Origin: Octopus vulgaris
Lineage: Eukaryota
Length of the DNA stretch: 64,000 bases
Assembly: GCA_951406725.2 (NCBI GenBank)
Contig: OX597814.1
Location: 145,390,001 to 145,454,000, forward strand
Direction of reading: 5' to 3'
Below the pieces are notes generated by a model, which was given only the letters and a program-made list of their open reading frames with translations, was not told the DNA's origin and did no database searches. The position numbers were made by a program, and so were the translations under genes. Below, one piece after another: positions 1 to 64,000 of this stretch (the first letter of the stretch is position 1; each line of letters begins with the position of its first letter).

Positions 1-546
1 TTTCTTAGAGTATCGGCTACCCAATGCTATCATGCAGTGGTACTTCTTCGGATAACCTGATATACATGTAGAAATCCGGAAAAAGTTACTTATCTCCACA
101 TATATACACCAGTAACAGTCGTATTGTATACTAGCCTTTGGCAGCCAATAACGAGGGGGATCTTTGAAAAGCACACTATAAGGTTTTTAACCAGATTACA
201 CAGACAAACGCACACGCACATACACACACACACACACATACCCACCCGCATATGTGTTTGTGTGCGTGTGTGTAAAATAAAAGCAAACTTCAGTTGAATT
301 ATGTACTTAAGTTTAGGCAACTCGTTAGGTCGGAATAATATACACACAGAAAAATATTATGGAAATATCAACTTTGGTACAGAAGTCCCGGCAGAATTTT
401 ATTCTTGTTGTGCATGCAGACAATTTGACCCAGCTGAGTATATAATCCGCTCTTGAGAAGTTCAGACATGTACATTTTATTAAATACACAGTCCATAAAA
501 TACTTCAGAATTAGCGAAGGGCATGTTCTGAGATAGTTGAATAAAA

Positions 547-913
547 GCAGGAGTGGCTCAGTGGCAATAAGCTTGCTTCCTAATCACATGGTTCCGGGTT
601 CAGTCCTACTGCGTGGCATCATCGGCCAGTGTTTCATTTTTTACTATAGCCTCGGGCCGACCATTGAGTGCATTTGGTAGACGGAAACTGAAAGAAGCCC
701 GTCGTATTTATATATGTTTATATATTTATGTGTGTGTGTCTCTGTGTCTGTCCCCCCCATCACCGCTTGAAAATCGGTGTTGGTGCATTTACGTCCCCGT
801 AAACTAGCTGTTCGGTAAAAGTGACCGATAGAATAAATACTAGGTTTACAATATAAGTACTGGGGTCGATTCCTTCTTCTAAAACCTCAAGGCTGAAACA
901 AGTCAAAGATAAA
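547..913 (+). mobile_element. tRNA-derived SINE, family A (octopus-type)
   Basis: Box A-like GTGGCTCAGTGG and box B-like GGTTCAGTCC, internal TA/TG tract, 3' GGGGTCGAT module; about 10 related copies or fragments in the window (e.g. 4341-4747). Confidence 0.85.
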
Positions 914-921
914 ACATGAAA

Positions 922-1020
<99 letters not shown>
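922..1020. repeat. (TCTA)n microsatellite
   Basis: Pure tetranucleotide tract. Confidence 0.98.
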
Positions 1021-1030
1021 ATTCGTTTGA

Positions 1031-1236
1031 ATTTTGCCACAAGGCCAGAATTTTGAGAGGAGGTGGAAAGCTGATCATGTCCACTCCAGTGTTTCGATGA
1101 TACTTTATTTCATCGGCCATGAAACGATTAATTGCAATGCCGATCTCGTCGGTATTTTAATTGAAGATGTAATCAGAGAGAAGAAATACAGCTACGTAGT
1201 TTCTCCGACGCTCTAAAGTTTCTCTGAGCCCGCCTT
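1031..1236 (-). mobile_element. Decayed SINE family D copy
   Basis: Colinear similarity to younger copies at 31792-32024 and 40392-40786. Confidence 0.6.
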
Positions 1237-1244
1237 ATATGCTG

Positions 1245-1520
1245 TATAGAGCGTCGGGATCACAAACATGAGGTAGTGAATTCAATTCCCGGAGAGGGCT
1301 GTGTGTTGCGCTCATGGGCAAGACTCTGTATTTCACGTTGCTCCAGTTCACTCAGCCGTAGAAACGAGTTGCGATGTCACTGCTGCCAAGCTGTATCAGC
1401 CTTTACCTTCCCTTGGATAACATCGGTGGTCTTCCATAATAAAACTTGCCCGGGTTTTGCCTAAGAGGGGAACTTTCTATGTGCAATCTCATATTCATCC
1501 ATGATCGAAGGAAGTCTTTA
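1245..1520 (+). mobile_element. tRNA-derived SINE, family C
   Basis: tRNA-like head then GGGCAAGAC..TATTTCACGTTGCTCCAGTTCACTCAGC core shared with 46313-46634 and 59804-60045. Confidence 0.7.
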
Positions 1521-1528
1521 CTCGTTAT

Positions 1529-1530
<2 letters not shown>

Positions 1531-1583
<53 letters not shown>
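1531..1583. repeat. (AAT)n microsatellite
   Basis: Pure tract. Confidence 0.98.
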
Positions 1584-1585
<2 letters not shown>

Positions 1586-2679
1586 GGGAGTATAACTCCA
1601 AGCTTACAGGGAAAAATTCAATTTAGTATTAAATCAAGTTTCACAATATAAATATATATATATATATATATAAATTTGAGAAAAACCACTATCATTGTTT
1701 GAATTGCATAATAGTGGTATATATATATGTATATATATGTATGTGTGTGTGTGTGTGTTTGTGTGTGAGAGTTAAGGGGTGTTGATGTAGGTACGAGTGC
1801 ATCTTTAAGATCGTTCTAGTCATACAAACACACACACGCACACATCTCTGTGTGTATGTTTGTGTGTATGTGAATATGTGCATAATGCAAATTTTACTTC
1901 ACGCATTTATTGTCTGCTTGCATAAATGGAGAGCAACATATCATTCAAACATATATAGCGGAGCTTGTGGATTTTACATAAGATTGTTAACGATTTGACC
2001 GACGGAGAAAATTTATTAGAGTATTTAATATTATCATTCTCCCTTCTGAGTTCTAATCCATATGAAGTCCGATTTTCTATTTTATGAAAAAAAAAAAAAA
2101 AAATACTACAGGATAAGATATCTATATTCCTTGGAAATTTGTAATGGCCTGCGTTGCCAATAAATAAAGCAATACATAATGGAAGAAAGAACGAAAGAAT
2201 TAAAGCAAGAAAGAAAATAAGGAAGAAATAGGGGGAATATAAGAAAAGAAGCGTATAAAAAAGTCACTAAGATCCTGTGCCATTGGGCTAGAGGATTTTT
2301 TTGATATTACTGACGTTTGATGTGAAGTCAATAGATATATCTGATATTTCTTTTGAATCTGTGAATAAGAGCGCCATAGCACGCAAACCTATCTCACATT
2401 ACAAAATTCATTTACTTTTTTTTATGCCCAAAGGTGCTCCTTTTCTTCTTTTTTACTGACTTCAGTAATTGGACAACTGCCATGCTACTCCTTCAAAGAT
2501 TTTTTTAGTCAATTATATCGACCCCAGAACTTATCTCAATCTCGTACTCACTGTTTCGAACTTTAGTTAGATATTAACTACCACATAAATTTACAAGGGG
2601 CCGTTAAAGAGACCTAACTCGACATATTACTTTTCCTTGTCATGCCATATATAATACACACACACACACACACACACAC

Positions 2680-2741
<62 letters not shown>

Positions 2742-3833
2742 ATATATATATATCACACTGTGGGATTGAACCTGAAACTGCATACGTGGTTGTGAAACGA
2801 ATTTCTTTTTGGGCAGAGGCACGTGTGCTCCTATTAAGAATCTCATTTTCACTTTAACATTCTCATTAATGTTGTTTAATTTGATTTCAAATTTACATAT
2901 TTTTTTCTGTCACGTATTTAATATATATATTTTCCTTTTTTTTTCTACCGCTGATATAATTCGTACATTTTCAACATTTTCTACTAGTGTTGTAATTTTC
3001 ATATTTTCTCTTTTCCACGAGCTATGTAATTTATAAATGTTGAATTATTGACATGTAATAAACGCGTTACTTTTAAATTCATTTTTCAATATTTTTGCAA
3101 AAGCAATTAGTAAGCAACATAAATATCACAACTCACTTTAAGCCCTGTATTGCAGCAATTTATATTAAAGTGCTCTGCTAGTGCCCTTTGGAAAGTCAGA
3201 AACAAAAGAATATCTTTTGTAATATAAAATTTTAAAATGTTCGTGAATATCATTAAATCCTTTTTTTGCGAAAACTTTGCTGAAATGTAAATTAATCTTT
3301 AACTGAAACCTGATGTATTTAGATTATAGAGATTTTAGTTTTATATTAGAATCGCATCTTATCATTTTACACCTGTAAAATAATCACTAAGAATATTAGT
3401 AGCAGTTAAATGAAATCTAAGTTATACATACTCTAATCTTATTTTTGCGTAAAAATGGGCCAAACATTGAAATCTCTATAATTCGCGGATTGGGAAAGAT
3501 TGTTGAAACACAACAAGATCACTATCATTATTGTCTAAGTTTCAGGCTGCCGATGTAAAAAACTAAATCAGGCACGAAAAGATTAATTTAAATGTAAAAG
3601 AGAAAAGAGCTACACCAAGAATTAGGTTTTCAGGTAACAGATAATATAAAATCATGGAGGAATTATAAAGTAATCTTATTTTCATGAAAAGTAGAATGAG
3701 ATTTAAATAAACATGAAGCTAAAACAAAACTAAATAGGTCTGAAATTAACACTAAAAACAGCCTAGTCTCAACAGTGTGTTGGTTAAACCGATTAAAATA
3801 GACAAAGAAATAACAGGACTTGGGATTAAAATG

Positions 3834-3966
<133 letters not shown>

Positions 3967-4340
3967 ATAGGATAGCAACGTACATTTCTGGGCTTTAGAC
4001 AATTGTGCTTGGTTAAGAATTGAGATACAAGAATATTCTTAGATTCTAGAGATTAATTTTATTCAAAAGTTGAATTCTCTGTTGTATCGTTACAAATGTG
4101 TATCTTTATAACGAAGCGGGAAGATATTAGAAACGTCGAATTGCAGTCAAAGAAAATCTATGATCAGAAAATACATTTTTTATATATTTGTGGTGAAGGG
4201 AAATATGTCATATACTCATAAGCAAGTATATATATTTATATACCTGTGTATGTATGTGTGTGAGAGAGAGCGTCTATGTATATCTATATGCTTATATATA
4301 ATAATAAAATATAATAATATAATAATAAAATATTATGTTT

Positions 4341-4744
4341 AGGTACAGGTATGGCTGTATGGTAAGAAGTTTGCTTCCCAACCACATGGTTCCGGGTTCA
4401 GTCCCACTGCGTGGCACCTTGGGCAAGTGTCTTCTACTATAGCCTCGGACCGACCTAAGCCTTGTGAGTGGATTTGGTAGACGGAACCTGAAAGAAGCGT
4501 ATGTATATATACGTGTATGTGTCGGTGTTTCTCCCCCTAGCATCACTTGACAACACATGTTGGTGTCTTTACGTCACTGTAACTTAGCGGTTGGGCAAAA
4601 GAAACCGATAGAATAAGTACTAAGCTTACAAAGAATAAGTCCTGGAGTCGATTTGTCCGACTAAAGGCGGTATTCCACCATCGCTGCAGTCAAATGACTG
4701 GTACAACTCAAAGAATGAAAGAAGAAAAGAAGAAAAGAATAAAA

Positions 4745-4747
<3 letters not shown>
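4341..4747 (+). mobile_element. tRNA-derived SINE, family A, full length
   Basis: Head TGGCTGTATGGTAAGAAG..GGTTCAGTCCC, body, and AAAAGAA(T) repeat tail followed by (TA)n. Confidence 0.9.
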
Positions 4748-4826
<79 letters not shown>

Positions 4827-4930
4827 TATATATATATATATAATATGTGTTGTATATATATATATATAAATTTAAAAAAATCAGAATATGAAGAAAACTT
4901 TAGATCAACAAACAGACAAATTGGCCCAAA

Positions 4931-4969
4931 GCATGACGACATTTCAGTGACATAACACTTCTTACGGCC
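4931..4969 (-). ncRNA. Degenerate hammerhead ribozyme relic
   Basis: Minus strand GGC-CGTAAGA-AGTG ttatgt CACT-GAAA-TGTCG-TC-ATGC: stem II, GAAA and GUC present, CUGANGA box mutated. Confidence 0.35.
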
Positions 4970-5485
4970 ATTTCCGCTTCCAATGTCTGTCGGTGCCTAC
5001 AAAAGAATTAAGAAAATAATATTCGACATCTTCATAGAATATTCGAACTGGTAGATGATGTCTTATCAGAGTGCATAAAAAAGCGTCAAATAAAATGAAG
5101 GGAAGCGGGAATAGGAAATAACATGGCCTCGAGAAAAAGCCAGGTGGCTCAATATATGAAAATCATACCATCTTCCAGTGTAGGGCTTCGAAGTCGATAG
5201 GCAAAAGAGTGATGAATCAGTGGTCTAGGGAAATATTTACGGGTTATTTCTAAATAAAGCGGGGAACCAGGATGTTTGAATAGTTGTGGAATGAATTTAG
5301 CACTAAGACTCAGAAACTAGTCTCTGGATGCAGGCTTAGCTGGGTGGAGATGCTTATCTACCCCTTGTAAACCTAAAGACACAGGAAATGTGTCAAGGGG
5401 AAGCGTTGCTGCTTCCTAGGGTTAAATAGCAGAGGTGTGATTCCCTTCATGAGACTGTCAAATTAAGTTGACAGTATACAACTAC

Positions 5486-5521
<36 letters not shown>

Positions 5522-5544
5522 TATATATATATATATATATATAT

Positions 5545-5864
5545 AAGTTTAAATATTTGTTGTGCAAGATTTTTTATGTGAAGTCGTGTGTTGAAACAGA
5601 TATTGTTATATTTCGGAATGGTCATATTGCCAGTTTAGCCAATAAATACAAAATGGCTGACGGTTAGTAAGGAGAGACACAAATAAGTGAGAAGAAAACA
5701 AAGGACCACTGATGAGGTCACAGGAGTGTGACGAAAGAACTTTGGCCGAAATAAGATTAAGATTAATGTAAAAAATAAATATCACTGAAGCAAAATAACA
5801 CCAAATATATAGTGCGTGTGTTTTTATTGGCTAAACTGGCAATATGACCATTCCGAAATATAAC

Positions 5865-5865
<1 letters not shown>
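5545..5865 (+). mobile_element. Fold-back element (Penelope pseudo-LTR or retrozyme-like) between (TA)n tracts
   Basis: Perfect 43-bp inverted repeat 5604-5646 / 5823-5865 enclosing an HHR motif; (TA)n on both sides. Confidence 0.65.
5703..5747 (+). ncRNA. Type I minimal hammerhead ribozyme
   Basis: GGACCA-CTGATGA-G-GTCACA ggag TGTGAC-GAAA-GAAC-TT-TGGCC: intact core boxes, perfect 6-bp stem II, short stem III, stem I with one mismatch. Confidence 0.75.
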
Positions 5866-5895
<30 letters not shown>

Positions 5896-7255
5896 CATAC
5901 ATATATATGTATACATACACATATACATGCACATACATACATATATACATACATACACACACATATATATATAATGTGTGTTCGTGTGTGTGAATGTCTG
6001 TGCCTGCCTGGGTATCCGTGTATATGTTTGTTGCTTGTGTCTGATATTTGTAAGAGCTATAGTTATCTATGTTATACCAACGGAAAGCTACCTTGCAAAA
6101 TGTCTATCGTGTAATTCGTGAATGCCGTGCGCTTATCACACCTAAATGCACTGCACATACTACTGTAGTGTTAATTCTTTACTGCTGGTATACAGTTGAG
6201 ATTTCATTTACTAAAAATTAGAATTAACTGATTTAGAAACTGCGTAAGCATTAAAACAACCCATACAGAACTGACTATCAACCAGAAAGATATGCATAGC
6301 AGTTTTATACACTTAGCATTACATTTTTACTTCCATATCTTTTTCTGCTTATCTATTATAGCTGTTATTTCCTCTACTAAATTCAAACTTTGAGCTTTAT
6401 CATTTGCCTAGCAAGAATCATATGTAATAGAATGTATTATAGCTGATAATGAAGGGATTGTATTAGAGTATAGAAAAACCATCGACAATTATAGACGGGA
6501 GTAGGGTTGTGTAGTTACAAGTTTTGTTTAGTAACGCTGTTTCTACGTGTTCAGCTTCATTACGCGGTATCTTGGATAAGTGGCTTCTGTTTTGTGAGCG
6601 AAATTAGTTGAGGGAAACTCGGTGTTAACACATCGTATACATGCATAGTACACATACCCCCACGAACACACACATACACATACATGCACACACACATACA
6701 CATACACACACACACATATAAGCAAGTCCTTTGGCTAAATGCGATCAATAATATTCATTTCAAGATTGCAGAATTCTTAGGCTATTTCGGCTAAACTAAA
6801 AATTTCACTTACATATTTAGGTAGGCAAGTGTTAAAATTTGTCGAGAGAAAAATTTAAATTCTCTCGACTAGTACAAAAACGATACAAAGTTTCTTTGTA
6901 TGTCAGTAACTAATTTTACATTTTCCTCATTTTATATTCTACCGCCGAAAATATATCCACTAACACTTCTTATACACCAAAACAACCAAAATCCACAAAT
7001 GAATGCATTTAATTACTTTTACTGCGTCTAAAATACATCTACATTTGAAATGTTACACGCCATCCACATACCAGGATATAACTAGTATTTCTAACAAATT
7101 GAATTAGCGTTCAGGAGCGGAGGAAACCAACGAAACTTTTAAGTAGTATTTAAACAATGTTATCGTAAAAAATATACTTTATACTCTGCATATAGGTATC
7201 GACTGATTTCTCTGTTTCGGTTTGTAATGCACATTTTGGTTGTAATTAAATAAAT

Positions 7256-7316
<61 letters not shown>

Positions 7317-7318
<2 letters not shown>

Positions 7319-7590
7319 TGCATGACCTTCAAAACGTGGAGTAGATGAAATTAGGTCGACTGAAGAAGGGGAATTTTCCTTGTTTTGTATGTCCTGTACT
7401 CTATTTTTTCGTTGTTTAAAAAAAAATGTACATTTCCTTGGTTTTGTGTTTATGTTTTCGTTTCTCATTGTGTTTGACGTTTTTTTGGGGTGTCCTGTAC
7501 CCATATATGCATGTATATATACATGTAGAGGTAGGTACGTACATATATGTATGTATATATGCATATGTTTTATTTATTTATTAATTTATG
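7317..7590 (+). mobile_element. Interspersed repeat in (TA)n, pseudo-LTR-like, with partial HHR boxes
   Basis: Flanked by (TA)n; 3' end homologous (reverse complement) to 48901-48985; contains (G>A)AAAC-GTGGA-GTA and CTGAAGA-AGGGG. Confidence 0.5.
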
Positions 7591-7604
7591 TATATATATA
7601 TATA

Positions 7605-7694
<90 letters not shown>

Positions 7695-7738
7695 CATACA
7701 TACATACACACATACATACATACATACATACATACATA

Positions 7739-7963
7739 CAGGGTTTCCACAAAAAAAAAGGCCCTGAGCTGCGTTGCAGTGCGGTGGCAGCCATCTTGCA
7801 TTTCCATGCGTTCATGGCAAAGATGGTAAGTCACTTTAAAAGAAAAGAAAAGAAAATACTATTGTTTGTGAATCTGTCGACACCATATTAATTAAGATAT
7901 TAGAATAACTTTAAAAAAAATCATAGCATCATGAAATCAGGGAATGTTTTTGTGGGCACCCTC
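7739..7963. mobile_element. Tc1/mariner-type MITE
   Basis: TIRs CAGGGTTTCCACAAAAA / TTTTTGTGGGCACCCT, preceded by TA. Confidence 0.75.
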
Positions 7964-7970
7964 TCTCTCT

Positions 7971-8090
<120 letters not shown>

Positions 8091-8110
8091 ACGCATACAG
8101 ATATATATAT

Positions 8111-8149
<39 letters not shown>

Positions 8150-8157
8150 CAGTAAAG

Positions 8158-10138
8158 TTTATTTGCCAATGTCAAGTGGCAGTTCTGATTAGGATGAATG
8201 TTACTGCTATTTAGCCAGGTCTCAGCTTGATCCATGTACCAATGTCAGTGATCTGAGGACGTCGAGGAAACATGCTTGCTTCCATTTCGCTTTCAGGCCA
8301 CGCACATTCAAACAGCCACGGTTAAGTGCAGCTATTAAAAACAATGGGAAAAAAGCAAGGGTTCTACTTACCCTTAACTGTTGATGTTGGGGTTGACCTC
8401 AACACACGTGAGGCCGCCTCTTCCTTCTCTTCCTTCTTCAGGTACCAGGGCAGCGCTATAATCTTCCTCGTGTTCTTCGGATGCCTCTCCTTCAGCTGTC
8501 TATATAGGGATTCCCCTATCCAGTCACACCCCTCGTCCATACCCCCATGTTGAGGGTATATTTTAGTCATATGATGGCTTTTGATTACTTCATTCATGTA
8601 AATGTCTTTAGTATTGTATTCTACCAAAAATTTTATCGTCTTTTCCTTTTCCTGGGACGATTGGGTGGGGTCTTTTTTCGTTATTTGAGGTGAAATGATG
8701 CTTTTTCTTGTGGGGGATGTGGGTGGGAAAGGTGCATATGTTCGTTTCCGAACTGTCGTGAACTCCCCCTCAGCCACCCCCATGGTGTTGTCTGGGGGAG
8801 TTTTGTTTTTTCTACAACAGGTGCCTCAGATTTCAGGGGTGGGTGGGTAATTTTGTTTTTGTAGGGACTTGTGTGTGCAGCGGTTGGGTCTTTTTGTTGT
8901 TTTGGTTGAGGGTCGGCACCGCAGTGGAGAGGGTCGGAGTCTTTATCTTTGTGGGGGCTGGTGTTTGTGTGGGAGCATGGGGCTGTTTTTCCTCTCTCTC
9001 TCTCTTTTCTTTCCTTCGCAGTCAAACCGAATGTGGCCCTTGTTTCGGCACCCATATGAGGTGGGGTTTTTTTTCCTTCCACCTGAATTCAGAGGACCAC
9101 ATTCTCACCCACGAATAATCTATCTGGAAGCATTTCTATATCCTCCGGTGCCGCCTGAATTATGGCTGGAATGCTTTATCCCAGCCAGTTCTGGGGAGCA
9201 GAGCATGTTATCTGGAAAAATTTAAATTTGTGTCCTGTTAAACAAAGGCGGGGGGTCCCTCACTCTACGTTGGTCGATATCCGGTGGCACTTCTGTCACC
9301 TTTACACGGGAAGTGCGCCTCCTCATGTGGGTTTGGCAGAAGCACCATCACCTTTGTTTTCAGGGGGATCACAGAGTGCCTCTGGGCCATCTCTTCGGTT
9401 GCGAACCTGATTTCAATTGTCGCATATGCCTTTCCCCTCTCGATGTATGCAATGTCCTTCCACATAGGGGCCAAGCATTTCTCTATTTTGTCTTTTTCAA
9501 AATGTTTAAAGCCTTTCTTCTATGGACAGTGAGATTTGAACATTAATGTTTTCTTTTTTGTCTCTGTGGCGTTGGAGGTGGGTGGTATCTTAATATCACT
9601 GTTCTCCTTCTTCATTCTTCCGAAATATTCTTCCAGTTTTTCAACTGGAATTTCTATGGTTTCAGTTGCCACTCAGCAACATGCGAAAAAGTTTTTGCAG
9701 TGCTGGCACCACCGCCAACATGGACACCACTTTCTTCGAGAGCGCATTTTTCTTTAACAATTTCGACTTTGATAATTTTCGACTGACACACTTGGTCGAA
9801 ATTAATTCAATAAAGACAAATATATCGCTGCCACTTAAAGGAGTAAGCCTATAATAAATGTTCCTGTAATAGAAAATAATAGTTTCAATCCTACCCTCGC
9901 AAGGAGTGGGGTAGAAAAACTAAGTCTAAAACGACTTAAAACAGTTCAAATTTTTACACAAAATTCAAAATCCAATGCCACAATGGCTGCAGAAATATGT
10001 TAAACAGTTCCTATTTCCCGGTATACCGGGGAATAGTAAAAACAAATACGGCTCAACAAATACAACGCTAATAATCCCCCAAAATATTAATCCAACAATA
10101 GCAAAACGCTTACCAGCACAAATAACACAACCACGTCA
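8158..10138 (-). mobile_element. LINE-derived element encoding only a decayed ORF1 (HAL1-like)
   Basis: Higher-GC 2-kb island with a broken ORF; minus-strand AATAAA at 8158-8163 followed by (CT)n; no ORF2 motifs seen. Confidence 0.65.
8364..9723 (-). pseudogene. Decayed LINE ORF1/gag-like protein (RRM-like region, CCHC zinc knuckle, Pro/Thr/Lys-rich tail)
   Basis: Across frameshifts: ATIEIRFATEEMA..RVKVTEVPPDI (9276-9308)..IQVEG..[S]YGCRNKGHIRFDC (9018-9059; CX2CX4HX4C with first Cys lost). Confidence 0.7.
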
Positions 10139-10140
10139 TA

Positions 10141-10180
10141 TGACCGGAAGCAAGCTTCTTACCACACAGCCACGCCTGCA
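10141..10180 (-). mobile_element. SINE family A 5' head fragment
   Basis: Reverse complement GCAGGCGTGGCTGTGTGGTAAGAAGCTTGCTTCC matches the family A head. Confidence 0.8.
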
Positions 10181-10352
10181 TCTATGCCACACAACCACGC
10201 AGTGCATTTGCGTGTATGTCTATTATACATATGTTTGTGTATGTGTATTAATGTGTGCATGCATGTCTGTGTATGAAATTTACTTCAAGCGCTGCGCACC
10301 TGCGTTCACGTATTTACGTAGCCATCATGCATGTATATATATATATATATAT

Positions 10353-10658
10353 GGAGGCGCAATAGCCCAGTGGTTAGGGCAGCGGACTCGCGGTCGTAGG
10401 ATCGCAGTTTCGATTCCTAGATCGGGCGTTGTGAGTGTTTATTGAGCGAAAACACCTAAAGCTCCACGATGCTCCGGCAGGGGATGGTGGCGAATTCTGC
10501 TGTACTCTTTCGCCACAACTTTCTCTCACTCTTTCTTCTGTTGGCCTGCTCGCTTAGCCAGCGGGGTGGCGTCATTTAAAGGCTAAAACAATGCGAAGCG
10601 CATTGTGACCAACGATGTGTATTAACATCTGATAGCCTGGTCGGTCACGGTGATCACG

Positions 10659-10662
<4 letters not shown>
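10353..10662 (+). mobile_element. tRNA-derived SINE, family B, full length, inserted in (TA)n
   Basis: TAGCCCAGTGGTTAGGGC box A, GTTTCGATTCC box B, tail CACGGTGAT x2; head also at 42410-42474. Confidence 0.9.
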
Positions 10663-10701
<39 letters not shown>

Positions 10702-11753
10702 TGCTATTAAGTTAGACATGGCATGGACCAATCTCTGGTCGAAACATATCTAAGTTTTATCTAAGTTTTATATATATATATATATATATGTATATACATC
10801 ACACCAAAAGTAAACTGCCTGAACGCATGCACACACACACACACACATGCATACATACGCGCGCGCATTTATAACTGTTTATCCTTGGTATGTATTTAAA
10901 AAAAAAAATAACAAGGGGTAAGAAAATTAAAATACGTTCTGTATCTTCAAAGCGTTTAAATAATTGTACTGTTTAAATTATTAATTCTAATTAGCGTCAC
11001 CGGACTTTTCTTGTTTTTTTCCTTGATGAAAATTGCTACTTTTTTTGGTACCGCTGCTGTACCAGTAGCTTAAGATTTTTTGTTTTTTATTTGTTTTAAA
11101 TTTTGTTTATGTATTTTGCTGTTTATCACTTTGCCGAGAGTGCTTTGTTATCACGTTGGTTGCTATCCTTATGTCCTATATCATGGATATTATTAAAATT
11201 GAATACCTTCTCTCAGTATAGTTTTTGCTATATTCTTGTAAACATTCGTGCGGCTTTTTGATTTTGCTTTTCGAGTTACTTTATTAAATTTCGAGAGTAT
11301 ATTATTTTTATTATTTTTTTACCTCCCGATTGCGGAAAGTCCTGATTGAGAAAATCCGTTGATTTATAGCATGCAAGCAATAGACTGTCAAATGTCTTCC
11401 CTAATCAGTTTGCATAGTATTATGCAATAATTACTTCTTTTGAAATATGGAGGCTATGGAGTAGATAACATTTGGAGGCTAGGCTTTCTACGAGGCTTAA
11501 GTTACCTGCTCCTGAGAATGTTGTGTTTCTTTAACGTCAAGTCAAACCTGAGAGAGCAGACGTCACATTAGATTTATTGCAGTTGTGACCATACCATCTT
11601 CTGTTTCTGCCACAATATAAACCACATAACACTTTTAATATAACCTAGTATTTGCTTTACAGACGGGTTTCTACACGGCTAGCCAACCTGTCATTTGGAG
11701 CAAAACAGTTCACCCTGTAGAAACAGTATTGTTAGCTTGAGGCTTTAAAAACC

Positions 11754-11817
<64 letters not shown>

Positions 11818-12883
11818 GTGTGTATGTATTTATAGTGTGTATGTATTTATAGTGATATACGTATTCATATACTATACACACTATGCCCTGAATTTGGAAT
11901 ATATAGTACTGAAATGTTGGGTTTATTCTATTCATCAATAAAACATTGAACGGCAAATGTAGAAGGAACGGAAATCCATTTGAAGGCACCTGTAGTCTAG
12001 TTTGAGGGAACGAAATTACCTTAAAAACATTAACCGGACCCGAATGCTTGCATCAGAGTGCACACAAGACCCAAGAAATGGATTGGTACAATGTTTCGAA
12101 TGGGATTTCACACTAACTTTGTTTACAAAATTTCATTCATAAGGCATTGCTCATGAAACTTTCGTTGGGTGCAGCGCAATGAAATCAGACTAGAAACCAC
12201 CCAATCCTGAAACGAAATTCTCAAACAACCTAGCCATCTCTTCATCCTATGCATTTCTCTCTTTATGCACCATATCTACACACATTAGCAATCCTGAACA
12301 TCCTTAGCAAAATCAGAAGATTCAAGCTTTTCTAGAGAAAGATATAACAATAGTTTGGTGCCTCATTGTTTCATTATGGCATGTTTATTGTGCTAGACTC
12401 ATGTTCTCGTGAGCTTACCCTTGTGACACTGGATCTATGTAACCTTTTGACTGGGTATGTCTACTCATCGGTGGGTCTGTTTGACATATTCTAGAGGCGA
12501 GCTTCTTTCTATTCCCCTATGCCTTGGTCATCAAATCTTCAACTAATTGAGCCCATATTGGGGTCCTTGAAAAGTGCTACTTCTCGTGCCCAGAACAGGC
12601 CTAGAAGTTGTGAGGACGGAGGAGTAACTATTACTTTCACAAACGCTTAACCTATCTAACTCAAGCCTCAGCAACGGATGCAGATTAATGTTTTGTAAGA
12701 ACAAATGCGTTAATTTGTCGAATTTCGAAAAAATAGCACACAATATCTGTGTTAAGACACCTTTAAACAATTATCCTCTATTAACAACGGCCTGTCTAGA
12801 TGGATTACTTTGCCATAACCATGGGCAAATTAGAGGACTACTATGGACGACTAAATACTAAGAATTTCCCCTCCCCGACCTTA

Positions 12884-13003
12884 TAGTCATCATCATTACC
12901 ATCATCATCATCGTTGTCGTCGTCATCGTCGTCGTTATCATCGTCGTTTTTGTCGTAGCCGTCGTTGTTGTCGTCGTCTTCATCGCCGTCACTATCATCA
13001 TTA
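12884..13003. repeat. (CAT/CGT)n degenerate trinucleotide tract
   Basis: Low-complexity tract; source of the poly-Asp ORF. Confidence 0.9.
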
Positions 13004-13664
13004 CCAACATTGATATACATACCTGAACCAAGTTTAGTGAGCATATTTTGCGTATATCATAGGCACAGCTCTGTTATATTTCTGTTTGAATAGAAGTTAA
13101 AAACATTCATTTAGAATAGATAATAAATATTAATCCTTTAAATTTACTCAGAGGTTTGTTTTGCTCTGTGGTATATTCTGTTGCGATCACATCCCTCTGT
13201 GCATCTGCAGCACTTCAAAAGTAGCTTCTTCTCATCCGCTTCTCTTTTCCTTCATATACCTTCTCTCCGTATGTCATTAAGAATTAATATATTCCTATTT
13301 CTGTATTTTTGTTTTTACTTGGAATTCAATGTTTTGTAGATTAAAATAAATATGTTTTCCTTCCGAAAATTTAATGTTACATTTTATTGATATTCAGTTG
13401 ATTTTTCACATTGAATTTATCTGACAAATATTTATATTCTTTGCTTTTAGATTGTTATAGCTAAATTTATATTTACATTGTGGCAGACATTACTGATGTA
13501 GTTCAGCTATAGCTGTTATTACGTTCAATACACATTATTATTATAATTTTTTTTTTAAAGATGTTATATTTTCCCTGTCTTTGAAATGACTTTCTACTGC
13601 TTCACGAGAAGATCCTTCCTGAATGTCGATTCTTTCCCTTATATAATTTGCTGCAGTTAATCTC

Positions 13665-13722
13665 CATGTCATTTCTGGTAAGCATGTCATTTCTGGTTAG
13701 CATGTCATTTCTGGTAAACATG
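13665..13722. repeat. 18-bp minisatellite, about 3.2 copies
   Basis: Unit CATGTCATTTCTGGTAAG. Confidence 0.9.
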
Positions 13723-13759
13723 GTATCATACTGAATTTAATATTTTGAACGTAATTAAT

Positions 13760-14525
13760 GGCGGCGAGCTGACAGAAGCGTTAGCTTGCCGGGCAAAATG
13801 TTTAACGGCATTCTGTTCGTCTGTGCGTACTGAGATGAAATTCCGCCGAGGTCGACTTTGCCTTCATCCTTTCAGGGTCGATAATTTAAGTACCAGTTAC
13901 GCACTGGAGTCGATATACTCGACGTAATCCGTTTGTCTGTCCTTGTTTGTCCACTCTATGTTTAGCCCCTTGTGGGTAGTAAAGAAATAGGTATTTCGTC
14001 TGCCGCTACGTTCTGAGTTCAAATTCCGCCGAGGTCAACTTTGCCTTTTATCCGTTCGAGGTCGATTAAATAAGTACCAGTTAGGCACTGGGGTCGATAT
14101 AATCGACTTAATCCGTTTGTCTGTCCTTGTTTGTCCTCTCTGTTTAGCCCCTTGTGGGGAGTAAAGAAATAAGCCTTTTTTCCGTCTGCGCATTCTGAGA
14201 TGAAATTCCGCCGAGGCCCGCTTTAACTTTCATCCTTTTGAAGTCTATTTAATCGACTTAGCTACTTCCCACTAAATGCTAGCCTTGTGCAAAAAAAAAT
14301 GAAAACAATAAGGTGATGAGCTCGCAGAACCTTTAGCACGCCGGGCAATTTGCTTAGCGGCATTTCATCCGTCAGTACTTTCTGAGTTGAAATTCCGCCG
14401 GGATCGACTTTACCTTTCACCTTTTCGGCATCGACAGAATAATACCATTTGAGCACTGGAGTCGATGTAATCGACTTGTCCCCACCTCCGAAATTGTTGG
14501 CCTTGTATCAAAATCTGAAACCAAT
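13760..14525 (+). mobile_element. Tandem array of four SINE family D units
   Basis: Repeated TTCTGAGTTCAAATTCCGCCGAGGTCGACTTTGCCTTTCATCC..AAGTACCAGT..ACTGGGGTCGAT module. Confidence 0.9.
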
Positions 14526-15025
14526 GTTTTAATCATGATTCGTTTATTAAAACTAACTGTACATAAGTTTGGCGTGTTTATTCTATATCCCTGTACAGTT
14601 TCTGTGTTTTATTGTTTTTAATGCAAATGGAAATAGATCTTTCTCACGTTAGAAGGGGTCACTCCGTTTGCTCGATTAACTGAACTATTAACTGAATGAC
14701 CGAGGCTAATTATTCCGTAGACATATAAACTCTAAAGGGAATTCTCAAGAAAAATCAGCAAGGGAGTTTGTATGACATACCGTGACACAACTGATGATGG
14801 TAATTACGGGTACAATCCATCCGACCAGCTTCTGCAGTCTCTGTCTACCCAATTTTTGTCGTTAAGCTTGGGTCATTCCTAAATGCTTGTAAAGATACAT
14901 TCCGAAAATTTTACAGTGAAATTGAACCCAAAAGTCCGTGTTAGCGATTTTTAAACATATATATTTTATTAATAATTTGCCATTTTTGTCCTTAATACTC
15001 GATATTCATAAGGCAGCTAAGGCTG

Positions 15026-15565
15026 CAAGGTGGCTGAATCGTTAGCACTCCGGGCAAAATGCTTCGCAGCATTTCGTCCGTCTTTACGTTCTGAGTTCAA
15101 ATTCCACAAGTGTCGAATCTGCCTTCCATCTTTTCGAGGTCGATAAAATAACTGCTAGTCAAGTACTGGGATTGATGTAATCAACATAGCCCCTTCCTTG
15201 GAAATGCTGGCCTTGTGCCAGAATTTGAAATCAATATTCATTAGACGGTGATCTGGCAGAATCGTTTTCAGGCTGGGCAAAAGGCTTAGTGGCATTTTGT
15301 CCGTCTTTACATTCTGAGCTCAAATTTTATCGCTCCAGTATCGATAAAATAAGTATCAACTAATTACTAGGTTCGATGTAGTGGACTAGCCGCTTTCCCC
15401 GAAACTACTAGCCTTGTATCACAAATAGAAACAAATATTCACTAGGGTGGCTACCTAGCAGAATCGTTACAACACACAGGAAAAATGATTAGCGGCATTC
15501 CGTGAATCTTTAAGTTGTGAGTTCCAATTTCCCTTGAGGTCGACTCAGCCTTGTACCAAAATTTG
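15026..15565 (+). mobile_element. Tandem array of three older SINE family D units
   Basis: Three GAATCGTT..GGCATT..GAGTTC units with CTTGT.CCA.AATTTGAAA-type ends. Confidence 0.8.
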
Positions 15566-16087
15566 TGAAAAAACATGCCAGACCCAATTACTAGGGGCTT
15601 AAATATTAGACTTTGTATCTTCGACCTTTTATATTGCCAAAACAAAATGATTAAATATAATAATAAATAATAAATATAATAATACTACAAGCAAAAGAAA
15701 AAAAATTACTGTAACGTCTTTTTGCCTACCTAAGAGATGAGAAACAACCTGCATCGTCAGTCACAATTAGTGACAATTGAATTCTTCCTTTTTGACTTTA
15801 TATTGCGTATAGCCGCCTTTGTTATTTTACAATTTTCACATTACCATTTTGCTGTATCAGCCACTGCTTCATATGATAAATATTATATGCTGACAGTTTG
15901 GATTTAGCCAAGCCACCCAACGATAATAGGCTTTAATTCTAAGCGAATCTAAACTAGTATGGTGATCTCGCCTGCTGTGGGGCGGTTATTTCCTCTGTCA
16001 GTGCATAGACATGTGCTTCTTGCGGCTCTAAGGGCTTTAGCTGTTATTTCTAGGAATGCAGGTGCTACTCTGCACCGACAGGTTCTT

Positions 16088-16164
16088 TAGATTTTATATT
16101 GCGTATAAACGACGTGATTTCTGGTACTTGACCGAGGAAAGGGGGCTACGAATGACCCGTCCTT

Positions 16165-16198
<34 letters not shown>

Positions 16199-16204
16199 TA
16201 GATG

Positions 16205-16256
<52 letters not shown>

Positions 16257-16420
16257 TATTGCCCGAAACTGTCGTGATTTCTGGTACTTAGCTGAGGAAA
16301 GGAGGCTACGAAGGACCTGTCCTTTTTTTTTTTGCTTGTCCGTCTAATTCTTGTTTCTCTTGTCCGCTTTTGTATCGTCTATCTGTCCGAATGTCTTATT
16401 GTCCTCTATTTTTTTTTTTT
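16088..16420 (+). mobile_element. Partial tandem of an interspersed repeat split by (TA)n(GA)n(GATA)n
   Basis: 16088-16165 repeats the start of 16258-16420 (CGTGATTTCTGGTACTT..GAGGAAAGG.GGCTACGAA.GACC.GTCC); third copy inverted at 53060-53210. Confidence 0.7.
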
Positions 16421-16464
<44 letters not shown>

Positions 16465-17122
16465 TATACATTCGAAAAACCTGTCCAAGGTGCTACCTGG
16501 ACAGCTCGAAAGCAAAGTCACTTACGAAGTGAACATCTTAACTGCACACCCATGACATGCATAATCGGTAGAGTACTTCTCCCCATCCCCCAAAAGACTC
16601 CCCCCCAAACAACAAAAAACAGTGCAACATCAAGTCAGGTCATAACACACGAAATCACGCAGTTGGCTACTTAAACAATTCTCTTCTATCATTCCAGGGT
16701 AAATAAAATGAAGTAACAGCAATATACTGGGTTTTATCCAACGACCTTATACTAGCAGTGATGTAACGTTTATTGCACTTAGAAATCACTAAAAGCTGTT
16801 TTGGAGATAATAAAGGACAGAACCTTCCTGTGTTTATTTGATATTAGGATGAAATGTAAATCAGAATCTCTTGCGAAAACTGATTCAGAATGCAAAGAAA
16901 TACAGAACAGAAATAAATAAATAAATGAAGATTGAAAGAAAGAAAGAAAACCCCGTTTACAGCGAAAATAGTTATGTGACACATTGTTGTTGTGCTTCTT
17001 TCATCGTTACATGTTTTTTATTTATATAAGAGTATTTAAAAAAAAAAAAATAAACCCCCAAGTTTGATGACGTTCGGACATGCAACATCCATTTTATTTG
17101 TTAGCGGATGTTTTAATGTTCT

Positions 17123-17345
17123 TTCTTCTTCTTCTTCTTCTTCTTCTTCTTCTTCTTCTTCTTCTTCTTCTTCTTCTTCTTCTTCTTCTTCTTCTTCTTC
17201 TTCTTCTTCTTCTTCTTCTTCTTCTTCTTCTTCTTCTTCTTCTTCTTCTTCTTCTTCTTCTCGTTCTTCTTCTTCTTCTTCATCTCCTCCTCCTCCTCCT
17301 CCTCCTTTCTTCTTCTTCTTCTTCCTCCTCCTCCTCCTCCCCTCC
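17123..17345. repeat. (TTC)n then (CCT)n polypyrimidine tract
   Basis: About 46 uninterrupted TTC units to about 17260, then mixed TTC/CCT. Confidence 0.97.
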
Positions 17346-17929
17346 CCCCACCATTCTCCCCCCTCATCTATCATCTCCTTAGCCTTCTTCACCTACTCCT
17401 TCACCTTCTTCGTGTCATCCTACAGCTCTACGTCGTCGTCCTCCTGTTTCTTCTTTCCCTTCTTCTTCCTTTCTTCCCCATTTTCTGCCTCTCCCTCTCC
17501 CTCTCACCCCCCTCTCTTTCTCTCTCTTTTTGCCCACTTTAAATACTGCCTTTTATTAGTAAGAAATTACTCAAGAAATTCAATAAAACTGTACAACAAT
17601 CAGCAAAATGTAATTGGTTCACAAAACTACACACACACATACCAACACACACACACACACACACAACACACATCTATAAACATATAGCATAAAACTTATA
17701 TATATGTGATTGCATGTATCAAAGCATACACACGGTCTCACATTATTTACATATAACGTATTGCGTATGCGTGTATGTATGTATAAACAGCATTAACAAT
17801 AAGAAAAAAATCAGCAATTTACAGAAAGAACGGAAAGCTATAACAAGAAAAAAAAACAAAAACAAAACACACATAACGCAGAGCAACAAGAAAGAAACAA
17901 ATGTAATGGAAAGTGAAAAACAAAATCCA

Positions 17930-17950
17930 ACATACACATACATACATACA

Positions 17951-18002
<52 letters not shown>

Positions 18003-18066
18003 CATATAGATATATATGTATATATATGCATATAGATATATATGTATATATATGCATATATATATG

Positions 18067-18115
<49 letters not shown>

Positions 18116-18200
18116 GTATATATATATATATATATATACATACATATGCGTGTGTATGTGTATCTACGCATACATATATATATGTGTGTGTATGTATATG

Positions 18201-18255
<55 letters not shown>

Positions 18256-18315
18256 GTGAGTCTGTATGTGTATCTACATATACATTTATATATATGTTTG
18301 TGTATGTATATATGC

Positions 18316-18373
<58 letters not shown>

Positions 18374-18400
18374 ATATATACACATATATACATTATATAT
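17930..18400. repeat. Compound (TA)n/(TG)n microsatellite field
   Basis: Low complexity; source of YIYI ORFs. Confidence 0.95.
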
Positions 18401-18736
18401 GTAAAACATGATATACACAGCATACCATTCTACAAAATGGAAAAAAAAAGAACAAGTAGATAAAACAATGAACATTGTTAAAAAAAACACAAAAGCATAA
18501 TGAAAACAAAATGAACTTTCGCGACGAAAAACTAACTTTCTTTCATTTGCTTGTCACACATTTCCTTTTGTATTATTAAGAATTCCGTTGAAGTGTCTTG
18601 TTTTAGTTTTTATCATACATACTATGTCTGTCAAAATTTATTTATTTTTAAAATTCTAATTCAATTTTTCCTCTTGAGAACAACTAAAATTTTGAGAAAA
18701 TAAGGGCACGGACATATACATACATACATATATACA

Positions 18737-18770
<34 letters not shown>

Positions 18771-19176
18771 CATACATACTTACGTACATACATACATATA
18801 TACATACATACTTACGTACATACATGATTGCATATATATATATATATATACGATCTCTGTATTTGAATATGAGTACGCATATATACATATACACACATGT
18901 ACATATATTAATATACAAGGTCTTTAAATATATATATATATATATATATATATGGGAATGAACAAAACGGTACACACATATATGCATATACACCTATACT
19001 TATCCACATATATGTATGTATTGTATATATATCTGGTATATACGCTATCTTAACATATCAATAGATAGCTGTATACTCATGTTTGTATACGTATAGTCAT
19101 ATGTATATATGTATCTAAGCATATGTGTGTTTGTTTGTATGTATATATATGTACGTATATACATACATATATGTAC

Positions 19177-19226
<50 letters not shown>

Positions 19227-19469
19227 TTTTATATCTCTATACATTCATGTGTGAGTTGTGTGTAAATGTGTACGTTTAAAAGATATGTACATACGTCTTT
19301 CTCATTAAGGAGAATCCGCCTTATTGCTTCAAAGAAATCAATAGTATTTAAAAAAAACTGGAAAAATTCATTGCAGAACATTGCCTCCTTGACTACACCA
19401 AATAGATAATTCAATCACAGGTTAGTTGGAAACAGGAGGGAGATAGATATGTAATTCTTGTACACATTA

Positions 19470-19502
19470 CATTTGTGTGTATATATATATATATATATAT
19501 AA

Positions 19503-19537
<35 letters not shown>

Positions 19538-20165
19538 TATATATACATATGTATATATATACATATACATATATATATATGTATATATATACATGTATAT
19601 ACATATATATTTATATATATGTACACACACACACATATATATATATACATATATATACATATATATATATCTTTCTACCTATCTATCTATAGATTTCTAT
19701 ATCTATCTATCTCTCTATATATATTTATATACACACATACATATATATGTATGAATAATTTGCCCCCCCCCCCACCATGTATATATATATATATACATAT
19801 AAATAAAAAAATATATATTTTCATACATACAAATGCTTGCATTTATGTATTTATATACATATGCTTACATATATGCCTGTATCTATGTATGTGTTTATAT
19901 CTATCTTTCTATATGACTATATATAATGTTTGTGTGTGTGTATATAAGTATATATGTATGTATGTATGTGTATATATATATATGTTCGTGTGTCAGTGTT
20001 AGGCATGTGTTTGACTATATTTTTTAATCGTTTTTATGTATATATTTTTTATGTGTATATTCACATGTCTCTCTACACGTACGCGCATACACATTTATGT
20101 TCAATCACAGAGATAACTGTACATAGAAACATGTATATATACATTCATCTATATGTATATGTATG

Positions 20166-20254
<89 letters not shown>

Positions 20255-20277
20255 GTATATATATATGTATATATATG

Positions 20278-20335
<58 letters not shown>

Positions 20336-20383
20336 TATATACATATATAAATATATACATACATACATACATACATACATACA

Positions 20384-20419
<36 letters not shown>

Positions 20420-20430
20420 TTCACAAATAT
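19470..20430. repeat. Compound (TA)n/(TACA)n microsatellite field
   Basis: Low complexity. Confidence 0.9.
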
Positions 20431-20741
20431 ACATATACACTTGTTTTATTGTTCGATATATAGACTTTATTTTGTGTGTTGCCTCATATATTGCCGTAAA
20501 GATAAAGGAACATGTTAGATAAGGAAAATTGAAAAGTAAAACTAAATATATAAACATTGATAGAAACAAAAACACAAGAACACGCACGCAAGATAAAGAG
20601 TTTCACAGTGATATTTATTTTAATGTGGATTTCCAATGGAGACAATGAGTTTGTGCTGCGCTGATAAATATGAGGTGTTGCGCATTCGTTTTTGTTGTTG
20701 GTGATGTTTGTAGTGTTATTTCATAGAAAATAAGACGAGAG

Positions 20742-20822
20742 CGGTGGTGGTGGTGGTGGTGGTGGTGGTGGTGGTGTTGATGGTTGCACTGATGATTAAG
20801 TCGATGATGATGAAAATGATGG

Positions 20823-20863
<41 letters not shown>

Positions 20864-20869
20864 ATGATG

Positions 20870-20947
<78 letters not shown>

Positions 20948-21836
20948 ATGATGATGATGATAATGATGATGATGTTGATGATGATGAGGATCTTGATGAT
21001 GATGATGATTTTCTTTATGTTGGCCATAATCATGATGTTGCAGATAATTACGATGACAAAGATTACGACGACCGCGTGGCAGATGATAGGAAATGAGGAT
21101 GATAATGAACCCGTAATGACGATGACGATTATGATGTTGCTGTTGATGATGATAATGATGATGATGATGATGTTGTTGTTGTTGCTGCTGCTGCTGATGA
21201 TTATGATGAGGATGGTGTTGAATACGATAGGGATAATGATGAAGGCGATGATGGTAATGATAATGCTGTTGGTGACGCTGATGATGACGACGACGACGTT
21301 TATGATGATGATGTTGATGATGATGATGATGATGTCGACGGCAAAGACAAAGACGAAGACAACGACGATGACCATGATGATGATGGTGATGATGTTGATG
21401 ATGACGTGGATGACGAAGACATCGATGAATCATCATTATCCCCCTCCTCCTCCTCCTCCTCCTCCTCATCATCATCATCATCATCATCATCATAACTATC
21501 TTCGTCGTGACGATGCCGATGACAAAAATGATGACGAAAATGATAATGATGATGATGAGGAAGCTGAAGATGCTAACTATTATGATCATTATTATTTTCT
21601 GGAAGTTGAAAATATTAAAGTTAAAGGTAATGAAATTGATAATGTTCATGATGACGATGACGATATTAATTTACTTTTATTACTGGTGATGACGGCGATG
21701 ACGCTGTTCTTGCTGTTGCTGAAGACAATGAAAAAGATAATGACAATGATAGTGTAAATAATAATGATGATGATGATGATGTTGGTGATGCTTTTAGGAA
21801 TGCTTATGATAATGTTGATGATAATGATGATGATAG

Positions 21837-21880
<44 letters not shown>

Positions 21881-22385
21881 TTAGGGAATACTATGACGCC
21901 TCTGCTGTCGTTGATTACGGTCATGGTGGCGATGGTGCTGTTCTTGTTGTTGTTGTTGTTGCTGTTGAGGGGAAATTCATGTTGTTGCTGATTAATGTGG
22001 TAACGAAGAAGCTGCTGCAGCAGATGATGCTGTTTCTGGTGGTGACGAAGCTGAAGATTGCCATGGTGGCGGTGGTAGTGGTGGTGCTGGTATAGTGGTT
22101 GTGTTGCCGTTGCTGATCCTGTCAGATATTGTTTTGTCATGACGCTGATGATGATGATGATGATATTTGTAATAACGATAACGATGATGATGATGATGAT
22201 GATGATGATGGTCGGGATGATAATAACAGTGATGATAATATTGATGTAGTTGCAGTGATGACGAAGGGTTGATAATGATGATGATGATGATGATGATGGT
22301 GGTGGCGGCGGCAGTGGTGGCAGTGGGGATGATAACGATGATGATGATAATGATATACTTGCAGCGATGATGAAAATGATGATGG

Positions 22386-22419
<34 letters not shown>

Positions 22420-22437
22420 AATGATGATGATGATGAT
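20742..22437. repeat. 1.7-kb degenerate (GAT)n/(GGT)n/(GTT)n trinucleotide field
   Basis: Continuous triplet periodicity; the poly-M, poly-H and poly-I ORFs are artefacts. Confidence 0.95.
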
Positions 22438-22596
22438 TAAAGGGATAATGATATCTAAGAAGTTATTGATGCTGACATGTTTGTTTTTCTACGATGTTTG
22501 TTAATAACAAAAGAAATCGAAAATGGAAAGGAAAGAACAAGCGAAAAGCAATAAACTATATGTATGTATATATATATATATCGAAAGAGAGAGGGA

Positions 22597-22651
<55 letters not shown>

Positions 22652-23228
22652 GAACGACTGTCAAAGAGGTAAATGTGGAAGTAGTGAGTGTAGAGAAAGT
22701 AGCGAGAATGAGCTTACTGGTGATACGAATCAACATGCGCAAAAAATAACTGAATAAATAGATAAAAATAATAGGAATAAAAAAAATCAACGGTAAAAAA
22801 GTCTAGCGTTGTAATTAAGAAATAGATTTTTCTAAAATGAACATCTATGCAGAATTCAATTAAGTAAAAACGTACAAGCAAGAAATCTCTAACATATATA
22901 TATATATGTATATATCTTGTAGAACACAGTCAGTAGATTTAATCACCGATACGATCATAAATACATTGTAACGCATGTATACATAGACATACGGGGACGT
23001 TCTACAGTGATGTGCAAATATAGACAAAATAATACATATAAACACACAGATCAACACGCAGTCATTAACGAAGACTAATATATCTGTTGGATGGTAAAAT
23101 GGTGTGACACGTTTGATGGAGAATATAAAACGAGGGAAGTAATTGCTCGCGTTTGATTCTGATTTACATGCATCATTTATGCTCTCATTAATACCTAGTT
23201 CTTGGTTTCAGTGTGCTTACGTGTTTGA

Positions 23229-23279
<51 letters not shown>

Positions 23280-23477
23280 GAGCAAACTTACTGGAGATTC
23301 AGTATACACCACGTGGCAAAATTATGAGTTGAAAATATGTGGAAAGCATATATAAAAAGGGCAAAAATGCATTCGTTTCACATGGTCTATCTTTTTACAA
23401 CAGAAGCAGAACAGAAAAGAAAGACAAGCATACTGAATGGCGGTGCTCCATCATGGCCTCAGCTTCTGGCTAAAACC

Positions 23478-23735
23478 ATCATCATCGTTATCCGGTCGTG
23501 GTTATTGCACGGATCAATAGCGAAGCAGATAGACTGAAGAGAACGCTCTTCAGTCCGTCTGTTTCGCAATTGCAAGTGATAGGTTTTCTCGTGCACACAG
23601 TTGCTTTAGGTGTGGTCTGCCAACATTTGCGTCCCCAGACTTCGGTTCCTATAGAAGAACATCGCTAGTGATCTCATCCTTTAATCTTCAGCCGTATTCA
23701 GCAACTCTGGTGGGGCCAAAACCAACTCAGAGGAA
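23478..23735 (-). mobile_element. Probable decayed RTE-type LINE 3' end with hairpin
   Basis: (GAT)n-like tail on the minus strand, weak similarity to the RTE ORF C-terminus, hairpin 23515-23572. Confidence 0.35.
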
Positions 23736-25794
23736 TCAACACATACATATACGATCTTCTTTACACACACACAAGCACACACACACATACACAAACACAC
23801 ACATACACGCATTTCTAAGGTGTGTAATAAAATTTGTGAAACGCACTTCTTGAACAAATATACGTATATACATGCATAAAAATCCTCCGCTTATATGGGA
23901 CTAAACCCTCCGCTTGTATGAACCTAAATGAAATCAAAAGAACACATATATCACTCTTCATATCAAATTAATTAAACATATTCTTATAGAACCCACGAGC
24001 CGTTTCTTGTCTTGTTTAACAGAAGATACTTGAAGTTCTAAATAACGCGCACCATTAATATTGTTAGATATCATCTTCTCTAAATATAATTATTTCCTCG
24101 CTCAAATATGTCTTTTAGGCTTTCTATTTACTGCAGTGATTACATTGCGATATCATGAAAAATATCATGCAACACTTGTATTGTCAAAAACCTTTATCAA
24201 TTGAAATTCATGACGTGCTTGCATGGGAAAATGTATTTTCATTTTCTAGAATTACCGATGCTTAGGTTAAAAAAAAGTATAACTCTATCGTTTTCGTGCT
24301 AAAAACGTCAAGTTAAGTGGCATTTATGAAAATGTTTTGTTTCATAACAATGGTTTGTTTATCAATCATATAATGCTCTTTAATCCTAAAATCCTTAGTT
24401 CCATTTCTAAAAGGCCAGTGCTGATGTGACACTTTCCATTTGTGGATATCGCATGCATATTAAAGTTTAAAATAAATATTGAACTATATGAATTTATACG
24501 TTTACATTGGAATAATAATAACTTAACCTTCGCAAACGATGGAATAATAATAACATAACTTTCACAAATATTTATCCAATATGATACATACATAAACACA
24601 AAGACAGACATATACACATACACATTCACACGCACTCATACATATATGTATATACGTTAATCTTGTAAATGTACGATGCAATAATAACAATTTAACCTTC
24701 ACAAATATTTAACTAATATGATACGCACAGACAGACAAGCATATAAGTATGTATGGTAAGAATTGAAAATTCCAACGCCTCACAAACGCCAATGGTTTTA
24801 TTTCGGGCGAGAATACACACACATATATATGCACATGTATTTCAATCTTGTAATTTAACTCTGTGAAATATGCAAGCAATATAATTATACCATTTATAAT
24901 GAATCAACTTTATCAGTCCCATAGACAGGTTAAGAAAGATCTTTCGACGATTGGTTGTATAATAACGATGACGATTGACTAGGATCTAATATACCCTACC
25001 TATTAACATCTCGGTGCCATAGAGTTACGGTAACAAGCAACTTACTTCGAGAAATTAATCGCTCTAATTCCCATCAACTGTCAAAAACGCTCATTAAATA
25101 AAAGCCAGACCAAACCTGTGAATTATTTTCTTGAGAATATCTTAAGTAAAATGGGCTTCAAACGAATACGGTATAATAATAGCACTGAGACGAACGTGAC
25201 ACCGTTATACAAACGAGCAGTCATTTAAAATTATAAACAAAACAAATCAAAAAGCAACAAAATCAGTTGTTATGATTGAATTCCTTAAACAGCTTCAGAA
25301 TAAAATTACGAACAAATTCAAAATGTCACCCTAGTATTGATGAGGAGTTACTTGAAACAACAATTATTATACACAATCGATAGAAAACCTACCGACTTGT
25401 GTTTATACCCGATGGATCATATAGCTTATGAAGAACTAGGGGAAATCAAGACTTCCAGCATTAGAACATTGAATGTGCCACTATATAGTGTTGCAACTAC
25501 CGTTCACCAATGTTGCAAGAACAAACGGACATCGATCATAATAATCCCAGAGGAGGAAAATCAACGAAATTACATGGCCTCTCTCTAGAAAAATATCGTC
25601 TGACTCAAAAAATGTCGCTGTAAAATAAGATATTGCCATTAAGTGCAAAATAAATACTAGAATTCACTTTATGATATATATAATCTATGAAAATTGTCTA
25701 CAAGATTCAATTACGAGCAAGCTAATCACCTTAGAACACATGTTGTGAACTGTAAGGGAAAGATTTCAATATTTAAAATTTTTTAAAAAGTACT

Positions 25795-25925
25795 CTTCAA
25801 AAGATACCCTTCCCCCACCCCTAACCCTAACTAACCATAACCCTAAAATAAATTGAAATGCAATAGATCGATACTAGGGTCATAATTATGGGTGACAATT
25901 TCATATGACACCGCTAGAAAAAAAC
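25795..25925 (+). mobile_element. Fragment of the telomeric-repeat MITE
   Basis: Near-identical to 27505-27650, including CCCTAA repeats. Confidence 0.85.
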
Positions 25926-26230
25926 CTACAAGTGGTGCATTGCTGTATGAAAGGTTTTATATTGAAGGCCATAAATTCCCTTTCTCGGGATTATCGAAAG
26001 TCACTTTGGTGAGAGGTGGACAAGGAATGTAAACAGGCAACACTATCTTGATGCAATATGGTTAGATGAGCTACAGAATAATCACTAAGCAGACAACTCT
26101 TCCCAAAGTTATATTATCAACAGTGAAATTCATCGGAAGGTTATTGCATAAGTACCGAAAGCAAGGCCTAATAATCACTTATTAGTGCAAAAAAACTCAC
26201 ACTCTAAAGGGAAACTCACGTTAACATAAT

Positions 26231-26470
26231 GGGTTGAGGAATAATTCATGAGCGTTTTTTTCTTTCAAATTTAAAATTGCACTCAGTAATAAAACGCATT
26301 GGCGAAATGTTTTTTTATTTAAAAGAAAATTCTTCGCTTAAAACACAGTGTGTTTTAATTTTTTAATTATGTTGATTTTTGTATATTTTCAGATCATTAA
26401 AATGGAATGTCAAGTGCATTTTCGACATCAATCGCTTCTTGCATTTAATCGAGGTATTCCACCGAAGCTG
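26231..26470 (+). mobile_element. Mariner 5' fragment
   Basis: TIR-like GGGTTGAGGAATAATTCATG, then ATGGAATGTCAAGTGCATTTTCGACAT (MECQVHFRH), resembling mariner transposase N-termini. Confidence 0.45.
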
Positions 26471-27227
26471 CATATTAGCACCGTACATATTAGCATACGT
26501 TCATATTAGCACCTTAAGATTTGCATATATGTATATAGGAAGACGAATATAACGTATGAATCACGTTAAAGTTTATATTTTCCTTGAATATATCTCAGTT
26601 ATTCCAGGTGTGAAAAGTATATGTTGTTAAAATATGAACAGCATAAGAGTCCTCAGACAAATCCTTTACTCACTAGTATCTGAAATTCAAAGAGACTGCA
26701 AAAAGGGATATGAAGTGGAAAAGAATTGATCGTAATAAAAGGCAAATCGACCAGTATAGAGAAAGCTTATCAAGTTATGCCAAGCCATAAACAGCCACAG
26801 ACGCGATGACTGACTCTAGAAAATGATTAATGTGTGTAAAATCATATTTATGATGACCTCTAATCATATCAAAATATATCCGAAATTGCCATCATACTTA
26901 CCAAATATCTGTTCCACTTCCATTAATTTAAGTTCTGGTATTTCTGCCCAAACTTAAATACAATTATCGTCGCACTAACGTTTCTTTCGTCTCATTTCAA
27001 ATATAATTTTAATTCATCAAATTTATTTTACTTCACTACATTAAACATAGCTAACTCCATTTAACAATTGTTTTATAATGCAGAAGGACTTTTATAATAA
27101 TTTCGACCCATTATTTTTCATACACTGCAGCTCCCCCATCAGTGTACTCTATTTTCCACGGATACTTGTCTCATCGATAGAATTGATCTGAATATCTATC
27201 ACGTTGTTGATTGTTGCAGCATAGTTC

Positions 27228-27672
27228 GGATATTTTAGGTTTGAACGGCAGTTTTTTAACATAATTTCTAGGTAACTAAAAAATTTTAAACTTCGTATAC
27301 TGGTAGAATGTGTTTATAAAACATCTTTTTCTCTTGGCTTTGTTAAGAAAATTCTATAGTTTGTAAGATATTTGTTGTTTTTTTCTTCAATTTCTGCAAT
27401 TTCAACCAATCAATGACGTGTATTGAGGTTATAAGCATTATGTGCCGTATGAATATGGCCCTCGCTTAAGAAACAGATTGGGTTTATTTACATTTGTGAA
27501 GAAAAAAAGATACACTTCCCTCCACCCCTAACCCTAACCCTAAGCCTAACCCTAACTAACCCTAACCCTAAAATAGATTGAAATGCAATAGATCGATACT
27601 AGGGTCATAATTATGGGTGACAATTTCATATGACACCGCTAGAAAAAACTGCCGTTCAAACCGAAAAGATCC
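27228..27672. mobile_element. Non-autonomous DNA transposon (MITE) with internal (CCCTAA)n
   Basis: 30-bp TIRs GGATATTTTAGGTTTGAACGGCAGTTTTTT / AAAAAACTGCCGTTCAAACCGAAAAGATCC; possible TSD ATAGTT/ACAGTT. Confidence 0.85.
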
Positions 27673-28874
27673 CACAGTTCAAATGAATAATAGCAAATGT
27701 TCTCTGGTTTTCAGTATGGAATTTGTGCAAAGAAATTTTGTTTGTTCATTGTATTTCAAGTCATATGTAAATCTGATAATTATAAAATATCGTTTGAAAG
27801 TTTAATTTTAAATATATAGTAATATTTTATGTCAGGTAACAAAATAGAAACCAGTTATTCACAATATCCCTGAAGTCTTAAATGTCGAAATGAAAATGTC
27901 ATTGTAAATAAAAACAGAAATAATATTTTGCTATGGAATATTTAGGAAATATTCCTACAGATATAAAATTGTTCAATAAAGACGAATTTTTTATAGATAA
28001 ACAGAAAAGAACCCATCTGAATATGTTTATTCTTGTAATAGGAGTTGTATATTATTCTAAACTATATGAAAAAATTGCTTTATAAAGAAGTTAATATGTG
28101 TTGAAATTGTTGAACAAGTGAAGAGTTTTACATTTGTCATATTTTGGGTGAAAAAAAGCAAACTAAATGGATGAACGGAAATAACATTTAAAAATGTATA
28201 AATCAATAGGCTTTGAGTACTATACAGACAAATATATGAACTCGCTGCATGGAGTCCAAAAAGCGATTTAAATTCGCAGAAATAATTATGTGTGATAGAA
28301 TGACAGATCAGTTTACGGAAGAGCATTAATTTCATATCAACAAAGCGTGTAGAAATCACGCGAGCTTCCCAAATTGTCGTATAATATAAAATATAATACT
28401 TGAAAAACAATCATATTGCCTTTGTGCATCAAAAGCAGTTATATATTTTCAAATTAACAATATGAAGCTGGTGTTCATTACAATTTCACTATATGATTGT
28501 AACTTTACTGCTGTGTCTTCAATAGTTACTTCGTGTGATACAATTATAAAACGAAAGATGAAAAAAATAAAAGAAAAATGAAAAGAAAAAAGAAAATGGA
28601 AAACCCACAGAAGCTAGCGAAAAACAGATAAATATACACCTTTGAAAATTATATTCAGATTTAGATGAAGGTAGCCAACATATAATTTAAATTGACATAA
28701 ATATATTTTATATAAGACGGCTAATTTAGAAATTGAAGGTATCATATGAGAAAATATACATATGCAGGTCATTATCTCTCAAGGGTGTAGGGCTATGAAT
28801 TCGTCATGCAACAAATAATGTGATTTCTGGGCGACAAATATACATATGTATGCATCTATGTATGTACAAAGGTA

Positions 28875-28906
<32 letters not shown>

Positions 28907-29070
28907 TATGTTTGTGTATTGATCAATATTTAGATATTTCTGTATACTTGTGAGAGTGTGAGTGGGTCACTATACTGTATCACTGTACATATATACACAC
29001 ATACACACACACACGGCACTCGAAAGCAAAAAGCAGAACATAAATATTAAAACACACACACACACACAGA

Positions 29071-29124
<54 letters not shown>

Positions 29125-29707
29125 AACACACACACACACAACACACTCTAATATTGTTCTGTTATTTCCAGGTTTCCATTTAGTATTTATAATGGTTTCT
29201 GATTTAGGCAGAAGGCTAGAAATCTTTAAGGAGAATGTTTAGTCGATGCCATTAACTCTAGTACTTCGGTGGTACTTAATTCTATCGGCATGGAGTGATA
29301 GAAGGTAAACTTGACCTCAGCAACATTTGAAACGAGAGCACAATGAGCCTGCAGAAATAATGTGTATCATTTTCTTCCGTTGCTGTTAAATCCCATGACA
29401 TGTTGTACCATGCCGGGGATAGAATTTGGGAGTTTTCTCATAAGAAAACCCCGAAAATATTGAAAGCAGAGGAAATATTAAGTGATATCTGGTGACCATA
29501 AATTCTAACTGCTCAGATATTCGCAATTGACAAGAGAATCTATAAAATGAATTAATAGCAAATCACAGAAATGAGATTCACGAGTAATTATAGTAAACAA
29601 ATACACAAATATAACTGACTTTTGACTATCATTTTAAGTATGATTTTAACAAAGCTTAACTGAGGATTGATAATAGGATAAATAAAGATAGGTACAGCCA
29701 CAGGAAA

Positions 29708-29776
<69 letters not shown>

Positions 29777-29819
29777 CATGTTCTTCGTACAAGTAGGACT
29801 AACATGCGCACATATGCAC

Positions 29820-30110
29820 ACGCAACAAACATACACGAGTGAGTAAACAAACTGATATTATTGTGAAGTTGGGGACAAACACAAAAACACACACACACAC
29901 ACACAAATATGTATATGTATGTGTGTGTGTGTGTGTGTATACGTGTGCGTACACCAAGCTTCTTAGTTTGCTTCTACCAAATCTGTTCACAACGCATTTG
30001 CCAGGGTCAGAGTAGAAGACACTTGCCCTTGCCCAAGGTGCACAATGGGACTGACTCCAGAACGATCTGGTTGGGAAGTAAACTTCTTTAGAAAAACCAC
30101 ACCTGCACAT
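29820..30110 (-). mobile_element. SINE family A, decayed
   Basis: AGTAGAAGACACTTGCC..CCCAAGGTGC..TGGTTGGGAAGTAAACTTCTT matches the family A reverse complement. Confidence 0.8.
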
Positions 30111-30706
30111 ATATGCATATAAATATATATATGTGTTTACATATATATACATACATAAATATATTTGTATGTGTGTATGTATATAGGAGTGTATATATAT
30201 ATTAGTATGCATATACATACACACTTACTTACATTCACACACACACACACGCACGCACATATATTCCACACTTTTTTCTCAATTTCATAGATGTGAGCCA
30301 CTTTTAGGAAGTTTTGGAAAGTAAATAAGTTGCAGTAGATTTCTCGAATTGCGGCTGCTTTCGTTATTATCGTTATTAACCATGGCCTGTATAATAGTTG
30401 TGACCATGAAATACATGTATTCTATACATACGTACATATATACATACATACAAACATACATACATGCATATATATATATATATATACAGAGAGAGAGAGA
30501 AAAATGAGATAGATATGTAAATTCACATACAATATATATATATACTCAGAGAGACACACACATATACACACACACATTCTCATATATATATGTATGTGTG
30601 TGTGTTTATGCGTACATATCGATGTGTGGGGGTGCGGTTGTTATATTTCTGTTCATGATCCATTGTTATTTTTCTAGTGTCTATTCGTTTCATTCGATTG
30701 TTTTCT

Positions 30707-30790
<84 letters not shown>

Positions 30791-31791
30791 TATGTATATA
30801 TATATAATTCCTGTATGATATTCCGTATGCAACGTAATTTAATTACTCACTGCTACAGAAGTTTAAAGGAAAATCATTACCAACTACAGACCACAACCAA
30901 ATTCTTTTCTTTCATCTATTTCTATTTTATGTCTTTTTCTCCCACTCTTTCTTTCCTTTTGTATTTCTTATTTACCAACATCCTCTGCCACTGCTATCAC
31001 CACCATCGCCACCATTCACCGCCATCAACGCCACCGCCGCCAACGTCATCAAACGCACTACTATTATCCTTTGTATCCTCGTTAATACCATCATCTTCAT
31101 CAGCATCATCTTTCATTTTCTTGTTTTTCTACCGTTGTTTTTATACTTGTGCTCTTAGTCATCAGTTATCTTGTTTTGGCTCTCAATATTTAACAGAACA
31201 CTCAATCCTCATCAAGGCCACAAAATACATGAAAAACGCTAAAGCAAAAATCGAAAAAAAAACTTATTTACATCGATACTAGCAACATGAAGAACATCAG
31301 AAGCAAACATCAACAGTCCTGTTAATATCCAGCATCATTCTCGTTCAACAGCAACAACAACAACTGCAATAACAAGGTTAAAATCGACATTGTCTTTATT
31401 TTCTTCATAATATACATCACATAAAATAACACAAAATATATTACAAAACGCAAAAAGGAAAAAAAAAAAAAAAAAAAAAAATTTTAATGATGAACATCCA
31501 GCAAGGAAACCTCTGTGGGGTCAGAAGTAACAGTTGGGTCAGTTTGCTGTAGTAATTTGCCGTCTTATAAATAGAATGACACATTGAATAATATAGTCTT
31601 CGATATACAATGTAGGCAAACGTGATGTCAAAGTCACGCCTAAATTTCGATTATAGGTTGTTTTATCGAGTTCCGCGGGTTAACAAACACAAAATCAACA
31701 GCTGCAAAAGTAACAACGAAAAATACATTATTGCTGCTACATGGGAGAGACCCTACATCTTAATCAACCTGCTACAGCTAGCATCTACATC

Positions 31792-32024
31792 CTTTTCTTT
31801 ACTACCCACAAGGGGCTAAACACAGGGAGGACAAACAAGGACAGCTAAACGAATTAAGTCGATTATATCGACCCCAGTGCGTAACTGGTACTTAATTTAT
31901 CGACCCCGAAAGGATGAAAGGCAAAGTCGACCTCGGCGGAATTTGAACTTGGAATGTAACGGCAGACGAAATACGGCTACGCATTTCGCCCGGCGTGCTA
32001 ACGGTTCTGCCAGCTCGCCGCCTT
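31792..32024 (-). mobile_element. SINE family D monomer with 18-bp target site duplication
   Basis: Young copy; TSD ACAGCTAGCATCTACATC (31774-31791) / ACAGCTAGCAGCTATATC (32026-32043). Confidence 0.92.
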
Positions 32025-33129
32025 AACAGCTAGCAGCTATATCACCTGCATGTTACAACCTGTCATACCAAAAAAAAAAAAAAAAGGATTGCTAGATTAT
32101 AAAATATTAATTCTGATATAACAATAGATAGAACATTTTACTAAAACTAAAGCTGCAACATAGACAACACATGCGAGCTCACGTGGCACCCTCTGCGCCG
32201 TCTCTGGCCATCTTGCTAGAAATAGCGACCAAATCTTTGGTGGTGCCTTAGGTCAATAGAATTATTTATTTCTAAAATTGAATTATGAGATAAAAACCAA
32301 AACTAGATGAATGTTCAGTAGCAGGGCATACTTAATCACAGTTCTCGTCAATCATCTCTGACCAATTGTTAATCAACAGTAAGAAAATAGACCGAGGCAA
32401 TGAGAAAGAGCTTATGTGGTTGCTCGATCTGCAAGAAAGCATCCAAATCTTCCTGAAATTACATTCTACAGTCTTCAAAGTAAGGAAGTTGACTCTGGAT
32501 AATGTAGTCGTAGCTGCAAATAAATACATTGTATCCACAGTTGAAACGTCTTTGACCATAAATTTGTTCGACCAAGATTCACCTACAGCTAATTCACAAA
32601 CACAAAGACAACAAAACCAAAAGAAAAAGCGGTAATGCAGCAACAATAACAACAACGCTATATAAACGTCAACCACATTGTCATTATTCATCTCATGGCG
32701 TTGTAGTTTACATCTCTCACAACAATAGGTAACAGTATATTCCAATAAAAGATCAGTTCAGTCGAAAGTGATAAATCATTTAAGAACATCACTAAGTTTT
32801 CTCAACACGACATAGTGTTCGCCCATAACGACATATAGTGATTTATCAGTTCAAAGTAAAAGGAAAACTCAAAAACAAAAATACATTACTATCAATATCT
32901 ATCACTTAGAAGAACAGAAATAGCAACTAAAAACAAAAATAATAACTGAAAAGCTATAAGAAGGTATGTAACGATAATGAAAACGGCAGCAAAAATACTC
33001 AAAAGAAATGAAGAGACATCAAACGACTACACTGCGAAGCTGCCATGCTGATGACATCTATTGCGGCAGAAATACGTATGCTGTCTTCTTGTCTCTAGAT
33101 AATTAGGTTGTCTTCTCTGTAATAGCATA

Positions 33130-33640
33130 TCAATTTTGAAATCGTTATTTTTCATTCAGATTAACTTCCATTCAAATTTGGAGATGATCCTACCTAACTG
33201 CCGCCAAGCAATTGTTCTACAATCCCTAGAAGAGGAAATAATTTCCACAAATCAGAAGCTACCTATTGCTGAAAAGACCCTTTTCAATTCATGCATCATG
33301 CTGTGTCTGATATGCCACTGATCTATGCTTATTTTAAATCCATAAGCAACTAACAAACTTTCCAATGTAAATTTTCTTGATGAAAATATTGACCAACAGC
33401 TTACTTTGCGGAAAACAACAAACATATGGACTAAATCCAGCATAAAAATTAACCAATAAAATGCGACAAATTTCTGTTATGCTGACATCAAGATTGTACT
33501 AGCCAATCAAGCAGGATCAGACATGATACTAGATTATTCGTAACCTCAGATAGTCAGCTTAATTCCATAACTAGTACTGTCAATCAAATTTGAAGAGCTA
33601 TCACACAAACGATGTGCGTTAAACACCCACAAGATAAATA
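33130..33640 (+). pseudogene. Highly decayed RTE-type reverse transcriptase fragment
   Basis: TIPRRGN (PIPKKG-like) and IKINQ*NATNFCYADIKIVLA (GIKING..NLRYADD.VL-like). Confidence 0.5.
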
Positions 33641-34541
33641 GTTTAAAACTATACGGTATAGTACTTGCACTCTCCAATTTAAGCTACTTTTGAAAATCAC
33701 AAAATTGTGAAACCGGCACGATAGTTATAAATATATTTTCTTAAAGAAAATGTGCTTAAAATGCAATTCCAACTTCTAATAATTTACACACATACACACA
33801 CACACACGCAGACACACACACACACTCAAACAAACACTCAAACACACGCGCGCACCCACAGGCACACATATATAAGGATAATATCGTTATTTAAATATCA
33901 AACTTATCAAGTGGCCAGCATGGGAATAAAAACCTTCAAAGGTAATAATTATTATTAAAATTATAGTTTAAGGTATCTAAGAGATACCACCACGCTTGAA
34001 ATAGCAGCCAAAACTTGACTCTAAAACCACATTAAAATTTCATACAGCACCAGGAGAGAAGACATATATATATATAGTAAGAAAAGGGAGGAGGAGTATT
34101 TCGATTGTCCCCACGTGGTGAATTATGAAAATACATATCTAAAATAAGGGGAAGAAAATGAACACTGTTTACAAAGTTTTAATGTCTTTTAATATATTTC
34201 ATAAGTGAAAGATTATAGGTTGTCGACCGGTGTTGCTGTCTCTGATCACGATATTAAAGTTATTGTGATTTCGTATTTTCTTAAGGAGATACGAAATTAC
34301 AATGATTTCAATGTCAGGATTAGCCCGAAATCAAAACCGGTCAACAAAAAATACTCTTTCATACTCTTTCACTAATGAAATACATATTAAAAATACATCA
34401 AAACCATGTAAACTGTGTGCAATATCCTTTTTTTATTATATATATATATACACGGAAATATCACAAAAAAACCCCAAAAAGACGAAGACAAGTGGTGTAG
34501 ACAGCAAATAGATGTATTAATATAACGCTCGGGAAGTGAAA

Positions 34542-34582
34542 GTCTTCAACGTTTCGAGCCTACACTCTACAACAGAAAGGAA
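34542..34582 (-). ncRNA. Minimal hammerhead-like motif, variant core
   Basis: CTTT-CTGTTGT-A-GAGT gtag GCTC-GAAA-CG-TT-GAAG; homologues at 58235-58274 and 61688-61726. Confidence 0.55.
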
Positions 34583-35511
34583 CACAGAAAGAAACAAGGA
34601 GAGAAAATAAAGAATGTATTGTAGCTAGCGATCTATCATGGCGAAGGCCGGACAGAAAGGTCACACAGGAGAGCTAAGGAGAAGGGGAGATAACAAAGTG
34701 GTGGTGATCCCAAAATGAGGGTGCGCGTGCGTAGGTATACGAGAGTTGTATGTGTGTGTGGAAGAGGGCTAGTGATCTTGACGTGTGTGTATGCGTATGT
34801 GTATGTGTGAAGATATGGGTCTGGGAAGTGGTCAATGCTGATGTGTGCTGATGTGGGGTAGAAAGGGCTCCTTAGCTGTAGTGAAGGCAATCTATCTAGG
34901 GAGATAACCTTACAATAAATCACTGGGTCCGTAGCTTAGAAATACTGGGTTGACGTCCAGCGGGAACAGCTTTGTTTCATGGAGGAGGAAAGATCTTCTT
35001 TAGTACTTGGTTGTACAATGCTTTCCAATGCGTGTAGTAGTGGCGCGCGCACACATTATTAGCCATTTGAAAAGAATATGAAAGTCTCGACCACGGTCGA
35101 ACAATGATGATGATGATGATGTGCATGGTCGTGGCTTGTGATGTGATGTGTGGTATGGTGGTGTAAGGTGTAGTGGGGTGTGGGTTAGGCTGAAGGTGGT
35201 AGTAGAGGTGGGGGTGGGTAGCGGTGGGTGAGTTTAAAGTTAAGGTTAGGTGGGTAAGGGTGTAAGGGGTGGGTTGGCATGGGATGGGGAAGGATAGGGA
35301 AGGTGGGGCTGGAATGTGTACGGGTGGGGTGGGCTTGCAAAGGAGGGGTGACGAGGAAAGGAGGAAGAAGAAGTTGGTAGAAGTGAAGAGAAAAAAGGTG
35401 GGTAGGAGTGAAGAGAAGAAAGGAGAGTAGGAGTGAAGGGAAGTGAAGGGTAGAAGTAAAAGTCGGCGTAAGAGGAGAGGTGGGTTGGAAGATGTAGGCG
35501 TGAGGAAGAGG

Positions 35512-35616
35512 CAAGGGAAGAGAGTTGAGCCCATGTGGGGCAAAAGAACGCAGAGAGAAGATTAATACCTGTTTACGGCGCAAGCGGGAGTCCGGATGGC
35601 CCCTATGCAAGGACAT
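35512..35616 (-). pseudogene. Penelope GIY-YIG endonuclease C-terminal remnant
   Basis: MSLHRGHPDSRLRRKQVLIFSLRSFAPHGLNSLP within ORF 35185-35652. Confidence 0.75.
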
Positions 35617-35621
35617 ATAGT

Positions 35622-35757
35622 CTTTCAGTTTCCGTCTACGAAACCCATTCACAAGGCTATGGTTAGCCTGAAGCTATAGTAGAAGACAACTGTCTAAGAC
35701 AGAGCCTGGAAACATGTGGTTGGGAAGAAAGATTCTTATTACACAGTCACGCCTGCA
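35622..35757 (-). mobile_element. SINE family A 5' part
   Basis: TTTCAGTTTCCGTCTAC..TATAGTAGAAGAC..ATGTGGTTGGGAAG..CACGCCTGC. Confidence 0.8.
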
Positions 35758-35776
35758 CATTGTATAATATAATGTA

Positions 35777-35846
<70 letters not shown>

Positions 35847-37104
35847 TATATAAATATAGATATAATACATATATATATATATCTTATATATAGATAAGAT
35901 ATATATAATATATATATGATATATATATATATAATATATATATAAAATATATACATATATCATATATATATAAATAATATATATATAATATATATAATAT
36001 ATACATGATATATATATATATAATATATATAACATATAAGATATATATATATATTATATTATAATGATAAGAGTAAATAATTTCTATAAAGGCTTTTAAA
36101 AAAACCCCAATTATTTACTGGTAGAATTCGGTATGTAAATATAGCCGATTACCGGCAGGAACTTCTGTAAAGTTCAGTATATATATTGTATATAAGAAAA
36201 AGGGACAGGCAAAACAGGTTGCTTGACCGCATACCGAAAAAATAGAAATAGCAGTCAAGAATGCTTATTTCTATCAAAGTTGGAGTCCAACTTTGATAGA
36301 AATATATATTATATTATATAGATATATATAGATATGTAATATATATATATATCTTATATATAGATAAGATATATATACCATATATATAATATATATATAT
36401 ATATATAATATATATAAAACATATACATATATCATATACATATATATATAAATAATATATATATATAAAATATATAATATATATATGATATATATATATA
36501 TAATATATAAGATATATATATAATATATATATAATATATAATATATACATATAATATATATATATATATAATATATATATAATCTATATATAATATATAT
36601 ACATAAGATCATATGTATCTATAATATATATATATATATATTGATGACTTCTCCGTCTTCTTTGTATGGAAAAGTAAAGCAGCTGAACGAAGAAATGTCG
36701 ATCATAGAAGTTAATTATGTATTATAAAGTCACACTGGAATTTCATTTTCAGTTTCAGTCAAGATTCTGTTCAATCAGAATAATTTGGTTAATCCTCTGG
36801 GTTTTTGATTATTAGACAGTTTAATCTGGCAGGTACATACGCAGACACTTATACACACACATACAGACACACACACACATGAAGATAAACACAGCACAAA
36901 TGGCATATTTCACGGATTTACACATGAATGAATGTACTTCAAAGTATCTACCTATGTATGTCTATTTCTGCATACACATATATGCTTTCATATGTATATA
37001 CATATTGTATGCAAATATGTGTACATGCACATACTCACACTCAATATATACACATACATGCATATATTTATATATGCTATTGTGTGTGTACATACATATA
37101 CATA

Positions 37105-37154
<50 letters not shown>

Positions 37155-37715
37155 TATGTGTTCGTTTGTGTGTTAATATATGTATCTTTTACATATACAA
37201 ACTTAGGCCCATAGAAGCATACCCTAATCTTCGTGACTAATGTATATTCCATAATCAAATTATATTAGCACAAAGAGAGTGAATAATAACCCGAACAAAT
37301 ATAGCATAAATATAGTTACTCATGAAAAGATTTCAGTCATTAAAGGAGAAAATATAGTTTGAATATCACTCACAAAATAAACATAATAGAATGTGATGTG
37401 ATAGTGTCTTGCGGCTTATCTATTTACTCGCCAAAATCTATTGAAAATCTCGCAATTATCGAGAAAATATGTCCTCAATTGTACGAAAATATCTGTTGAT
37501 AAAGGAAAGCGACCACTAACAAGTACTAAAATGTTATAATTACCACGAATATATTCTTCTATTGTTGTCAGTGTTATGTCGCATAAATAGTATTATTTTG
37601 TTTCCAGTGAATATGTTACACACACAAATATATTATTTACAAGTTACTGCATTTCGTCTTTCTCTCTCTCTCTCTCTCTGTAAAAAATATATATATATAT
37701 ATAAATATATGTATG

Positions 37716-37763
<48 letters not shown>

Positions 37764-37768
37764 TTTAC

Positions 37769-37804
<36 letters not shown>

Positions 37805-37835
37805 ATTTATATATGTATATATATATATATATAAG

Positions 37836-37866
<31 letters not shown>

Positions 37867-37873
37867 GTATATA

Positions 37874-37953
<80 letters not shown>

Positions 37954-40391
37954 CAGTTCTGTTATGAAAATATGTTCAGATTTCTTTCTTTCTTTCTTCT
38001 TGTTTCTCCTTCCTCCTTTCTACCTCTTCCTTCTCCTTCACCTCTTTCGTTCTCTTGCGGAGAACATGATGGAGGGACGGATTCGAGGTATTTAATTGAG
38101 TTCTCAGTTCAAAACATTCACAGTTCCGGTGTCAGCAAAAACTAATTTCTTGGACCTCTCGTATGACTATCCCCTCCCTCAAATTTGAGATATTTTACCA
38201 ATGATAGACCTGAATATTCTTCTATTACTGATAACGTAATTGTAATGCGATGTTTGAATAGACTGCCCTGCGGTATTTGTTCTGTTCACTGACTTCAAAT
38301 ATCACCGAAATCAGCTATCGGGGCTGATGAAAATGTACCAACGGAGGGAGGGTAAGCTACCATAGGTTATATTCTTATACCGCAGATAGAAACTCACTTG
38401 CTGTCTCTTTCCCTTTAAAGGGCTCGATAAACTATTGCCGTGTAAGTTTTTTTTTTTTTTTTTTTTTTCACTTTCCGAGTTTGGCTATATCTGTGATGTT
38501 AGAATTTTGTGTCGAAATTCTGCCGTAGTCGGAACGATAATGCGTGTACCAAGCATATACAGAGGTTTATTCTTTTGACATTTAATGGTATATTATGAAG
38601 AATAATTGATGTTTCCAAGTCACTTCTATGTCCTGTAAGGAGAAAGAAATAGCCGCTGCTAATTTTGGGATTTAACGTTTGCAGGTAGACGTTTCTCGAA
38701 AGGAAAAACAGAAAGAGAGGGACTTTCAGAATTAATCCAATATTGAAAACTATGTTTAGGAAGAGATTTGAGATGTGAGATGGATGACCAAAAGGAAGCG
38801 AAAACATTGTGAGGTTTAAATGAAGCAGTACAAATGTAGTTGAAGTGTAAAACGGAGTTTACAGTAGGTCACCGTAGATACTGGACTGTTTTGACACTAT
38901 GAGTTGTCAATGGGTTGGATTGCTTTCGTTTGGATGCTATCTGTACGCCACCTGTACCACTTTCTTATACTTTTGAGGTTTCTTCAATAATCCTAAATCC
39001 CTATTTGTAAATCTTTAGATCAGTATTAGCGAAGTGGTAATTTTTGTTCACGAAACGCATCGATGATTTCCTTTCAAAGTTTAGAAAAAGAGGATTAACT
39101 TCTTTTGTGAATTCAGTTAAGAAAAAAATCCCAAACACTTTGATTTTTGATTTAATAGAAATTTTATCCTCTGGGGTTTTATATCTGCAGGATATTCGAT
39201 TTTTATGCCCTTCGACATTAAGGGTTATTTCCTATTTGCTTCTATCTAGAAATCAAAGGAAATGAATATTATTTCCATCGAACTTTGGTTTTATGACCTG
39301 GACATCAGTGCTTTGAAACTGACTTATTTTCATTACATGTCAGACAGATTCAGCACTGAGATGCTAAAGCAGAAATATCGTTGTAGCAAATATTCTGCTC
39401 AATGCCAGAAATATGCTTGTCACTTTCTTGGCCAAAACCATTTGAGCAAGTCCCTTACTGGCCGACAATATCTGAATCTCTGATCATGGGCAAGAGTATT
39501 GGGAAATCATTATAATCATGTTTTGAGAGGGATTCTTTGGGATTTGAAAAAGAAATGTAACAAAAGTAAAGTTTGAAGGAAATAGCAGCTTTTCATGCAT
39601 TCTAGAAGTAAGAAAATCGGAAATAAAAGTTGCTACCCAAGGAAAAAAATCGTGTTACAGTCTAATACATTGGTGGTTCTGTTAAAGTGTAATGGAAGAG
39701 TCAAATCAGTTGGGTTACTCTACTACATTTCAAATTCACTATACGAACTCACAATAAAGGGGTGGGGGCGTCGGAAAAATGCTTTGCGATATTTTTTTCG
39801 ACTCTTTGCATTCTGAATTCAAATCTCGCCGAGGTCATCGTTGGTTTTATCCTTTCGCGGTTGATAAAATAAGTGATCAAATAAGTGCCAATTAAGTACT
39901 GGAGTCAATGTAACCGACTTCACTCCACTCAAAAAAAAAAAAAAAAATTACTGGCTTTGTACGAATATTGGAAACGAAACTACTACATTTGAAGTCACGT
40001 CACTAATTTAACTGCAAAATCTACATATTTGACAATCATTATATGTTGATTCAGCAAATAAATATTTATCTCTTCCATCAATGGTAGTCAAATTGTATAA
40101 ATAGAGGTGTTTGTTTAAAATATAATACTGTAGACATACTGCCTCGTCTATCAATATTGTTTCATCTATTAACTGAATTCAGGCTTTGCTAGAAATCAAT
40201 ATTCGTATTTATAACCCTTTCGGTATGGGGTCGTTAATAAGCGATTTTCCGAATGTATACCGAGAAATCAAAATTATAAAATTAAAGATTCCAAATATCA
40301 TATCACTTTTCGAAAACAATTATATGCATTCAATTTCAGTTTAATATTAATTTTTCAACATTTTAAATCAGGATAACATTCATAAATATTA

Positions 40392-40786
40392 GCTTCCAAT
40401 TTTGGTACAAGGCCAGCAATTTCGGGGAAGACGTAAGTCGATTATATCGAGCCCCAGTGCGTAACAGGTACTTATTTAATCGACCCCGAAAGGATGAAAG
40501 GCAAAGTCGACCTCGGCGTAATTTGAACTCAGAACGTAGCGGCAGACGTATGCCTATTTCTTTACTACCCACAAGGGGCTAAACACAGAGGGGACAAACA
40601 AGGACAGACAAACAGATTAAGTCGATTATATCGACCCCAGTGCGTAACTGGTACTTAATTTATCGACCCCGAAAGGATGAAAGGCAAAGTCGACCTCGGC
40701 GGCATTTGAACTCAGAACGTAACGGCAGACGAAATAAGGCTAGGCATTTCGCCCGGCGTGCTAACGTTTCTGCCATCTCGCCGCCT
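40392..40786 (-). mobile_element. SINE family D dimer with 18-bp target site duplication
   Basis: Two units, second headless; flanks TAACATTCATAAATATTA (40374-40391) / TAACATGCAGAAATAGTA (40787-40804). Confidence 0.9.
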
Positions 40787-41424
40787 TAACATGCAGAAAT
40801 AGTAATTACTCTAAATTATCAATTGTCCTTAGACAAACACACTAACTTTACTTAATTCTGTCGAATTACATTCTGAGTTGGAAACATACCAGTGTAACCT
40901 TTCTAGAATGAATATAAAACATATTTTGATTTCAAATAAATTAGTTATACCCTTCAAACTTCAAGAGTGAATAAATTAAATACTGCATTAGTGCTTAGTT
41001 AGCTTTCTACCCCAATATGCCCGGCCTCATGCTAACGTTATTAATGCTGCATCCAGTTTTATTAATAGAGGTTTCATTGAACTGTTGATATGTCACTGAA
41101 AAGGAAATATCGTAATCAGTTTTATTAAACATTTAAACTACAAAGACATCTCTAGCTTATCACGTAATAATATAGTGGTAGTATTTGACGAGTTCTTGAG
41201 TATACTACCAAGCAATTTCCGAGAGTTCTCGCTATTGTTTACGTCAGCAAGACTGTGTTGGTTACTTTAAGCTGGTGCACAAAGCATCCGGATATTCTTT
41301 TTGTTCCATATTTTCTATACTAATTCCTTAAATAACATACCCATATTTTATGACACATTTCACTCCCGCCACAGATGTGTTAATTAGATTATGGCCTATA
41401 GGCTTAAGGACTATAATACTATGT

Positions 41425-41548
<124 letters not shown>

Positions 41549-41830
41549 CATGTATGTATATAGATATATACACATATATAAAAACGCATTTAGTCGATCT
41601 TAGCGTCTTTACGTCTCTGTAATTTGGCGGTTTGGCAAAAGTGACCGATAGAAGAGGCACAAAGAATAAGCTCGGGGTCGATTTCTTCAACTAAAACTCT
41701 TTAATGCGGTGTTCCAGAGTGGGTGCATTCAAATGACGGAAACGTTTTAAAGAATAAAAGCATAAAAGAATATGTATATATAAAATCTATATTAAATCTC
41801 TGAGTGAGAGGTAAACAGTAACAGTACGGA

Positions 41831-42102
41831 ATCGTAAAATATATTTGCCAACTAAATGTGGCGGTTTATAGGGACGATGTTTCTGTTGTTTCTAGCCCCA
41901 GGAAGACATCCCCTCCTGTTGGCTAACGACACTCTATCTGTGTTCGATTAGTATTTGCGATGACCTCCCCTCGTAAATATTCATCGGAAACAGACAGTAT
42001 GTCGTTAACTAGCTGGAGGAAACGTCTTCCTGGGGCTAAAACGACCAGTAACATTGTCCTCTATGGGACCGCCACATTTAGTTGGGAAATATATTTTAGG
42101 AT
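41831..42102. mobile_element. 272-bp almost fully palindromic fold-back element
   Basis: Arms pair along their length (CCAACTAAATGTGGCGGT / ACCGCCACATTTAGTTGG; TAGCCCCAGGAAGAC / GTCTTCCTGGGGCTA); centre near 41965. Confidence 0.85.
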
Positions 42103-42112
42103 ATAATGTATT

Positions 42113-42161
<49 letters not shown>

Positions 42162-42163
<2 letters not shown>

Positions 42164-42400
42164 GTGGCGGCCAAAATGTTCAGAACGGCATTGTTTTCGT
42201 CAGAAAAGTAGAAATACTTTTTTATCAAAGTTGTTTTCTATTCTATAATGTTCACAGACACTACATACGATATTATTTGTTATTGCCTGAGATTTTGGTG
42301 TAATTTGAGAGGATAATACAAAGGTTATGGATGATTTAGTGATTTACTGCAAAACCCATGGCGGACAAAATGATCAGAACGGTTGAAAAAATAACAAAAT
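42162..42400 (+). mobile_element. Tc1-like transposon end fragment
   Basis: CAGTGGCGGCCAAAATGTTCAGAACGG after (TA)n, with an internal direct repeat of this motif near 42357. Confidence 0.5.
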
Positions 42401-42409
42401 AATCAACAT

Positions 42410-42474
42410 AATCAAAAACCGCGATCCTACGACCGCGAGTCCGCTGCCCTAACCACTGGGCCATTACGCCTCCA
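42410..42474 (-). mobile_element. SINE family B head
   Basis: Reverse complement of 10353-10415. Confidence 0.85.
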
Positions 42475-43061
42475 CACTCACACACACACACATACACACA
42501 TACACACACACACACATATATGTTTGTGTATATAATGTACGTGAGTATATCTGTAGGTGTGTGTTTGGCTGTGTATACTTAGACACTCGTTCACATATAA
42601 ATATATCAGCATATACTGAGAATAACTTAAAATCCGATTACTCTGGACGTGAAAATAAATTATCGCGTAGTCATAAAGATAATGCTACTTGTAATAATAA
42701 GCAATTCACAAGACAACTTAAAAGTATGATTATAAGTAAGTGGATTTTATCCATCTTACCAATAAATCAGAAGATGTATCGCGACATAAGAACTCATAAA
42801 TATAATCAACAGGCGAAGTGATAAAAGCAGAATCTTGAGCTACAATAGCTCTAACACTAGTTAAATAACCACCAATATCTTCATTCAATCCACCTCTTTA
42901 GCAAACTAACGTAGAGAACTTTCTACTTTACATTATGTTATCGCAAATTTGAATGTTGTAGTATCTGTTTAGCCTCGTGAGTGACCTGATGGATCAGATT
43001 TACGTTCAAAAGCTCTCCAGCTGCCATTATTCGGTTCGATATTTTAGTCAACCTAGAAGTA

Positions 43062-43597
43062 CAGGGTGGACCAAAATGATCTGACACATTCTCAAAATAA
43101 GAAATAATGAAAAGAAAAATTTTATTTTCTGAATGTACATATAATGCCATTTTATTTCATTAAGTTTTAAAAATTAAATCAGCTAAATGCTTCCCATCAT
43201 TGTCAACACACTGTTGGAGATGTTCATGAAAGTTATCGATATCTCTATGGATCATTTCTTCTGGAATGGTGAAATGTGATTTCTTCTTGTGGGGATATTT
43301 ATAATAAAAGAATCCAGTCATCGCCCTCGATCTATTGATGAATTAAAACGTGCAATTTATGTAGAAATAGCAACCATTCTAGAAGAAGTGATCCATAGAG
43401 TTATCGATAACTTTCATGAACGTCTCCATCAGTGTGTTGACAATGATGGGAAGCATTTAGCTGATTTAATTTTTAAAACTTAATGAAATAAAATGGCATT
43501 ATATGTACATTCAGAAATTAAAAAATTTCATTTCATTATTTCTTATTTTGCGCTTTTATTAAGCCTCCGAATGTGTCAGATCATTTTGGTCCACCTG
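43062..43597. mobile_element. Tc1/mariner-superfamily non-autonomous element made of two inverted 3' ends
   Basis: TIR CAGGGTGGACCAAAATGATCTGACAC; 43062-43270 is the inverse of 43372-43597; transposase tail CDFFLWGYL..PRSIDELKRAI..NFHERLHQCVDNDGKHL. Confidence 0.9.
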
Positions 43598-44919
43598 GAA
43601 TATTATCATTATTCAAAGTCATCCCCACCTCTTTTTTTTTAAGAAGATGGAATTTAATTTGATAAAATTTTATTACTACTTCTAGTAAATCATTTTACTA
43701 CAGTTATTTTCCCATGTCATCTCGATTTGAATGTATGCTGTGCTAAATCCGTGCACTGTGTTGTTTACGGTAAACAATTGAATTCACATCACCACCACTA
43801 AATAGAGGAAGGTTCTATATAATCAGTCAACTTGCTCGAAGTAGAAGCTAAGTCCCTCTAATCACATTTCTCGATCCCAGCAAATTGCAACTTTTGGAAA
43901 CTGCTCCAAATACCACAATCCTGTATTAATTCATTGAAAGAAGTTCTCATGTGGTTCTGCTACTAACACTCTCACAGTGAGTTTTTCTGCCCTGCACTAT
44001 CTATCTAAATTTTTTTCTGTCTCTTCGCTCACGAAGTGTTCTGAAAGTGCAATGTACTCTTGAAGGGTCATAAGCATTTGTAAATCCATGCTGACTCCTT
44101 CTGATCACTTGTTCTTAGTTACTTCTGCGTTTACCACACGCCCCTATTGAACACCAAAGGACAGCGAAACAGGATTTAGTGTCACTGCCATAACCACAAC
44201 ATTTGATGACCCTGGATCATTTATTGAGGTAAAAGTTTATGGGAATGTTTCATTCACGTTTTTGAAGGTCAGGCTGATAGCACGGAGTGTTTTATATTAG
44301 TTGCTTGATAAAATACTGATGCACATGCCGGCTTTAGCCTTCTTTAATTGATAACTAATGGGCTTAGAGAAAGCCATGTACACCCTCTCGAAGAAAAAGT
44401 TTCTGGTGAAATAATTCTTCCACGTTTTATAGACGGAATTATACTTTTATGAAAAATTTCCTTGTTGGGCACGTTTTGATTAGTTCATTTTATTTATCTC
44501 TTTAATTTAATTATTTATTCATTTCTTTATTTTTTTCTTTATTTTCTTTCTAAAAATTCATTGTTTTCTAACAAAGTATACGTGTGCTGCAGCAAAACAG
44601 GTTTGTTTACAGATTCATACGTTGTCTACGTTTGAAGATGTTTTTCTTTTAGAGAGGTTAGCATTTTGCTTTTTAGTTTTGAGATTGCGTTCAGTACCAA
44701 ACTAACTGCAGCTAGTTTGTTTTGCCTATAAAATGAAATAAAAGATAATTTTAAAACTTCTTACTCTCCCTTGTAAATATGTTCACGCGACACGACACGC
44801 AGACTTAAAAAATCGAATTCATTGAAAAATTTTTAATACATAAACGACAAAGAAAAGTACACGAAGAAACGTTATATCACAGTAAGAAAACAACACCAAA
44901 AAGCAATGATGTTGTTAAT

Positions 44920-45355
44920 AATGGTTTCTGATTTAGGCACAAGTCAGGCGATTTAGAGATGATTACATGTCAATATCATCAAGCTCAGTACTTGATTGGT
45001 ACTTTATTTTATTGATTCCACATAAATGAAAGGCAAAGGTAACCTCGGCGGGATTTGAACTCAGATCATAACGAACCAGAAGAAACCTTTTAACCATTTT
45101 GTCCGACGTGCCAAAGATTCTGCTATTTCCCTTTATGATGATTTTTCTGGTATATGCACTGGGCCTACACTTTGAGGGGAGACAGCTAGTCGGTTACATT
45201 GATCCCAATACTCGACCAGTACTCGTTTTATGGAACCGGAAAAGATAAAAGATTAGGTCCTCTTCGGTGGAATTTGAACTCAGGACGTAAATCCAGAAGA
45301 AATGATGTCAGGGATTGTGTCCGGCGGGCTAACGATTATACTAACTCCCACCACT
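44920..45355 (-). mobile_element. Old SINE family D dimer
   Basis: Two CTCGGCGG.ATTTGAACTCAG-type units. Confidence 0.75.
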
Positions 45356-45474
45356 AATGATGATAACAATAATGATGATAACAATATGAGTATAAAAAGG
45401 ATAATGATAAACAGCTGATAAAATGTCTTGAACAAAAGCTATCATAAGATTTCCGAAAATAATTACAGGAAAAG

Positions 45475-45518
<44 letters not shown>

Positions 45519-45981
45519 GTAGTAGTAGTAGTAGTAGTTGTAGTAGTTAGACAAACAACATCCAGTCACAAAACAATCAGCGACTTTCTGCGGTTTCTTC
45601 TCTCACAGACACGGCGAAATTTACGCGCACAGACAAACCAATACTCCCATGTGTATGACTTACACATACATCACACAGAAACGAACATATTGGATAATAA
45701 ACTCATTGGCAGAATCTACTGCAGTTATTCACAATCAAGCGAAATAGACATGTTTTCACAATGTCGACACATACAATCATAAAAAAACGACGAATATAGT
45801 TGTTTGTGCGTATGTAACGTTTGTGAAAAACTGTAGCTATTATCAGATAACATAAAAGGGTTTGGTTCTCCTATCTTTTATATTATTTTTTTTTTCACAA
45901 AGGCAGACACAATACAAAGACAGACAAACACGCACGAATTTTAGTAAACAAGCCTAGAATTTTTGCTAACAGTTATGTGTC

Positions 45982-46060
<79 letters not shown>

Positions 46061-46312
46061 AAAGTGCAGTGATGGATTGATCGGCCGAGTTTTAATTAAA
46101 TTTATAATACTACACAGGAATGATGCTGGCAATAAAATCATGCCTGGGACTTATCTTCTTAATTCTGGATGGATAAAGCTTGAAGTCGAACACGGTGAAA
46201 TTTTACGCTCAGATTTGAAAGGGATGTAACAAAATTCCATATTAATATACGTTCACTCTACCGATTCGGTGAGCCATATGTCTCATTATTAAATACTCCA
46301 CACTCCGCCGTT

Positions 46313-46634
46313 GACGACGACGACGACGACGACAACGTGGGTTCCAGTTGATCGGATCAACGGAACAGCCTGCTCGTGAAATTAACGTGCGTGTGGCTGA
46401 GCACTTTACAGACACGCGTACACTTAACGTAGTTCTCAGGGAGACTCAACGTGACATAGAATGTGACAAGGTTGGTCCTTTCAATTACACATACAACTCA
46501 TTTCTACAGCTGAGTGAACTGGAACAACGTGAAATAAAGTGTCTTGCTCAAGGACACAACGAACTACCAGCAATAGTACTCAGGATCTTACGATCGAAAG
46601 CCGAATAACTTGACCACTATGTCACGAGTCTCTC
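46313..46634 (-). mobile_element. SINE family C with (GTC)n tail
   Basis: CAGCTGAGTGAACTGGAACAACGTGAAATAAAGTGTCTTGCTCAAGG core; tRNA-like head near 46560-46634. Confidence 0.75.
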
Positions 46635-47631
46635 ATTAAACAAATAGAAGGAAATCATTTACTTTTAATGCGCATGCAGCGCTGTGTGGTTAACGATTTC
46701 ACACCACAACTACGTTGCTTCGGGTTCGATGCCAGTGAGCAGAATCTTGTGAAAGTGTTTAAAATATAGAGTTGGGTTGATGAATACATTTGCGAGTGTA
46801 TTTCGGTGGAGAAAAACACTGCGTAGAGCCGTCAGAGCAGGCGTTCCACATCTTGGGTGATGGGTTGACTTATTCCTTTGACCGATTTAGCTCCAATACT
46901 TATTTCTTGGGTACTATTAGTAAAATTCATTCAGATATACGTAATTTGGCTAGGTCTCCTTCCTTTTCCTTCGTTCGTCCATTCATTCGTTCCACCTTCC
47001 TTAATTCCACCACTTTCGGCGGTCTACAGGAGAGAATGAGATCAACTCGTACTCATCTTAAGACATTTATTAAGAGAACAATGAGAGGGAAAATAACATT
47101 TTTAAAACTGAAAGCCAAACTGTCAAAAATATTTCTGGTAATTTTTAATATTGTAAATTTTTCATCGGAACTAAATAGGATTAAACCATATAAAAATTAA
47201 ATAGGTTCGTTTTGCATTATTTATTTAACATTTGTTAGATCTTCATTTACAAACATAAGGTAAAATGTTGTTGTTTAGCTTCGAGACGGCAATAATCAAG
47301 AAAGACTATAAATAAACATGTCACAACTGCGACCAATCTGTCTTTGCTATATCTTACAGTATTTGAAGGCGGCGTGTTGACAGAATCGTTAGCAGGCCAG
47401 ACAAAATAATTAGCGCCATTTTGTTCGTTTTTACGCTCAAAGTTCAAATTCTAACGAGGTCGACTTTGCATCTTATTCTTTGGGGCTCGGTAAATGTCAT
47501 TCACAGTATTGATAGAAATGCCACTAGATCAACCTCAGGAACTCCTCAGTACCCATCGAGTATATCACAAATGAGAGAAACAGAAAATGGAGCTAGGTAC
47601 CTTTTGATAATTGAGTGAGGTACCTTTTGAA

Positions 47632-47676
47632 GGTCACCTGACGAGACACGTCTACACGAAAGGATGCCTCATAACT
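47632..47676 (+). ncRNA. Hammerhead ribozyme relic, core intact
   Basis: GGTCAC-CTGACGA-GACACGTCTACAC-GAAA-GG atg CC-TC-ATAACT; stems I and II eroded. Confidence 0.4.
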
Positions 47677-47820
47677 AGTTGTAAATTATCTCATACGCGA
47701 GAGATCGATGCAAGAAGATTGTTGTGAATAGGAAAGAATCTCGTGAATATCATTTCCTGATTCTCCAATTTGTTATATATGTATATATCTATATGTGTGT
47801 GCATATGTGTAGATGTCTGC

Positions 47821-47884
<64 letters not shown>

Positions 47885-48199
47885 TGTGTTGATGCCTCCA
47901 GACGATGAAGTAGGCTAGCCCAATACGTAGATATAGTGAGAAGCCTAGATGTCAGAGTTCAGACTAGCACAGTTGAGTAGCAGTCGGAGTAGAGTGAGGT
48001 TTAATAGCAGTCGAAGAGAGCAGAAGTAGAGACGAGCAGATTTAAGTAGAAGGCATCGGAACGTGCAACATAACAATATGTGTGTGTGTATGTGTGTGCG
48101 TGTGTGCTCGCCTGGCGTGCGTGTGTGGATATGTATATACATAAATGTGTGTTACTATATATACAAGCCCATGTACACGTATACATGTGTGTGTGTGTG

Positions 48200-48600
48200 T
48201 GGCTACGTATTAAGAAGCTTGCTTCTCAACATCATAGTTCGGCGTTCAGTTAGGCAAGTGCTTTCTAATATAACTCTGGGATAACCTGAGCCTTATGAGT
48301 GGTCTAGGTAGATAGAAGCGGCATAATCCCATCGTATATATATGCATACATACATACGTATGTATATATACATATGTATATACATATATACTTATGAGTG
48401 TGTCCTTGCGGTGTGTTTGTACCCCACTCCACTGCTTGACATCATGTCCATAACTTACCGGTTCAGCATTTAGCGAACGATAGAATAAATACCAGATTTA
48501 GAAAAAATTGGTACTAGGTTTGATTTGCTCGACTAACCACTTCAAGGTGGTGCTCTAATATTGCCGCAGTCTGATGACTTAAACAGGGAAAACGATGAAA
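48200..48600 (+). mobile_element. SINE family A, decayed
   Basis: Head AAGAAGCTTGCTTCTCAAC, 3' CGATAGAATAAATACCAG..GCTCGACTAA. Confidence 0.75.
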
Positions 48601-48731
48601 TTCAATGGAATTTCAATATCAACAGGGTATTTCTGCGTGCATCTGTGTATATGTGCAGTATTTAGAGTAGGTATGTACCTATACATGCATGTATGTATGT
48701 ACGTACACTAAACACACACACACACACACAT

Positions 48732-48771
<40 letters not shown>

Positions 48772-48864
48772 GCATGTACGCATGAGTGTATGTGTAAATA
48801 TATATGTGTGTGTGTGTGTATGGATGTGTGTGTGTATTTGTTTGTACATTTATGTGTATTTATG

Positions 48865-48900
<36 letters not shown>

Positions 48901-48905
<5 letters not shown>

Positions 48906-49026
48906 TAATAAATAAAATATATGCATACATACATACATATATGTACGTACCTACATCTACATGTATATATACATGCATAGGTACGTACATATATGTATGT
49001 ATGCATATATTTTATTTATTACACTA
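48901..49026. repeat. Fold-back of the 3' end of the 7317-7590 family
   Basis: Arms 48901-48952 / 48979-49026; identical third arm at 50057-50108. Confidence 0.85.
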
Positions 49027-49097
49027 CTGTATGACTGAGCGCCTTCGCGTCGTTTCGTTTCCTCCAAGTAAGTTTTTATATATAAATATATATATAT

Positions 49098-49151
<54 letters not shown>

Positions 49152-49755
49152 GTGTGTGTGTGCTGTATCTGAATATGCGGGAGTATTTTATTTTGTGTGT
49201 ACACATTTAAAGCCGAAGGAATTTCTCTTAAAACGAATAGTTGTTATACACGAACGAATCATTGCAACAAAAATTAATGACGTTGTCATAGAAGTTACAG
49301 TTAATCAAACCACTATTTCCTTAATAAATGCATTTCAATGCTACACTATATATTTATAACTTCTTTGTTCGTTTATTCCTGTAGCGAGGAACTGTGTTAA
49401 ATTTTGCGTATCGTACAGGATCAACCCTCTATAATTAAATATGTTTGTATGTGAACTAGTGCGCATGGGTGTATATGTGTTTGTGTATGTGTTTGTGTGT
49501 GTGTGTGTGTGTGGATCATTATGTGTGTATCAACGATCATTCATGAACTAACATCTCAGATTCTATTATAAACAAAATTAAACGGCGCAAGATTACAAGT
49601 AAACACTTTTAGATTTAAAATTACAGCTACCCTACAGGGACGATCAAGTGTCACAGTTTAGGAGAAACAAGCTATCATGCACACCATTATTAGACGTGTT
49701 TTCCCCCTCTCACTCCGAAGCATGTACACATACGAACGCAAATTTTAGCAGTATA

Positions 49756-49837
<82 letters not shown>

Positions 49838-50002
49838 TCTGTATGCATAAATTCTGTGAAGTGCTGTATAGATTTTAAATAAAAAAGAAGGTAATCAGGA
49901 TTTGATAAAACTATCTGGCTTTTCCTTATCTCGCTTTATCTATCTTTGTCTCTGTCTGTCTATCTGTCTGTCTCTCTGTCTATATTTATTTATATATATC
50001 TT

Positions 50003-50061
<59 letters not shown>

Positions 50062-50230
50062 TAATAAATAAAATATATGCATACATACATACATATATGT
50101 ACGTACCTTTCACTCTCTCTCTCTCTCACTGACTCACTCATACTAGATTTTAGATACTAACTCTTTTTATATATATCCATTTTTGTTTTTTGTTATTGTG
50201 TTTCTCTCCTGCTTCTTACGGCTAGTGATA

Positions 50231-50465
50231 CAGTGATCCCTCGCGATATCGCGGTTCACCTATCACGGTTCACCTATCGCAGTTTATTATTTAAGCTTAC
50301 AGCGATTCCTCTGTGGTGCTGTTTTGCATTTAAAATAACATAAATATATGCAAATTATAAAAATGATAAACACGCATACTGTATAGTACTGTTTCTACTT
50401 CGTAGACTTTCACCTATCGCGGGGGTTTGGGAACGTAACACCTGCGATAGTCGAAGGAATTACTG
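50231..50465. mobile_element. Tigger/pogo-type MITE
   Basis: TA-CAGTGATCCCTCGC.ATATCGC ... GCGATAGTCGAAGGAATTACTG-TA. Confidence 0.85.
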
Positions 50466-50556
50466 TACTTAGAATATATAAAATCACACGTAAATTGTCT
50501 TTTATGTAATGTATTTCTAGTTATTTATAGAAAGTTACATTAAGGGCATATGTAAA

Positions 50557-50557
<1 letters not shown>

Positions 50558-50634
<77 letters not shown>

Positions 50635-50702
50635 GCTATCTATCTATCTATCTATCTAGCTAGCTGTCTGTCTGTCTGTAAGCCTGCCTCTCTGTCTGTC
50701 TG
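50558..50702. repeat. (TCTA)n/(TCTG)n microsatellite
   Basis: Tetranucleotide tract. Confidence 0.95.
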
Positions 50703-51097
50703 TACTCAAAATTATCTAACTCTACAAATTTTGGAGAGTAGCTATTGTCCTTCAAACATTATACTCCACTTCTTATGTATTTGTATGTTTTCAACGGTCA
50801 ACTTTTCCAGAGATGTATAAATACGTTCCCAAATAAACTTGTACTTCAATTTAAAAGCTCCAAGAAAGCTATAAAGCCATGCACAAGTACCCGACTCAGA
50901 GTGCACTGTATTGCATAGCATAGCAGAAACAGCTGTAAGCTAATGAAGATCATTGCATAATTTCCTGTTTCCTTCTCACTTAGTGAATTTCATATTACGT
51001 TCTGTACTCGACTAATGCTTCATAAGGAAGCATATGTATACTGAGTTCTAACGCTCGTGTTATTAGTATCTGTATGTCTAATCGAAATGTGTATATA

Positions 51098-52336
51098 TGA
51101 GGGTCGGATGAAAAGTTCATAGGAAGGAGTGATACTAGGTGTGAAATCTTGCAGGTATTAATTCCAAATATTCTTATTAATAACTACATTGTTCCTGTAC
51201 AAGTAAACTCACATCTGACTACTCAAAGACTTCAAATGTAACTAGTAGCAACCTCTCTTGAAAATTGACAAAATTCGGCCCCGTGGTGTTATCAAATATC
51301 TGCAGAAAAAGACATTCATGCTGACATGGTTCATACATTTGTGGATGCCGGCCCAGCTTTATGAACAGTGCAAAAATGGGCAGTTGTATTAAGGTGGAAA
51401 ACAGAGATTATTGAAGATCACCCAAGGTCTGGATGTCTTGCAACTGCCACCACCGAGGAAAATATTGATCATGTTCACTACATGGTGACTGGCTATAAAT
51501 CAAATAAGAAATGCTCTTAGCATATCCCGTGAGAGGGTTGAGAATATTTTGCACAACGTGGAATCACGGAGATATCTTCTCCGTGGGTGCCATCTTTTCT
51601 GATACTTGATCAAAAACAAACCTGGCTGATCACATCAAGGGGAAATCTGATATTGTTTCATGCAGATCCAGGTGGTTTCCTAGAATGTTTCCTTACCCAG
51701 GATGAGAGTTGGGTTCATTACATTGAGCCAGAGCCAGAGACAATCCATGCAGTGAAAACACCTCTCTTCACCTGCTTCAAAGTAGGACAAGGCCATTTCT
51801 TCTATATTAACGTTGATAACCTAAGTTTTTTGGAATGCAAAATGTATTGTGTTTATTGACTATCTTCAAAAGGGCCACGCCATCAATGGAGTATGAAGTC
51901 AACTTGCTGAGACAGTTACTAAAAGTTATCAAAATCAAATGCCCAAGACAACTGACGAGGGGGCTCTCGTTTCACCAGGGCAAAGCTCCAGACCACAAGA
52001 CCTTAGTTTTAATGGGTGCTGTGCGTAACAGTGGCTTTGAACTGGTTGGGTAACCTCCCTATTCTCCTGATTTGGTCCTGTCTGATTTTAATTTGTAACC
52101 GAACATGAAAGTCATTTGACTGGGAACCGGTATTGCACTGTTAATGACGTCATATCTGCTGTTGGTGACTTCTTTGAGCTACAGGATGAAAGCAGCTTCA
52201 CCGAAGGGAACCAATCACTGCAACACAAATGGAAGAAATGTTCTTGGGCGCAAGGGGGATTATGTTGAAAAATAAATCACATTTGGTCACATTCTATGAG
52301 AGTATCTTGGTCAGCCTATGAACTTTTTGACCATTG
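51098..52336 (+). mobile_element. Decayed full-length mariner transposon
   Basis: TIRs GAGGGTCGGATGAAAAGTTCATAGG / CCTATGAACTTTTTGACCATTG with TA flanks; motifs WVP (51584-51592), TQDESWVHY, FHQGKAPDH, PPYSPDL (52054-52074); many stops and frameshifts. Confidence 0.92.
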
Positions 52337-53014
52337 TATGTATTTAAACGCAGAAATATAATCATGCATATGAGTATATGAGTGTGTATACATACATACA
52401 TACATACATACATACATGCATACATACATACATACATACATACATACATACATACATACATACATACATACATACATACATACATGCACACACACTTATA
52501 CACACATATTCATACATAAAACCGCCAAGAGAGTCGCATATGAATAAAATGCTGAGCTTTTTATGTCGTATATATTTCCTACGTATGCGTGAGAATGATC
52601 TCCCCTGTAGATCCTTTTTATACAAATATGAGAATAAAGCATCTTATGTTCGCCTGAATATAGACATGCATTTCTACTTGATATTCGCGTGCGCATGCAC
52701 GTGAATACGTGAAAGCTAGAAGAGTGTTAGCTTTTGCATGTATCACTGAAGATATAGATTTCATCCTGTCTTCTTATTTACCACCTATATCCTCTAGGCA
52801 CGCATGCTTCTGGTTTTTCGTTCTGATATACACTTATGATTGCTTGTTTCTTTATGTGAATTATATTTCTTCATACCATTTATTTTACACACGTTCATAC
52901 CCACATATGCGTATGTACACAACCCCATTCACAGGTACCACATATACATACCACACAGCCCCATACCCACGCCACATATTTAGACATATGTATATATTTT
53001 TGCATGTGTTTATA

Positions 53015-53059
<45 letters not shown>

Positions 53060-53207
53060 GGAGCAAAAACCCAATAGAGGACATAAAACTCTCTGACATA
53101 TACACGATACAATCAATGGCGGACAAGAGAAACAACAATTAGAAGGACAGACAAAAAAAAAAAAACAGACGGGTCATTCCTGACTTTCTTTCCTCACTCA
53201 AATTCCA

Positions 53208-53210
<3 letters not shown>
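53060..53210 (-). mobile_element. Copy of the 16258-16420 family between (TA)n tracts
   Basis: AATAGAGGACA..GCGGACAAGAGAAACAA..GACGGGTCATTC..TTTCCTCA is the reverse complement of 16.3 kb. Confidence 0.75.
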
Positions 53211-53246
<36 letters not shown>

Positions 53247-53280
53247 CATGTAAACCTATATATACATACATACACACATG

Positions 53281-53333
<53 letters not shown>

Positions 53334-54519
53334 TATATACACATACATATTTATACATAAACACCTCTTTGAATTTCTGCCGTCCATGATCCTAGATGAA
53401 CCCCCATCACGGTAAGAAACTCAATAAGGGCAGCAATGTGATAAACCCTCATTCACGGGAAGGTGCTGATACTCATAATGACCCAGCATGGCCACAGCCG
53501 TTATGCAGAAAATGTATAGAAGAATATATAACCATAAAGACATCTATATATAACGACGGGCATCTACATATTTTGTCTATATCTACCGATTACATCTCAC
53601 AATGTTTAACAGTGAAACTGATGCGATAGGTCAAGTCTCTTGCGGCTTGTACCATGTAGTGTGAGCGAACTCGTAGCGCTTTTGTTACGAATCAAACTTG
53701 TTAACCACTCAGCTATGCTTGCGCCTCATTGTTTTTAGTCGTATATTCATACATTTCTATATTTCTGTTCGTTTTTAATTACATATATGTACATGTGCAC
53801 ATGTACGAGCGCAGGCGCACGCTCGCATATGCACACATTCACATTTAGATATACAGATACATATATACACAAAAAATATGCATCTCTCTCTCTCCCTCTC
53901 TCTCTCTCTGTATGTATATATATATATATATATATGTATGTATATATATATATATAGACATATTTATGTATATCAAATATCTCTTTTCCTCTGAGTGTGC
54001 ATTAGTCTGTGTAATGTTGCGAATTGCATTACATTTTTGTGTCTATGTTTCTCAATTTGTACACACACACACACACACGTGTGTGTTTAGGTGTGTGTCT
54101 GTGTATGTATGTGTGTATGTATGTATGCATGTGTGTATATGTAAATATATATTCAAAACTGCATAAGCAGAAATACATTTTGGGAACGTATGTCAATCCC
54201 TATAGATATTTGTAATTCCATTCATACGCATTAAGAAATACAAAAAAATATAACGTATATGGAAGAAGACGGACAAGGAAGGAGCGGATTGCATGTAAAA
54301 AGGCAGCTGGAGAGTAGCGGGAAGAGGAAGTGGAAGTGAAATAAAAATATAATGTAATGCGAAATTGTGTGTATTTTTGTGATAAATCTATTTATCTAAG
54401 CTCCAAATTGAATAAGACAATATATCAACGAAAATAAATAATATAAAGCATGAATAAAACAACAAAAATATTTACTATAAAATAACGAAATAATAAAAGC
54501 TATGGAATATAAAATAATA

Positions 54520-54670
54520 ATGCAAGCCGGAATGATTGGTTTAGCTTTGGAGATAAACATCGAAAAATACTGTCGTAGAGGTCAGTATTAGAAATGTCGG
54601 GTTTGATTAATGCTGAGTCATCGCGTTCAGCTTGGCGTAGAGTGGCCGACATGCTAATCGTGCTCATGCG
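54520..54670. promoter_or_regulatory. Candidate cis-regulatory island (ARE/MARE, CCAAT, ETS-like motifs)
   Basis: TGCTGAGTCAT at 54611-54621, GCCGGAAT and ATTGG near 54526-54540 in locally CpG-retaining sequence; motif match only. Confidence 0.25.
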
Positions 54671-55208
54671 CACAAAAAACGAAGAAAAAAGCGAAGAAAA
54701 AAATGCAACAAGTACGTATGAATATATACACTTATACATACATATATAAACATATAATAACGTGTACGTTGTTTGTTTGATGTATGTATTAATGTATATG
54801 ATGAATGTATGTGAGTGTGTAAGTGTGCAATTGTGTGTGTGTGCGCGTGTATGTGTGTGTGTGTCTGTGTGGAATTATGTATATATATAGATAAACAAAA
54901 ATATACGTCTACTTGTAGGTAAATATGTCTGTGTATACACACACACACACATATATGTGTGTGTGTGTGAATATATATTTATATACACATATATATTTAT
55001 GTATCTATGTATACATATATTACACACACACATATATATACATGTATATTTAGATATATATTCATATATATTTATGTATGTGTATATATATGTATGCATT
55101 AATATATATATATATATATATGTATATTTATGCATATATGCATATGTACATATATTTTATATATACGTATGTATATATGTATATATATATATGTATATAT
55201 ATATATAT

Positions 55209-55254
<46 letters not shown>

Positions 55255-55724
55255 CAACATAATCATTCACGCATAAGAAAAAAACAAAACCGCGCACATG
55301 TAGATGCACAGCACATAGCACACATGCAGATGCACAAACACGCAAGCACACATACTCCTATGCATACATACATACATACATACATCCAGATAAACGTACA
55401 CTATTGCACAACCACAATCGCATACACAAGCACACAAACTCATACACATGATTTGCAGCTGAACCCTCGACTCTTCCCGGTCGTTTAACTTGTGATATAT
55501 ACGCTATATATTATTCATTCTCCTTTCGTCTCTTGTTCCATCCCTACTTGCTTGCATTTACAAACGTCCTTCCTTTAACAAACAACAATGACATGGTCTC
55601 TAAAAGATAAATACCACTCACAATATTTTCTTTTATTGGCCAAGAGGCTTTTACAGGACAGTACAAGGAGGAAATATAAAGAAGTGAGAGCTTACCAGCA
55701 ACTAAAAAGTAACTACAACAGTTA

Positions 55725-56325
55725 ATATTCGTCTCTACTCTAGGTACAAGGCCTGAAAATTTTGGGGAGGGGGCCAATCGATAGGATCAACCTCAGGATT
55801 AAAGGCAAAGTCGACTTCGGTGGAATTTGAACTCAGAACGTAGCGGCAGACGAAATACCACAAGGGGCTAAACACAGAGAAGACAAACAAGGAGAGACAA
55901 ACGGATTAAGACGATTATATCGACCCCAGTGCGTAACTGGTACTTATTTAATCGACCCCGAAAGGATGAAAAGCAAAGTCGACCTCGGCGGAATTTGAAC
56001 TCAGAACGTAACGGCTGACGAAATACTGCAAAGCATTTCGCCCTGCGTGCTAACGTCTTTGCCAGCTCGCCGCCTTTTTTTTTAACGACTCTTATTTCTT
56101 TATTGCCCACAAGGGGCTAAACATAGAGGGGACAAACAAGGACAAACAAAGAGATTAAGTCGATTACATCGACCCCAGTGTGTAACTGGTATTTATTTAA
56201 TCGATTCCGAAAGGATGAAAGGCTTAGTCGATCTCGGCGGAATTTGAACTCAGAACGTACCGATAGACGCAATACCGCTAAGCATCTCGCCTGGCGTGCT
56301 AACGATTCTGCCAGCTCGCCACCTT
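55725..56325 (-). mobile_element. Tandem array of three SINE family D units
   Basis: Three GGAATTTGAACTCAGAACGTA modules. Confidence 0.9.
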
Positions 56326-56349
56326 GCTACGACAGTTAGTATAACTATA

Positions 56350-56740
56350 TCACTGAGTTCAAATTCTGCCGAGATCGTCTTGCATTTCATCCTTTTAGAG
56401 TCGATAAAATAAGCACCAGATGAACACTGGGGTCAATGTAATAGACTAGCCCCTTCCCCCGCAATTGCTTCCCTTGCGCAAGAACTTAAATCCAATACTA
56501 CGATGCTGGATAAAGCGGCGATCTGGCAGAATAGTTAGTATGCTGGGTAAAATGCTCAGAGGCATTTTGTCCGTCGTTACAGCCGAAATTGATTTGCCTT
56601 TCATTATTTCGGGGTCGATAAAATAAATACCAGTTGAGTATTGGGGTCAATGTAATCGACTAGCCCCTTCCTAAGTAATTGCTAGCCTTGTGCGAAAATT
56701 TGAATCCGACATCACTATATTGGTTGGCAAAATCGTTAGC
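56350..56740 (+). mobile_element. Tandem array of older SINE family D units, opposite orientation
   Basis: Two GTCGATAAAATAA..CCAG..TGGGGTCAATGTAAT.GACTAGCCCC units plus a partial head. Confidence 0.8.
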
Positions 56741-56759
56741 ACAACTCCCGCGTTTCTCA

Positions 56760-56960
56760 TCGTCTCTCACCTCCTCTATAGTGACGGTAATTCTCTTGTG
56801 CTAACAAAAAATTTAGTCTATAAGCAGCCTGGTGCATTTCATAAGTATCTGTAGCGTTATTCTTTTTTTTTCCCGGTTTAACGCAAACTTTGTTGCATAG
56901 CGAGTCTCCAAGCGACCCAAATGCATTCTGTAAACTCGTCACCTGTGACAAGCGGTGTTT
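56760..56960 (-). pseudogene. Mariner transposase N-terminal fragment
   Basis: RYATK(fs)CVKPGKK..ATDTYEMHQAAY resembles mariner R..IKFCVKLGK.ATET.EML..AYG. Confidence 0.6.
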
Positions 56961-57363
56961 GAAGGGTGGATTCAAGCTGAAATTACAACCGTCTTCTACA
57001 ATCTGTAATAGCAAAAGCTAGCAGGTTAACGTACTGGATGTATAGTAAAGATATACTATACATCGATATCTTTTTGCTTTAGATCTGTTCGAAATATATT
57101 TATAATATAAACTATCTAATTGGCTGCCACATACTTTCCAATAGTTTTAAACTGACTAGATATTAGTTTTAGTCATGTAGTTTTTCCTTAATTTGATTTA
57201 AAATATCACAGAAATAAAGATATTGGCTTGTTTGTTGGATTATAACAGTTATAATTGCTATTCAACGACTTGGGAATTGCCGAGGATATACGTACTAACA
57301 ACATACTTTGATTGTTATTTACAGACCACATATATTTCTTAATGTTTTTGTAATGACCTTAAA

Positions 57364-57411
<48 letters not shown>

Positions 57412-57479
57412 TACAAAAAAATTAACAGAATGAGATAAAAATCCAAGGTTGTGAAAGATTTCAGAACAATCATAAATAG

Positions 57480-57527
57480 GTCTTACAGCTGTTTCCGGGA
57501 TATTTTATATACCTCTTCATCAGAGAC
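57480..57527 (-). ncRNA. Type I minimal hammerhead ribozyme
   Basis: GTCT-CTGATGA-AGAGGTATATAAAATATCCCG-GAAA-CAGCTG-TA-AGAC: perfect 4-bp stem I, palindromic stem III ACAGCUGU, GUA cleavage triplet. Confidence 0.8.
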
Positions 57528-57665
57528 GGTGTGAGAAAATGGTTAAGCAATAGTTATTCTAGATAAAATTAGTTATCTAGAATAACTAGTGCACTTCCTT
57601 ATATATATGTGTTCTAGAATAGTTATCTATAATAACTATTGCTATAATAACCATTTTCTCGCACC

Positions 57666-57712
57666 GTTTCTGATGAAGGGATATTTAAATATCTTGGAAA
57701 CAGATGTAAGAC
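57666..57712 (+). ncRNA. Type I minimal hammerhead ribozyme
   Basis: GTTT-CTGATGA-AGGGATATT ta AATATCTT-G-GAAA-CAGATG-TA-AGAC: long stem II, GUA triplet. Confidence 0.8.
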
Positions 57713-57929
57713 CTGCTATTTATAAATGTTCTGAAATCTCTCATTCTGTTAATATTTTTATATATACACATGCTGATATATGACATACGTTCGACTCCTC
57801 ATTCGCATAATCAACGAACCTGGAGCTTAATATAGTCTATCCATAGCACTTACTCAGCATTATCTGACAACTTTGGGTCTTCTTGAAACCATTAACTCTC
57901 ATAACCTCAATATATATATATATATATAT

Positions 57930-58115
57930 TCTTTTATTCATCTATTTGTTTCAGTCATTTGACTGCATCCGTTCTGCAGCATCACCTTTAAGTCAAACAA
58001 ATTGATCCCAGGGGTTGTACTTATTCCATTCGGACTCTTTTCACGAACCGCTGAGTTACGGGGCGATAAACATACCAACATCGGTCGTCAAGCGACAGTG
58101 GGAGGACAAACAGAG
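57930..58115 (-). mobile_element. SINE family A 3' part
   Basis: TGTTTCAGTCATTTGACTGC..GAACCGCTGAGTTACGGGG..CCAACATCGG. Confidence 0.8.
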
Positions 58116-58204
58116 ACATAGTATGTCTATATATGTGCGTGTGTGTGTGTATACACACATATATATATGCACATATATACAAATGTACACACACGCACAC
58201 ACAC

Positions 58205-58360
58205 ATATTCTCTCTCTGTTTATTTTCTCTTATTAATTTCTGTTGAAGGACGTAGGCTCAAAACGTAAAAAATTTTCTCACTTTCCCGATCGTCAAACTA
58301 ATACATCTGCTTGTTGTTCATACACCTGTCTTCGTCGTTCGTTTTTCTGTAAATTTCAGC
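58205..58360 (+). mobile_element. Solo 3' pseudo-LTR fragment of the 34.5-kb Penelope family with HHR relic (58235-58274)
   Basis: CTGTTGAAGGACGTAGGCTCAAAACGTA..CACTTTCCCGA.CGT..AATACATC..TGTCTTCGTC; between microsatellites. Confidence 0.75.
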
Positions 58361-58376
58361 TCTCTCTCTCTCTCTC

Positions 58377-58445
<69 letters not shown>

Positions 58446-58579
58446 CACATATATACATATATATGTGTGTATGTTTTCTGCACGTATTCTATTATTATCA
58501 TGTCTAAAGTAGATACGAACCAGCATATTCTAAACAAACACACACACACGCACGCACGCACGCACACACACACACACAC

Positions 58580-58611
<32 letters not shown>

Positions 58612-59340
58612 GTGTGTGAGCGTGTCTGGCATTTCTTTATATATATGTGTTCGTATTTGCTTCGAAATATGTTAGGAAATATCATAGAAAGTGTGCCATT
58701 AATTCAGCACCTGGGTCCATTTCAGGTGCTCTATTAATAGAAGTACTCTATTCCGTGTGAGTACTCTATTATGTTTATGTAGTCTATTATATGAGATGAA
58801 AATTACTATAGATTTTTTTTATTATGAATGTCATTATTAATAAATAATTGCATCTAATATAATGAAAAGTGATTTGAGTTGGCCGACATTCAATTTCATG
58901 GCTTACTAGTAGTGCGTAGTACAAGCCAGACCTACGACAATATAGCCTAAGATTGACGTATGATATTTCTGTGTTGCAGTCGAATATAGAAAATTTTCAA
59001 TTTCTGCTCTCCAAACCAAAGACTATGCAAATGACAAATCTTCTTTACATTCATTTGATTCTAACGTTAAGCAAGGAATATTCATGCTGTATCCCCAGAA
59101 GTGTATTATGTTGCTTTATTTAATCTAATCGAACTTATTTTCATATCTCAGTTTTTGAACGTATTATATATATTTTGTAGGTGTTCGCCTGTTAAGCTGA
59201 TTCTGTCCTTATAACATTTCCATCACCTAGTTTAAGATAGGGTTGTGTATTTTCCCATTAATAACATACATACATACATACATGCATACATACATACATA
59301 CATACATACATACATACATACATACATGCATGCATATATA

Positions 59341-59552
59341 CGAGGGGTTGCTGAAAATTTTCTGGCTTTAGGGGCATAACGAAAGACCTGGCTCGAAGCC
59401 CAACCTTCCCAGTTCTTTTACAGGGCTTAGAAAAACTGAAGGACCCCTGCAATAAGTGTGTGAATCTGAGAGGGAAATATATTGAATAAAATCATATTTA
59501 ACTACTGTATTTTCTTTTACTCAAAGTCAAGAACTTTTCGGCAATAACCTCT
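59341..59552 (+). mobile_element. Mariner-derived MITE (internal deletion)
   Basis: TA-CGAGGGGTTGCTGAAAA TIR; encodes transposase end QGLEKLKDPCNKCVNLRGKYIE*. Confidence 0.85.
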
Positions 59553-59599
59553 TACATATATACATACATACGTACATACATACACTCATACATACACAC

Positions 59600-59647
<48 letters not shown>

Positions 59648-59803
59648 CGGATATTAATCTATCTATCTATCTATCTATCTATCTATATATATATATATAT
59701 ATATATGCGTGCATATATGTATAATACATACACACAAGCACACACACATACACACACATGTATATAAATGAATATGTATGAACATACATACATATATACA
59801 TTT

Positions 59804-60045
59804 GTGGAGGCACATGGCTTAGTGGTTAGTGTGTCACCCTTTCAATCGTAAGATTGTGGTTTCGATTCCTAAATCGGGCCATGCATTGCGTTGATGAGCA
59901 AATCACTTCGTTTCACATAGCTACACTCTAATTAATTGGCAAAAATAAGTAATCCTGTAAGGGACTGGCATCTTGTTCAGTGGGATATATAAACGCTACA
60001 CAATCCGGGAGACTGCGTTTATGAGCCTATGCGTTAGGAAGGACT
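59804..60045 (+). mobile_element. tRNA-derived SINE, family C-like
   Basis: TGGCTTAGTGGTTAG box A, GGTTTCGATTCC box B, GAGCAAATCACTT..TTTCAC core. Confidence 0.75.
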
Positions 60046-60153
60046 TTTGGCCCTTTTTGACACATGCATCATACATACATACACATCTGTACATACATAC
60101 ATATATACATACATACGTACATACATACATACATACATACATACATACATACA

Positions 60154-60187
<34 letters not shown>

Positions 60188-60947
60188 CTTACATACATAA
60201 ATACATACATACATACATGCAAACAAAAATATCCAGTTGTTGATGTTGAAATTCCAATGAAGGAGCCTTGGATCTACGTTTTGGAACCGGTTCGTTCTCT
60301 ATTGGCAACTAATCTAGAAATAAACTGAATAACGACACATAGATAAATATATACATACAGAGAAGCAGACAGACAGACATACAGACAAGCACACAAATAC
60401 ACACATACATGTGGTTGTATGTATACAGGCCACCCACCATGGGAGTAAGTGGCCTATATCAAATTTGAGCAAAATATCTGGATAGTGTGTGACCTGAGGA
60501 AAGTGCAATATTTTTGTGTGTGACGAGCCAATTAGAAACACTAATATTTTTACGGCTGTCCTTTCCTCAGTTTCGGTGATCCTCTGTCTCGTTTTCTATC
60601 GAATGCTTCCTCTCCTCTATTCTTTCTATTACCTCCTCTCTTCATTTCTTTCCTTCTCTTCCCCTTAGCTCTTCTTTTCTAAATCATCACTTCTCTTACT
60701 CTTCCCTCTTTATCTCTGTTCCACTTACCTTAAGTTTATACTTATTGCCTCTCTTCCATCTCCTTCACATGCGCGTATCATTCTTCCAGTGTTCTGCTTA
60801 GTTATAACCAGATATAATTGACGAATGTAGCAACACTTTTCTCGGCCGTTCCCTTTTTCTCCACCGATCAATGGGTCCAGTAACCATATCAGTAACGAAC
60901 TAGAATAAAGAAAAGTATGTAAAGACCATTATTTATGCCTTGTCTTA

Positions 60948-61004
<57 letters not shown>

Positions 61005-61396
61005 ATTGATTGGTTAGTTCTATTTTTGTATAATAGAGAGTAGCAATTGAAGAAGCGAGAAATGTTTTGTGTCCCCAAAGCAGTATATTACACAGTGAAA
61101 CCTAAATTTATTTAGTATTTCATTTAATATTCTATATCTGTTTCCACCAATATGCCTTCTAACAACTGCACTTTATCGATGTAGGCCATCAAATAGGGAA
61201 TATTCATTACATTATTAAGTATCCTATTAAAATTATTGTTTCCATTCTAAATTAAGCATTAAAGTAAGAGTGAGTGTGTAAGACAGAGAAAAAACAAAGG
61301 GAAATACAAATAATTTGAAATTTTGAAAGATTGCCTTGACCTTGGCAGCTAGGGAAGCATGAATTGAATAATACCAACATTGTTTCTATTGCATTT

Positions 61397-61450
<54 letters not shown>

Positions 61451-61527
61451 CAGGAACCGAGAGGTGGAACGAAACGACGAATCGGAACGAACCTGATGCG
61501 GGGCGCTGTCAGACAATAAGGTGATAA

Positions 61528-61564
<37 letters not shown>

Positions 61565-61567
<3 letters not shown>

Positions 61568-61780
61568 AAACTATAACTTATTTAATATATGATTGAAATG
61601 TACAAAAAGAAAAATAAAAGACAGAGGCAGATGAAGGAACAACAGCTAAAGTGTATCAGTTTCACGCCCAGGAAAAATGGAAAAACATTTAACATCTCGA
61701 ACCTACTCTCTTCGACAGATAGGAATGAGGAAAGAAAACGGAAATAGAAAAGTCGGAGAGAGAAAAAAAAACCGGTCTGG
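61565..61780 (-). mobile_element. Older 3' fragment of the 34.5-kb Penelope family with HHR relic (61688-61726)
   Basis: Colinear with 34470-34610; minus strand CTAT-CTGTCGA-AGAGAGTAGGTTC-GAGA-TG-TT-AAAT; abuts (TA)n. Confidence 0.6.
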
Positions 61781-62149
61781 ATTGATGGCCCACATGTCGA
61801 ATTGACTATAAGGTAGTTGTTGAATGGAAGAGAAGATATCAGGGAGCTGGTTACAACTTCAATGAAAAAAAAAAAAAAAAAAAGAAATAGCATGCAACGA
61901 TAACAATTTAAATATATCATGATGGTGCGGAATGTAGAATAAACAAAAGAAATCACAATCATAAATGATCATTCTGAATCGAGATGATAGAGCACCACAG
62001 TTTTGGCGCAGATGTTTAGCGATAGCCTTTTTGGCGATAAATTATTTGGTACTGAAAGCACTCCTCGACACACACAAAAATACACACAAAACACACATAT
62101 TCACAAACACACACAATCACTGACACACACGCACTGACACACACGCATT

Positions 62150-62298
<149 letters not shown>

Positions 62299-62928
62299 GA
62301 ACTAACACATGCAAAGTAATAGGAAGAGAGAAAGTTTTTGAGAGTGTGAGTAAAGGAGATAAGGACAAACAGAAATGAAATATACTGAAATCGAAATGGA
62401 ATAGTTTTTATCTCCCTTTACATGACATAAATACACAGTGAAAGATTTTTTGTGAATTAAAAAAAAACATATTTTATTGAAAAATAGAAAATTGTAACTT
62501 TATATAATTTTTCACCTGGCAGGTGTGAGCATTATGTTTTTAGCCTCAGTGGGGTTCATGCCTATCTAATAGAAATAAGTTATATTGAATAAAAGCAAAA
62601 TTTTCTCGGCACTAAAATGGGTTATTGCTAAAGTGTCCAATAGCAAATGAATTTTATGCAGAATCAGCAGTACCAAAATCTCTAGCGCTAAATTGCTTGT
62701 ACTGAATCCTCCATAATCTTTGGAATTCAATGTTCGCATGCATCTATTTCACCATTAGGTTCCATAAACATTCACAGAAATAGCTAAAACCGAGAAGAAA
62801 AGCTAAGAATACACACACCTATGTATATGTATATTTATATATTTACCCTTGTGTATGTATGTATGCATGTATTATGTATGTATGTATGTATGTATGTATG
62901 TATGTATGTATGCATGTATGTATGTATG

Positions 62929-62998
<70 letters not shown>

Positions 62999-64000
62999 AC
63001 ATTTACGCACACATATAAAAACTCTTACACACGCACATATATATGTATAGGTATTTATAAATAGATAAATAGATACTGAGATAGCGTGACAGCAGAAGAG
63101 AGCTAACACATATTTTATAAAATATCATAGATGTGAAGACCCTTAATTGAGGGAGCAGCTGAGGAAGTCCAAGAAACACCCACAAAGTTGACGAGAGACA
63201 AACAGAACTCATAAATGTGAAGTTTTCATAGTTGTCTTATGTGTCAGATTTTATGATCTTGTAGACAATGGTTAGAGCTCAGAAATTCATGACACATGAC
63301 TTAAGAAGTCTTCAATTCGAAAACATGGCAACTACTACTCTTTATTGTATTGATAAGTTAAGCAGATAACAGCCTTAATTGTATCGCAGGCTTAATTGTT
63401 GTTTTTTACAAAATCTCTGTGAAATATACAAAAAATAAATATTATTGCCAGATAAATTATAATAGTATATGCACAAAATCATTATTTGGTGTGAAGGTTG
63501 GATATACTACTGTAAGATAGTATAACGTATTTGCTTCAGTGCAGTATGTTTTCTTGTGGAACCTATTCTCATTTCGCTAGCTGAAATTATTGACAATGAA
63601 ATAGCCTTCTTATCGGCAAAAAGTAGCCACGGTCCAATCACTGGACACACTCCTACCGAGTTATTCAACTATGAAATATAGTGCAAGTAAACAGTGGATC
63701 TCAAATTAGAAAGTTGATGAAATATTGCCATATTTTATGAAATATTCCTATAATTCATTTTCTCTAAAAGTCAAACATTATGTTTCTACAAATACCTTTT
63801 ACATTTTGAAATGTTACTTAGAAATAAAATATAGTTTAGTTTTAGTGCACTGGCGCTGAGAGCCGAAAGAACAGGAGTTCAAACATCGCAGAAAATACAT
63901 CGTTTAATATAAAATGGATATAAATAATGTCAAATGTTTTTAGATATTACCTCCTTGCAAAATGTAATTCACGGAATTCCCATCAGTTCGGAGTAGTGTT

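What the first reader, a model, noticed from the sequence alone, without database searches (positions are those of the whole stretch)
5545..5865. Hammerhead ribozyme caged between perfect 43-bp inverted repeats
Seen: HHR at 5703-5747 (CUGAUGA, perfect GUCACA/UGUGAC stem II, GAAA, CUU triplet, stem I ACCA/UGGC) inside a 43-bp inverted repeat with no mismatches (5604-5646 / 5823-5865), bounded by (TA)n on both sides. It shares no obvious sequence with the 57.5-kb element, so it appears to be a second family with a similar design. Inference: the perfect arms imply a recent fold-back during reverse transcription, and the RNA would display the ribozyme in the loop of a stable stem.
Basis: partly seen in the sequence, partly recalled or inferred. 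Interest (0 to 1): 0.75.

Follow-up and report, generated by a model that had tools for sequence, protein, structure and literature searches.

The report
Penelope retrotransposon stub with reverted hammerhead
This is the short end piece of a common jumping gene of the Penelope type, pasted in twice back to back in a layout already known for such elements; its self-cutting RNA motif looks textbook in this copy, likely through a one-off back-mutation, while most copies of the family carry a changed core letter, which suggests the family spreads without needing to cut itself.

Summary
The 43/43 inverted repeat and the hammerhead-shaped motif are real, but this is not a separate 'caged ribozyme' family. 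Window 5546-5865 is a 5'-truncated, inverted insertion of the end repeat (pLTR) of an autonomous 4.6-kb Penelope-like element with a 1,310-aa RT/GIY-YIG frame; it differs from an intact copy at 3 of ~320 bases. The layout (inverted copy, one-sided tail, TA target) is textbook, and this scan found it before on other DNA of this genome. In 36 of 36 inverted pairs one arm ends at offset ~25 and the other at ~80 from the start codon, which fits priming from two start sites better than simple fold-back. The same junction arose repeatedly (12 copies, scattered on the tree). The canonical CUGAUGA is a minority: 277 exact copies against 3,200 with CUGAUGC; all intact elements examined have C9, so the window's A is likely a private reversion. 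Stem III is not palindromic. Cleavage and transcription are untested. Ordinary insertion; the degenerate-core active lineage is the one point of interest.

The parts
5520..5545 (.). (TA)n target microsatellite, left side
5546..5646 (-). Inverted short copy of the element end: offsets -21 to +79 from the A of the start codon (0); start codon at 5625 on this strand
   Evidence: 1 difference from intact copy L064 (5546)
5546..5600 (-). 'Tail' (offsets 25-79): first codons of the element's ORF, present on one arm only
5604..5646 (.). Left arm of the 43-bp inverted repeat
5644..5646 (.). Inversion junction, AAA shared by both pieces (microhomology); same junction in 12 genomic copies
5644..5865 (+). 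Sense copy of the pLTR, offsets -200 to +21; begins in the family's 5'-end hot spot
5703..5747 (+). Minimal type I hammerhead motif: core 5709-5715, extra G 5716, stem II 5717-5732, GAAA 5733-5736, CUU 5740-5742, predicted cut 5742/5743
5715..5715 (+). Core position 9: A here, C in the copy's own subfamily (likely private back-mutation)
5823..5865 (.). Right arm of the inverted repeat; holds the ORF start codon at 5844
5866..5890 (.). (TA)n target microsatellite, right side

Best explanation
The stretch is a short, 5'-truncated and inverted insertion of the end repeat of an autonomous Penelope-like retrotransposon, likely made when the element's enzyme nicked both strands of a TA repeat and primed two cDNAs from two fixed start points on its RNA, which were then joined by a 3-base microhomology. 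Shown: identity with intact elements, the one-sided tail, the two end points, the recurrent junction, the core-letter counts. Inferred: the cDNA primed at offset ~80 stopped at -21, the one primed at ~25 ran to -200, where 5' ends pile up, probably because the template RNA starts there (pLTR promoter). The inverted repeat is the overlap of the two cDNAs, a by-product. The hammerhead is a passenger: the expanding lineage changed core A9 to C, and this copy likely mutated back. With a non-palindromic stem III and no partner ribozyme nearby it is predicted to cleave poorly or not at all. Confidence: identity 0.95; twin priming rather than fold-back 0.7; transcription start at about -200 0.5; reversion 0.7.
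For: Three differences from intact copy L064 over 5545-5865. 7 of 8 fetched long loci hold two tandem repeats 4,546-4,598 bases apart around a 1,310-1,312-codon frame (the eighth was fetched on the wrong side). RT, linker and GIY-YIG motifs in P0001. 3' ends of 111 pieces fall in two groups, 45 at exactly 25 and 45 at exactly 80; 36 of 36 outward-facing pairs among 80 loci have one of each; the tail is on the shorter arm in 19 of 30 unequal pairs. Arms share the parent's variants: 109 shared, 77 arm-specific of which 55 private, in 29 pairs. 12-bp target duplications in L016 and L017. 5' ends at -212 to -179 in 19 of 30 loci with an end between -300 and -143; no 34-base window reached this in 20,000 simulations; AT content there is not higher. 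Exact junction in 12 copies needing 5 changes on the tree, one group in 0 of 200 bootstrap trees. C9 in 15 of 15 cores of the 7 intact loci and 36 of 36 cores in 29 ORF-bearing loci; A9 in 11 of 12 old-subfamily copies picked by an unrelated marker; 23 of 25 old-lineage loci have stops or broken frames. Published: inverted truncated copy, one-sided tail, (TA)n bias (PMC8557442); both strands cut and extended, two start sites define the tail, hammerhead mutants do not affect insertion (PMC11167929).
Against: No biochemical or RNA evidence here. 11 of 30 unequal pairs have the tail on the long arm and 6 of 36 are near-symmetric, one far from -200 (L132, -755/-755): these fit fold-back as well. 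Two or three of the 36 pairs (L143, L169, L186) are complex and may not be single events. The TATA-like TATAAG at -232 reads TATACG in the old subfamily, and the Drosophila Penelope promoter is TATA-less (PMC2377424). 6 of 100 pieces start within -106 to -95, near the predicted cut at -101, more than in the bin just upstream (2 in 36 bases), so some cleavage is not excluded. Intact loci were found with a protein from a C9 copy, which biases towards C9. Pfam gave no hit for P0001; homologues gave only sub-threshold RVT_1 and GIY-YIG hits. The effect of A9C on activity was not found in the papers searched.
Confidence: 0.85

Rival explanations
1. Same element, but the inversion came from fold-back: one strand (first cDNA or an antisense RNA) self-primed where its -200 region can pair with its -25 region, was copied into a hairpin, and was later trimmed by the endonuclease to leave the tail on one side.
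For: Self-priming was proposed from palindromic junctions in PMC3846280, and endonuclease resolution of the tail in PMC8557442. Near-symmetric junctions in 6 of 36 pairs. The parent RNA has a 12-13-bp complementarity between -207..-195 and -33..-21 (duplex -9.7 kcal/mol). 11 variants private to one locus are shared by both arms.
Against: A target-primed cDNA that starts at offset 25 cannot template sequence out to 80, so the window and 19 of 30 unequal pairs need an extra trimming step or an antisense template. All 7 arms ending at -18 to -28 carry the tail and are joined to partners at many positions, not only -200. The complementarity is not in the minimum-energy fold of the parent.
Confidence: 0.25
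2. A non-autonomous family of its own (SINE/MITE-like or retrozyme) whose fixed 43-bp stem cages an active ribozyme and which is copied as a unit.
For: 37 near-full-length look-alikes among 40 scored candidates; 29 of the 30 closest have the tail on the short arm; folding puts stem II at probability 0.91-0.99 inside the stem against 0.27-0.29 in the parent context.
Against: Junctions differ among the look-alikes; only 12 exact junctions against 4,641 exact matches to a neighbouring 27-mer; those copies track the autonomous lineage step by step and one is identical to intact elements; no tandem units; 10 of the 12 lack the canonical core (9 with C9, 1 deleted).
Confidence: 0.04
3. The A at 5715 is not a germ-line back-mutation but an assembly error, or a patch copied in from an old A9 copy by gene conversion.
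For: Only 2 of 8 A9+CUU copies are young (99% to intact); T (12) and G (1) occur at the same place, as expected for random change. Both private changes of this copy are C-to-A at CpG (5546, 5715).
Against: Flanking old-subfamily marks 13 bases upstream and 26 downstream are absent, so a conversion tract would be short. A second young copy (L189) has the same change.
Confidence: 0.3
4. A DNA transposon (MITE with 43-bp terminal repeats and TA target duplication) that captured a ribozyme.
For: Perfect inverted repeat and TA flanks.
Against: The repeat is not terminal (55-nt tail beyond it), arm length varies from tens to thousands of bases, 12-bp duplications occur, and the arms are the start of an RT frame.
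Confidence: 0.01

Closest known systems
Endonuclease-positive Penelope-like elements with inverted 5'-truncated pLTR and one-sided tail (PMC8557442 Fig. 2 legend; Adineta Pen2a, PMC3846280)
   Same: Partial tandems, inverted truncated copy, tail on one side made of the first codons, pLTR of about 200-230 bases that includes the start codon, (TA)n targets, 9-12-bp duplications, asparagine-rich insert in the frame.
   Different: Tail is 55 nt rather than 30-40; this copy has lost all but 22-80 bases of the frame.
Neptune (or Nematis) clade PLEs
   Same: C-terminal GIY-YIG, CX4CxxC linker (CTDNYCTVC at 1183), microsatellite bias.
   Different: No tree with reference elements was built; DKG reads DKS.
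Poseidon_Ac of Anolis (PMC11167929)
   Same: Two internal start points bracketing the tail; hammerhead in the pLTR near the start codon.
   Different: Hammerhead lies 135-101 bases before the start codon instead of overlapping it; here the evidence is genomic only.
Minimal type I hammerheads of metazoan PLEs (PMC4209133; consensus CUGANGAH-G..C-GAAAN-palindrome-NUH in its supplement)
   Same: Long stem II with G10.1-C11.1, extra base before stem II, short stem I, almost no stem III.
   Different: Extra base is G (consensus H), loop 3 is not palindromic, and 92% of exact family copies have C at position 9.
Animal non-LTR retrozymes (10.64898/2026.07.22.740005)
   Same: Short non-coding hammerhead unit derived from a pLTR.
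   Different: No tandem units; not a self-propagating family.

Membership tests
EN+ Penelope-like element (parent family) | Single ORF with RT followed by GIY-YIG endonuclease | tested here: met
   1,310-aa frame with SMDVVSLYPS, YSRYVDD, VVY..YVGET, CCHH-type residues (motif names recalled). Pfam no hit on P0001; weak RVT_1 and GIY-YIG hits on 2 of 4 homologues; 99% match labelled RT-domain protein.
EN+ Penelope-like element (parent family) | Partial tandems forming pLTRs | tested here: met
   7 of 8 long loci, period 4,546-4,598
EN+ Penelope-like element (parent family) | Inverted 5'-truncated copy and one-sided tail | tested here: met
   36 of 36 pairs; window itself
EN+ Penelope-like element (parent family) | Short target-site duplication, AT-rich target | tested here: met
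   12 bp in L016 and L017; in most of the 30 copies, the window included, (TA)n hides it
Neptune clade | CX2-5CxxC linker between RT and EN | tested here: met
   CTDNYCTVC at 1183, cysteines kept in 11 aligned homologues
Neptune clade | Placement in the RT tree with reference Neptune versus Nematis elements | not tested
   No named reference elements were at hand
Minimal PLE hammerhead | Core CUGANGA and GAAA | tested here: inconclusive
   Met in the window copy and the old subfamily; not met in 3,200 of 3,477 exact copies
Minimal PLE hammerhead | Palindromic stem III/loop 3 for dimer formation | tested here: not met
   AGAACU; self-duplex 0.0 kcal/mol against -6.4 for the palindromic version
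Minimal PLE hammerhead | Covariation in stems I and II | tested here: inconclusive
   None seen; family too young and search patterns fixed part of the stems
Minimal PLE hammerhead | Self-cleavage | not testable with these tools
   Indirect only: 6 of 100 pieces start near the predicted cut
Non-LTR retrozyme | Tandem units each with a hammerhead | tested here: not met
   Single motif in the window; no such tandem among the loci mapped
MITE / DNA transposon | Fixed terminal inverted repeats and fixed TA duplication | tested here: not met
   Variable arms, tail beyond the repeat, 12-bp duplications

The most novel reading that the evidence does not exclude
An autonomous Penelope-like lineage lost its ribozyme activity (core A9 to C) and then out-spread its A9 ancestor more than tenfold, in several related species; each of its inverted insertions is written from both start sites of one RNA, one per target strand, and the short stubs are run-off copies ending at the transcript's 5' end. 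The window copy would be a natural revertant, giving an A9/C9 pair that differs by one base for testing whether PLE hammerheads do anything.
Probability: 0.35. Interest if true: 0.55.

Novelty: new member of a known kind. Interest (0 to 1): 0.3.

Why it matters
The insertion itself is ordinary. Two family-level results bear on open questions named in the literature. First, whether PLE hammerheads are needed or merely ride along (PMC8557442 raises this; PMC11167929 found them dispensable in vitro): here an intact, recently spreading lineage carries a non-consensus core, with ancestral, derived and revertant forms ready for a side-by-side assay. Second, how PLE inversions form: the strict one-short-end, one-tailed-end rule and the 5'-end hot spot give specific predictions for an in vitro system.

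Tried and rejected
Rfam scan: no match. Pfam on the ORF: none. PDB sequence search: one chance-level hit. RNA runs: no RNA holder listed on record; only contigs of guessed RNA runs, so starts, ends, circles and expression could not be judged. Lünse et al. 2017 on small PLE hammerheads was not held; I saw only its reference entry and a review's summary, and it may describe position-9 variants. Searches for A9C data found nothing useful (passages); CUGAUGC/CTGATGC did not occur in the one searchable supplement of PMC4209133, the other file could not be searched; hammerhead+penelope+cephalopod gave 2 listed papers. Supplements of PMC8557442 and PMC3088659 (Fig. S7, inactive variants) were not seen. 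Idea that C9 pairs with G12 and blocks it: predicted probability only 0.08, not supported. Idea that the two arms often come from different parents: 10 of 77 arm-specific differences were recurrent, 4 of them in one doubtful pair and 3 at an alignment end; 2-3 discordant marks among the 30 closest copies; rare at most. Predicted helix between -182..-175 and +81..+88: contigs of two relatives change the 3' side and old copies show no compensating change; dropped. The shuffle control was not comparable with the real hit and was replaced. One search returned nothing (no coordinates in headers) and was redone; one search stopped at an error after its first part and was finished.

Full report
Observation. 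The arms 5604-5646 and 5823-5865 match at 43 of 43 places. The motif at 5703-5747 has the parts of a minimal type I hammerhead: CUGAUGA (5709-5715), an extra G, a 6-bp stem II with a GGAG loop, GAAA, a two-pair stem III (A-U, G-C around AA) and CUU at 5740-5742. The descriptor hit once in the window and in 2 of 200 locally shuffled windows. Rfam gave nothing at gathering scores. The unit sits between (TA)n tracts and has no similarity to the 57.5-kb element.

What it belongs to. A search of the window's genome (2.8 Gb, G000) scored 40 of 1,393 candidates and gave 37 near-full-length places, the window included. The copies show that the element extends left of the repeat by a 55-nt piece (5546-5600). 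Two hits lay as a wide inverted pair around a reverse-transcriptase and GIY-YIG frame (L031). A protein search listed 95 rows, 8 with open frames of 1,310 codons or more. Of those 8 places, 7 as fetched hold two tandem repeats 4,546-4,598 bases apart around the full frame; the eighth was fetched on the wrong side. The 1,310-aa protein P0001 has RT motifs (759, 889, 929), a CTDNYCTVC linker (1183), a GIY-YIG-type end (1198-1298) and an asparagine-rich stretch (33% N over 246-505) (motif names are recalled). Pfam gave no hit for it; 2 of 4 homologues scanned gave sub-threshold RVT_1 or GIY-YIG hits; the closest database protein (99%) is labelled Octopus vulgaris, RT-domain-containing. The window differs from intact copy L064 at three bases (5546, 5683, 5715). 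Numbering from the A of the start codon (0 = window 5844), the window is an inverted piece +79 to -21 joined through a shared AAA to a sense piece -200 to +21. The 'arms' are the overlap of the two pieces and contain the start codon; the unpaired piece is the PLE 'tail'.

How such insertions are built. I mapped 80 loci taken in genome order from the C9 pattern list. The 3' ends of 111 pieces fall in two groups: 54 at offsets 18-29 (45 at exactly 25) and 57 at 56-80 (45 at exactly 80). All 36 outward-facing pairs have one end of each kind; two or three of these loci are complex. The tail is on the shorter arm in 19, on the longer in 11, and 6 pairs are near-symmetric. In 29 pairs with 100 or more overlapping bases (14,675 positions), 109 variants are shared by both arms and 77 are arm-specific, 55 of them private: both arms come from one parent lineage. 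Two copies outside microsatellites have 12-bp target duplications. Contigs of four runs from related organisms also break off at offsets 25 and 80 into TA runs. This matches the published picture: an inverted truncated copy, a tail on one side and (TA)n bias (PMC8557442, passages; PMC3846280, passages), and a purified PLE protein that cuts and extends both strands and starts at two internal sites that bracket the tail (PMC11167929, parts 1-2 of 4). A target-primed cDNA that starts at 25 cannot fold back and copy bases out to 80, so the window's geometry needs two primed cDNAs, or else an extra trimming step or antisense template (the self-priming model of PMC3846280). I favour twin priming (inferred, 0.7).

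Why this size recurs. 5' ends pile up at -212 to -179: 26 of 49 pieces ending between -300 and -95 among the first 100 places of a pattern downstream of the ribozyme, and 19 of 30 independent loci, a count that no 34-base window reached in 20,000 simulations; the stretch is not more AT-rich than its neighbours. All 7 short arms ending at -18 to -28 carry the tail. The window combines both hot spots. A TATAAG lies at -232, about 30 bases before the pile-up, followed by GCATGCGC, but the old subfamily reads TATACG there and the Drosophila promoter is TATA-less (PMC2377424, passages); PLE transcripts are known to start in the upstream pLTR (PMC6765202, section 11 part 2). So 'run-off at the transcript's 5' end' is an inference (0.5). 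The window's exact junction occurs 12 times in the genome against 4,641 matches for a neighbouring 27-mer. On a tree of 114 rows the 11 scorable junction copies need 5 changes, at least 4 forced by well-supported branches, and never form one group in 200 bootstrap trees; one is identical to the intact elements (short alignment, weak support elsewhere). The junction therefore arises again and again; it is not a family of its own. Perfect arms are common: 15 of the 30 closest copies have identical arms over 37 bases.

The hammerhead. Among the 29 closest other copies, 28 have C and 1 has G at core position 9. Genome-wide exact counts are 277 for A and 3,200 for C. With the young CUU triplet there are 1,320 C copies and 8 A, 12 T, 1 G (slightly shorter pattern); only 2 of the 8 A copies, the window and L189, are 99% like the intact element. 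A9 is the older state: A9/CUC copies are on average 4.7% from their majority (n=22), C9/CUC 3.6% (n=55), C9/CUU 1.5% (n=62); 11 of 12 old copies picked by an upstream marker have A9; relatives of an old ORF piece are at most 89% alike, 17 of their 28 scored cores have A9, and 23 of 25 have stops or broken frames in the part held. All 15 cores in the 7 intact loci and all 36 in 29 ORF-bearing loci are C9/CUU (these were found with a C9 copy's protein, a bias). In contigs of three related organisms C also dominates (A in 16%, 13% and 7% of summed depth, which is no copy number), and a fourth shows one contig with A. The published consensus for PLE minimal hammerheads is CUGANGAH with a palindromic loop 3 (PMC4209133, parts 1-2 of 4 and one supplement); this family has G as the extra base and a non-palindromic AGAACU, with no predicted self-duplex. 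Core changes are generally assumed to disable hammerheads, though some are tolerated (PMC3088659, section 8 and passages; PMC9901934, passages); I found no measurement for A9C. 94 of 100 pieces read through the predicted cut at -101; 6 start within -106 to -95 (two share one flank), where a GGCC near-palindrome could also cause joins. Cleavage does not set the main 5' boundary, but some cleavage is not excluded.

Would the copy make an RNA? Folding 5546-5870 gives -104 kcal/mol with stem II at probability 0.91-0.99 and stem I about 0.45, against 0.27-0.29 for stem II in the parent context, so the stem would shelter the motif if the plus strand were read through. The copy lacks the putative upstream promoter. 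The run search gave only contigs, with RNA status guessed, so expression, ends and circles remain open.

Comparison and verdict. It is a piece of an EN+ Penelope-like element, probably Neptune-type (linker met, tree not done). It is not a retrozyme (no tandem; 10.64898/2026.07.22.740005, part 1 of 5) and not a MITE. A recent repeat annotation of Octopus vulgaris lists recently active Penelope-like families and does not use the word hammerhead in its main text (PMC13282606, passages). Earlier notes of this scan describe the same layout in other families of this genome, and one describes another family that spread after changing catalytic letters; none matched this sequence. The insertion is ordinary (interest 0.3). 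The family-level points, a spreading lineage with a non-consensus core and a strict two-end rule, are modest additions that make known open questions testable.

Noticed in passing
window 57410-57760: Head-to-head pair of another hammerhead-bearing repeat end (cores starting at 57670 on + and 57523 on -), with palindromic ACAGCTGT stem III in one arm, next to (TA)n; a different family with the same PLE-type layout.
   Followed up: partly
window 43065-43595: Element with long (about 180-bp) terminal inverted repeats and a short core, MITE-like.
   Followed up: no
window 27238-27662: Element with 20-bp or longer terminal inverted repeats and an internal (CCCTAA)n tract at 27526-27571.
   Followed up: no
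window 48901-49026 and 50057-50108: 126-bp palindrome beside (TA)n with a partial second copy 1.1 kb away.
   Followed up: no
window 55858-56325: Tandem dimer of a 249-bp interspersed repeat, 85% alike.
   Followed up: no
window 5546 and 5715: Both private changes of this copy are C-to-A at a CpG; damage, error or chance.
   Followed up: partly
L064:2572-6501 (P0001 residues 246-505): Asparagine-rich insert (33% N) ahead of the RT, absent from 10 aligned homologues, like the N-rich inserts described in rotifer Penelopes (PMC3846280).
   Followed up: partly
protein P0102: A piece of this element's protein (98% over 21% of the query) is part of an NCBI model named dynein regulatory complex subunit 6-like isoform X6: exonised insertion or mis-annotation.
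   Followed up: no
protein P0078: A 33%-identical homologue is filed under a bacterial metagenome-assembled genome; likely eukaryotic contamination.
   Followed up: no
L064:2572-2634: Many contigs in four organisms match only from the start codon to offset 62 with other sequence on both sides: probably another abundant repeat that shares the tail region.
   Followed up: no
L248/L249, L109/L110, L177/L178: Pairs of near-identical copies 19-200 kb apart (L248/L249 share their flank), pointing to local segmental duplications.
   Followed up: no
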